Part shown: positions 1-64,000 of the stretch, piece by piece
Numbering within the stretch: position 1 is the stretch's first letter
Layout of the letters: every line of letters begins with the position of its first letter
NCBI GenBank assembly: GCA_036172245.1
Contig: JAYWIR010000014.1
Coordinates: forward strand, 2,542,001-2,606,000
Source of the DNA: Raillietiella orientalis
Lineage: Eukaryota
Reading direction: 5' to 3'
Length of the DNA: 64,000 nucleotides
The notes under the pieces: model-generated
The model's input: only the letters and a program-made list of their open reading frames with translations
Databases searched by the model: none
What the model was told of the DNA's origin: nothing
Made by a program: the position numbers and the translations under genes

Positions 1-3000
1 CACGTTTCAATGGAAATTAATACTTTAGCACCACCCTTTTTTGTAATTCATAAATGATCCGGAGTACTTACTACTGTGGGGGGCTTCCGCGGTCGTGAAC
101 ACGTAGTCCTAGCAAGGAACTTCAAAAACGAGCTTCGTTCCCTCCGCTTTGCAATGATCACAGTGTAACATCCTTGCATATATAAACGAGTAATGAATGC
201 CCCGAAAGGAAATGAATCCCTCTTTGTATTGCAGTTCCGGTTCCACGGGGTTCATGACTATACACAGTTACCTTAAAGTTAGGCTACTATGGGGTTTGTT
301 ACAAATCCTTGATTGGGTTTCATTTAAAGTAATTCTTTGTTCACTTTTGATATTGTTAGGACCTTTGTTAAGTCGGTTTGAATACTATACTAAAAATGCT
401 TTCGAATGTGATCTTTGAATATAAGGGACATCGTTTGCTGCAAGAACGAGGCAACTTTTGAACGAAGCACAGGAGGGACAAGAAATGAACTTGTAATGAG
501 CATGTGACGAAATCTGCGGAGTTAAAATTAATTGCAAACCCATAATTTTATTGACTCTTAGTTATTAGCTCAAGAAGGGGAAAAAATATAGAGTATTCAT
601 TAGACTCTATTATCATGTGTACCTTGCTTTTGTCTTTTTTTAAAAAACAAATGACTCTCTACATAAAAATATGAAATGACTCCAAATAAAGTGCACCTTG
701 TCGGAAGTAAGGTGACATAATGGTATCTTCTTAAAAACACCTATATTCCTGCCATTTTTGTTTGTATATGCTCGCTTATAATCATATTCCGAGATGTTGT
801 CGAAAGGGTTAATCTTGATTTCAACTACTCTCTGTTAAAATATTGTGCTCATTGACCTGGCAATTCTGATAACGAATTGAATCTTGGCATCTCTGAAATA
901 ATGCAGCTAATACTACTGGATCTGGTTCCAGGTTTCACCTTAATGTTTTACCTTGTAAATAAAGTAAGTGTAAAATGAAAAAGCATAATCATGCAAATCT
1001 TGGACACCAATCCTGAATAACTACTGTAAATCGGTCTTGTTACTAAGTCAATCTTAGCGGATCACAAGAATTAAAAGCTTCGTAGGTAGATTCCAATTGT
1101 AATCCGCCGAGCAGTCTTTTAAGGGGAACTTTTCGAGTATGTCTCCAGTTTTGAAACACTTTCGAATGTTTTCAAATGACATCTGTGCATTTTTACTAAA
1201 TTCACTATCAATAGGGGAGCATTTTTTCATTCTAGAAATAATCTGAGCTGCAAGATCTTATCATACTAAAAGATTTAGCCTTCCAGAAAGCAAGTTCGCT
1301 CTGCTTCTCATTCAATCGCCCATTCCTTCAAAGGTAGCAATCTTGTTACTCATTGCTTTCTTTCTTTGTTACTCACTCTGATTTTTCTCCATAATTTGTT
1401 TATCAATCAGCACAGACTTCTCATTTTCTCACAGCAACTTTGCACAAAACTTCGTTTTGTAGAACGGAATCAGAAATACATCGAAAAACGCCTTTTTTTT
1501 TTTTTACCTCGATAACTAAGTGTAAAATTCAAAATAATAATCGTCACTTGCCACAAGTGTTTTTCTCCTACTCTAGCTGGACACATCCTCAGTCTTCAGA
1601 CAGTAGTGTATTTGGATGATCGCCGGTTTTTCTCACTGTCATCGAAAAACCCTTGACAACAAATATGCAGCAGAGTTCATACTTATAATACTTGTTGGTG
1701 CGTTATTGCTTAGATCATGCTTGTCTCAATTCGAATGATAATTTTCGTCATAGTCGCACTTTTAGAAACCGACTCTGGCATGCTAAGTTGAACGATTACA
1801 TGAAAGCAGGGAAGGAGTATCTGATTTTCCTATGAAATTAACAGACTCGATCTTGAAAGCATTGGACACACTATGGTACGCGTGAGGCCACGGCAAACCG
1901 CGTGGTTTGCAGTTGCTGAGTGCAATACAAGGAAAAAAGAGAATGAGCCAAAGCTTCTGCAAGAAAGGCGTCTTGTGGGTTGAGAAAAATGACTAACTGA
2001 CTAAATCGATGAATTCGTAATCCCATAAAGATTGAGTGATAGAGGGTCCGCGGTTATAAGTTTGGTAGACTTGAAGGTAAAGAAAAGTAGACGATAAATT
2101 CACAAAAGACAGATAGATAGATAATTCTGATTTTCTTGGTGCGATGCTAAAAAAAATCAGAATTTGAAGCAACTTCAGTATAGAAACGGCTTCTCTCTGC
2201 ATTTCTATAAGAATTCACTATGATTTCAACTCTACACGTTGTTGAATAACCCAAATCAAACATGTTTTGGCATTCTCGGGAATGCTAAAGTTTATAGTAA
2301 AGTGGGAGCGAAAGCGGTATTGATGGAAACTGAAAATGCAAAATCTTGTAATTATGCTGTATGGGAGTTTGGGTGAACGTCGGCAAACTGCATCCACATT
2401 TAATTTCTAAGAAAAAACTTTGTCTGTACCTTATATAACAATTACAACAGACACATGCATTATTAAAGTCTAACTGGTATGTCATGATAATATTTTGACT
2501 TGGAGCACGACAGTGCCCAATTCCTTTCTATTAGCTATTATAATGCTGTTTCAATCATAGGAAGCGGCTCTGAAATGTGCTCCTTCCCGCAAGAATTTCA
2601 CGAGATTTGAAGACTTTCCTAGCCTTGTTCAAACTTTACTACCATAGCATTCTTCCACATATTAGCAGGATTATCTCTTGAAAAGTACTGTAGTTTGTGC
2701 ATTACGAAGGTCCTACGGAAAGAAAAATTCTCTCCAGTGTCTTTGACTTGGTCAAGAATTGTCGCTTGAAACGTGTCGATGGCAAAGCGATTTTTACAAC
2801 TGAAAGGGATAACTTCCCAAATTCAATGAACACCATAAGAAGTTGGAATAAATTATTTCATTTGGCGCTTTCATTCATCTAAAAATGCCGTGCCGTGCCT
2901 TTTCACCGTTGAAACGCTAGTAGAAAATTAACGCACATAGTGCTATCGTTCTGCCATGAATGATGGTACAAACCGGAATAACACGAATATCTTGACGGTA

Positions 3001-3157
3001 ATCAATCTAAAACATGTACATCAGAACCTTAAACAATACTAGTCATTGAGGAGTACCAGCATTCCCAGCAAGCTGCCATACAATTACTTTAAATAGCTTA
3101 GTTGGAGGATTGCATCCCCATCCTTCTACATTGGCATTTTGTAATTTTACTTATTCA

Positions 3158-3163
3158 TTTATT
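3158..3163 (-). terminator. Candidate poly(A) signal (AATAAA) of LYRM1
   Basis: tttatt on the + strand, 14 nt downstream of the LYRM1 TGA stop. Confidence 0.6.
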
Positions 3164-3177
3164 TGAAATATTACGTG

Positions 3178-3559
3178 TCATTCTAATGAACGGATATAAA
3201 CTGGTCTTGACTGTTTGATTTTCTTAATGTGCTTGGATTGAATATTTGTATTTGATGGGAAATTCACTGGACGTGGATAAACATTTCGATAATGAAGAGC
3301 TATACACCTAAGGGGGTAAGCAAGTGAAGCAGTTTAACACCTGCTCACCTAGTTCCAAACGGGCTTCAGCTTCCATTATGCACTCTTTAATATGAGCTGG
3401 ATCAGTCAAATGCTTATTTTGTCGAAACAGTCGTTTAGTTTCCTCTCTGATATAGACTCTTTCTGCTTCTGAATTCGCAGGGTCTTTTGCTGGCCATGTC
3501 TTTGCTAATCTCAACAGTTTCCGATACAAAGAAAGCACTTTAATATGTGTGGAACTCAT
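3178..3559 (-). CDS. LYRM1: LYR motif-containing protein 1 (mitochondrial LYRM family), 2 coding exons: 3559-3349, 3299-3178; 110 aa
   Basis: MSSTHIKVLSLYRKLLRLAKTW...ERVYIREETKRLFRQNK...EAEARLEL, spliced across a 49-nt GT-AG intron to ALHYRNVYPRPVNFP...SRPVYIRSLE*. LYR motif plus the LHY-x2-YPRP and PVYIRS C-terminal motifs typical of LYRM1. Confidence 0.9.
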
Positions 3560-3633
3560 GAGTGTCACTGAACATCATTAGGAAGCTACAGGAAAACAAA
3601 AGCAATCAGTACACAGCAGACTACAAATAAAAG

Positions 3634-3639
3634 TTTATT
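3634..3639 (-). terminator. Candidate poly(A) signal (AATAAA) of STOML2
   Basis: tttatt on the + strand, 11 nt past the STOML2 TAG. On the - strand it is followed by U/GU-rich sequence (ctttta tttgtagtctgctgtgtactgattgcttttgttttcc). Confidence 0.6.
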
Positions 3640-3650
3640 GAAATGCTCAG

Positions 3651-5258
3651 CTAAGGTGCTTTAGAATACTGAGAAGTGACTTGACTTTCACTTTCAGTAT
3701 TCATCCCTTTTTCATCACTCTTACGACTGACATCTAATACTGCTTTCCCAGCCATACTTCCCTGCAGCTTGGTTTCTAAAGGCGCTGCTGTTCTAGTCAG
3801 CTGACGATAAATTGCCAATGCCTAAAGCATTGATCAGTCCAATTTGTATGGTTAGCTCATCAGCATACCTGAGAAACAATATTACTGACATCCCCTGCAT
3901 TCACTGGAAGAATGAGGGTATTGGTATCTTTAGCGAGATGCTGAAAGGACTGGACATATTGTTCTGCCACATTCAGAGAAGCAGCTTCTGCACCATGCTG
4001 GATAAACATGTGTAAAAGCTCCACAAACTGCTCACTCAACCTCTTCTCCAATGGCACTGGATACAGCTTTCAAACCTTGTGCTCGTGCTAATGCACGAGC
4101 AATAGTTGCTTCAGCTTCTCCAGTTGCACGGTTGATAAATTCCATTTTTTCTGCTTCTATTCACAACAAAAAACTGGACTCAATTTCCATAATAAAGCCA
4201 AGAGCCAACTTCTTCCTACCTGACTGCAAGATGCGTGCTTTTTTCTTCCCTTCTGCTACATTAATTTCTGATTCTCTAATTCCTTCTGATTCCAATATGG
4301 TAGCTCTCTTTTTTCTTTCTGCCTCCACCTGCATTTGCATAGCTTCTTGTACACGAGTTGGAAGCTTGATGTCTCCTGAGAACACAATTATGGTATGCAG
4401 GTTTTTGTCTTACGTATTTCATATCGCATGCAAGTGATTCCCCAGGCCTCAGACGCCTTGTTGATCGAAGTGACAATAGCTAAGTTCAGGTTCTCCCTTT
4501 CCCTAAATACATTATCCAGAGTAATCTTTCCCAGTTCTGATCTGAAAGCACAAATCGGCATGGAAACACAACTTAGATACACAGGGATAATTGCCTCATT
4601 GTGGTCTGTGCTATTTGGGTGATGGCAAACTCTGGGTCTTCAACTCCATAACTAGCACGATAAGGATCTAACACTCTTAAGAATAAAACACCATCAATAT
4701 TGAGGGTTACATTATCTGAAATATGTGGTCAGAAATGTGCTCGTAAAACATAATTCTGGCAACAACTAAACAAATACAAACCTAGAGTAATGGCTGCTTG
4801 TTTAGGTATATCAATAGCAATTTCTTTCAAAGACTGCACGTATTTGATTTTATCCAAAAAGGGAATAAGAATATTAAAGCCCGGCTCTAAAATGCGATGA
4901 TATTTACCCATTCTTTCGACTACCCATGCCTACAGCAATGACCAACTTCATTTAAGTATTTTAACCTTACCTCTTGCTGTGGTACAAAAAGAAGAACTGT
5001 ATTCATCGGAGTTGTAGATGCACTCCTGACTTGCAAATTACATAGCTGGCTTTGGTTGCTCCGGAGTTTTAGTCTTCGACATAGTTGGAACCTGAAAACC
5101 AGGGCATAAATTCAGTGCATGTATTCCAAAAGGCATTTTTTGCCATTTCAAAAATAGGCATGCATATTATCAAATTGTACAATGCAGAACGAATTGTACT
5201 TCACGTACACTGATCGAAGATTGGCTTGATTCAGCGTACTTCCAAACGTATTCCACAT
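3651..5258 (-). CDS. STOML2: Stomatin-like protein 2, mitochondrial (SPFH/Band 7 family); 9 exons: 5258-5209, 5091-4971, 4929-4782, 4715-4595, 4541-4414, 4375-4220, 4156-4041, 3997-3869, 3821-3651; 379 aa
   Basis: The spliced frame is continuous (1140 nt). It reads an Arg/Ser/Leu-rich presequence-like N-terminus, then NTVLLFVPQQEAWVVERMGKYHRILEPG, DNVTLNIDGVLFLRVLDPYRASYGVEDPEFAITQIAQTTMRSELGK, WGITCMRYEIRDI, QMQVEAERKKRATILESEG and AASLNVAEQYVQSFQHLAKDTNTLILP. Exon 1 is the least certain part. Confidence 0.93.
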
Positions 5259-8200
5259 CTCTTTCCCAATAAATAATTCGCAACAGTCACATGCATTTGC
5301 ACAGATCGTGCATTCAGTGCTTCACATGATTACTAACTACCTTTACGAATAAATGGATAAAATACTCCCAAGACAAGAGATTATGCAAAACAAGAAAAAT
5401 GCACTGCTTATAAATGCAAAAGAGATTAACAATATTAACAGTTTAATGCATATAATTTATTAGATGCACTCAGGAATGATGAAATTAAGAAAATATTCAA
5501 AAATATGTATATAATGAACTATGGACCATTGGTGAAAATTTCGATTCCACTAACGATTATTTATTCTGATAACTAATATGACATTTTGCAATATAATATT
5601 TTTATGATCGATTAATTACTTTGTTGAGTTGGAGATGGCAGAGTCAGAAGTTACCATGAAATTTATTTGTTAAATCTATCATGAAACTTACGAATTTACC
5701 CATTTCCTTCCATTAAATACAATCGGTTACAACAGTTCACTTCTAAAATCTTAATTGCTTTCAATTCTCATAATTTCTGAACTATATTTTCTCAGCAGGG
5801 TTGAGACCTTGAAAAAATGTGAAAATCCAAATTCCTTATGTAATTTAAATATAAACATTATTTCTCTGAGATACAAAAAAAATATTCAAAGGGAACTCTT
5901 TTCAGTTGATATGTAACAAGGATATTCTACTAAAGTTTCCATGGAATTTAACTGGTGTTTTTTTTTAAAAAAAAAACAATTAAATAAGAAAGAATACAAG
6001 GATGAATGTTACAAAACAGAAGTACATTGGAAATAAGCTGATGAGCCAATACATCTAAAGGAAAGGAAGATGTTTAAACAGCAAACAGCTTCTCTTCGGG
6101 AACCCAAACATACACATTTCAGGAATAAAACTCTTTTATAAGCCTACTTTCATGAGGATCGAATAAATGAAAATATGAAAATAATGATAAAATTAAAACA
6201 TTCTTCCTTTTAAGTGTAAGGAAAGGTTCCCCTTGAAGACAGACAGTTGTAAATCAAGAACTGAAAACTAGAACCATACAAAGAAGCCTGGTCATAGATT
6301 CTGTTCAGAAAGATAAGCATGCAAAAAGCCTGTAATGTAAAGAGATCTGCATAGATTCTGAATGCACAAATTCTAAATTAATTTAGGCACTCATTTCCTT
6401 TTCATCTTCATTTTTGAAGATGAAAAGATGATTTCATTTCTGAAATTCATGAAAAATTGGTATGTGTTTGTGTGTGTGTTTTTGATTTTGCTATCTTCAT
6501 CAAAGGAGCCATCTGCAAACATCCTGAGCCATATCCCATCGTTGCTTCGAATTGTTATCTTCAATTCTTCTTAGTTGTAGTAATTCAGAGATTCAAAAGG
6601 AGTACAAAGTTTGCTATTTATTTTATTCAAGATATTTACTGTATTGGACACACATTGCTATAAAATAAAATAAAATCCATGTGATAGTCCTGACAGTAAA
6701 TCTGATCGATCAAACATATACTTCTTTTCATCCGAAATATGGATTCGATCACATGAATTTTACAAGAACTCTCCATGAAATGAGAAAAGTTGGTGATAAT
6801 TAGAAAAGTCATTCATTCGCATTCGAGATCGTGGTATTGTCTTTTGCACGAAGTACAGCAGCAATTTTCTAATTATAGCGAGTGTTTCCATATCAAAAAC
6901 AAAGTAACTAATCCATTAAATAGGCTTCAGTTTGCTTAATGCGAAGAAATGTCACTCTGAAGAAAAAAAGAAATCTGGCAAATTTTTTTGGAGATGATTC
7001 TTTTGGTATTAAAGCTTCGCAAATCCTTATTCTTGGTATTTATGCGTGAACATTTTCGAGTGTCCAGATTATGAAATTCAGCCTAATTAATGGTTTGAAT
7101 GACTCCGTCAGAGCTCACTTGGTCTATGATGCTCATCGGCTTGGAGAAGATCGGAAGTTGGGTCACTGCAGCTTAGTGGAAGGTGGCAGTGGATTCCCAA
7201 GGTAGTTCTGCATGCTGGAGATCACTCCAAGAAATCACTCTGTGTCCGAGACATTTCGAAGCACTTCACCTCTGGAGCTAACAATGACTAGGCGGACAAG
7301 ATGTGAAGATGTGAAAGAACCTTTCCGAAAAAACAAAACACAAGCGTGGAATATCTTTCTTCCTGCTCGGGTTTCGGAATGTGGATGAATCATCAGACTT
7401 TTCCCAATGCTCAGCGGTCTCGTTTCACTCTTGAACAGCAGACCAGTCTGGATGCAGGGAGAAGGGCCAAAATTCGGACTTGGGGACGAACGTGCATTTT
7501 TTTCGCGCTCGCAATCAGCTTGACCAGCGAATTTTCCTGAGCCTGCAGTCCCTGCTGCCCACATTTTCCCTTTGGAGAAACTTTTCCGTTCCCAAAACCC
7601 AGCTTGCGTAAACCCGGGGGAACGCACTTCGCCGCTTCGGGATTCTCGCCATCACCACTCGTAAAGCACGAATTCGCTTTTCCTACGAAAACGAAGGAAC
7701 CATATAGAGAAGCCCCATCCAGCCTGCAGCCGCCTGCGTCTCATCGAAAGGGGAGGAAACGCGAATGCTGCATACCTCCACTCGCATCCGTGGAAGATGC
7801 TTCTGCGGACGGACGGTTGCCAGCCTGTGCTCCGTTCTTCTCGAGAGACTGCGCCTTAAAGTAGAGCTGGAGTGGAGAGACGGGAACCTCCCCACTGCCG
7901 AAGAGCGCGACTTCCCTTTGGGAGGTCTTGGTCGATTCCTCTGCGAGACTCGCCTCATCCTCTTCACGTTGATGGGAACTGCTCTTCCAGCCGGCGTGTG
8001 CTCGTAGCAGAGGTCGCTCGTCCCGGTCGCGGCATCGGACTCTTCCGGGAGCGCAAAAAACGGGCGGGATCGACCTCGTAGAGAGCCTTCGGGCGGAACA
8101 AAGAAGATGAGGGTAGAATGTGCGAGAATGTCTTGCACGATTCTTTCAACCTTCCACCCCATTGCGCATCCTGCAGTCTTCCCTGCCGTCCCGCGCGAAA

Positions 8201-9781
8201 AGCGGCATCGGGCAGAAGGAATCGGCTGTTGCCATGACAGGCGCAACGAGGCGAAGCAGCGGTGGCGAAGAGGAGCCTCTTACGGGTCGACGGGTCGACC
8301 CGTAAGGGTTCACACAGCCTCGCGGAAGAGCAAGGAAGCCGGAAAAGCACGCGGCGGCCGATCCCGGAGAGAGCGACTTCCCCCTCCTCTTCTCGCTGGA
8401 AACGGAGGAACGGATTGAGACTGCGAACGGAAGCGGATTGCCGAGAGACTCGCATCCGCGAGGTGAAGCAGAGTCCTCCGCGCTCCCGTGCTGAAAGAGC
8501 AGAAGAAAAAGGGAACCGCCTGGAGGAAAAGGCGATCTCCCCTACCTTCCTCTTCCCCCTCCTTTCCTTCCTCCTCCTCGCCTTTCTCTTTCTTCTTCTT
8601 CTTCCTCCCTCCCTCCCTTCTTTCCTCCTCCCGACCACCCTCGCACGGTTTCTCCCACCAGGAATGTCAGAAAGTCCGGTGTAGGATAAAACCCAGGCTG
8701 CTACGGTTGGCTCTTCGACCGGAGGCGTCGGCTTTTCTGGGGGAGGAAACGCCGTGTGGCGACGGCGCGACTTGGAAGGGATGGGAACCTCCTGTGGGGC
8801 GGGTCATCTTCTTCCTATGGCGTGCCTCCGAGTCGCGCTGCCAGGAACCTCTCCTCCTTATCCTCGACCCATTCTTAGAGGAAACACGAGACCTATCCTC
8901 TCTCTCCTTTAAAGGGGGGATCTCCAGCCCTACTGCATCTTCCTCCCTGTGGCCGTGGGTCAGATGGACCAACGCTCCACTCAACATCACCAGTCCAAGG
9001 CGCATTGCTCCAAGGCATTTTTGCTGTTGCCCGCCGAGCAGCCCGTGGGCGACGCCTAGTCCTTCCGCCACAGGCTGCCGTCCGGTCATCGGGGCAAACT
9101 TCCTCCTTCCGTCAACATCATGGGCGCGCACGCGCGCCGAGGAGGCAGATGCGAAGGATGCCAGAAGATCTTCTGGAGGGGAGAGAGAGAGAGATGGGGG
9201 GAACGGGCGTCCTGGAGGTGCTACGCGACCTCTCCGGCAGGGAAGGCGAGTGGCACTCGCGGCAACGCCTCCCCTTTGCGGAGCCCCGCTCCCATGATCC
9301 CCCGCTGAGAAGAGAAGCCTCTCGAGGGTCTTTCTCATGCATACTTTGATTCCCCCACGCCAGCTGACGGGTCAGGTGACCCAAGGAGAGCGCTGACGAC
9401 ACGCGTTGCCTCCGGAGGGATCTCATCGTCGTCGTCACTCGGGCTCACTCCCGCTCCTTCTTCCCCACCTCTCCCCCTTTTTTTTGTTTCCTTTTTTTAT
9501 TTTCCGTCGAGAAGGCTCCACGGGTGAAGGAGCAGCAGCAGTGAGAGAAGGGGAGAATGGAGGAGAGGGTCTTCCCAGCAGTGCCAGAGGCAACGGTCAC
9601 CACGCTTTGCCTTCCTCCCTCCATTTCTTCTTTCCCCTCCCTGTTTTCACGATTGACGCGTCCTGCCTCCCCCTCCCTCCCGTCGTCTTGGTTACCGAAA
9701 ACCTCATCTGGCTGACCTCGCCGTCGTCATCTCTGTCGTAGTCGAGGTGGTGGCCACCGTCCGCGCCACTCTTCCTGTAGC

Positions 9782-11135
9782 TCAGGTGGCGGCGGCGCGG
9801 TCCTTCCTGAGAGCGAGGTCCGCAACGAGGGCCACGTGGTCCGAAGGGTACGCCAGGGAGGGCAGCCTGCCGGCGCCGATCTCGCTGGCTCCGGGGATGC
9901 GCAGCACGCGGACGGTCCGGAAGGCGTCGCGGTCGTGGAAGACGTAGTCGTGGGCGGCGCGCGCCTCGCCTTCCTCCCGGACCTTCCAGGTAGTGTAGGC
10001 GGGCTCGGTGCCCCCGCAGGCTGCGGCGTAGGCGCTGCTCAGGCGCGCGTCCAGCATCAGTCCGTGGACCGGCTCCAACGGGGTGGCGTTGAAGTCGCCG
10101 CACAGCACGAGGGGGACGTTCCCTTCCGCCACGCCGGCGAAGAAGGAGATCAGGTCCTTCCCTTCCTCAAGGCGCAGCTTGGCCAGCAATCGGCCCTCCC
10201 GGGCCTTCAGGTGCGTCACGGCGACGGCGAACTCGCGGGACGAGGGGTGCTTGGCGCGCACGCGAACGAGGAGGCACACCTGAAGGAGGAAACGGGGAGA
10301 AAAGGTCAGGGTCGCAGCGGATGGACGGGCGGGTGGGGGTCGCTTGCCTGGTTGCTCTGCACGTTCCACACCTCTAGGACCTTCGAGTGCTCCGACATCA
10401 CGCTGAACCTGCCCGCCTGGTGGAAGATGGCGCAGCCGTCGGGCCCGTTGTTGCCCTCGAAATAGTAGCAGGGCGAGTCGGGTTTCGGGAAGAAGCATCC
10501 CTCGTAGCCGAGGGAGCCCAGGGCCTTGCTCAGGAACGCGAAGTGGTCCACCTCCTGGGAGGGAAGGGGAGGAGGGAGGGAGAGACGAGTCAGCCTGTTA
10601 CGAGGTCTCCGGGAACGGAAAGAAGGGGAGAGTTGGAGGAAGAGGGTGGGTTTGCGCTCTCTCTCCAACCCCTTCCGCCCTCCCGTTCCTCCTCTTCCCT
10701 CAGGCGATGCCTCACCTCGAGACACACAAAGTCCGGCGAGTACCGCGCGATCTCCTCCACGAGCCGGTAGCGCCTGGTCTTCCAGTCCAGCGCCTCTGGA
10801 GGCGTGAGCGTGAAGTTGTCGTGGTTGACCGCCAGAGCTGGAGAGAGCGCCAGAGGGAGAGGCGGTTAGGGCGACAGGGTGCTCATGCGAGGCAGTCCCA
10901 TCTTACTCTGGGAGAGGACGTTCCACTGCATCACCCGGATTTCCTCTTCCTCCCCCTCATCCCCAGCGGGAGCGCCGACCTCCTCGAAGGATCGTTCCAG
11001 AAGAGGGGGGAGGGCATTCAGCTCGTCCCGACAGATGGCCATCATCATTTCGCGGTCCATCCTTTCGGGGAATTCCACGTCGTCGTCCTGGGTGTCCCCG
11101 TTCTCGATCTTCTTCGAGGACGTGAAGCTGCCCAT
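9782..11135 (-). CDS. NOCT: Nocturnin/curled (EEP-family NADP(H) 2'-phosphatase, CCR4-like); core exons 11136-10907, 10837-10716, 10554-10348, 10279-9782; 351 aa from MGSF
   Basis: Motifs seen: MGSFTSSKKI, IRVMQWNVLSQTL, DWKTRRYRLVEEI, CLEEVDH, FFPKPDSPC, NNGPDGCAIF, VWNVQSNQV, AVTHLKAR, LCGDFNA, YTTWKVRE, DYVF and LPSLAYPSDH. An acceptor (tttgcag|G ATG) sits immediately before the MGSF codon, implying upstream first exon(s). Confidence 0.93.
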
Positions 11136-13439
11136 CCTGCAAAGAGTGTCAGCGGAGAGAGGTCACAACTGTCCGACGGAGACGGAGGCTCCTCTCCGGG
11201 GTCGACCGATGACGCCCTGGTCTCTTGCGTCCGCCATGCCCTGCCCTCTCCCCATCCACAGCCAGCCGGAAGGGAGGGAAGCCATCGCCAAGGCGGGGGT
11301 GACGAACGGCGGGAGCGAAACGCCACGGGGGGCGCAACTGGGACGCAGCCAGGATGAGCAGCTCCTCCTGGAGGGAGGAGGCCGTTGCGACAGTGAACAC
11401 AGGAGACGAGATGACCGGGCGAGGCCAGGTGAAAGAGAAGCCAACGAAAATGCAGGACGGAAGGAACAGAGGGCAGAGTGACATCGGGCGGGGTCCACGG
11501 AAGCTCTTCATTCCCTCCCTTCCTTCCAGAGGCGAAATGGCCAGCGGAGGCGACTCAAACGGTGGCCGTGGAAGCCACGAGCGCGTCCCCCCTCCCCCTT
11601 TCCTCTCATCAGAGACCGGCTCGGAGGTGGCAAAAGCAGTGGGAATGCACGGAAGCTGCGGTGGGCAGAACGGCAAAGGGGAGAGCGGGTGGGATTGAGG
11701 GTCTCTGGCCCATAACAGGGACAGTTGCTGTTTGGAACGGAAGGGGCAAAGACGAAAAATATCATCAGGGGTGTGACTCGCCCCAAAGGGTCATTGACTC
11801 TCTCTGTCCGCCCTGGAGTGTTGCCTAAAAGGTGCGGGGGAGAGGAGAGGGGAAGGGAAGAGACGCTGACCACCCGCGCGGTGGCCACGGCGACTCTCTG
11901 CGCACCAACGTGATCTGTTTGGTCCCGGGGAGACCCTGAGAGTCCAGACTGGCCACGTCTCATAGGGGAGCCCGATCAAGGGAGTTCGGGTAAATCCACA
12001 TGCGTGCTCAAGAGCAGGGCGGAGAGCGCAAGAGATGTCTGCTTCCCACCTGGAAACTCTTCGGCTTCCGGTTCAGGAGGCGAAATGGGAGTAGGGGGAT
12101 GTCCCCCTTCCGAGCCTTCCCTCCTTCTCCCTCGCTTTCTTTTCCCGTACCCCGGTCCCACTCTGATCCGCTCCGCTACCTCCTGCTTCCTTCCTCACTC
12201 GCGAGGGGCATCGAGGGGAGGACACAGGCGAGAACCAGAAGGGGAAGGAGAGGCAGTGGCGGCCGGGGGGCTCTTCTGCACGGAAACGGAAGAAGAAAAC
12301 AAAGGGTAGGAGAGAAGATGGGAGCCGAGGTTGACAGAAGACCCGCGGTCTGTCTCGCGGCTGAAGAAACCCTCCCTTCCCCCTTCCTCGTTGCGAAGAA
12401 GGCGGTAGCAGTGCTGCGGACCAGTGCATCGCCACATCAGTCTGCAAGGGGGAAGAAGAGTGGACAGGGGAACGCCTCGGATGTTCCCGTCTCCGTCTCT
12501 GGAGCGAACCCCGAGGAGGGCGTCTCCTTTCCATTACAGAAGGGGGGGGCGGCGGAGAAGGAGGAATGAGGAGGCTCTGAGCTCATCTACGTCGAGGACT
12601 CCGCCCTTCTCTCTCACGTGAAAAGCTTCCGTCTCGACGGTTAGGGGAGGCGAAATTTCCCTTTCTGGGAAGGTCGGCAGTCCTTCGGGGAAGTGTCGGT
12701 CGTAGGCAACGGGAAAACTGCAACTTGCGTCTTCCCCTTCGGTACCCGCCTCCTGATCTTCGGTCCATCTCAGGGAACGCTCGCCTTCCCGTGCACGCTC
12801 GATCTTCTGCCGCCGAGCGCCTCTGAGACGGTCCGCGCGGAAGGGGCAGCTGCAGCTGCAAACCGCCACTCGCTTCCCTCCCTCCCTCTCCGGTCCCAGA
12901 GTTTTCCTCTTTTCCCAAAGCACCTTTCAGTGCGGGTTCCATCCTTCCAATCCCATTTCTCGGCGTTGGACGCCCGTCGATAGCGGCTGCTTCGGCTTGC
13001 GAGGACTCCCAACGCGGTCTCGTCTCCCGGATCGCCAACTCCCGCCCTGAAGCTCTCTTTGCCCGTATCGGGCGAAGGAGGTTGAAAAGCCAAACCTGCT
13101 CCTCGGCGGCTGTGCTCCTGCAAGTTCTGGTCCTCTAGATGAGCCAACACATCGGTCGGTCCACGCGAGACCGTGAGAGGCTCATGCGCGACGACGAACT
13201 CCTGCACCCGAACGATTGACATGCGTGGAGCATCCGCGGAGACGCCACTATCGACTCCCAGCAGGACTGTGACTGCCAAGCCTCTCCAGCAAGTTGTCTC
13301 GCACACGAGCGGAACCGAAGACATCAGCCCTCGGCCCGCTTGTCGCATTCGGTTACCGTCCCTTCGATCACCGAAGCAAGGAAACGGGCAGAAAAGATCG
13401 CTCTGTCAGTCGCTACCGAGGATGCGAATAGGTGGCAAC

Positions 13440-13498
13440 GGACGCATATATGCGTCCAACAAAAACTATGGGCGTGGACTAAGGACGCATATATGCGT
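13440..13498. repeat. Two copies of a palindromic motif (GGACGCATATATGCGTCC at 13440-13457; GGACGCATATATGCGT at 13483-13498)
   Basis: Seen directly: a perfect 18-bp palindrome and a 16-bp direct copy starting 43 bp later. Confidence 0.85.
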
Positions 13499-13959
13499 TT
13501 GGCCAATGTTTTTACCTTGTTCATGCGACTATCAATGTTTGTAGATGGACACATACACTTACTTTCTTATAATTACCTTAGCAACGACAGTAAGCAAAAT
13601 TCTATTTATATCGGCTAACTATTCTCGGCTTTTCAGAGAGTCGCTTCTCTGAAAAACCGAGAATGGAAATATTTTATTTAATGTGGCGTAAATAAACAAT
13701 TATAAAAGTAGCTTTCATCAGACTTTATAAGGTCAGTCGGCATCTCGATCAAGTACGCGGTACGCGGAAAAGCATTCCGCCCAGAGGGACTCGCGTGCCG
13801 TCAACACAGAACGTTTCAATCTGATGAGCTCCGCACCCAAAGGGTTAGATATCAGCCTCGCGTTGGGATAAGCCTGTCTGTCAGCAAAGGAGCGGTACGG
13901 GAAGTCCTTTCACACCGACCCTCATCGCGAGCGCTGGCTTCCAACGGGAACAAGTCCAA

Positions 13960-15430
13960 CCGCCTCTCGAAATACGCCCATACGAAGGGCTGTGCCTCCG
14001 TAGCTGTTGCTGGCATTAAGGTCCGCACTGTAATCTAAGAGGAGTCGCACTCACTACCTTCGGGGATGCGACGCCTCATGTAGCCGGTCTGTCCACCTTT
14101 CTCTTAACGCTGACGTCTGCCTCGCGAGGCGAAAGAAGCAGCAGCTCCGCCAGCCCGCCTCCCGAATTTGCGGAAGAAGCACGTAGCGCTGCCTTTCCAG
14201 GATTGCTCGCAGAATTTGCATCTGCGTTGAAATCCGAAAGAGGTTTCGTTAGTGTAAGGTTTTCGTGCATCTATTTGGAAGAGGGCAATCCTTTGCTTCC
14301 ACGTGGGCCTTCCAGTCCAGAAGATGCTTTGCTGACCCCATGGATGTTTTTCTGCAAGCCTTTTGGAGCGCGGTCGATGGATCTATCCATGATTCTGGAA
14401 TCGATGTCGGCTTTGGGATGAGCAATTACACACGAGCTAGAAAGTGCCGGAGTGGGCAAGGAAGGGATGGGGTGATTATCGAAAATCCAAGATTTTAGCT
14501 GAGAGAATGGGAAATTTCCCCGGGACGCAGTAGGTTCTTCGAACGGCGCGAAAGGTCCTATTGCAGTGCTCTTGGCACATTCTGTTCTGAAGAAATCCAG
14601 CAGCTTTCCGAATTTCGTTTACGTGATTGCAATACTTCCCGGGTTGCTAGGATACCTGCTGGAGTCGTCAGTTAATGGAGATTCATCGGAGGATGCGTTT
14701 ACTGATCGAAGTGTAAGATCTTCCTTTCAGAAATGGATCGATTCTAAGTAGATCTGGGAGCGCGTCCTCCCAGCATGCTGTTAAGAACGGACAACTCACC
14801 AGCACCTTCCATCAGAATACGCAGTGCGTGGGGGGAACCCCTGCACAAAGTTCATGTACCTCATGCTGTTTCTGTGGGAGGAAGAAAGCTAGGGAGGTCC
14901 CTGGTAAGCAGCCGAGATTCAGGACAAGTCTCAGAGGGGATCAGAAGTTTCAGGGAATCGAAATATCCATTGCGCGTAGCAAAGTGAAGAGCAGTTCTTC
15001 CAGGCATGTACTCGAAACAAATACCATTCTTGTAACGAGACGGAAATTTAAGGGCAGACCTACTCCTTTCTAGGCATTTAAGATCAGGAATAGTCGCATG
15101 GTTTGTACGAGCACTAACAAAAGCTGGGTTGTTTTTTTGCGGACCGGGGAAAGACGATAAGAGGAAGCTCTTATGCATCAATGTAGAACGCCCGAACTCA
15201 GTCACAAGGATGCATGTTTCACAACGATCTCCATGGAACCTTTCTCAGCAGCAATGAGCAGGGAACTACCCCCAATTCATCTGTAGCATGGACCAGATGC
15301 TCCTCTACCTAAAAGCAGTTTAACGATCTACTGCTTTTTCTGTAGTACCTCAAAAGTCAGCGGAGTGCATCCAGGATCGTTTGAGCATTCACATCAATCT
15401 GCCCCTCTATCGATGCCCCTTATCTGAAAC
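13960..15430 (-). pseudogene. Decayed multi-ankyrin-repeat gene (frameshifts and in-frame stops); may extend to about 15800
   Basis: Ankyrin-like fragments lie in shifting frames on the - strand: GCTPLTFEVLQKKQ*IVKLLLGRGA (~15373-15298), SSLLIAAEKGSMEIV (~15268-15223), GRTALHFATRNGYFDSLKLLI (~15002-14940), TALQKACRK..LLDWKAHVEAKD (~14374-14289), LSDFNADANSASNPGKAALRAS..LAELLL (~14240-14140) and RLLLDYSADLNASNSYGGTALRMG (~14047-13976). Confidence 0.75.
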
Positions 15431-18400
15431 AAACTCAGGTCGCGAGAGGTCTCACGAACACGTCCTTTTTCTTCACATTCTTCTGCAGCAGTGGTGCTTT
15501 TCTTCGAAATTGCAACCTTCGAAAAGCCGTTCCCTCCGAAGCTCCTTTCCTTTCCTTTTCTCTTGTTTGTTTCAAACGAGAAGCTGATATGGTCGCGAAG
15601 CTTCTGGAAACAGCAGCGACCCTACCGCATTACGTATCCCTCTGCACTTGGCCGACTCGAGGTGTTTTGCCCCGCATTCTAAAAATGGCAAGGCGTGCAA
15701 CCTGCTCCGGTGCTCTGGAAGTGGACGGAGAACCCTAAGGGAACTGGCTGTAGAAGAGGAAAGGCACCGATACTCTCTGGTTCGCATGGCACTTCTGATG
15801 CACTTGACCACTCTTCGCCACACGGCAGCTCGGCGGTCTCGTCGTTTCCAACACGGCAGAAGCACGCCCCCGTTGCGGCACACGGCGCGGGTGAGTGCCG
15901 AGCGCAACTGACGCGTGCGTTCGGCGTGCCTTGCGCGTGACGAACCCGCATCGATCCGAACGCGTCGGCAGGCGCCAAATCGCGCCGATCGCCGGTGCTT
16001 CTCACCTGACCAAGTACAGCAGAAGCTGTCTGCTGGGGATGGCAGCTTCTTCGGGATTTTCTCCAGCACTCCGGAAGGGAGGCAGACTGAGTGGTTTCTC
16101 CCCAGAGACATAGGAGGTCCCAACCTCTTCCAGTGTTACTGCCTCTTTGAATTTCTCCAAAGTTTCAGAATCCATTCTTCAGTCTGGAAGGAAGAAACCA
16201 TGTTAAGATGCGTACCAAATCCGCGCTTTCTTTCGCTTCTTTCTTTTCCGGTGCGCCAACGAATGATAGGATTTCGCGGTTTTCCTCTACTCAAAGGTTT
16301 TCAAGTCCCTGATGGCAGAGTTGATGAGGATGCTCGCCAAGATGGAAAAGACTGATTGCTCAGAGAAAACCCGACAGGAGGTACGGCCAGGCGCTCCAGC
16401 CGATACATAAGAACAGGGGGGTTCAAAGAGGCGGAAAAGAATCAGAAAATTACACGAGCATCGTCAGAAAACGCCTCTCTTCCCTTATCCTGAGTTCGAC
16501 ACTATTCCTTTTTAGCCAGGGTTCCATGAGAGCAGATCCTTGGCTTGCCTCTCCCAACCCATTCCGATCTCCGAGAGTTTTCACACACTCTAGAAGAGAA
16601 CTGCAGCAAGAAACGCTTTCCTCAGCAGTGAGGGAACGTGAGAGAGAATCCACTTGCATCATCCGGTAAGTTTCGTCTTTCCAGTCTTTCGAAATCTTTT
16701 GAAATGGGATTCGGTGGTGGCGTGCTCTGGTTCCTGATTTGCAAAGCAGTGACCCGTTGCCACGAAGTGCCCTCGAGTCCTCGAACACGCAACGCACCTG
16801 TTCCAGTGTGGATTCCTAATACATTAAAAGTGAACTGAGAATGTCATCTGAACACTGTTGGGAGAAATGGCGCGCCTCGGACAGAAATTCCAGTACAGAA
16901 GCAACTCAAAGTTCGACCCTGTCGATTCTAAGAAGGATCGTTCGCGGATGCTAACGGATGAACGCTGTTAAACAGAGAGATTTCAAACACTGGTGGATAC
17001 TAGAGATTCGATTCATCAGTGTATTGTGGAAGTGACCCTGAAGAGGGATGAATTCCGACAATTCTCCTGAAGATGTTGCACCAGATGCTCGCTGCTGCGA
17101 CCGAATGATGCCAAACAATGTGTAAAGAGAAACTCTTAGGACCTCTTAGGACCTCTACACAGATGAATAACTCTTTCATAAAAAAAAAAAATCCTTCTAC
17201 TCACTTGAGAGAGAACAAAGTCTGGAAGGAAAGACACTTGGATGTAAATGGAGGTGAAGAACTCTCGTCCCACCCTCCAACCAAGACAGGGTATATCTGT
17301 TCCCTTTAAAACCTGTAAATGGGAAAAGCGAAACTTTGATGATGCAATCGGATGGAGCAACTTTCGAGCCAGAGCTCACTCTAAAGAGTAGTCACGAAAA
17401 ACCCATCACCATCATCAATGTTATCATTATCATCATTTTTAACAAAGTTGTTCTTTCTAGTACTGCTCAAATGTTTCGTGGAAAGAAAAAAAACGATGAT
17501 TCGTTTTACCTCACGAACATCTCAAGGGTTCCATGCTTTCGATCTCCTTTTCGATGAGGATGAAGATGTTCTCAAAGTTGCATTCAAGAGTCATGAAGAC
17601 GTCTTCAACAGTTGCATCCAAGAGTTGTGCTCTGCTTCCCATTCGATACGTTTGGGACGCTCGAAGGGCGAGTGGATCCCCCCTCCCCATTCGTTCAGGC
17701 TTTCACAAGTGCGAAGTAAAACGATTCAAATCAGTTCTCTTCGTCGGTGGCAATGGTCTGTTGCTGGCACCTGTGAACCGGAGACATTCCCCTTCCCTGA
17801 ATGCTCTGGCATTGCCAATCCCTCCAGGACAGTGCATATGACAGTGTTCCGTTTCAGGAGCGATTGCCTCTGGCCCTTCGCCACGTGTTAGCCTTAATCT
17901 TAATCTTCTAGTAGCTTCTCTTGGCTAAGATCCAAGTGTAGATCATAGTAGAGCATCTTCTGACTGCCGAAGTCGTTCCGCGCACTCATCGTCTTCCTGT
18001 GACGCTTAGCAGGCTTGGAGGCTCGCTGCTCGGGCACCAAGAAGGCAGAGACGGCCAGTGAATCCCAGCGGGAAGAGGGAAAGCAAAGATCAAGAACCCT
18101 GGCAGATCGAGAAATGATACTTTGGGGCGAAATCTACTCAGCTGAACCTTGCACTCTAACCCGAGGCAGCTGCGGGAGCGTTTTCTGGACTCAGAGCCGA
18201 ACGAAGTTGGATCCAGAAATGGGAAACTCTGACAGTTACAGAGCTCAGCTTCTTATAGAGAAGGGGAGGAGCGAGAGGAGACACTTCCCTATTTTTTTCC
18301 CGAATTCTGGCCGAATTCGTCGGGCCAAGTCTTAGAGCACCTTCTGGGTGAATTCTCTGCACTGTACTCTAGTACTGTACCACCGTTCGTGTGGTCCACT

Positions 18401-21400
18401 TCCCCACTGGACCATCAACATGGAGAACCAAGGGAACTTGAGAACATCCTCCCGCAAGATCGCGGCGTGCGTTCCTGGGGGGCATCGAGTCGAGATGACC
18501 CCGCTCGGACACGGAGCGTGCCAGCAGCGGCAGATGGGATCAAAGCCGGAAGCGGAGCCAAAGGATGCGTGTTCAGAGGGGGTCACGGACCTCCTTTTCT
18601 TTTTCCCCTCTTCCCGTGGCGCGGATCCGCATAGAATGGATGCCCCACCCTCTGGAGGCGGCAGGAAGTGAGAGAAAAGAGGATGCGCTCTCCCACTGGG
18701 CGATGCCCACCACCAGGAAACCGTAGCTTCTGCTCCTGGATCTCCGAGAACGAAGAAAAGCGGAGCTGCACACGCGTGGGATGCTGCTGCCCGCTCGGGA
18801 GGGAGGAGCACGGCCTCCTCTTCCTGTTGCTGCTGCTGCTGTTGCGGCGGAGAGAGAACGAAGGACGTTGCTCAGCAAATCTCCTCGTCCCAAACAGTTC
18901 GAAGGGGAAGCGCTGCTGTCGACCCCCTTTCCATGCCTCCAGCAGCTTCAGCCTGCCCATCTCGTGGTGGTCGACCTGCCCGGGACTGCGGGATGTCTTC
19001 GCGGTTGCGGTTGAGCTGCAGGCTTCAAGGAGGACCCCGTGCGAGCTCTGCGACCCCTGGGTCTCCCATTCCCCCTCAGCGATCCGGGTTCGCGGGGAGC
19101 CGCGAGTTGCCACCAAAGGATCTCTGGAGTCCCGACTCCCAGGGAGCCGCAGTCGTTTCCCGAACCCGTGACCTATGGCTCCAGGCTCAGGGCCGGGTTG
19201 CCAGACAATGGAGGGTTTCCGTGATGTCCTCCGTCGACCTGCCATTCTATTTGGTGTGCGGGCAAACCGAAGCGACTCTGCTGCTTTCGATACTGTCCGA
19301 CCTTCCTCTCGAGAATGAAGGTGAGGAGGGGAGAGATGAATGCCCTCGGGTGCGTCCCGGACAAGGTCTTCTCTTTCCGCTCCAGGGTCAACACTCGTGT
19401 GGTCTCGTGTTGGCTCAGTGCGAGCTCCCGAGTGCAGGCGGGTTTACTGGAGGGAAGCGCCTCGGGGAGTCTAATCGAATCTCCCCGCTCCCCTTCCTGT
19501 CGGGCCCCTGCGCCTGCGGATCATGGTGGCAACGCATGCGCACCGGCAGGCACTCGCGATGTCCTCCGGATTCACGCTCGGAGGGAAGAAGGAGGTGTGC
19601 AAAGGAGTGAACTAGCGGGAATGCCTCCCTGTGCATCCCCACAGCCCATAGTCGGGGGAGGAGGGAGAGTCATGCAAGCCTCAAGGCTTCCGGGAAGTGA
19701 ACCAACCGTTCTGTCTAATCACCCTCTAGGGATGCTGCGCAGAAATCTCCCAGAAGCTTTCTCCGGGATGAGAAGACGTCTTTAATAATTGCACCCAAGA
19801 GTCAAGGAATGAGAAAAAAGATGAGAAGAAGGGACGGAAGGCACCCTGGGGTTGTTAGTGGTGGTTCTGACTCCAGCGGGCATAAAGCAAGCTGACCAGT
19901 GGCGGAGGCAGGAAGGGCGGCAGACTGGCACTCTGGGTGCGGTTTCGGAGAGTCACTTCCCTCTGCGAAACGAAGGGGAACGGACTTTCGCAGAGGAGAG
20001 CCAGGAACGTCTCTGTTCGGCAATCGGTGCGGGGGGGCAGGGATGGAAAGAATGGGAGAAAGAGGTGAAAGCAGAGTGATGGGCCTTTTCGGCTCCCTTG
20101 ATCGCTAAGGCGACGGCTGGTGGGGCAGGGAGGAAGAAGGGAGGAGAGAAGGAGGTGGAGAGGACGGAAAAGGAAAGTCGCAGGACACACTCGGGCGGCG
20201 AACTTTCCTGGAACGCCCCCTCCCCAGGTGACGGGAGTGTCCACGCCGTGGATAGGAGCCTTTGGAGGTTGCATGAGGACTTTCCCGGAACGAGGCTGTC
20301 TTGTTTTCCCGACGGTCACTGGCCGCGGCACGTGTGCGAGGCACGTCCGCGGGATGCACTGCAACCCCTTCTCCTCCTCTTCCTCCTCTTTCCTTCGGAA
20401 GATGGTTTCTTGATCTACTTCCACGCCGCTTCTTGGGTTGAACTGACTGGAATCCCTGCATCGCCACCGGCCGTTGAGGAGGCGAGCCAGAGCGAGAGGA
20501 AGATGGGAGTGCGCTATGGGTGCAGCGCGAAAGAAGAAACTCGGACGAGCTCAGAGACTGCCAAGGCGTAACAAGGGAAAGGTCGGAGCGGGCGCGGCTC
20601 TCCGCCGAGCCGCCAGCAGCGGCTGGCGGGAGTCATCGGGGAATTTCCGTGGATTTCGCGAGGTAAGGATCTTGGAAGCGAACGAGTGCGTCCCGTCTTC
20701 TCCTTCCCTCTCCGCTTCCCTTCCTTCTCTCTCTCCCCGCAAGAGAATGGAAAGTGCGCAACGCCCATTGTTCTCGAGAAAAAGAGTCGGCTCTCCTTTG
20801 AGGTGTCCTCTGGGTCCACTTTTGTCTCCCTCCTCGCCCGCGTGCAGCTGAGTCTCGCCTTGCACGAGCGCGGGGTTGCCGCAGCCGGTGACGGCAAGTG
20901 TTGTCGGAGAGGCGTGCGCGCTCAGCAAGAAAGTGGAATGTGACCCTTTCGAAACCGCCGCTCCGAGGTGGGCAGCGCCAGCCTCCCCCGCCTCGAGGAG
21001 AGAGGCGGCGGCGTCCCAGAGAAGCCTCGAGATACAAGGAACGCGCGCGCGAACTCCCTCCAGAGCTGCGGCTGACTTCCCTCCGCCGGGCCACGAGGAG
21101 CGCGCACGCGGCCGCACCCTTGGCCTCCACTCGTCCGGAGGAGTAGCGTGGAAACGCGTGCTCATCCCCGTCGCATCTCCGACCCTTAGAACGGACCCCA
21201 GCCGTGCGTGTGGACGCCCGCAAAAAGGGAATGGGGAAGGCGTGACCACGCCGCTGCTTCCAGCCCAGGACATGTAGCGGAAGACTGGCCCGAGGACGAG
21301 GCACGCGTTCTGCCCTCAGGGCTCTGCAGCTGGCGAACAGCTCGCTGTTTTGGTGGTCAAGAGCAACTCCTCCGCTCGGAAAAGATCGGGTTTCTTCCTC

Positions 21401-21868
21401 TCCCCCGTGGCACCGAAGGAAGTCCGGATGAAGGAGGGGGGTTTCTTGACCGCCGTCCCACTCTGCGAGGGACGGTCGGAGCGTGGATTAAGGAGCGGTG
21501 CTCACCGAGAGACTCGAAACACCAGGCCGCCTCCATGCCGCGCAGCCTGCCCCACGCCACGCAGCTAAGGGCGACCTGCGAGCAGGCGGGCCTGCGGTAG
21601 GAAACCCGGAGGCAGGGGGCCAACGCCCGGGATGTTCGCATAGGGCGGCGAGCGCTGGGAAGTGCGGTCTCTTGGGAGGAGCGCAATGCAGGGAGGGGGG
21701 GGGGGCGAGCGGTCCTCCTCGGACATGAGGGTAACGACACTTTCACTCTCGATCGCACGAGCTGACCGAGTCGCTCCTCCGCGCGCGCCAACTGGCCGCC
21801 CCGGGCGCCTCCTCGCAGAGGGGGAGCCCAGGGGCAGGCGACGCGGTCCCCCGCAAGCCCTTTCCTAC

Positions 21869-21985
21869 CTGCTCGCGAGCCCTCGACCAGAGACTCTGGG
21901 CAGCCGCCGCACTCGCAAAGGTCCTCAAGGTGCGGGAGGATTCTGCGGGGTGGAGCAGCACAATTGAATGCACTTCATTTGCAAT
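21869..21985 (-). other. Candidate alternative first exon of nocturnin, containing a 17-aa uORF (21978-21925)
   Basis: Begins at an Inr-like TCATTG and ends at a strong donor, CAG|GTAGGA (intron begins at 21868). It is on the same strand as nocturnin, but the link to the acceptor at 11137 is inferred. Confidence 0.4.
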
Positions 21986-22017
21986 GATTGTATAACACGG
22001 AGGAATCCACTTTTATA
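21982..22017 (-). promoter_or_regulatory. Candidate TATA + Inr core promoter
   Basis: TATAAAA at 22017-22011 and TCA(+1)TTG with the A at 21985, putting the TATA at -32. It lies in a small AT-rich island (about 21960-22260) inside GC-rich DNA. Confidence 0.45.
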
Positions 22018-22269
22018 GACCTTTGTAGCCTTTCCCGCTCTTTATTGTTGGTTAAAAAAAAAGGTATACTGTACATTCACAATTGTTCTAAAGTAGACCA
22101 TTTCTTTAAGGTCATGTGTCTCCAATGGGTGTAAAGGTTATTGATACCCCTTCTTGTATCTTGCTGACTATTTTTCTTTTGACTGCTTACTCAATGTCAT
22201 CATTATGAAATCCTTTTGTCGTCATCTTTCGGGCCCGATTCTCGTAATTAATTGTAATTACGGCGGTTG

Positions 22270-22424
22270 CAGAGACAGAAAGGAGGAGGAGGAATGGAGA
22301 GGGAAGATTGAAGGAAAGGAGGAAGAGAGGAAGGGAGGAGGAGGAAAAGGAAAAGGGGAAGAGAGGAAAGGAGGAACTCCTGTTCCTCTTCTCCTCCTAA
22401 AGAGGAGGAGGAGGAACAGGAGTT
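22270..22424. repeat. GA-rich polypurine tract ending in a hairpin (22375-22424)
   Basis: aactcctgttcctc...gaggaacaggagtt forms a perfect 14-bp outer stem, extended by imperfect ctcctcct/aggaggag pairing. Confidence 0.7.
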
Positions 22425-23326
22425 TGCTTCTTCGGAAGCCGAGATCAGTAAACAAGAAGCGTTTTCTCCGCGACGAAAAAGAAAAGGAAAATCGAAAGGG
22501 GAGGAAAACATGGACGTTCGGGAAACGAGTGGACCTCCTGACCCCATACAAGCTTGCATTAGGGATGGCACGGGGCTCCCTTGGACGCAACGTCGGGACT
22601 CGATTGAATGCGCTGGAGCGTGCCAGCACACGTGCGCTCGGGCTCGCATGGGTGTAGCGGACGTGCCGGTTTTCTCTCGAGATATGGTCAGAAGTCAGTC
22701 TCCCCTTTTTCCTCCAGCTTCCCTGGGGGAGAGTTCTGCTGTCTGCCTCATCCTCGTGCCTCATCTTCCCCTGGTCCTCCGCCACTGCCGAATCCTCAGG
22801 TGACACCGGCTTGAAGCCGGGGCGGCGCGGTAGCGGGAACCTCCGCCTCGTTCCCTTCCGGGGATGTCGCCGCCGGGCAGGCCCCACCTCCCTCCTCCGG
22901 CAGCCGCCGCAGGGGTGGGCACATGCGCGCGAGTCGCCTTCGCGCGAGTGCACGCGCGCGCGCCGGAGGGGTCTCGTCCTTCGGAAGGACTCCAGTCCGG
23001 GCGAGGCCTCGCCGTCGTGTCCGCGCGCGCACGATGTGGGCCAGGACGCTCGTCCGCCGGGAAGGCCTGCCTGGGGAGAGCAGGGAAAAGGCGCGGCTCT
23101 CGACTCTCGGCTTTGCGTAACGCGCGGCGTCGGCGGTGGCGGCAGCAGCCGGGCGTTCTTCGCCGCCGCCCGCGACTCTCCTGAAGGGCAGCGCGCACGC
23201 GCGCGGGGGGGGCATCCGACAGATCTGATACTGCCGCCAAGGGCTAACGCAGGGCGGTGGCCGCGTGCGGAGGGGTGGTTCGTGCCTGCGTCCGAAGGCT
23301 GCGTCTCTGCCCTGCATCCTCCCTGC

Positions 23327-23448
23327 CGGGCTTTCTGGGTCGAGCGGAGGAGCAGCAAGGAACGCGAACGACACGACTTCTCCCTCTCCAAGCGAGCGAG
23401 CGCCTCGCTCGGCGGGGGGAATTTTGCAAGAATTTCGACATCTTCCAT
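23327..23448 (-). CDS. Candidate distal coding first exon of nocturnin (MEDVEILAKFPPPSEALARLEREKSCRSRSLLLLRSTQKA-R)
   Basis: The ATG follows an AT-rich patch. The peptide resembles, from memory and unverified, the E-V-L-x-x-F-P...L...RS-x-L-x-x-R leader that precedes MGSF in one insect nocturnin isoform. The phase-2 donors needed to join G|ATG at 11136 exist: CG|GCAGGG at 23326 or GC|GTTAGC at 23248. Confidence 0.5.
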
Positions 23449-26400
23449 TGCGACTTTTTTCGTTTTTTTTTAAAAAATAAAAATAAAAAATAGTCAGGAG
23501 AGGATCGCCTCCAAGAAGAAAGGAGGAGGAAGGGAAAAAGGGGGGTCATGCAGGGAACCTCCTCCGACTATCCCTGCCTCTCCTGATCTCCGCTTGCAAC
23601 GAGCGCCGCTGCCACCCGACACTCTTGCGGAGCAGGCAGGCTCCCCTCTTCGACTTCTCTTCAGGCAGAGGGCAAGGAGTTCCGCTTCCCCTCCCCCCCC
23701 CCCCTCTTCTCCTTCTCGGGATCTCTCCGACCCTAAGGAAACGGGCCATCAAGGGCATCCTCTCATCAGTCTCGCCCCACCCCCCTTCTTCCCTCCTTCT
23801 CGGAGGCGGCTGCCACGAAGACAGCTGTGGCGAGGGTTGCGTATCCGAACGCCGTCCTCGCCCCGTGATGCCGAAAGACTGGGGAAGGGGGAGACCCCTC
23901 TACCTTCTCAGGGATTCCCCTCCTCCTTTCCCCTCCTCTTCTCCCCTTCCAGGGATGGCCGCTTCCGGGCTCCCCGACTGCCGGGCGCACCGCAGCATCG
24001 CGACCCGAGCACCGCTCCCGGCAACCGGAACTGTTGGGAGGTGGGGCCTCTGGCGCGGCGCGGGCCGTACGCGTGCATCCGGGGGGGGTTCTCCCTCGTG
24101 CTCCGTCAACGCTCGTCCGCCTACGGAGCCTCAAGGAGAGCCGAGTGCCGCGTCACATGATCGCTGAGGGAAAGATCATCCCCCTCTTCCCGGCCGACTC
24201 CAGGAACCCGCGCTTCTTCCGGGGAGGCCGCTGCTCCGCCTCCCCAGTCCTTCCCTCGAACCGCGCCTCCTCCTGGTGGGATCGCTACAACGGCTCCTGG
24301 AGCGCGTCGAAATGTACCCGTCGAGTCCCCCTCCTCCCGCGGACGTTCCACGGCTCTTCCCTCCTCCCGCCCATCCCGCCGCGGCGAAAGTAACGTGCTT
24401 CGGGGGTGAGGGAGGGGGCACCGGGAGGCCCCCGGAACGCCCTGGTCGGCGCCGCCGAGAAGGAGACCCTCTCCTGGCACATGAGCTCCAGATGCTGCTG
24501 CTCTTTCCTTGCGACAATGAATCCGGGTCACCAGTCCTCTCCGGAGGGCGACTCGAGCGAGGCCGCTCTGAGGGCAGGAAGGGGAGGAAGGGAGCCGACG
24601 GTCCGGAAAGAGATGTCGCTCGCTCTCGGGAGGGGGACAGCTGAAAGAGCTCGGGGGACCTTCGGTGGCGCAGTCGTGCTGGCGCTCCCTCTCGCCGGTG
24701 GCTAGCGAGGCAGCTCTCTCGAGGGGAGGGATCCAGATGCAAACGCTTTCCTCCCCCGCTCCTTGCGAAGGCGAAGTGGCACCTCTTTCTCCACCCCAGT
24801 TCTAGAGGCACCGATCTGGGGAGGGGCGCCGGAAGCTGCCCGTGCTGCCAAGTCGAAGAGCCTGCCTTTCCTTTCATGATGATGGTGGGAGACGTTGAGA
24901 ATCCTTTAGGGGGATTCCCACTGCTTTCCTTCCAGCTAGTTTTTTTTTTGGGGGGGGGGTCTCAAGGAGTACAGGAGAACCGCTCGCCCACCTAGGGTGC
25001 GACCCTCACCACTCTAAGGGTCGCGAAGCCACAGTTTAACAGTGTCCACGCCACCCGAGAGTGCGCATCAGGAGAGGCAATAGGAGGCAACCCCGGAGGG
25101 GTCACTTCATGAACCCAGGGAGGCTTCGGAAGAAGGAGTCTGTTCCTCTCTGACTATTGGGAGGGAGACCTGAACTCCGAAGGGAACCTTCGCCCTGGCT
25201 GTCTCCGGAGGGACCTCCCGGCTTGTAGGGGTCGCCCCTCACTTCTCTGAAGAAACCCTTGGAGGGATGCTTCCCAATTTACCCTGAAGAGCGCTTCCCG
25301 AAGGGAGCAGCATGATTCTTACACTCTGGAGAGACCACTCCTGTGGGGGGTATCAACCAGCTCCATGGCACGGGATGAAGGGTCCACTCCCCAAGGTAAG
25401 GACGGATCCATTTTCACAATTGAAGGGAAGGGAACCGTCTCCTTCCTTGATGTCCTGGAATAACCCCGGAGAGTCAAATTCCAGTCTCGGCCAATCAATG
25501 GGGGTGCCCTGGGATTTTCGGCTTCCCCCATTGCCTCACCCAAAGTCAACTGCCCCACAGGGGTCAACCAGCGTCATCCTGCGGGGGGAAGAAGGAATTG
25601 AAACCCACTACACCCCTTCCCTTTCTCGGAGTCGATCCTTCTCCGGGTGGGGGATCCGAACCCTCAACACTTGGTGCCAATCGCGGAGAGACCTCAGCCA
25701 CACGACCGCCAAGGCGGACCTTTCTGCGGGAGTGCCGTGATGATGACTCTGCAGGGGACTTGCGCGGCGTCAGCTTCCGGAAGAGAAGAGCTTGGTTCTG
25801 GCAGACTTCAGATGAGCCGGTTCGTTCCCGCGGAGATCGCGCGGATAACCCAGTCTCCACAGTCTGAGGGGCCGTAGAGATTATGGCGGAAGATTTCGGA
25901 AATTTCCAAAGCGTCCATGGTGGTCCGCTCAGCAAAATCCCCCAGGAGCTCTGCAGTGTATGAGCGCGGGGAACACATCCGCGCGAGGTCACTCGTGCTT
26001 GGAAGCGTCAGTAACACCAGGGATGTATCTGCTGCGTGCGAGGTCGAAGCAACAGCGCTCACAGACACTTTCGAGCTTCCCTCCAGGCTGTATTTTACTG
26101 AGGGAGGAGGAGGGGGGCGCGAAAGATGGAAGACACGCAGTGCTGCCGGGGCATCGGGACGGGATGGTGAACGTGCCGATGGAGCCACCCGAAAAGAGAT
26201 CCTCCCGCTTGGAGATCAGAAAAAAGGGTCCATCTGAGTGCAGCATCCGACCTCTGCATTGACTGATCAGTCCGATTCCAGCTGTGGGGAAGTGGTCCTG
26301 AGTAAATGGAGGTGTCGCGGTGCGCCGAGCCGCTGCAAGATGCTGAGCTTCGAAGTACCGAAGATTCCACCCTCCCTTTTTTTCTTCCAGTAAATACATG

Positions 26401-29400
26401 ACCTCCATCTGCCCTGAGTCCTCGTCCACCTGGAGCGTGGAAGGGACTCCTGCATTCCTCTGATGTCGGTGAGACCATCTCGAGGACCGCCTTCCGGTGA
26501 AAAGGACAGATAACCTGCTACGGAAGTGAGAGCCAAGCAGCAGACTGTTTGGGTGATGCAGCTCCAGTCAAGTCCCCCTAGATCCATGACCTTTCTCTCG
26601 TCATCTCCGTGAGCCTCCGACCGAACGCCAACCAGAGCTCTGGAGATTATCAAGGCCAGTTCAGCGCACTTCAGCTTTACAGTTGATAAGCGTCATCTTT
26701 TGAAAAGCTTTGCAGATTGAAACGATCCTACTCATGGGAAAAGGCCAAGCCGCTGGCATCCATCCACGCAGGAGAAAGAGTCCTCTGGAAAACCTGACAC
26801 CGTTCCAAAACTCCTCTGAAAACGGGCAACGATCAGGAAGCAAGGGAAGGAAAGGATTATTTACTCCAGGACTCCTGACTGGTCGCTTCTCATCGAAGGT
26901 AATTTCATCGAATACAGAAGTTCCCGTGAGTACGAACTCATCCCTTATGCCGCAACAGTCCCTCCAGAAGGTGCCGCGGTTCGAGAGAAGGACTGGACAC
27001 GTGGTCCAGCCACGATGTACACGCTTGTTCCCACACCGAAAGGTCTGTGAAGGCGATTGTTCCGTAACTTGAGGAATGCTTTCGAGAACACCTGTAATTG
27101 GTTCCACTTTTCATTTTCATAGGCCTAGAAAGTTGTCCAGAAAGCCTTCTGATCAACCAGGATAAAAGAAAGCTTTTTCTCAGGTTTGAGACACCTGCTT
27201 CCAGCGTCGAGGTGTTTTGTCGACGAATATCTTTTAATCGCTAGGAACTCTGATTACCGAACAGGTTTCTAGCTTTCATTAGATTTGGAAAGCTTTCCTT
27301 CTTTTCTGGTGATTCTGAAGTATTGCCTTGGTCCAATTTGCAAAGTGCCCGTAACCACATGACCATTCTTTACAAAACGCCCTCAGATTCCATTCCTCAA
27401 ATGAAGTTTTGCTTCTGTAGTGGTTGAATGGCTGGTGTGTGGACATCGATCTTTTCCGAATATACTCTCTCTACTTTCCTCCCGATTTCCATGGAGCGAT
27501 GATCCTAGTTTTGCTGGAGGTGTGTTTATGTATACTTGTATTTTTAGTTTTGGAATCGGCTTCTTTCCTTCTCATTAACAAAGAAAATGAAGATCAGTCC
27601 TTGTCGTTCTTTTGCACTGCTCACATTAGTTGGGTTTTACTGTTCGTTGCCAGTTATTTCCAGTTGTAGAAGTTTCGACCTTTGTCTCAACCTGCATGTT
27701 GGACCTCGCGCTCATGTTTTTGATGGCCATTTTATGATTGACATTCCTTATCCATAGCTCGAACTGAGTTCTGATCTGTGCTCTAGTAATATATGCTTCA
27801 TTTCCTCATTATGTGTTTCAAAATTTGATCCATCTGTGGAAGTTATCGGTTATTCATTTTGAAGCGTTTAAATTTTTCAAAAATAATGTAAATACTAGAA
27901 TATTAGGATACAAATGTTTGAATATATTTAGAATGTGGATACTGCCACTTGAAAGTGTTTTTCTTCCTGTTTTTGTGTTTACGACCTCTTTATCTTTCTT
28001 TCTCAAACTCTTCAGATGGTTTTGGATCACTTCAACTTAATATAGGCATACTAGGCGTACATGGATGATGTATATTTTGAAGTTTGTATGGTTTGTTTGA
28101 AATGTTTGGATTTTGAGATCAGTTTTAAAAGGAAACAAATTGTTGATTAGGAATGCTTTGTCCACCTATATGGTGACTTAAAAGCATATCGATTCCCTGT
28201 AATTTAATTAAATTTAATTTGGGAATCAACTGAGGGTCAATGCGAGTTCTAATCTAGAAAAAAAAAATAGCATACAGTGGAGTGCTTTTCTTGTAAGCTA
28301 CTTGCAAAATTAGTTTTTAATGTAAAGCTCACTATGGAGTACCAACTTATAGAGGAAATTGGATATCATTAGAATATATAGCTGTATACCATCTGATTCT
28401 TAACTTTCTTGAGTGGATAATAGTCTGCTACCTAATTAGTATATCTAATTAAAAGATATGTGCTTGCTAATTGCTAGAAAACAGAGTGATCTTTGTTACA
28501 GAATCGTTTGCTGCTACTCATATCAATATCTGCAAAGAGAATTAAAAAAGAATTTGGATGGAACAGAAATTTTTTAATGCACAAATATCTATTTTGAACA
28601 GAGTGACTATGCGTCCACTTTAGAAAGTTTTGTTTGTTTTCCTGTTAGAAAAGTAGCCATACATAAAGTCAATTGACTTCCTATTCTTAGGTTATTCATG
28701 GATGTTTGTAGACAATTTTTTTTTATTGTATCGAAAGACTTACGATCCACCGTTGGGTATTTGAGAAGAATCCTTTGAAAATGGAAAACATATGCACTTA
28801 TTTTATAGTGATATAAAAAAATCCCAAATGATAAGTTTCTAATAAGCGCAATATCGCGAATTTCGTAGAATCGAAGTCAATGACTTTAAAATTCGAGAGT
28901 ACAGAAAAACCTTATCGGGTGTCGACTACAAAGAAAAGGAAGCTATGAAATGTAGGGTACAGCTCACTCAAATCTGATTAGCTATCGAATTCCTTTGGAT
29001 AATCACATTGATTTTGATAACATGTTCTCATTTCATTATTTCAAGATTGCCTTTTTTTTCTTTTTTAATCTGTGTAGAGTGGAGTTTTCTTAGTTACATA
29101 ACCTAACACTTCTGGAAGATTAAAAATTTCTCCATCACAAATTATATTATATAAAGCTTATTTTGTGTAAAATCTGTTAGTATTTCATCTTCTGTGATAT
29201 TCCTTTAATGATAATCACTAAGTTTAAAAATTGTTTCGAAAAACATTTTTGCTCTGGATGATTGCTTGGTAATCTGTTTACAAGCTGAATAATCTAATTA
29301 GGTGTGTATCCATGCCTTTTCTTTAATGGCTTATCGTTGATGTACTCGTAGAGAATTCCTTCGTTAGAAGTTCATGTGAACATGTAGTTGTATCCACTGT

Positions 29401-29460
29401 GTTATGATACAAAATAGACAAAAGAAGCTACTTGTGAGAGTCCGAGCTTTTTGATAAATG

Positions 29461-32400
29461 ATGCCGGGGAAAATAATGGTTAAGATTCTGGCAGGGAGGA
29501 ATTTGCCGGTAATGGATAAGACCAATGATACCACAGATGCATACGTAGAAATAAGATTTGGCAATGACATTCGTAAAACTGATATATTCAGGAAATCACT
29601 GAATCCTCAATGGAATTCTGACTGGTTTTTGTTTGAGGTTAAAAAAAATTGAAGAAACTTTCCTTTTATTGTACTAATACAATGTAGGCAGATGATTGGG
29701 AATTACAAGATGAACCCTTACAAATCAGGCTGATGGATTATGACACGTACTCTGCAAACAACTCAATAGGAAAAGTACATATAAATTTAAATCCACTTCT
29801 TCAAGCAGATTCATCCCATAGGCCTGTGTTAAAGGAAGATTTATCTGCGAGTAAGGCACACTGAATGATTTTAGCCTAATTATATCATTAAAATTTGAAA
29901 ATGACGAACGTTCTGAAATGGTAAATAACATGTAGGAACATCAGCATTTTCTGGGTGGATTCCTGTTTATGACACAATGAATGGAATTCGTGGAGAAGCC
30001 AATGTTATTGTAAGAGTTGAGTTTTTCAGTGATCTTAATCGATTTCGGGAATCATCGTGTGGCATCAGTTTCTTTTCTAGTGAGTCCATATTTTGATTAT
30101 GTATTTTTAACGTATTACAGCTTCAGCAGTCCCTCCTTGCTACCGATTGCAAGCTGCTCATGGTTTTGTGGAAGAATTAGTGGTGAATGATGATCCTGAG
30201 TACCAATGGATTGACAAAATTCGTACTCCAAGAGCATCAAATGAAGCAAGGCAAACCCTTTTTTTAAAACTGGCTGCAGAAGTTCAAAGGAAAATGGGAA
30301 TAAAAGTGTTGGAAATGGGAGGAAATGCTGTCTTGGGGTGAGACACCAACACTGCATCAGGCTTCCAATTTTTCCTTTCAAAGATATCGCATTTCTTTTG
30401 ATTTGGAAGGGGAATTTGGTATTGTTGTTCGTGGGTGTGGTTCAGCTGTCACCATCCAATGGATCAAGTCTAATGTAGGTGATGGAATTGAGTAAGTGAT
30501 CTTGAAAACTTGCATTGCATGGTAACTGTAATGTCATTGTAAAGGTTCATCTATATGTTTGTGAAAACTTTCATTTTTTGAATTTCCAGTCTAGATGTCT
30601 TAGGATTACCACCTCTTGCACAGCGAACTAGAAATAAGAGTACAGAATCTGCTATTGTAACTAACTTGCAGGGTTCATCAGGTTCTCAGGCCATCAGAAT
30701 CCCTGCTCCATTAGGACAGGAAATATTGGGAGAAAAGCTGGATCAGGTGCACAAAGGTAACACAAAGATGTATGCAAACATGAAGATTGACAATTAAATT
30801 TAGGTAGCTTTGGTTCATTTGAGCAGGCCCGATGTAATACTCAAAAGATGACTGACCTGTTGGATGGTCTTGAGTATCCCTTTTTTACCATGAATGCATT
30901 TCCTCCAGGATTCATTCATAATTTGGGTAGGTTAAATGAGAAGCTCTGAAAAAATAAATGTTATTAGCTGGCACTGTTAGTGCCAGTTCTGTGAAATTGT
31001 TGGATAAAATTAATCATCCAGAAGAGCCAGAAACTAGGGATTCCTGGTGGTCAGAACTACGGATAGAAATGCGTTCACATGGCAAAGCACTAGGATGCAA
31101 TGGAATACTGGGATATCACGAGCAAACTACGATTTGGTAAATGCATTCTCAGTTGTTGCAATGCATCAAGAAACTATAGTGATGGAATATGCATTCTTCG
31201 CTGTAGTGGCACAGCAGCTGTTATCAATAATGCATTCTGTGGATTAGACTTGGAAAGTGGAAACATGAACCAAATAGCATTAGGCATGGTGAGTGTTAGT
31301 GAAATGTGTTGAGTAATAAATAATGTTTGATTAAGGGATTCCCTTGCAATGTGTGCCATGTTCCCTATAATGAAACACAACCCCCATTTCCGGTAGTACT
31401 TAATCCGTGTGCTGTGTGCAGGTGAGATTCAACAAGATGATGTCCTCTAAAGTTTACAGGCATGGGCAAGTGCCAGACATCCTTTTAACCACCATTGAAG
31501 TGCCCTCTTGTTTGGAAGTGACTGGTCATGGCAGCTTAATCCAAGCTTATGTGTGTCGGTCTCGCCGTGAGTGTCGTGGAGAAACTGGGGCCAAAGATAT
31601 ATCGGACAGTTTGCCCTTTTTGGAGTATGATTTGCACAAACAACTATTAGCTCGTTTGAAAGCCAAATCCATGAATGCAGTGTTTGGGTTGACAGTGAGT
31701 AACCCATAACCAATGCACACATGCTGTTCTGCAGATCCAGATAGCACTGGGAGACCGTATGCTGGCAGCAGTGGCTACAGGAACTGCTGTGCGTTTGACT
31801 GCTTTGCCTCCTTCTGTGTTCCCTAGAAATGTTGTTAAAGACAGGGATATTGTCCAAATTGAGCAGAATGCTGGAGAAGAACTCAAATTCGGAACAACTC
31901 CAATGCTTCTCCCTGAGAGTAAACATGATTCTGAAATCCTGTCCACAAGTACTGCCAACGACCGGTTTATTTTAGAGGTGAGAGAAACTGAACAAAGTAC
32001 TGCATACAAGAACAGCTAGATGCGTATGAGGATGTGTCCACATTGAAAAGTCTTCTGGATGCTCCTACCTTCTTCCCATTTGAAACATCTAATTGTGAAC
32101 TGATTCCGGGTGCTGAAGGAGTCATTGAAAACCAAAAATCACAGTTCTTCTTGCAATTTTGGAGAGGGAAAATCGGCCTTCAATCGCAACAATTCAGCAC
32201 TTGTTTTGAGCAGCTCCTGTTGGGTCTGTTTTTCCGAATGCGACAGCTAGCACCTTGGGCCATCTCCAAACTACAGTATAGTGTATGCCTTCCTGAACAG
32301 GAGGAACTACAAATCATTCTTATGGGAACTGCCTTGAGGAAACCTTGTGACATGGTTTCACAATCAGAACCAGTATTCCAAATGGATGAAGATGATGCAC

Positions 32401-32869
32401 TTTCAGGGATCAAAGTAGAATTAGATTATTTAAATCAGCCATCTTTGAACCAAAAACCCCTGAAGCGTCAGTTTCAAGGCATTGAAATCACTTCCGCCAT
32501 TTTCTTACCAGGCCACCATATCAAACGTTATTTAGGATACCTCAATTTCTTTTTCATTCGTGAAAGTAACAACATTCGTGAGGTCAGCAGCTTTCATTTG
32601 ACAGTCATCAAATGTTGCTTTGTAGGAAGGGAGCCTTCACAATTTCACTCAAAAATTTTTGACTGAAGTTTTGGGAATAATAAGGGCTCATGTTGCAGCA
32701 CTGGGTGGCAATGCAATGGTAGCTTTGTCACTCTGTGCATACGAATTGCTGTATAATCCTTATCGTAATCAGGTAAGAACAGATCTTGGCGCATTGGATA
32801 ACAAACACATTTCAGGGACATTGCCTAATCAGTCTCAGTGGAGATGTAGTGCATGCAGTTTTGGAATGA
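29461..32869 (+). CDS. C2CD5: C2 domain-containing protein 5 (C2CD5/CDP138/KIAA0528); 15 exons: 29461-29637, 29688-29850, 29936-30079, 30121-30337, 30384-30491, 30590-30756, 30804-30926, 30968-31136, 31180-31288, 31336-31421, 31460-31694, 31735-31977, 32016-32582, 32626-32772, 32816-32869; 902 aa
   Basis: The spliced frame is continuous (2709 nt) and all introns are GT-AG. Motifs: MPGKIMVKILAGRNLPVMD, KSLNPQWNSDWF, LQDEPLQIR, GFVEELVVNDDPEYQWIDKIRTPRASNEARQ, EEPETRDSWWSELR, ISDSLPFLEYDLHKQL, LNFFFIRES, RAHVAALGGNA and CLISLSGD. A second in-frame ATG lies at 29458. Boundaries of the poorly conserved exons 6-7 are less certain. Confidence 0.93.
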
Positions 32870-32893
32870 AGCATAGCTACATCATTAGCACAT

Positions 32894-32899
32894 TTTATT
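32894..32899 (-). terminator. Candidate poly(A) signal (AATAAA) of the LITAF gene
   Basis: tttatt on the + strand, 51 nt past the LITAF stop, inside the 81-bp C2CD5/LITAF spacer. Confidence 0.55.
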
Positions 32900-32950
32900 G
32901 TGCACATTTTGGTGCCCCACAGCAAAGTCAAGTGGACAGGTTATCAAAGC

Positions 32951-33726
32951 TTACAATGAACGTTTAAAACTTCCCAAAAAAGCATTGCAGTTTGGGCAAT
33001 AGTGTTGTACATCCATGCAACTTGGAATGCAACAAGGAATCAAGCAACATCCTAACCAGCAGCTGAAAATTAGCAGCAATAAATCCTTCTTTTTTTTTTT
33101 ACATTCATCAACTAACCCAATTAGGCATAAAAAGCCACCAGAGAGAAATGCTAATATTCCTGGTTCCGTCTTAACTAAAGTATTGATTTCTGCATGGCAT
33201 GTTGGACAGACCATATGGGTTGAACTTGGTCCCAAAGGCACTACTGTGGTCAGAACTGGAGAAAGTACATAAGTTTTTTAAGAAATCTACAAAGTGTTTA
33301 AATGGGTTATTGGTAGTACATACTAGCTGGGAAAACAAAGCCAGCAGAACCGGGTACAGCATGCACTGGGGGAGGATTACATTTGTTATCAGCATAATTA
33401 GCACCTGTTCATAAAGGATGCATCCATGAGAGCATGCATTTGTAGTTAGAGGGTGATAGAGCATGTCATAAATATCATCAAACCAAAACAGAACTGAATA
33501 GCACACTTTCATGAATGTATCAAAATTGCAAAGTGCTAAATATTTTGAAGTTGCATATGTGTTGATCAGTGTGTAAACAATTACTGAGCACAATGGCATC
33601 ATGTCCAGCTGATCCATTAATACCTGTCTGATATGGTGAATGGTAGATGGGTGCAGAAGGAGGAACACCTCCTACAGCCTGCGAATAGGATGGAGGTGCT
33701 GCTGGTATCGGCCCACTCTTGTACAT
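32951..33726 (-). CDS. LITAF: LITAF/SIMPLE-family zinc-binding monotopic membrane protein; exons 33726-33624, 33404-33324 (81 nt, skippable in frame), 33255-33117, 33062-32951; 144 aa (117 aa without exon 2)
   Basis: Pro-rich N-terminus with PPSY and PSAP motifs (MYKSGPIPAAPPSYSQAVGGVPPSAP), then LGPSSTHMVCPTCHAEI, a hydrophobic GGFLCLIGCWLGCCLIPCC segment and DVQHYCPNC (the CxxC...HxCxxC pair). Confidence 0.88.
33078..33083 (+). terminator. Candidate poly(A) signal (AATAAA) of C2CD5, located inside the last LITAF intron
   Basis: First canonical AATAAA on the + strand after the C2CD5 stop, followed closely by a T-rich tract (33087-33100). Confidence 0.4.
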
Positions 33727-36700
33727 CTTGTTTGAATAAGCTAATTTCAAACCTTAACAGTAAACATGCCTAAAATACAAGCACATCCCATGTAAATGAT
33801 CGTAAATGCGAACACAAAGTATTTTGAAATGACGCATCGCTACATCATCAGCACGTTTTTGCTTGCCACATCTAATTGTGAACAGCATTTCAAACAGCAT
33901 TGACACCGAACGCAGCACCAATCCTCATAATTTTTGGGTCCCAACAATATGAGCACGAGAGAGCGACAGGCACAGCAATTTACCTACGAAAGCTATTATC
34001 TGTAATTAAGACCGCATACTTTGTTCTCAAAATATCAAACCTTAACTTGAACTCCCAATACATGCAACCTAATGAATTCTAATGAATTTGCTCTGCTTTA
34101 ATGAAAAAAAAAAAAAAAACAGACGGAAGGTGGTCACATGTTCGACTTGCTGATTTTCGTTGCATATGTTTCGAACCGAACAATTTGCATTAACAGCTTT
34201 AAAATCCCCACATAAGAACAATCAAATATATTTCTGATCTTACCTGACCAGGGACAGTAATATGAACAAACAATAACACAAGTAACAGTCATACTATATG
34301 ATGCAGCCCTGGCTCGAAAATTTGTACGTTTCCATGGTTTGACGTCATACACATCAACATAGTCATCAAATTCCAAACAGGCTCTATTTACAATCCCCCT
34401 TCTACACGAAAGCAGACAGCCAAAAATGTATTCATGTTTCATAGAGAGGATGTCATCGTAACTCTTAAACTTCCAGATACTGTGTTGCAAGCTTTTAGTA
34501 TGGATGTGAGATTAAAATCTTCTTTCTTACGTTCGCATAAAACGCATACATTGCGTGCATTGGCAGTGATCTGAAACGAGGGCAAATAAAAACAAACATC
34601 AGAAGGATGGATAAGAAAGAGATGGAAGTAGAATGTACACGGTTCTTTCTAATGAAACGTTGCTCTGGTTAAGACTGATTTCCTGGGGGGAGGAGAGGGA
34701 GGGGGGGACGACTTAGCATATTTGGGAATCACTCGATCCGTGCTTCAGCTAATTCAGAGCTGAGTCATTTCTTTGAACTTTCATATATTAACTCGGTTTT
34801 GCCCTATTCTGATGCTTACCTTTCGAAATTTTGTTAGCAGTTCAACCAACTGAATTCTAAACATGCTGAGATTAGGAAGAAATGAATAGGCACGGGTAAT
34901 TTTCTATGATACTCTCTTTTCATATTATACTGCCTATAACAATGTGGATAGAATTCTTAGCAAAGAAAGAAACCGTAAAGGAAAGGCAAATATAGGAAAA
35001 TGGAACCTATTGAGAATCCTTTATCTCTATGTAAATAGTTTCAGCAGATGAAAACGCAGTTTACCAGATTAGCTAACATCTGGAATTCTATCGTTCTCAC
35101 ATTTATAGCTTCAGTTAGCTGTGGTTATGGAAATTCAGTTTGTTGTGCTCATTAACCAGTTACATTAAAGGACAGAAATAGTTATTTAACAGAGGTGAAG
35201 TACGCTCACAAAATGCCCATGAATTCGATCATCTGTAAATTGTTAAGGACAAATAGATTCAATGCAATATGACGAGAGATTACCTGCAGTTTCCACGACA
35301 TATCCATGGAATACTTTATTAGAATTGAAAAGTGAATTGGAATGATTAGGCGACAGACAAGTGAAACTCTAAAATTTCACCATATAAACTATATGCTTGA
35401 AACAATGTATCATATATCTTTGTGTTTTCTGCATTTCGGTCTACGAAACACAAGTGTATTCTTTCGGTGCATAAAGGATGTATCATACTGTTGTAGAAAA
35501 TACAACCTGAATTATGATGGATTATACGAGAATTTTGATTAGTTTATGGATATGAAAAGAAAAAAAAGTGGGAAATGTCTTCTATTCTTAAATTTAGCTG
35601 CATCTGGCAATGCTTTTCACTTGAAAACAGGTATGCCAGGATTATCTGATGCGAGATTATCCATACAGCCCAAAGATAACAATTTCATGGGCTTCCGAAT
35701 TATTTAGAAAGGATGAAAAAGAAGGTATTGGCAAAACAAAAAATCGAAATGACTCATAGATAACAGACACGTTCTGAGGTCTTAGCATCATCAATGTTGC
35801 AGTGAGTGCCGAGTGTCAGTGTTTACTTGGCACAGCTACTTTCTGCCTGAGTCGCATACTTCGATGAATTTTACGAATTCCTGAAAAGATGAGAAAACCT
35901 TCCTCGATCTTTCAACATTCGGTTCTGCTCCTTCCCCTTTCCTTTCTAAGTCGCATCTTCACTACATGTGTTAAATGGATCCCGCAACAAGATGGCGCTA
36001 ATTATCGAAAGGGTCATCAACATTTACTCGAGACCTGCATCCTGCATCCTCTTCTGGCTTGCAAGTGTGGATCCGCCCATCTCCCTACTCCCCCACTCCC
36101 TTGCGATTTCAACCTCTGACGCTCCATAAGATTTGAACTCGAAGGAGAGGCTGTTTGGCGTCTGGGAAGATTGCAGCTTTTCCTTCCATCTGGGGAGAGT
36201 GGCAACAATCTCTCCTTCCTAGTCCTTCTTGGATAGGGACTCCTGGGAGCTTTCGGTGCCCTCTGGAGGTTTCAGTCTGGTCGGTTGGGCCATGTGGCAC
36301 TCAAAAGAAAACACCCAGGAAGATCATTGCCCCCTCAGGGTGAAGCGAGACGGAGTTGAAAGTACTCCAAGAGACCCGAAAAAGTGCGTTTCCCTGGCGA
36401 CGCCGCGCCTCTGATCGGCTCGGGTCCCGGGCACCTCCCCTCTTCTTTCTCCACACGTGGATTGAGCCATTTATGCACTCCTTTGTCGTCACTTGCCGCT
36501 TCGCCTCCAGCGCCAAAAATAATCACGCGGGCGCCGGAAACTACGCTCGGCATCCTAGCTCCACCACATGCATGACCTCCGCCGCCTCGGGCGAACTCAA
36601 CTTCCTTGGCTTAGCTTCCTGCGGCTTCTTGTTCCAGTCGGCAAGGAGAGGTCAGGGCGGGTCGAGTAGGCTGCCAGTGAACCGAAGGGTGGCAGCCTCT

Positions 36701-39700
36701 TGTGGTCACCACTGGGAATCTCCGGAACGGAACTCAAGTTTTTCTTTTTTTTTTTTCACTTGGAGGGTCCGAGGAGGCATCACTCAGAGAACCCCGGGAG
36801 GTTGTTTCCACTGGGGACTTCGGAATGGTGCTAGACGGGAAGGGGGAAGCATGTTCCGCTCTGGATGGAGGGGGCGGATGCCCCGGGCAAGATGAATGTG
36901 GGTTGCATTTTTTTGTCGACGGGAACGCGGGAGGAGCAAAAAAGGGGGTGTCTGTGGGAGTGACTTTGAATTCGGGAGTGGCGCCCGACACCGCTCTGTG
37001 CCCGCAGGGAGATGAGGTTGAACAGGTCAAAATCGCACCTGTCCCTCAGGGATGTTCCGGTGGTACCTTGAAAAAAGGGAGGAGACGAAAGGAGAGGTGA
37101 TGTGAGCCCGCCTCCGTGCGCGTCCTCATGGACACCTTTCGAGGAGGGACGAGCGATCAGCGCCAGAGGCCACGTTCGGAGGGGTCTGCCGGTGCGCACC
37201 CTTCTAGGGCGTGCCTCCTAGGGAGCCTCGCCCCTCAGATAGCGCGGCTTCCTGGAGAGGGAGCTCCTGGTGCCGACTTCCCTGAGTGCGGTGGCGATTC
37301 CTTCTCGGAGGCACGGGGTCACTTCCTGTGAAGGGAAGCGCCCTCTCTCCTTCCTCCCCTCCCCAACCGAATAAAAGAAAGATGGGGCACGGGAGGAAAT
37401 CGGGTCCTTCGCGGTATGGTACATCCGCAGCCACCGGTCTGGGTCAGCCCTGGAAGAGGATCGCTGGACCTTCTTGCTTGCTTGCCCTCCCTTCGCACTG
37501 TTCTGAGGTCGGCGCTGCTGTGCCGGCGGCTGTCCCCGGAGGGAGGACGCCCTCCCCGGGAGAGACCCTGTGAAGAGCAGGTGCTGAATTTTCCGGAGGA
37601 GAACCCTGGGCGCGCTTTCCCGCAAGACCCGTCCAGGCAACGGGGGAGTGCTCTTCGAGTCCTGCCAGGAAACCTTGGAAACGAGCTGCCCCCTCTCCGG
37701 CACATGGCAGGGAAAGGTGCAATGCTATAAGGAGTCCCCTAGGAAGGCCCTCCCGGGTGGCAGCTGCCCGGGCGTTAAGGGGTTCCGTAAAATGCGCAGA
37801 GGGGGGGGGACTTCCCTGTGCCCCCTTAACGAAATCGGGAGACCAAGGGTTGGTAGGACGAGGAACACTCCCAGGAGCGTCTCCCCTCACGTCTCTTGCA
37901 AAGAGGAAAGGCTCAGGGACCAGGGTCTCCAGAGGCAGGTACCTCTGACAAGGAGGGACCTGCGGAAGTTCCGCCTTTCCCGTCGTCTCCGGCTGCGGTC
38001 AGCTCGTGGCTGGCTTCATAGCCCTCTTTTCTTTCCCCGAGGCGTGCGGGTCGGCGGCCTCCGTGCTTCCGGAACCCTCTGGTCTGTAGGAAAAGTCCGG
38101 AGTCTAGGAGAGTCCGGGATATCAGGGGAGGTTATCCGGGTTGCAGCCCTCTTGTGGGATGGACCGTGGACCAGGAGGAGGAGAGGAGAGGTGCGGGAGT
38201 GAGTGAAGGGTCGAGGCCCACCCTCTCAAGGAGATGCCCGCAACCTCGATGACAACGGGGTGTGTCGAAGGAGCTGGTGGTCCTCGCTGCAGCTTCCGTG
38301 GGGGCGGGTAGCATCCCCTGGAATCAGCAGCGACCGGGATCCCGCGTGCCAGTGCGCGCGGCTGCTTCCGCCATCTACGAGCGCTCCTGTAAACCTTGTC
38401 CGAGCCGTGCCAAGCGCCCAAGATCACACCGCGCGGCTTAGGCCCCTTTTCCGCTCTGGGGAAGAAAGGGAAGGGGGGGACCCACGGATCTCACGTTCTC
38501 CAGGCGAAAGTGAGGTCTCGGGCAGAGGCGCAAAGGGATCCCTCTCCATCCATGTCTCCTCGAGGATTCGGCACTTCCGGGAACCCCTCCAGGTGAGAGG
38601 GGAACGTTTGCTTCCGGTCGCGAGTGACCTGGATCGCGGAGGGATGGACTCTCGAAAGACATCCGACCATGTGAGAAGAGAGGGGTGTTATCTGAAAGTG
38701 TCTACCCTTCTTCCTCCTCCTCCGGCTGACATGGTGCTACTGACCAGGAAGGACCACCTGCTTCTCCGGAGAGGCAGGTGGTAAGGAGCGAGCGAATGGG
38801 AAAGGGTCCCTGCTGCTGGCGCAGGACTCTCGCAGATGTGGGGAAAAAACATGGACCGCCCCTCCCTTTCTGGAGGTGGTCAGCTCGAATGCGAGAAGTC
38901 GCTGGGGTAGGGATGCTGCATGGAAGACTCGTTGGGAACTCCAGCGATCCCCTGAAGATATCAATCTCGTTCAGCAAGAGGAAGAGGGGGGGTGAGAGGG
39001 GAGGCAGTCGTGACCGCGGAAGGGTGCACGTGCGCCTCGAGAGCACGAGCGGGATGTGGGTCAGAACCCTCCGGAGCAGCCTGGCGCGGTAGCTCCGAGG
39101 TCTCAGCAGCGGAAAGCAACCGAGGAAGGCGAGAAGGGGAGGGGGGGAAAGGGAGTGACCTTTCCCTCCCCCCTCCCCTTCTTGTCAAGGAGCCCATCCT
39201 CTTTAGCAGCCGAACAAGTCTCCTGCTGCCTCTGGGCGAAGAAGAGCTCCGGAAACCATGGCAATCGCTGGACAGCTGCCAGGATCACGTGGGCTCGGGG
39301 GACGCCGGATACATCCGAGCTCTCCTTAGCCCCTTTCCCGACTCCCTCAAACTGTGCCTTTCCGGGAGAGGAGGAAGTGACTCCGTCTCTCCATCCCCAC
39401 CCTATCCCCCTATCCCAATGCGGCAACCTCCCGGAGAGCATGCGAAGCTCCCAGTCCTCTGGGAACTTTTCCCTCCCATGAGTGGCGCCGTGTCGACCGG
39501 GCCGAAGCGCCAAGCCAATGCGGCATGGCGCGTGCGAACGGAGCCCCCCCTGCGCAGGAGCAACGCAAACCTCCCTCTAAGTCGCAGGGAGTCTCTCCTT
39601 CCAGAAGCTCCCCGTTCGGCGACTAAGAGAGGGAGGCGCCCCCTCGGATCTCCCGCTCCATCAGATAACTGCTCGAGGGAGGGGGAACGTTCCCGCCGCC

Positions 39701-40154
39701 TCGTCGTAGCCGCCGTCGCCATGTCGCTCTGTCTCTCGGCTTCGGCACGTACTGCATGGCCTCGCCCCCCAGGTGAATCCACGAAAGAAGGGTCCGTCGG
39801 CAAGTGGCGCTTCCGTCGGCGTCGACATGTGCTGTTGTGTACACGGTGGCCATCGCGGGAGGGCTCTCAGCAAAGACGCGCGGGACGCCTCCTTGGACGG
39901 ACTCTCCTGCCTGTTGAGGGACCTCTGTACGGCCCGTTCTACTGGGTTCGTCTCAATCCTTGCCCTTCCTCCCTCCCCTGGACCACACCTGGCTCCTTTT
40001 AAGCCCTCTGGTCGCTCTGCGAGAGCTCAGGAAGGAAGACACGGACCGGGTTCTGAGAGACAAGGAGGGCTTGTTATTTTTGGGGGAGGTGGAAGGGAGG
40101 AGAGGCGAAGGGTCCATCTCCTCCTACCTTCGCCACCTTCGCCGTGGGAAACAG

Positions 40155-40982
40155 TCACGTGAGACTGCAGAGTGAGGGAAGAACGTTCAGCAGCCCCTTC
40201 CCGTCCTCGAAGTGGACGCCACTGACGTGGCTGAAGCAACAGGGGTTCGAGATGTCCGTCTTGGGGAGGGGACGACGCTTCGGGCGTGGCTGGGGTTTCG
40301 CCTTGGACTTGGGAGCGGACAGGGAGATGTTGGTCGGGTCGGATGACAGCTTCTGGACGCGGCGGAAAAGTTCTTCCGCCGCGAAGGCGTCGAGGAAGCG
40401 CAGGCCGACCACGCATCCGTGGTCGGCGCTGTGGTGGAAAGTATGGAAGTCCGCCTCATGGCGTCGGTAGTTGCTGAGGTTGTCGATGACATCGGACAGG
40501 AGGACGAAGGGGGTCGAGTCCGAGATGACCAGCTGCAGCTGCCTCTTGTCCCTGGCCCTTGTGAGACCCGGCGAGAACAGCAGCACCGGGACTCCGGTAC
40601 ACTTCGGCAGCCACTCGCCGCTTCGCCGGCGCATGCACACCCGCGCCCAGGTGGGGCACACGTACACCTCAGTAGCGAGGCCACTGTAGAAAGCTTGGAT
40701 GGGGAACACCTCGCCGTCGGTCAGCTTGGATGGGTCGGGATCGCCAGCAGCGCTTTCGTCTCGGCCGCACCCGCCGTCCAGGGCCGGAGCAGCAGCGGTT
40801 TCGGGGACCGCACGCGTCGGGGGAGCAGAAGACGAACCCTGTTCCTCGCCCGCCTCCCGGTAAACAAACAGGTGGGAGGTAAAGTTGGGTCTCCCTCCCA
40901 GCTCTCCGGTGGGCTCCCCTGGGACGTCCTGCCATCCGATCCTCGTCTCGCAGGTCTGCCTCTGACGCCGGAAAGAGGTCAT
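40155..40982 (-). CDS. WH1/EVH1-like domain protein with a basic linker and CRIB-like motif (resembles arthropod MESR3-type proteins); single visible coding exon, about 275 aa, true start uncertain
   Basis: GC3-rich ORF with WARVCM..GEWLPKCTGVPVLL..TRARDKRQLQLVI..FVLLSDVIDNLSNY..FHTFHHSADH..GLRF..A.E.F..V.KLSSDPTNISLS, then the basic PKSKAKPQPRPKRRPLPK and DISNPCCFSHVSGV. An acceptor (tttcctttccag|) lies at 41008, upstream of the ATG at 40982. The family assignment is from recognition only. Confidence 0.75.
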   Translation of the reverse strand: MTSFRRQRQTCETRIGWQDVPGEPTGELGGRPNFTSHLFVYREAGEEQGSSSAPPTRAVPETAAAPALDGGCGRDESAAGDPDPSKLTDGEVFPIQAFYSGLATEVYVCPTWARVCMRRRSGEWLPKCTGVPVLLFSPGLTRARDKRQLQLVISDSTPFVLLSDVIDNLSNYRRHEADFHTFHHSADHGCVVGLRFLDAFAAEELFRRVQKLSSDPTNISLSAPKSKAKPQPRPKRRPLPKTDISNPCCFSHVSGVHFEDGKGLLNVLPSLCSLT

Positions 40983-43962
40983 CTCTTGAGCGGGTCCCAA
41001 CAGGTATCTGGAAAGGAAATGCCAACGTTTCGCTCGCTGATCTTGAAACCAAACCCTTGACCCTCCCTCCCTGCTTCCCGTCATCGCTGTCTCTCACGCG
41101 CTCATAGTCCGCGGAGAAACCACTCTTTGCCAGTTCTGTTGGACGGATTCTCATTTCCGTCCAGGAGAAGCTGGGTCCAGCGCCTCCTCGGGCAACAGCC
41201 GTGGCTCCGACGATCTACAGGCACAAGCACCTCACTTTTAATGAGCTCTCAAAGCGTTCCCATCTGCGGGTGCAAGCAGGGCACGTTTCCCACTACGCAA
41301 GAAGCCATCAAGACACGAGGAAAGGCGAACTGTCGATCTGCGCGCAATGCACGCGACACGTGTTGGGCTTTTGCCGAGTGACTCCCTTTCACTGTGACAG
41401 AAGAGCGTCCCGCTTCTTCTATGGAAGAAGAAACTTGCCCGGAGCAGCTACTTACACGAGAAAGGGGAGATGGAGATGGCTCCCCACTTGCTAAGGCAGA
41501 TTTGCCAGCATCAAGAAAATACGAAAACGAGTTCGTACGCATACAACGGTGGAGTTTTCTCAAACGAGTTCGTATGCGCTGGTCGTTCAGAAGCTCCTGA
41601 ACTTTTTTATGCAACAATAAGCTTGCTTCAACAATCGGATCTATTTTTAGCGAGCTAAAAATACGTCTGCTTTATAAGGGCTTGCAAACCGAACACCAGC
41701 AGCAAAACTGCAGTTTCGGATCCCACAGGATTTGGGGGGACAATGAAAGCCAGCCTCCTGAAGAGTTATATACACATAACTGTTTGGATATAGAGATGGA
41801 AACATAGACAAATATAGAGAATCATTACTTTTGAACATTCCTGTTTGAACAGTTTTCCGTTTCCTGTGTTTGTTTGTTTTTTTTGCATTTAGAAAAAAAA
41901 CAAAAAACACGCATAAAATCAGAAGATCTCTGAATGGTGTATGGTCTTGAAACTCGTTTACGAAGAACCTGAGCTCAGCGCTCTTCTCGGTATCTGGAGA
42001 AAACGAGAGAGAAAGTGCTCTTGTTCAGAGTTGCGGAAAATCCTTAGAAAACAGCCAAACCATTCACGATGGTTCGTTGACTGCCTTCATCATGACGTGA
42101 TGTTTGCGAACAGAATGTTTGATTTATTGAAGGTCCATTGTATTGCCAGAGTTTGAGAGGTATTTGAGTGATACCTTCAATAGCCCACGAAGACATTAAG
42201 CCCGAATCCTAAACCGTTAAACTGGCAATCACTAAGTATGTTGCATTTGCTTCGCAAAACGAAAATTCGGTGGACACTCATCCCAGATCTACCGCTTTTC
42301 TCGTGTTTTTCTTGATCAGCTGAAATGCAAACGGGCGAAGCAAGAAAAAGCATACACCTTTTACACTGTGGTTGCTTTTCCCATACACTCATCGGAGCAT
42401 CTGTGTTGCGTCTGATGTTGAACAGCCAGATTTCTGAGTGGTTGTAAGAGAATCCTTCCGCGCGAACGCATCCCTCTTCTCTTTTCCATGCAAAGTTTCA
42501 GCCTTCCGAGATTACTGAAAATCTTCTTTGCACAAAGAAAAACCAGGAAGATCGATCTGCATCCAGGCAACTTTGCCTGTTTCCTCCGATAAAATCTTTT
42601 GAGTGTCGCCTTCGTGATAACAGGCATCGCCAAGGGTCTTTATCGTCACGGACGTGGACTTCCGGGATGCGAGCCAATTTCTCCGTGGAATCACGATCTC
42701 CTTTCTTCTGATGTCGGTTCTCTGCTCTGAGTTTCGTTTACCCTCATCTAATGGCCATTACCCAGTCGAGGTCCTGCTCGGATGTCGGCTGTTTCCAGTG
42801 TTTCCTCTCTCTACAATGCTGTTTCGCAATTCACGGATTCTTGCAGCTGCGGCGGGGAAGAAAAGGTTTTTTTTTTTTTTATCTCAGAGAAAGATACGAC
42901 GGGTCTTTCTTGCTGGTCAAAGAAGCTGCTCGTTTCTACAATCTGCAGAAGTTCTCTATGACTCCTCGACCTCTTCTGCGTTTGCCCACTGTAGCTGCAA
43001 GCATCTTGCGCTAGTATCCATCACAGTGCATCCTCCGACTGCATTCCACCAAATAATCTTCAAGAAGCACTGATGTCCAGTTTCTTTTAGATTGCGGCGG
43101 AGGGCTCGATTGCTGGCAATTCTAGTGTGGGGGAAGATATGAGGAGAAGAATGGAACAAAGAGCTCTTCGAACAAGAAAGGAATCGGCAATCGTATTTCT
43201 GATTCCTCATTTGGGAAAAAAACTTCTGTAGTAGTAGGTGGGAAGGAAAGTCTCATCCCTACAGCTCCGAAATGTATTCTCACGGGAAAAACGAATCAGT
43301 AGAGCATGATGGGATGAGTGATGGTTTAAGGAGACAGCGAAGAAAGGAGATTAAGAGAAGGGAGAAGGAGAAGGTGAGAAAAGAAAAAGTGTTACACGGT
43401 TCCAGGACGATGTTGCGCTCGGGTGGATGCATTGGAAGTGTGTTTTCCCAGATCTACATGAGAGAGTAAGCGGTCCCGTTCTGTCGACCTTGGAGAAACA
43501 TAAGGGGTGCATCCGGGAGCTGTTGCCACTCTTCGAAGGTGCATCAGGAAGAGACAAGCCTCCAATAGGGTTTCCTGCTCTTTCGTTTCCATCATCGAAG
43601 CTCTCTGCCTCCTTTCCCCAGCCCGAGCGTGCCACGTGAAGGGAAATCACTCCAATATTTCCGGATTGTGCATGCTCGTGATGGCGCAGCATGATTCCAT
43701 TGCTTGCGCGCTGAAGTCCCCTTGAAAACTGGGTGTGGCGCGCTCGTAGGCAGCCGATCGACGTAAATTCGGTACTGTCGCGCTGTCATCTTACCATGCA
43801 CGCGCAGGTTATGCGTGCATACGTTTTTTTCTCCCTTCACGCTTCTCTCTTCAAACTGCATTTCGGCCGAATGATTTCAGAATTAATAATCGTCTTATCT
43901 GGCAAACGCAATTCTTGAACACAAAAAGGTTCGTGAAGTTCCAGTCTCTCCAACAACAAAAC

Positions 43963-44001
<39 letters not shown>
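43963..44001. repeat. (AAT)13 microsatellite
   Basis: Direct count of perfect AAT units. Confidence 0.95.
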
Positions 44002-44005
<4 letters not shown>

Positions 44006-46971
44006 GACCCTTCAAATGGGTCGGAGAGCGAGCACCTATCAACACCACGAGAGCGAAGACCAAATATGGCTACCATTCAACAATGATAACGGTTCGCGCT
44101 CCGTAGGCCCAGATCCCAATGTTTGCAAGCATCCGCGTTCGCGGACTGAGAATTCCTGATTTCGTACGTAAAGGTGAAAACGTATTCGGGAGGAGGAGGA
44201 GACTTCTCAAGAGTTCGGAGGTAGGTGGGTGGGGAGGGAGAACAGATTATCAGCTGCTGCACCACGGGCTTGTCGACTGCGTTGCTGTCTCGTTTTCTAA
44301 ATGGATCTTTCCTACAGAAGACGCATCGCCACAAAGGCGTAATTACCGCTCCAGCATTTCATGCACGCATACGCATCTTTGATGTCTAGTTTTTTTGTTT
44401 TCATTCCGCCTTGGATTGTTTTAAACTGTGTAAACGCTTTTTTTTTCTTTTCTTTTTTTTGCAAATGCGTGAGGAATCAAAAGTAGCCAACTCGAGACAT
44501 TAACACAACTTTCTTGTGCTATTGCCGCGTTTGGGAAGTGATTTATAATCTTTTGTTTCCCGATCTCGTCTCAGATTCTCATCGGATGCAAGCACAACTT
44601 TGATTAACAAGGATTTAAGTTACGGAAAGCAGAAATCTCATGATGCCAACTAAATACAAACATTCATACTTTAATGCAGTTGAGAAAAATGATTGTTTGT
44701 CTTAAGTCTCCTAAATTCCTTGAAATCCAATTGTGATGGGACGAAATTGTGATTTCCTCTTTCCGGAACAATAAAATCCCTCAACATTGACAACTGTGAA
44801 AAAGGAAAAGGAAAACCTTAGATCTATAAGAAGGGTAATCCCGAAGAAAGGATTTTCAAGTGCAAGATTTTTCCATCTGGAAACCACAAAGCTCAAATTT
44901 TTAACGTCCACAGCAGCTGCACGTGGCGATTCGAGGAGTGGACATGCAAGAGAAGTTGGGATTCTTTTCAAAGATTCTTCCTGAGGCTCCAAAAATTTTT
45001 CTTAGCTGTAGAAATGACATCCAACAAGACTCAAGCCGAAGGTCAACAGAGCCCGCAGAAATCGATTACTCGTATTCCATTCGGCTCCGTTTGTGTTTTT
45101 GGTCTTTCTCGCTCTCTCCAGCTTCTCAAACCCACATATAGCACTGGGTTGTAGCATCTGTCTTCTGAACAAACCTCAGTCTCCTTGCAAGCCCTGCCCC
45201 AACTTACAAAGGGGAAAAATAGCATTTTCACAAGTCGCTATGGAGAGCTCAAGAGATGGATAGGAAGTTCATCCAGAGGCATGGAGCGACAATACTTCCA
45301 GAGTTCCTAGGCACGGAATGCCGTATCTTTTTCTTTAACACCAGGCTTCCGAGAAAAGGAAACCTATGCTGTTTTCTGACAGACCATCGCCACTGTGACA
45401 ACCCAATTCGATGATCCGCAAGCTAACAAAGAACTCACGGATCGACGCGGCTTCCAAAAACTTCCTGTGGGGCGTCTATATGCACGCTTGCGAGCGACGT
45501 TCGAGGTTCTCGAAAATTTACTGTTAGGTCGCCCTCTTCGGGCGACGTACTCGTCTGCAAAATCAGGCACTCCGGAGAGAGACTTCGGAAGAACAAATTC
45601 GTGACTTATTCGCTGAAGAAGCGAGCGTTTGGCTTCCCTTTCATGGCAGGTAGCGCTTAATGGTTGAAAAAAAAAGAGAAAAAGAAGGAAAATATGAACA
45701 AAAGAAGGGAAACTCAGGTGCCACCCATCAGGCCTGCATTCGGTATTGTGGATGGAGACGTCCTTTCACAAAATTCTTCTTTTCCGTTTCTTCCAAGAGT
45801 AGCAGGACGCTAACACTTCACAAAGAAACTTCTCATTCTGCTTTCCCTCCTCCCTTTCTTGCAGGAAGGGTCGAGAACTCCCTCCTTTCCTCTACTCGAG
45901 GAAGGAGGATCTGGCTATTTTGATGGCCGGGAGCATTTCCGAAAAAGATGCCCCCAAGAGGAACGCGGTAGACCGTAGCGATCGCGCTCTTCGTGAGCAA
46001 AACAGAATGGAACAGGAAGAGCAACGGGCAACCCCACGACCTAAGTTTCAGCTCCCGATGCTCTGCGAGTTCCTAGATGTCAGGAGTTCCCAGTTCGGGA
46101 ACACATTTTCCCAGATCTGGGATCTTCTCGTCTGAGCAGCTCGAGACGCACGTGCTACACAAGGGAGGAGGATGTGGACCCCTTGCAACGCGCACCCTCT
46201 AGGTACCACCTCTCATGGAGCCGCTCGGGAGCACTGTCGGCATGGCAGGAACCACAGACCACTCGATGGCCATCCGGCGCCACGGTGCGGGCAGCTTGGC
46301 TCTCGCGCTGTCCTTCGCCTCTTGGAATGACTCCTGCTCTGCCCCGCCACGAAGAAGTGTCATGGCAATCACGACGGATGGGACGGGACCCGAGACGGAT
46401 GCTCCCTTTGGAGAGCTCTCTGACGAAGACTCCCCTCGTGTTCCTTGAGACACCCACGAGGAACCGCACCAGCTCCCGAAGCCCGAGTGTAGGGATTTCA
46501 TCTCTCGCGAGTCATTCTGGAGGCACCCAGGTCCGAGAAGCTTCGCTAACCGCCGGCCCATTCGCTTCGCAGGGCTGACGGCCCCTCGCACGCGAGCTCG
46601 ACCAGCGGCATCTGCACTTCGATGCACCAGTAGGAACCCACCGAGTTCGTCGCCGCCTCGTTTTCGGAAGAAAGGATTTTTTCTCTCCTTGACAGGAGGG
46701 GCTGGTCTCCGCCGTCTGCTCCGCTTTTCCTGAGACGTCTGCGGGGAAAAGGTCGCGCTTCCAAGGATTGGGATCTTTCCTCCGGTGGCGTTCGAATCTT
46801 CCCGATGCAGTGCTTCCTCCCTGGAGAGCAAAACTGAGGAGGACGTTCCACGCTGTGGGGAGCTAAGGTCCATGCCACTGGAGGAAGTAGGCGGTGGGAG
46901 ATCGAACGAGAAGGGAGCACGCAGAGGTCGCGGGCACGCACAGCAGAACGCTTGCCGCTCACGCGACTCAC

Positions 46972-47060
46972 CCGTGAATGCAGGGGTGGCGCTGTTGCTA
47001 TTGCTGCTGCGCGTGCACGCCGCAAGCGCTCCTGCTGCTGCATCACGACACACGAATACT
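46972..47060 (-). other. Possible 5' exon of the WH1/CRIB-like gene
   Basis: Inr-like TCAGT (A at 47060) followed 89 nt later by a consensus donor, CGG|GTGAGT. It is on the same strand as, and 6 kb upstream of, the acceptor at 41008; the linkage is inferred. Confidence 0.3.
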
Positions 47061-48740
47061 GAAGCATGACGGGTTGCACGTACGGCGAGACAGAGGGTGA
47101 GTTATGCAGATGAGGAGGCGGCTGCGATGGCGCAGCGAGCGCTCCATTTCAACTGCTGCTGCTGCTTGATACGAGGGGTGCCCACGGCTCCGAGAAGGGG
47201 GAGGGGACGAAGCTGCAATCAGGATGCAGATGAGAGGAGCCGAGAGATCTTGGGATCTACGTCGGTATTGTGAAGAGAAGGACGCAAGTTCTACCCACTA
47301 CCAGACATTGGAAGCTGCGTCTCGACGAACACTGCGCTCACGGAACGCCGGGGACCCCTCAGGGCGTAGCGGCTAAGTCAAAGGGTAGGCGATGCAGAAG
47401 GCACGGGAGGAGAGCGGTTGAGCATATATGGACTCGCAAGAGCGGGGTGGGCCACTCAGCACCATCGGTCGCGGAAGGCGAGATGCTGTTTCTAAAAGAT
47501 GAAGGGAGGGAATATTCTGAAGAAAGGAACGGGGAACCATGAGTCGGGTCGCATGGGGCATGATTTCGACTCGTTCCTCTTTCCAGCCTTATGAACGCGG
47601 TCCCCTCTCGGAGAAGTTCTGACCAAGACCATCGTGCGGGGCGCGCGTGGAATGCCCCGCGGGAGCTGTCTGCGTGCTCCCGGCTCCCGAACGGCCAGCG
47701 CGCAATACCCCCGTCGGCACGGCCCCGTACATGACTGGACAAGCAATTCAGTTCCATGTAGCCCCCTGTCCGCGCCGTCAGACTCAGTGGCCCCTGGTGG
47801 GCAAGATTTCCCCCCTCAGGCGCGCGTGTTTGGCATAGGGTGGCGACGCCGCTGCCATAGAAAGGAACGCAGAAAACAGTAACGGCAACCAAAAAAAGGG
47901 AGAATTCTTCCGACGTTCGTGATTTGCGAGCGCGGGAAGAAGGAGGAGGAGAAGAAGAAAGCTGTCTCCCCGGGTGCAGATCTGCCCTCATTTCCGAATC
48001 CAAACGCGTCTCGCAGACCAAAAGCAGGTTACTAGGTAAAGCTCGCTTCTTAACGCAGGACGTGGAAACCGTACGACAAGTGCCGCAAGTCTCCCAAAGG
48101 GGCGCGTGCGGCGGCCGCTGGACTCAACGGGGAAATCAGAGAAGGGCTCCCCGTTAGCCCCTTGCTCCCTTTGGAGGATTTCCGGCTGCCGCTCCTTGTG
48201 TGTCTTCTAGCCGCTTTCGCAGCAGTTCTGGCCATCCTCAGGTCCTGCTTGAGAGCCTCTCCTCTCCCTCCCCCCGCTGGTTCCGGAAGATCCGTCCCTC
48301 TACCTTTAGGACGTGACGGGAGAGCGCGCCACATCCTAAAAGACCCTCCTCCAGCTGCTGACCGGCCAGGCTGGGTGCCTCCCTGATAGCGCCAGGAGGA
48401 ACGCTCTCCCGCCACGTCCCTTCCTCCCGGTTCTGGGATGCTGCTGCTGGGTATTGAGTCTCTGCCCGACTGCTACCCGGATGCTGCAACCGCACCGCGG
48501 AGATCGTCCTCCAGGAGGATCGCCTTTGAGGGAGACGCAAGGGGCTTCCCTCTCCTCGCCCTCTGAGCAAGAAGCAGTCCTCCCCCCCTCCCCTCTCCCG
48601 TTTCGCCAACCCTCCGATAAAAAAGGCACTCCTCCCTCCCTCCCCTGAGCCGCCCGGTGGTCCCTTGGGACGCACCGCCCGAGAGACCGTGCTGAGCTCA
48701 TGTCTAGACATGGCCACTATGGGGGTGCCCAAGAGGATAC

Positions 48741-48794
48741 TCTCGGGATAGGGAAAGGGGAAGGACACTCCCTTCCCCTTTCCCTATCCCGAGA
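48741..48794. repeat. Perfect 24-bp inverted repeat with a 6-nt loop
   Basis: tctcgggatagggaaaggggaagg-acactc-ccttcccctttccctatcccgaga; the arms are exact reverse complements. Confidence 0.95.
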
Positions 48795-51208
48795 TTCCAC
48801 TTCCTCCCTTTTCCCGGACCGGAAGCCGTACCTCGCCTCGTTACCCAGCATCCGCCCTCCATCCCTTCCCCCTTCCCTGTCGAGACGGAATAGCATGTGT
48901 CGCCGCTTTCCGTCCAACGGACAGCGCAATCCCAGAGCCGCTGGTAATTCACGTGAGACCCTGACGACGACGGGGAGAGGGCCCAACTTAGGGCAAGGGG
49001 AAGGGGAAGAGGTATGAAGCGGAGGACGCCGCAGTCACCTCGGACAGGAGGAAGGGGGGGAGCACTCGGTCGCGCCTTCATACAACCGGACAAGCTGATC
49101 CCGGGATCATCAGAGGCGCAGTCGGATGGGCCCGTCCGCCACAGAGTGGGGTGGGGAAAGTGCCGTGCCTTTCAGTTCGGCGGTGCACGCGCCCGCGATC
49201 CCCGTCCGCTCTCACCCTCGCCTGCCCTCCCACCCGCTCGTCCCGGAGTACTCACGCTGGAAAGCTTTCCCGGGCGGGTGCCCAGGGGCCGGAACCGTCA
49301 GGGAGGAAAGGGCTGGCGAAGCGGGAGCGCGCGTTTCCGGGAAGGGAAGCAGCAGCACTCCTCCTGCGCTCGATCCTCTCTTCATCCGAGGAGCGGTCCG
49401 CCGCAGCCTCCGCACGCTACGCCGGACGCGCGCACCTCCGAGTCGCTCCGTCTGGGTGGCGGGGGAGCACCAGCGCTCTCGCTCGGGCCAGCGCGGCCGC
49501 CTTCTTTCTCTCTCTCTCCTCCTCCTCCCCCCTTCTTTTCCCTTTTTTGTTCCTTTTTTTTTGTTGTTGTTCCTTTTTTTGCTTTTAGGCTTCTTTTTTT
49601 TTTTTATTGCTCGGGCATGCGCGCCACCGTTGCCGCCTTTCGCGGCAAAGGATGACGTCACCGATCGGGGAAACTGCCGCGAGGCTTTTCAGAGCGCGGT
49701 GCGTGCGTTTCACCCGTCCTTCGAGATGTGCGCGCCGCAGCTTCCCCGTCCCGTCTCTCCCTGCACCTCGGACGGGGGGCTCTGGACCTCCTCAGAGGCC
49801 GGAGAGGGCCCTGAGGTCAGACAGAGGTGGGAGGACGGGGCTTGCGCCAAGAGGGAAAGGCAGGGAAGGGGGGGACGCCTGCCTTCGTCCCTGGGGTCGC
49901 TCGTTCCTCTCAGAGTCTGTTCCCCCTCCCCTGTCGACCTTCCCTCAAGAGGGACACCCGGGGGGTCCTCTCCGCCAGGGACAACGGCGTAGGTGCCGCC
50001 GGGGGTCCCACCGATTCTCGGAGGAGGGAAGGGTTGCTGGTGCTGCTGCTGTTTACGCCCCCCTCCCCCTTTTTTTCCTCCTGCGTGAGTCACAGAGGCG
50101 CGCGCGCACGAGTGGCGAGGAGGGGGGGAAGGAGTCTGGTGCCGGGCGAGTCCAGGCCGCCGCGGAATCGTGGTGGCGCTCCGCCCGCCGAAAATTCCAG
50201 GGTGCGATCGTGAGCGGGGAGGCGCTGCCGTCTCCTGCCCTCCGGCGGAAGCGCCGCCCATCCTTCTTCCTAGCGGGGAGCCGGGGCGAACTTCCGGAGG
50301 GCGCAATTCCTCGAAGGAAGGGGGGTCGTCCGGAGGCAGCACCCCGGGAAGCCACGGAAACGCGCGAGGCGGACGGGAAGAGGAGGGAAGGGGAGGCCGG
50401 AAAGGACTGGATTAGCCCCGTCCCGGTCGCGGCCACAGGGACCGCGCACGTCGTCACCGCTTCCAGCGCCGTCTGCGCGCTCAAGGGGGCGCGACCAAGC
50501 GAACGATGGGGGTCGAGGTGGGTGGTGGCGGAGAGGGCATCTCCTTCCTGGGAGGGAGAGGTCCTCTCCACCCCCTTCTCTTCCTCGCCCTCTGTGCTTC
50601 CCCGTCTCCCTCCCCACTCCCTCTCGCGCCGCTCCCGCCGCCGTCTAACGGAAGAACCCCTGGGGTCGAGAGTCCTCCTCGACCCGGGGGGCCTTCTGGA
50701 GGCTGCGAGAGCTCTCCATCAGGATAGCGTCTCCCTCTTGGGTCCTTGGGGCCCCGCACAGCCGCCCTCTCCCCGCCTCCCCTCCCTCCTCTCCTCTTCC
50801 CGAGGCGCGCGCCTCGGGCCAATTCGCGCGGAGGGTTGCGCCTCCAAGTTGGCGAGGGTGAGCACCTGCTCTCCGCCCTGCCTTCTTCCCCTCCTTCGCG
50901 CATGACCCAGGACTAAGGAGTCTCTTGCGCCTCGAGGGTGCTCGCAGGGGGCAACCACCCCCAGCCGCACACAACAGCGCCTCCTAGCTGCATCTCTATG
51001 TCTCGACCGGTCGTGCGAAGAGGGCCATTCAAGCCGCAGGGGGGCACAGAGTTCGACTCAAAGTACACATGGGGGGGTTAAGGAGGAGCTCTTCGCCCTC
51101 CCCTCCCGCAACCCGGTCGAGGACCACCATCCGCTGTCCCCTTTTGCTCCCGAGCGGTGTCACTTCCGAAGGGAACGCGCGGCGATGGCAGTGCCCTTTC
51201 TGCGGGAA

Positions 51209-51251
51209 CAACGAAAGAGAGACAGGGCACGGGTCTGTCTCTCTTTTGTTG
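51209..51251. repeat. 17-bp inverted repeat (16/17 match) with a 9-nt loop
   Basis: caacgaaagagagacag-ggcacgggt-ctgtctctcttttgttg; the single mismatch is G/T. Confidence 0.85.
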
Positions 51252-53999
51252 CCCAGGGATGTCCATGGCCTGTCTCCCGTGCCCCAGGGATGGGCCGCAG
51301 AGGCATTTTGAGGATTCGAGGATGCCACAGGGCACTGCGCTCGAAAGTGAGCGAGCAGAAGGTGCGGCAGAGGGACGCCAGGTTGCGGGATAGGGGGGGG
51401 TAGGGAGGATGGGGTCCGTAGCCGCGGCGACCGGACGGACTCGCGCGTCTCCCGGAAGTCTCCTTGACTCGTCCTTCCCCGCTCCCCCCGGATACGGGAA
51501 ATAGAGGAGCACCTCTGCCTTTCCCCGCGAGGTGCACGTCCCCCGAGGACCCTGCTTCCAGCGGCCTCCGTTGCTAAGGTTCTGCTTCTTGCTGGCGGCA
51601 TCCCGCCAGCTCGCGCCATCACCTGTCCGTCAGGAGAGCCAGCTGGCACCCTCCAGCGCAGACCCCGTCGCCACAGCAACTCCCAGCCTCGCGAGCCCCC
51701 GTTGGGCGAGACTTCGCTCAATGCCCTGAGGGAGGGCGGAGAGGGCAGACTGACTTGCCCCTCCCCCTGGGAGTGGTCTGAGTCCCGCAGGGGGCGCCTC
51801 GACCGCCGCGGATGGGAGTCCCAACCACGGGCCGCCAGGACTCGAAGTGCGCCTCCGTCCCCAGATGCTCCTCTTCCTGCCTGTCAGCGCCCTCCGTCAC
51901 CGACCATGTAAGAGCGCAGGTTAAGCAGGAGATAAGAGGGGACCCCTCCCGTCCGCGGGCCTGGTGCGTCTCGGCGTCTTCGGATGCAGTCAGGTAGCTC
52001 CCCTGGGAGAGGCGTAGTCACCTCGGCCGGAGAGCGTTACAGAGGGAGAAAAAGGGGGGAGAGGTGACCACCCGCCGCCCTCGCCTGCCCCTATGGACGC
52101 TCGTACGGCGCGACCTTCGGTCAAGTCCGAGCGGAGGCTCTCGGAGCGACCTCCGACCTGGGACGTTCTTCCCAGAGGCTTCTTCTGGACGAGCAGGCCT
52201 CGCCCTCCGGAACGACCTCCAGTCGCAGGGCGCGCCCCTCCATGCCCCTCGAGCTCGCTGCATGCGAACTCGGCGGAGAAACTACCAGGGAGACGGCGGT
52301 GAGTCTGGGGCTCTTTGGGCTACCCTACCATATCTCCTGAGGTAGAGGGAGCCAAGTGCCTGCGGCAAAGACGGAGCAGGAAGAGGTAGGCTGAGCAGAG
52401 GCAGCCGGGAATCGAGAGGGTGGGAGGCAGGATGGCCCAAAGATGGTCCTCCTCTGGACACTTCCTCTCCAAAGGTGAAGAAAGGGCAAGGAGAGGAGGA
52501 AGTGAAAGGGAGGATTCTGGGCAGGGCTTGGGGACGATCCGTATAGGTGGGTGGGTGGGCAGGTGGACAGTGGCGAGAAGGAGGACGGTGGTAGCAGTGG
52601 GATCCTCCCGCGATCTTCTCATTATCGAGGGACCGTGCAGGGATGGGGACGGGGAGCAGTGCAACATGCGGAAGGGGAAGGGGAGGAGAGGCCTCTGGTG
52701 AGCGAGAGGTGGGAATGAGGGGATGGGGAAGGGGATGGGGGGAACGCGTCCCTCCCTGATCAGTAGGAGGGTGGCGTGCTGTTCCCCCCTTCCCCCTTCA
52801 GGGTGAAAATTCCCGTGCGCCGTGAGCAGCTCGAGGAAGCGAGAGAGGGTGGGGAGGGTAGGAGGAAAAAGGGGGGGACGGGGAGGACGATTCGAATGTG
52901 CTCCGCAGTGCTCCTCACGAGTCTCCACGGAGGGATCGTTACCGCGCGTTTCTAGGGAAATGTACCCGGAGAGAGGAGAAAGAGAGATTAAGAGATTGTT
53001 CCCGAAAGAGGTGCAGGAATGTTCCTGTCCGTCCGTGTTCCTGCAATGCCCTCTTTCGGGCACTGCAGGAACACGCCCTGCGGGTTCGACCTCCCAGTTC
53101 GTCCCGAGGAGGGATATGACCATCTCCTGGGGGGAGAGAGTGGTGGACTGGGAGAGTTGAACGGGATCCGGGGAAGGGGAGAGGGGGGAAACTGCGTCCG
53201 CGGCGGAAAGTGAAGACGCGTGCCTTGAGGATGCACGACCTCTACGAGTGGAGTGGAGGGACGAGGGAGCCATATCCCTTTCCACGGTGAACTGAATGCT
53301 ACCGTCTCCCTGGTGACGGTGTCCAAGAAGTGAATTGCACTTCGAACCATGACGAAGCAAACAGGAAAAAAAAAACGGCCAGCAAACTTCCGTAACTTGG
53401 GGAAGGAGGGGGGGGGGGACACAGCACACAAACACAGACAAGAAAACCTGCAGGGAGGAGACGGTTCCGCGGGAGTTCATAAGAACAACCCGAGATGGTG
53501 CTGTTGGTCGATATCGTTGATGTCATCTTGTACGTAATGAGCGCGAATCCAAAACGAATGCAGCGCGAATACATGTTGGACATTCTGGCCGGTAGACCGG
53601 GAAACGCTCTCCGTAGAGAAGCCAAGGGAGGAGGGGGGAAGCCTGTAGCAAGCTAAGCCGGGAGAAAGCATTTCTCACCCCTCAAATCCGATGCCCGACC
53701 AGCCCAACGATGGACGTTGCGAAGCCGGAAGCAGGAAGTTAGCGCGTCGGTTCTCCCGTCGTCAAGCACGTATGCTCTCTGCATGACGTTGCAGGCGTTC
53801 CGCTCGAGAGAGCCACCCGGGAGAGCGAGGGCTAGTCTCCAGGATCAGGTGATCCGGGGCAACCGGCTTCCTCCCGAGTTCCGCAGCTCCTCTGGAACTT
53901 CCTGTTTCCGTATCCACGGAAGCGCGCGTGCCCCTCGGTGGCAGCCCGAATAACGAGATGCCGAGACGGCACCCTTGCGGGTCTCCCATCGCTTGGCAC

Positions 54000-54490
54000 A
54001 CGCGTACAAATACGTCATGTGCGTAAACGTATAACTGCATACCGCTATACGGGCAAAAAAAACATGCATATGAGTGCGAAGTGTGTGAGCTCCTTAGTCA
54101 TCAGCCCTCATGAAAACACAAATGCGCCTGTGTACGCTTTTTTGCGCTTTGTGCTTATTTTGCACATGTGCACAGATGCAACACATATATGTGCTACGTG
54201 AGCACAAACATACGTAAGCATGCACATTCGTATGCACTTGGGAATCTCAAAATACAACGGGAATTTTTGCACGTACATCCTACGTGCATGTTATGTATAT
54301 GAAATCACGTGGACATAGGTCCGCATACTCACAAGAGCGTAAGGACACGTTATGCATGTGTATGTGCATGTATGTATAGATGCATAAGGACACAAGACTA
54401 TGCACCTTACACACTTGAGTGTGCTTCAAGAGTGTGTGCATTTCCGACATGCTCAAGATGGACCCCTGCGAGTCTGCGCACGCGTGCCCG
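54000..54490. repeat. Degenerate alternating purine-pyrimidine (CA/TG/TA/CG) low-complexity tract
   Basis: Examples: tgcacatgtgcaca, cacatatatgtg and tatgcatgtgtatgtgcatgtatgtata. Confidence 0.65.
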
Positions 54491-56964
54491 TCCAGTTTGC
54501 AAACGCTTGCAGTCCGCTCATTCCGCTCTGACCAAGAGAGAGCTCTCGTGTTCTCTTCAGCCCCATCGTCGCTGAGGATTTTCTCGAGTCTTCAGGCGTC
54601 GCCAGTCACTGGGGTAACTGCAGGCAACCTCCACGTGTAGCAGGGACTGCTGAAGAGAGAAAAAGCTTCGCGCGGAAGGAGAGCGATGGTTTCTTTTATG
54701 AGCAAACGGGTGCGCCATGTCCCACCTGAAATTTCATGGCGGCGCTCGATAGGGATCACGGGTCCGTTACCACAGAACGCGAGGGTGATGACAAGGTCGT
54801 CCGCAAGACGTCGCGCAAGGATGAGACTCTTAGGGCGCGCGCCTCGCCAAAGTGCAGGTCTTTCATCCCGAGGGACTCTTCAGAAAGTGGCTGTTAACAT
54901 CCAAATGCCATCAGGGCTTATCATAATGAACCGAATGCTCCTACGCAGCTGATCAGGAATTTCCTTTCTTGCGCACGCGCGTGCAGCAGATTCCCTTCAA
55001 AATTTCTCTTGACGTGGCCATTTTTCGCTCTTGATTGCAGCTTGGGAGGCGTAATGATCATCGTCTTGCGCAACAAGAGCCATCTATCTTGATTGCTGGA
55101 ACATATCTCTACGCAATAATAATTGCAAGGTTGGTAGTTCCGGCGAGCTTCTTTTCCTTCGGAAACTCTCCCATTAGGCAGCACCGAATGCGTACACCGC
55201 CATCTATTCGGTTTGGGAATAACCATTCGCGTGGTGACCGTTGCTGCGCATAAACTGTCCGGTGTTCCCGTGTCAACGCGTCGTACGAGGTACAAAGTCC
55301 AAGATAATCAAAGGCACCGCTTGCATTTATCGGTGTACAAACAGACAAACTCGCATCGACAGATCTCCATATTTGTCGATGAGAACGCCGATAACGTGAG
55401 CACATTGCCGCACGTTGCCGTTTCCGCATTGCATTCGCGAGGGCTGTTACGTCACGCGCGTAAAATAATACGGTGCGCCATGCCATCTCGCTAGCGTTGC
55501 GCACGTACGAATTATGGGAAATGCGCACTCATTATCTCTGCATTCACGTGACGTTGCAAAGAAATTACTCGAGACTGTGATCCACGTCTGCGGACGATCA
55601 CACGTCTTGCCGACGGAGCTGCGATGTTGCGATGCTTTCGCACCAGATACCAGTCGTTTCTGGTTCCAGGAAATCCCACCAAAAAACAAAAAAAAGAGAG
55701 AAAGAAAAAAAATGGAAGTTACAAATCAGACAGCAACAAAAAGTTGCTCATGGGTTGTGGCTGTTGCGCGTAAGAATCAATGCACGGTCGCGTTGTACGG
55801 CGCCTTAAATGAAATACGAAATAACCAACGGAAATTCGTGATGGCACGAACTTTCAAGGTCACTTTCCTGATGTCTCTCTGGAACGGAACCTGACGCTTA
55901 ACCTACCACCCCTGAACAGGTGGGATTGCCAGTGCGGGGTCCGCTGCAGCTCCCCGTGTTGTGCTCTTTCTGTGAACGCCTTCGAAATATTTCAACATCT
56001 TTTTGTGTGTACTAAAAGTAATGTCTGACCAGAATCTTCACGATGGGGCAAAGTGAATGCTGCGTGGGAATCAAAGGACAACGGTCAGATGCTGGGCAGC
56101 CAGAAAAAAAACAACTGCGCATTCTTCAGGTGCGCGGTCGAGGAATAAAAAAAACTCTGCAACACCGAAAGGCAAGAAGGAAGGAAGGAAGGAAGGAAGA
56201 AGAGAGAGACAAGCAGGAAAAGCTCCTCCTATCTGTCTCTGCCACGATGATCCATTGCGGTGAACAGCGCCAACGGGAATCTGGACAAATCGCGAAGACG
56301 GCATCGCCCGGTTTTCCTCGCCTTGCAGACTTTCAAGGTCGCGCACAGGTCGCAACCGCCGCCGAGCAGAAGAGAGGCTTTCGCAAGAATTTTCTGCGCC
56401 GCTCCGGGCCCTTCCGAGGGTCGGCATCCACGACATCAGACACGTTCTGGGAGGACATTCCCGGAGATTCCTACAAGGCAACGGCGGCACCGCTGCGGCA
56501 GCGGAGGAGCCACGCGCGCTGCGCGGCGTCTGGCGAACTCAGAGGTTGACCAGTCCCCACACCGTTCTTATCTCCTTCCCCCTCTCTGTCCAGCCTCTTC
56601 CTCCCGTCGCGGCTTCCGGCGGGCGCTGTCGCTCTCCGTGAAGAGCCTCTCACGTGCTGCCCCCTCGTCGGGAAACGCGTTTTTCTGATGTTTTTTTTTT
56701 TTGCTTTGTTGATGTGCCTCCCACTCATGTGTGGCCCCTCCCCTCCCGGCGGCGTTCATCATGCTTCTCATCCTCGTAGCTTCAGGAAAGGGGGAGGAAA
56801 AGGAAGAAGGGGGCGGGGAGAGGAAGCGGGGGCTCTGTGCGGCGGCCCCCGTGGCGGGAGGTCGCCAGCAGCACCGAGCTGTCCCCGCGCCGCGAAACGG
56901 CCCGTGTGCAGGCGCAAGCGTGTCCCAGGAGACTCGAAGCCGCTCCGCTGGTCCACACGTGCTA

Positions 56965-57268
56965 CCCTCCTCCCTTCTTCCTCTCTCTCCTCTTTTTCTC
57001 CATCCTCCTCTCTTCCTCTTCCTCCTTTCTTTCCTTTCTCCTCCTTTCCTCTATCCTCCTCCTCCCTTCCTCTTCCTCTCTTCCTTCCCCCTTTCCTCTC
57101 TCTTCTCTTCCTTCTCTTTCCTTCCTCCTCCTCTCTTCCTCTTCCTCCCTTCCTTTCTACTCCTTTCCTCCCTCCCCTTCCTTCCTCCATTACCCCTTCC
57201 TCCTCCTTCTCCTGCCGCCCTCCCCCCCTCCTGCTCCCATCCACCGCGTGGGCACCTCGAGTTCCTCC
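56965..57268. repeat. Left arm of a long inverted repeat (polypyrimidine tract plus a unique core)
   Basis: Reverse complement of 59339-59680. High identity over about 57085-57268, including the non-repetitive core cctgctcccatccaccgcgtgggcacc. Confidence 0.85.
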
Positions 57269-59338
57269 TTTACCCCTTTCTCCGGGTACCGAGACGGGGG
57301 CAGCAAGGCCCCCGGTCCCGTTCCACGCCGGTCCCGCGTACATTGGCCAGCACCAACGGGTGCCGTCTGCGCGCTCCTGCTAGCGCACCCCCTCCAATGC
57401 TCCGGAGCGGCGGGAGGCGGAGAAGGGAGAGTCCGCGAGAGGACGTGCGGGCTAGGACTCCGGCGAATGGGGGGGCTGACCTTGAGGGGTTGCTCATGAA
57501 CGGATGGACGACTCCGGCAGCAAACCCGCTTCCGAGTTTTCTTCTGTGGGGAACGAGGGAAGGGGAGGGGAGGAAGAAGGGTCGTTCCTCTTCGCTTCCC
57601 TAGAAGCCCTCCCGTTCGCACGGAAGGGACGTCGGCGTTCCTTCCGAGACGAGGAGGATCCGGAGAGGGCCGCCTCCCTGATTCGTGTCCGCGGTGCCGC
57701 GCCCCGCTCAGCGGTGGGAGTCCCGGTTCCTCCCGATCGCGGCCCGTTTCTCCCCCGATGCCGGCCGCTCCGGAGCTTTGACGGAGCGAGTTCTCGTGCT
57801 TACGCGGACACACAAATCGGGCGAGGGAGCTTCCCGGGGAGCAGGAGTTTCGGGAGTCCGGCGGCAGTGCCGCCGCATGACGGGAAAACTAGTCGGTAGT
57901 CGTGCGCGTGACCATCGGCTCCGCATCCCCAGTCAGGTCGCACCCACGACAGTGCCCAAGAGGAAGACTCGGGGGAGCATCCAAGGTTCCAGACTTCCAG
58001 GCGGTGTGCGTGCCCCGGTGGGGTGGGTGGTGGGGAGGTGGAGAAGCTCGTCGCGCGCTTCGGTACGGCTCGATGGCTGGCCAGACGGTCCGCGTGGGAG
58101 GGAAGGCCCCGATCACCCCGTCCATCCCTCGATTCTTCCTCTCCCCACGGAGCTCTCTGGAGCGATCTTTCTCGGGAGGACCGACTGGGTGGCCTCCTGC
58201 TCGACGTCGGAATTGATTTGTTCCTCGGTCGGCCGGAGGCGACCTTCCCGGTGACCTCCTAAGGCGAACGACCCCGTCGAGCTTGAAGGCGGCAGCCACG
58301 CTGCCCTTCACGGGACGGAGGCCACTGTTTCAACCCCTGCCAGCTACGACGACCTCGGCGTCGGCATCCCGGCCGGCGTCGACCAGCCCCTCTGTCAGGT
58401 GGCAGGCAGGACGACTTTCCTCGGGAGGGTGCGCGGCCGACTCCTGGAACTCTTCCTACGCGCGAGGTGCGTGAATCCGTGCTTGTGTTCGCACCCCACG
58501 CACGCAGGAGCGAAAGTTTGCGCGCAGCGGTCCCGTCAGCTTCCACCAGGAGGGCTCTCGGCCCGAGCGCTTCCGCGGGGAAGGGAGAAATAGGGAGCTA
58601 CACAGGAACCGTTCCCGTTGCAGCAGCTGGAAGAACCTCGGAAGCTGAGCCGTAGGTTCTAGTGTCCCCACTTTTTCAGGGCCGCGAGTGACCCAGGGAG
58701 GCTGAGCCTGCATGCTCCAGAGCGGTGAAGGAAAAGATCCCTCTTGTCCCTCTCGAAACTCTCGACGGGGGAGCTGAAAGACCGCCGAGATGGCGCCTGC
58801 ACCTCTGAGCGAGTGCCCGCCCCTGACTGAGTCTGGCAGGAAACCGCAGGGCGAGGTCCTCCACCCATCCCTGCCGGAAGGTCTGGCGGAAGGAAGGCTG
58901 AACGCCAGGGACAATGCCGGGGTCGAATTGGGCCCGGTCCAGGACGGTGAACCCGGGAGCGGTCTCCCCGAGCGTGCTGCCTGGGTGATCGTCGCAGGGT
59001 GATCTAGGGAGCTTGAGGGACGTGTGACCCGGGAGGACGAGGGCAAGTCGACCGCGAGCAGCCGTGCGGAAGGAGACCCGGAAGTCCTCGTCCTGCCGCT
59101 GCCGTGCACGAGTGCTGCGGGAGGTCGTCTATGGCTTCCGGAAACTTCCGCCAAAACGAACCGTGCGACGTAGGACATCGCTCCGCCACTGCATTCGTTG
59201 GAGGAGCGACCGGTTATACAGTCGGGCTCCGAGAGGGCTGCAGCCCTCCTCCGCTAGCGGGACCTCGGCCTGCCAACGACCGCGCGCGCACGCGGCTCGA
59301 CGGACCGCAGGAGCGACCGGCGAGAACGAAGTGGGAGT

Positions 59339-59680
59339 GGAGGAACTCGAGGTAGAGGTGGTGCCCACGCGGTGGATGGGAGCAGGAGGGGAGGAGGGCG
59401 GCAGGAGAAGGAGGAGGAAGGGGTGATGGAGGAAGGAAGGGGGAGGGAGGAAAGGAGTAGAAAGGAAGGGAGGAAGAGGAAGAGAGGAGGAGGAAGGGAA
59501 GAGAGGGAAGAGAGGAGAGGGGAAAGGGTGGAGGAAGGGAGGAGGAAGAGAGGAGGAAGAGAGGAAGAGGAAGGTAGGAGAAGGGTAAAGGAAAGGAGGA
59601 GGAGAGAAAGGAGGAAGAGAAGGGGAAGGAGGAAGAGAGAAGGATAGAAAAAGGGAGGAGGATGGAGGGGAAGAGGAAGA
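59339..59680. repeat. Right arm of a long inverted repeat (unique core plus a polypurine tract)
   Basis: ggaggaactcgag[gtagaggtg]gtgcccacgcggtggatgggagcagg...aaaggagtagaaagg... matches the left arm with a 9-nt insertion and mostly A/G differences. Confidence 0.85.
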
Positions 59681-60599
59681 GGCGAGTATAGGGAACTTTC
59701 TGGTAGTGCCTCCCCCAAGAAATCTTCCTCAGGGAGACCAGATGCACGAGCTGCTCCCGCTCACATTCGGCGCAGCCACGACAAGCTCAGCTAGTGTTGG
59801 GCGAGGTAGACATGTTGGCTGGGGGTAGTCATCGCGTGCGTGCCGCCACCGCGACTCCCCGTTAGGCGTCGCAGTTGGTGTAGCCGTTCTTTCCGGCGGA
59901 CCTCCTTTCAGTGATCCTCGTGATATGTGCACGGTAGGGATGGTGAGCACGTAGAGGGATTCTAAGAAGTCACGCGACTCCATTCTATTTTAGTGGAACG
60001 GAATGCTCAGTGCTGTGAAGGAGTCGTCATGCACGCCGCTGCCGGTAGCTTGGGATCCACGTGGCAGCAGAGGTTGGATTCTGCGGAAGAACTCCCTCCC
60101 GCCCTTTTCTTTCCTGCGAACCCTAAGCATTTCGTCGCTGCTGGCCGGTGGCCACGGTGCCTTATGAGCGTGTGACCCACGCACACCCTGGTGGCCGGCT
60201 CGATGAAATTGGTAGAGACCTCAGTGGCGCCCCCCCTGATCACCCTGCTTGCTTAGGGCGATCCCTCCAGCCGAGGAGCGTTCCCTCTCGCAAGATCTTT
60301 CGCGTGCTTGGAGTCCCACGCTTCTTCCCCTTGTGCTGCTGCTGCTGCTGGGAGGGTTTCTTTCCTCAGACCTTCTTCCCGGCATTTGTGCTCGGAGTGC
60401 TTCTTCCCGGGTCCTGCTCACGTGAGCCGGCCGGAGGGCATCGAGGGGCGTGCAGACCTCCGCGAGCCAACCTTGTGGTAGCCACAATTCGCATTCCCCG
60501 TCCGACCCGTCCAGAAACGTAGCGGCAGCAACGTCAACGTAGATCTGAAGCGCCGTTGGGACTTGCAGTGAACCCGCAGCTTCCTTCTTCCTCTCCCAG

Positions 60600-60795
60600 G
60601 GGCACCAGCTGCAGCGGTGGCACGATTAGCTCTAGCAGCACTGCTGCTGAAAAGAGTGGTCTCAGCAGCGGTGGTATTAATAGAAATTGTAGAAATGTTA
60701 ACGACACTCATGTTAGAAGCAGCAGTGGTAGAAGAAGCTCAGTAGCAGTGGTAGCAGAGGTGTTGGGACTGTCTGCAGTGGCAACTGCAGCAGAA
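60600..60795. repeat. Cryptic AGC/AGT/GGT trinucleotide low-complexity tract
   Basis: Recurrent agcagc, agcagtggtag and cagcggtgg units. Confidence 0.5.
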
Positions 60796-63700
60796 GGTCG
60801 CACACACTCTGCGACTTTCCCACGCTTCGTCTTGCAATGGTGGCGGGAAGGATCAGAGGAACGTTCTCCCGCTCCGATCATGACCAGAGGCTTCCCAGCG
60901 ACTCTTTCCCCCTTCTTCCCTTCCTAACACAAGAGAGGAGAAGCGGGGAATCGCGCGGGAGGAGGAATCCTGGTTTCCCTCGTTGTCGGCGGGCAGAGAG
61001 GCTCGTCGCTCTCTCGTCCATCCTCAGGGCAGGCGAAGACGCGTAGACGCGCGCTCAGAGGCGGCGGATGGCCTGCGATTCTTTACGTTCTCTTATGTCG
61101 TCTTCGGCCTCTGCTTTTTCCGCGCCATCGCCAACGTGATTCTTGGCTTGCTTCGTGCCCCTCTTGCGGACGCTTTCTCTCAGGGACGCCCAATTTTGTC
61201 GACGCTGCCTTACCCGAAACGACCTTTCGAAATTCCTTCATCCGCGAGTCGCCCCTCCCGGAGCGCGCATTCCATTGGCCCGCATCCCAGGAGGCACGCG
61301 GAGGCAAACGAAATCGCCATTCGGTTTCGAAACGGTCCTCTCCGTCCTAGCGAAGGTGGACTTCTGGCTGAGCGGAGCGCCGGATCCAACCGGGGTGGGA
61401 TGTCCCGGAGGGTCTCCAGAGTCACCGCAGCCTCCCGTTCCAGTGAACTGCTGGTTCGTCTGATCTCCTGGGAGCTGGTTGCGCGGGCGGATCGAAAGCA
61501 CGTGGGGGTCACCGAGTAGCGTGCCTCTCCTGATTCAGAGCGGAGTTCCACTTTCGGGGGAGTCCTCTGGTCGCTCGCCAGACTGTGCCTTTACATCCGG
61601 CTCGCGGTGGAAAACCTCTTCTCGAGGCCTTCCAGGAGGAACGTGTCCAGAAAGGATTGGAGGAGGGGGAGAGGGACGCAACGTTTCTTTTTCCTTCGAA
61701 AAATCTTTTTCTTGCAGCGGAAACAGGAAGGCGTCCAGAGGGAAGCGTATTCTGGTGTAGGACCGCAAGGTATGTACCGTCATCCGCGTCTTTCGTGAGA
61801 CCTGACTAAAGCAATGAGGTCAAAACAGTGATGAGTGGCCTTCGCACTTTTCATGTCTCGGCAAGCTGCCCGAGAGTACGAGAGGCATTTCGGAGGACAA
61901 GAAAGGCACTGCGTTTCACGAAATCCCAAAGGCGTTTCCACTGACAGTCCAAGAACAACGTGCAACAATGCGCCAACCATTACCTGACGTTTCCTTCAAA
62001 AGTTTTCTTCGCATGGATGACGTCCCTCCCTGCTATCGGCCTTGGTTGGGTTATCAATTTAGGACACGAAAAGGAAAAGATAAGAGAATAGGTCCATTGG
62101 ATATTGTTCGGAGTACTTCTCATCCCACTTTGGTGGGTGCTTAAAAGCATGCTTTTCTTATGTAATCGCTGCTCATTAGATGTCGTTTCACAAGGAGCTA
62201 ATGCGACGTGTGATGATCGTGTTCTCCTCCGCAGGGAAAGTATCCACGATTCGGCTCTTCATTAGATTGCCGCTTGCATAGATCTCCGCTCAGGTGTGCG
62301 TTTCGAACCGGCTAAAGAAGCGGATTACTCATGGAAAACGTTCCCAGACGAATCTGGCACGTCATCGCATCGCAGGAGCGTCATCGGTCCATTCTGGAGG
62401 AATGGATGATGCAGTGGTATGCGCAACCGTGGACCTACTCCTCAGAATAAAAAGAAAAAAAACCCTGCCTTGTGATAACTTGATTTCCTATTTCTCCTCC
62501 TGCAAAAGATTCCCCCACCTAGAGAGTTTCGCGTTTATTTCCATCTTGAGTTAGAGGAGGATTTTGGTTGAAGCTGCATGCGATTTTCAGCCACAATTAC
62601 CAGATGCAAACAATCTTTCTTGAGGAGCGCAGCAACATTTCTTTTGAAGGTCCGTTTGCAAGCCGCGTGAGGATTCCGTGCGGTTGTCTTGGAAACCCGG
62701 AAAACAACGATTTAAACAATAGGAAAATGGCGGAGCTCTCACTGGGAAAACCGCGTGGGGCAAAACGAGCAGCCTATTCTCAGTTTCATTTGAAGCGTGG
62801 TATTTTCTAATGGAGCAAGCGTTTCCTCTGTAAGTGGCCGCGTGGACTAGGAGGCGGCAGTTCCCTGGACTCCTCTCAGAACAGGTGCATATGAGAACAA
62901 GGGACTGAAAATCAGGTGATCAAAGCCGGTGTCTGTTCTTGGGAGTACGTCCGTGCTAGCGTATACCATCGCATCATCTATTCTTCCAGAAGAATAGATG
63001 ATGAGGAACGTCGCCAGACTCAGCAGTCCTCCTCTCCTTCCTCGACATGTGGGGCGCTCGGGAGGGAGAGCGAGAGGATGATCTCTAGATGGCGATGCCC
63101 TCCTCTTTGCAAAATGGTGGCCATCTGCCTGCCGCGCGTGCGCCGCGTGCTGCTATCTGACCGTCTGAAAGCGGGATAGGAGGAGTCACAGGCGCGAGAT
63201 CACGCAGCGGAAGGTATCCGCAGGGAAGGAGGAAGGACTTCGCAGCCCCTGTCTTATTCTCCCTCCCGGATTGCGTCCAGACTGACCGGGAGGCGGGGAT
63301 GCCCCCCTGCAAGTCGGGGGATGGGTCTGCCCAGGAAGACACAAGCCAACCTGCCAAGAGAGTGTTCCCGAGGGTACAACTCCCATCCAGGGGCAAGATC
63401 TCCACCCCCACCCCTTTCCCCCCCGACCATAAAAGACCCTCATCCTTGCCTTGGTTTTGCGTGACGCCATCTCGGGCAGCAGCGATCAGTGGGGGAAAGG
63501 AAGAGAGGTGGAATTTAGGAGGTTCCTTCCTGCCTCCCACTCTTCTTTCTCACCCTTCTCACGCTAGCTGTCTCCCCTATCCGAGGCGATCCCCTTGCAG
63601 TCGACGATTTCCCCGGAAGAGACAAGGCCACTAGATTTCCTTTTTTTTATTGTCCCCCTCCTTTTTCCCGTTCCAGACTTTTGGATATCCCTACCCGCGT

Positions 63701-64000
63701 GTCGGTGCCCTCCCCTCTTGAACTTCTTTTGTCTTCGGTTGGGAGCTGCGTGTTTCCCAACTGGTTTATTTTTAGAAAATAAATGTCCTGGCGTGACTGG
63801 GTGAAAAACTTCCCCGGAAGAGAGCTGCCCGGAAAGCCGGTAGGCACTACAAAACCTCGGGCAAGCAGCGGGCCAGCGTCATGCCAAGCTCGGGGAGCCA
63901 GAAGGCAACCTCTTTGACTCTCTCCACCTTCCTGGTTCAAGCCGAACCTCCGAACTATCTCCAAACGCCCTTAGCAACCAGCAAGCGCCGGGGAAGAACG

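Follow-up and report, generated by a model that had tools for sequence, protein, structure and literature searches.

The window, by which we mean the whole 64,000-nucleotide stretch of Raillietiella orientalis DNA analysed here, carries on its minus strand the genes STOML2 (stomatin-like 2) and LYRM1, both coding for mitochondrial proteins, and the question raised by this locus is how the second of them obtains its mRNA. Leader-resolved operons, in which co-transcribed genes are separated by trans-splicing of a spliced leader (SL), are known from nematodes, tunicates, flatworms, cnidarians and chaetognaths. A preliminary description of the window had proposed a similar arrangement, with LYRM1 produced from a transcript shared with STOML2. 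Reading of the minus strand and joining of the open reading frames confirmed that the two genes are co-oriented, head to tail, 91 nt apart and both intact. The gene-level features are as follows.

3651-5258, minus strand: STOML2 coding sequence, 9 coding exons, 379 amino acids, open after joining
5258-5209 (modelled), 5091-4971, 4929-4782, 4715-4595, 4541-4414, 4375-4220, 4156-4041, 3997-3869 and 3821-3651, minus strand: STOML2 exons
3178-3559, minus strand: LYRM1 coding sequence, exons 3559-3349 and 3299-3178, 110 amino acids
3158-3163, minus strand: AATAAA downstream of LYRM1, 14 nt past its stop
5100-5760, no strand assigned: CpG-rich zone at the STOML2 5' end (CpG observed/expected ratio 0.82), presumed promoter of the unit
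5335-5343, minus strand: mid-strength donor in the STOML2 leader (47th percentile, intron from 5340), a candidate end of a shared exon that may be due to chance

Band_7 and Band_7_C matches were found in two of the six STOML2 exons scanned. The introns of this gene measure 38-117 nt, one of them with a GC donor, and its first exon is a model prediction that remains uncertain, with a donor at the 3rd percentile. The LYRM1 product matches the Pfam LYR family (E 9e-17) and was the sole match of its type in the genome search; of ten homologue clusters that were looked up, six bear the name LYRM1 or LYR-motif protein 1. The ATG at 3559 was taken as the LYRM1 start because homologues begin within a few residues of its methionine. 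A word-index search returned no LYRM1 homologues, the best ESM Atlas score was 0.88, which serves as a lead only, and a metagenome scan with LYRM1 exon 1 gave 263 pattern hits, none of which was confirmed.

Splice sites were scored with matrices built from 295 short introns (median 45 nt, range 32-70 nt) predicted by a simple gene model, itself trained on approximately 570 kb of mostly AT-rich loci of this genome. All percentiles given here refer to these 295 introns, which are predictions in which weak sites and weak donors are under-sampled. The signals in and around the spacer are listed in the direction of transcription.

3686-3760, minus strand: nearest usable donors, in the last STOML2 coding exon, for introns from 3757 (34th percentile) or 3691 (22nd percentile)
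3653-3651, minus strand: STOML2 stop codon TAG
3560-3650, minus strand: spacer from the STOML2 stop to the LYRM1 ATG, 91 nt, 44% T, free of CpG
3634-3639, minus strand: AATAAA, presumed STOML2 poly(A) signal, 11 nt past the stop
3621-3622, minus strand: first acceptor-like AG (69th percentile), 30 nt past the stop and near the expected cleavage site
3605-3609, minus strand: CTGAT, weak branch-like motif about 20 nt before the acceptor at 3586
3586-3601, minus strand: pyrimidine tract and strongest acceptor (AG at 3587-3586, behind TTTTGTTTTCCTGT), 88th percentile, 26 nt before the ATG
3581-3577, minus strand: CTAAT
3540-3578, minus strand: out-of-frame upstream ORF of 12 codons, with ATGs at 3578 and 3575; it extends over the LYRM1 start
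3568-3569, minus strand: proximal acceptor AG (18th percentile), 8 nt before the ATG

Several elements of the preliminary description held on inspection of these signals. The AATAAA lies where it had been placed, and the two upstream ATGs are indeed out of frame and removable by the proximal acceptor; they would be kept with the acceptor at 3621 or 3586 and are lost only with that at 3568. The statement that the spacer contains no strong donor also stood, since the candidates at 3624, 3621, 3614 and 3612 outrank 2, 5, 3 and 0 of the 295 modelled donors, respectively, which places them at or below the 2nd percentile. Both acceptors that had been named are present, but the emphasis on the proximal one was misplaced (18th percentile versus 88th for 3586) and the acceptor-like site at 3621 had been overlooked. 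CTAAT, which had been read as a branch motif, was rejected as branch evidence: CTAAY was seen near the 3' end of only 12 of the 295 introns, and 10% of the 3895 non-coding windows contain CTAAT, so that the motif is uninformative against both counts. CTGAT is likewise weak branch evidence, since no more than 15 of the 295 introns have CTGAY near their 3' end. No stable structure was predicted when positions 3670-3540 were folded (z +1.55).

The rarity of these signals was estimated by comparison with other non-coding and post-stop sequences of the genome. An acceptor as strong as that at 3586 occurred in 3.2% of the 3895 AT-rich, non-coding 91-nt windows, and together with AATAAA in 0.2%. Among 50 modelled post-stop stretches such an acceptor was present in four, at least one of which follows a false stop. 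A T content of 44% was reached by 5 of 56 other post-stop stretches, and AATAAA within 91 nt of the stop, found for 18 of 50 modelled stops, is ordinary in this genome. The 3' splice site before the LYRM1 ATG is unpaired within the spacer, as in SL operons, but pairing with a donor inside the final STOML2 exon would still be possible, and a donor was also absent beside 97 of 192 strong background acceptors.

We then asked whether LYRM1 might possess a promoter of its own, using CpG content as a proxy. The CpG observed/expected ratio is 0.22 at 3560-3900 and 0.14 at 5760-6400, on either side of the CpG-rich zone at the STOML2 5' end. For comparison, 21 other small LSM and LYR genes of the genome were used, after one duplicate locus had been dropped. 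In these genes the upstream CpG peak (median 1.10) exceeded the downstream one (median 0.54; Wilcoxon p 2e-4). The highest 300-nt ratio within 1 kb upstream of LYRM1 was only 0.47, below that of 20 of the 21 genes, the exception being a match beginning late in its protein; this proxy is confounded by the upstream gene body, and the low value may simply reflect the body of STOML2. When starts were predicted automatically, 5' and 3' CpG content did not differ significantly (29 versus 41 genes, p 0.36).

The preliminary description had also suggested a hunt for other close co-oriented gene pairs, and inspection by eye of the gene model in the sampled DNA revealed five more. Of these, one has the same layout as STOML2-LYRM1, two seem to be cis-spliced and may have promoters of their own, one is mixed and one is dicistronic. 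At locus L072 an aminotransferase-type gene, which we take to be serine palmitoyltransferase, precedes a gamma-tubulin complex gene with GCP domains. An acceptor at the 98th percentile lies 81 nt after the upstream stop, the spacer donors are at the 1st percentile, the CpG ratio is 0.32, and the spacer has no AATAAA. No ATG is in frame in the exon behind this acceptor (L072:470-690, G000:C18); the closest one overlaps the stop of the preceding gene, and a GTG codon stands 3 nt into the exon. For its start, the gamma-tubulin complex gene may depend on a non-ATG codon, on a leader, on a shared exon or on a weak donor. At L173:1800-1400 (minus strand) a DEAD helicase gene with AATAAA on its stop is separated by 122 nt from a gene that is presumably mitochondrial EF-Tu; the site at +55 is both acceptor-like (82nd percentile) and donor-like (39th percentile), and CpG rises to 0.9. 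At L172:2800-3250 (plus strand) a presumed malate dehydrogenase gene lies 189 nt before a DEAD helicase gene, with AATAAA at +20, a strong donor at +54, weak acceptors and a CpG ratio of 0.35. At L162:5200-4800 (minus strand) about 380 nt separate a gene assumed to be BCCIP from a downstream DEAD helicase gene, with several donors and acceptors in between and a CpG ratio of 1.3 nearby. Close packing in this genome therefore needs no trans-splicing, since L173 and L162 have ordinary spacer donors and a CpG rise, and L172 has a strong donor. The fifth pair, at L085:5120-4372 (minus strand), is a classic dicistronic one, in which the second exon of an LYR-motif ORF extends over the beginning of a gene with an RF-1 domain; its Pfam match is duplicated on C93 and C99. 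It resembles fly CG30100, which is dicistronic with a 10-nt gap according to the supplement of PMC4528330.

An acceptor scoring at least 5.7 was present within 91 nt in three of the four non-overlapping pairs less than 200 nt apart, versus 192 of 3746 background windows (p 5e-4), with a threshold that was set after the scores had been seen and with STOML2-LYRM1 itself among the three. Two further candidates for strong-acceptor pairs were discarded: at L168 the stop is a false one inside a helicase gene, and at L176 no gene follows. At L163:1480-2950 (plus strand) a short proline-rich ORF, presumably PNRC-like, stands about 1 kb before a same-strand DEAD helicase gene. CpG in the intervening DNA is close to zero, an acceptor-like tract precedes the ATG by about 210 nt, and the locus may be a further unit. 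Convergent pairs are commoner than close same-strand pairs and are also tightly spaced.

The proposal of a shared transcript thus gained support, because the spacer region lacks a promoter-like CpG zone, its donors are unusable and other close same-strand pairs exist. STOML2-LYRM1 is a real gene pair, probably co-transcribed, and one instance of a layout that recurs in this genome, and taking together the readings that involve a common transcript, we consider co-transcription of the two genes very probable. As for the single mechanism, trans-splicing of a putative leader onto LYRM1 appears the best candidate, and we favour it tentatively, at slightly less than even odds, because of the CpG and recurrence results. 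In this model the STOML2 promoter would drive a single transcription unit comprising both genes. The upstream message would be cleaved and polyadenylated some 30-40 nt past its stop while the polymerase goes on, and the downstream RNA would receive its cap through spliced-leader trans-splicing onto the unpaired acceptor. The site at 3586 would be the strongest choice, that at 3568 would also drop the two upstream ATGs, and that at 3621 would sit at the expected cut site, as in operons without intercistronic DNA. The LYRM1 message would end at its own AATAAA. Two separate messages fit, because each gene has an AATAAA of its own, and cleavage followed by leader splicing fits best because of the two poly(A) signals, the strong acceptor that lacks a donor in the spacer and the missing promoter mark. 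The junction appears to work like an operon junction, yet we do not class it as an SL operon, since the leader that defines this class is putative here.

Among the other mechanisms, a Drosophila-type dicistronic mRNA comes into consideration as a real but clearly lesser possibility. The STOML2 poly(A) signal would be read through and LYRM1 translated from the second position, the mRNA being either unspliced or spliced from a donor in the last exon (3757 or 3691) or a weak spacer donor to 3586 or 3568. Drosophila has 159 such pairs, with gaps of -34 to 319 nt at exclusively polycistronic loci, and the upstream cistrons often possess an alternative poly(A) site (PMC4528330); the intact, non-overlapping ORFs and the 91-nt gap found here fall within that range. 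The same genome contains the overlapping LYR ORF and release-factor pair at L085, the donors at 3757 and 3691 lie 107 and 41 nt before the STOML2 stop, and the absence of a promoter mark is explained equally well. However, cleavage should be efficient at a canonical AATAAA with a T-rich tract behind it, and translation of LYRM1 would have to take place after an ORF of 379 codons and a pair of out-of-frame ATGs. Use of the donors in the exon would alter the STOML2 C-terminus, and in the unspliced form the strong acceptor would have no purpose. An in-frame STOML2-LYRM1 fusion, using a phase-1 donor and the acceptor at 3568, is possible on paper, with nothing in its support.

A shared 5' exon seems unlikely. 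A leader upstream of STOML2, ending at the donor at 5340 or at 5619 or 5699, would be cis-spliced over STOML2 to a LYRM1 acceptor, so that STOML2 would effectively be nested in the first intron of LYRM1 and its poly(A) site would compete with the splice. The donor at 5340 lies inside the CpG-rich zone without a good acceptor between it and the modelled STOML2 ATG (5261 and 5259 are at the 3rd percentile), and in other genes, as judged by eye and uncounted, acceptors stand within a few bases of the ATG and have ordinary donors upstream. Against this, donors of like strength (5699 and 5619) recur by chance in the AT-rich stretch, and the splice would skip 1.75 kb in a genome with a median intron of 45 nt. 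It would also bypass eight exons with strong sites, which should be hard under intron definition; the acceptor at 5092 outscored those of all 79 introns of the first set. Placed slightly lower still, and in our estimation the least probable of the readings, are two independent genes in a compact island, LYRM1 having a promoter inside the last STOML2 exons or the spacer and a short 5' UTR that is unspliced or contains an intron of 36-57 nt from a weak donor. Several convergent pairs in the gene model are indeed only 26-153 nt apart, the distances from the weak donors at 3621 and 3614 to acceptors (36 and 47 nt) fall in the 32-70 nt intron range, and the first modelled donor of STOML2 itself reaches only the 3rd percentile. 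But the ratio of 0.22 at 3560-3900, the CpG-free spacer and the higher peaks of 20 of the 21 small genes speak against a promoter at this place, as do spacer donors that outrank at most 5 of 295 against such an intron.

With the SL2 operons of nematodes (C. elegans and Trichinella; PMC1657053, PMC7668243) the junction shares two same-strand genes about 100 nt apart, a poly(A) signal, a U-rich stretch and an unpaired acceptor close to the ATG. In those operons about 100 nt separate the poly(A) signal from the acceptor, often with a TAYYTT element, and the median distance from poly(A) site to acceptor is about 125-130 nt, versus about 0-55 nt here (PMC1657053, PMC7668243). This Ur motif, situated about 50 nt before the nematode trans-splice site, has no match in the STOML2-LYRM1 spacer; it is found in only 48-65% of predicted Trichinella downstream genes (PMC7668243). 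The host here also differs in being an arthropod, and our searches found neither an SL1 match nor an SL2-type RNA. Tunicate operons are mostly two-gene units, as here; those of Ciona have no intercistronic DNA and those of Oikopleura 23-30 nt (PMC1488885), which compares with the acceptor at 3621 near the expected cleavage site. In the same article 16 of 18 Ciona operons lack an upstream AAT(T)AAA, whereas STOML2 has a canonical one. The genes of chaetognath operons, which have been validated by their leader, are less than 250 bp apart (PMC12460157), and the spacing here is likewise short. Chaetognaths have lost gene-body methylation (PMC12460157), whereas the CpG-depleted gene bodies in this genome suggest its retention.

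The preliminary description had called a polycistronic origin of LYRM1 unusual in an arthropod-like genome. This holds only for leader-resolved operons, which a 2021 article gives as unreported for copepods and amphipods (PMC7986045); dicistronic pairs and shared exons (PMC4528330) as well as leaders (PMC4664967, PMC5111886) are all known in arthropods. Drosophila has, besides its 159 dicistronic pairs, 130 genes sharing 5' exons (PMC4528330), and small and mitochondrial proteins are over-represented at such loci (PMC4528330, PMC2276209). Like these, the present locus belongs to an arthropod and joins an unrelated pair with a gap in the observed range. The conserved small ORFs of PMC2276209 lie upstream of the main ORF, whereas LYRM1 is the downstream member and follows a poly(A) signal and a strong acceptor. 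The terms used gave no Stoml2 or LYRM entry in the 12 supplement files of PMC4528330 that were searched. Spliced leaders in copepods (PMC4664967) and amphipods (PMC5111886) show that arthropods can trans-splice. Copepod 5' UTRs average 24 and 17 nt (PMC4664967) and are thus short, like the 8-26 nt expected here. Copepod leader genes stand in tandem or beside 5S genes (PMC4664967); none was found beside the 5S genes of this genome. For the nocturnin exon of the window, insects, a spider and crustaceans matched first, at no more than 55% identity, and neither a copepod nor an amphipod was named among the best 120 matches; by this exon, the database contains no close relative of this arthropod.

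If the junction receives a leader, it would represent a further independent origin of leader-resolved operons. It would then offer a test of whether leader splicing precedes operons, and of the proposed link between operons and loss of gene-body methylation. A search of literature titles and abstract openings returned no description of leader-resolved operons in arthropods, and such an operon would, if true, surprise specialists. If the locus is a dicistronic or shared-exon one, it is an ordinary case of the class catalogued in Drosophila. It is conceivable, at odds somewhat against, that a substantial fraction of the housekeeping genes in this lineage lies in operons that a lineage-specific SL resolves, with less than 60 nt between poly(A) site and acceptor and gene-body methylation apparently kept; at L072 the leader might even supply the start codon.

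The search for an SL RNA gene with an Sm site, which had been suggested as a check, was made in a genome of 210 Mb (491 contigs) and gave none by Rfam, by two patterns or in the neighbourhoods of snRNA and 5S genes. The Rfam SL1 model had no match in the genome, and its positive control was also silent; Rfam likewise returned no match in window positions 1-8000. A promoter-donor-Sm pattern gave nine matches, all single and forming no family (control 27), and a donor-Sm pattern 191 matches versus 212 in the control, with no repeated sequence among the 100 of the 191 matches listed. These patterns cover some of the donor and Sm variants; the first misses leaders longer than about 43 nt and the second single-copy genes. 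The genes for U1, U2, U4, U5 and 5S RNA were located in the genome, and the 133 kb surrounding them contained no leader RNA gene. A relaxed donor-plus-Sm clustering of the same 133 kb gave 63 matches, whose clusters were snRNA copies, their flanks and duplicated 5S flanks. Rfam identified only U1, U3, U5 and 5S in four snRNA/5S stretches, and the amphipod leader core was found in none of 181 loci.

The promoter mark used in the first pattern was MACTRCRY, a candidate snRNA promoter element that precedes several U1, U4 and U5 copies at a distance of about 54 nt (L013-L015, L017, L019, L020, L087:26). U1, U4 and U5 copies (L001-L004, L014, L019-L023) also have 0.6-1.6 kb of downstream DNA in common, 65-80% similar, which suggests snRNA-headed repeats. 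The five top U2 matches examined (L007, L008, L009, L011, L012) include no full-length U2; all lack the first 28 nt or so and are joined to A-rich DNA at the same position. These truncated copies resemble site-specific retroelement insertions of the Utopia or Keno type.

The window as a whole (1-64000) is bimodal, with AT-rich islands (30-40% GC) that contain housekeeping genes with introns of about 45 nt, and GC-rich stretches (55-69%) between them. Convergent neighbours often end 26-153 nt apart. A C2-domain gene at 29460-32870 (plus strand) and a convergent LITAF-like gene at approximately 33250-34300 (minus strand), both named after the preliminary description, have CpG-rich 5' zones. Elsewhere in the genome, what we take to be a U12-type 5' splice site opens the first intron of one LSM gene and of two SmE-like genes (L045, L050, L051).
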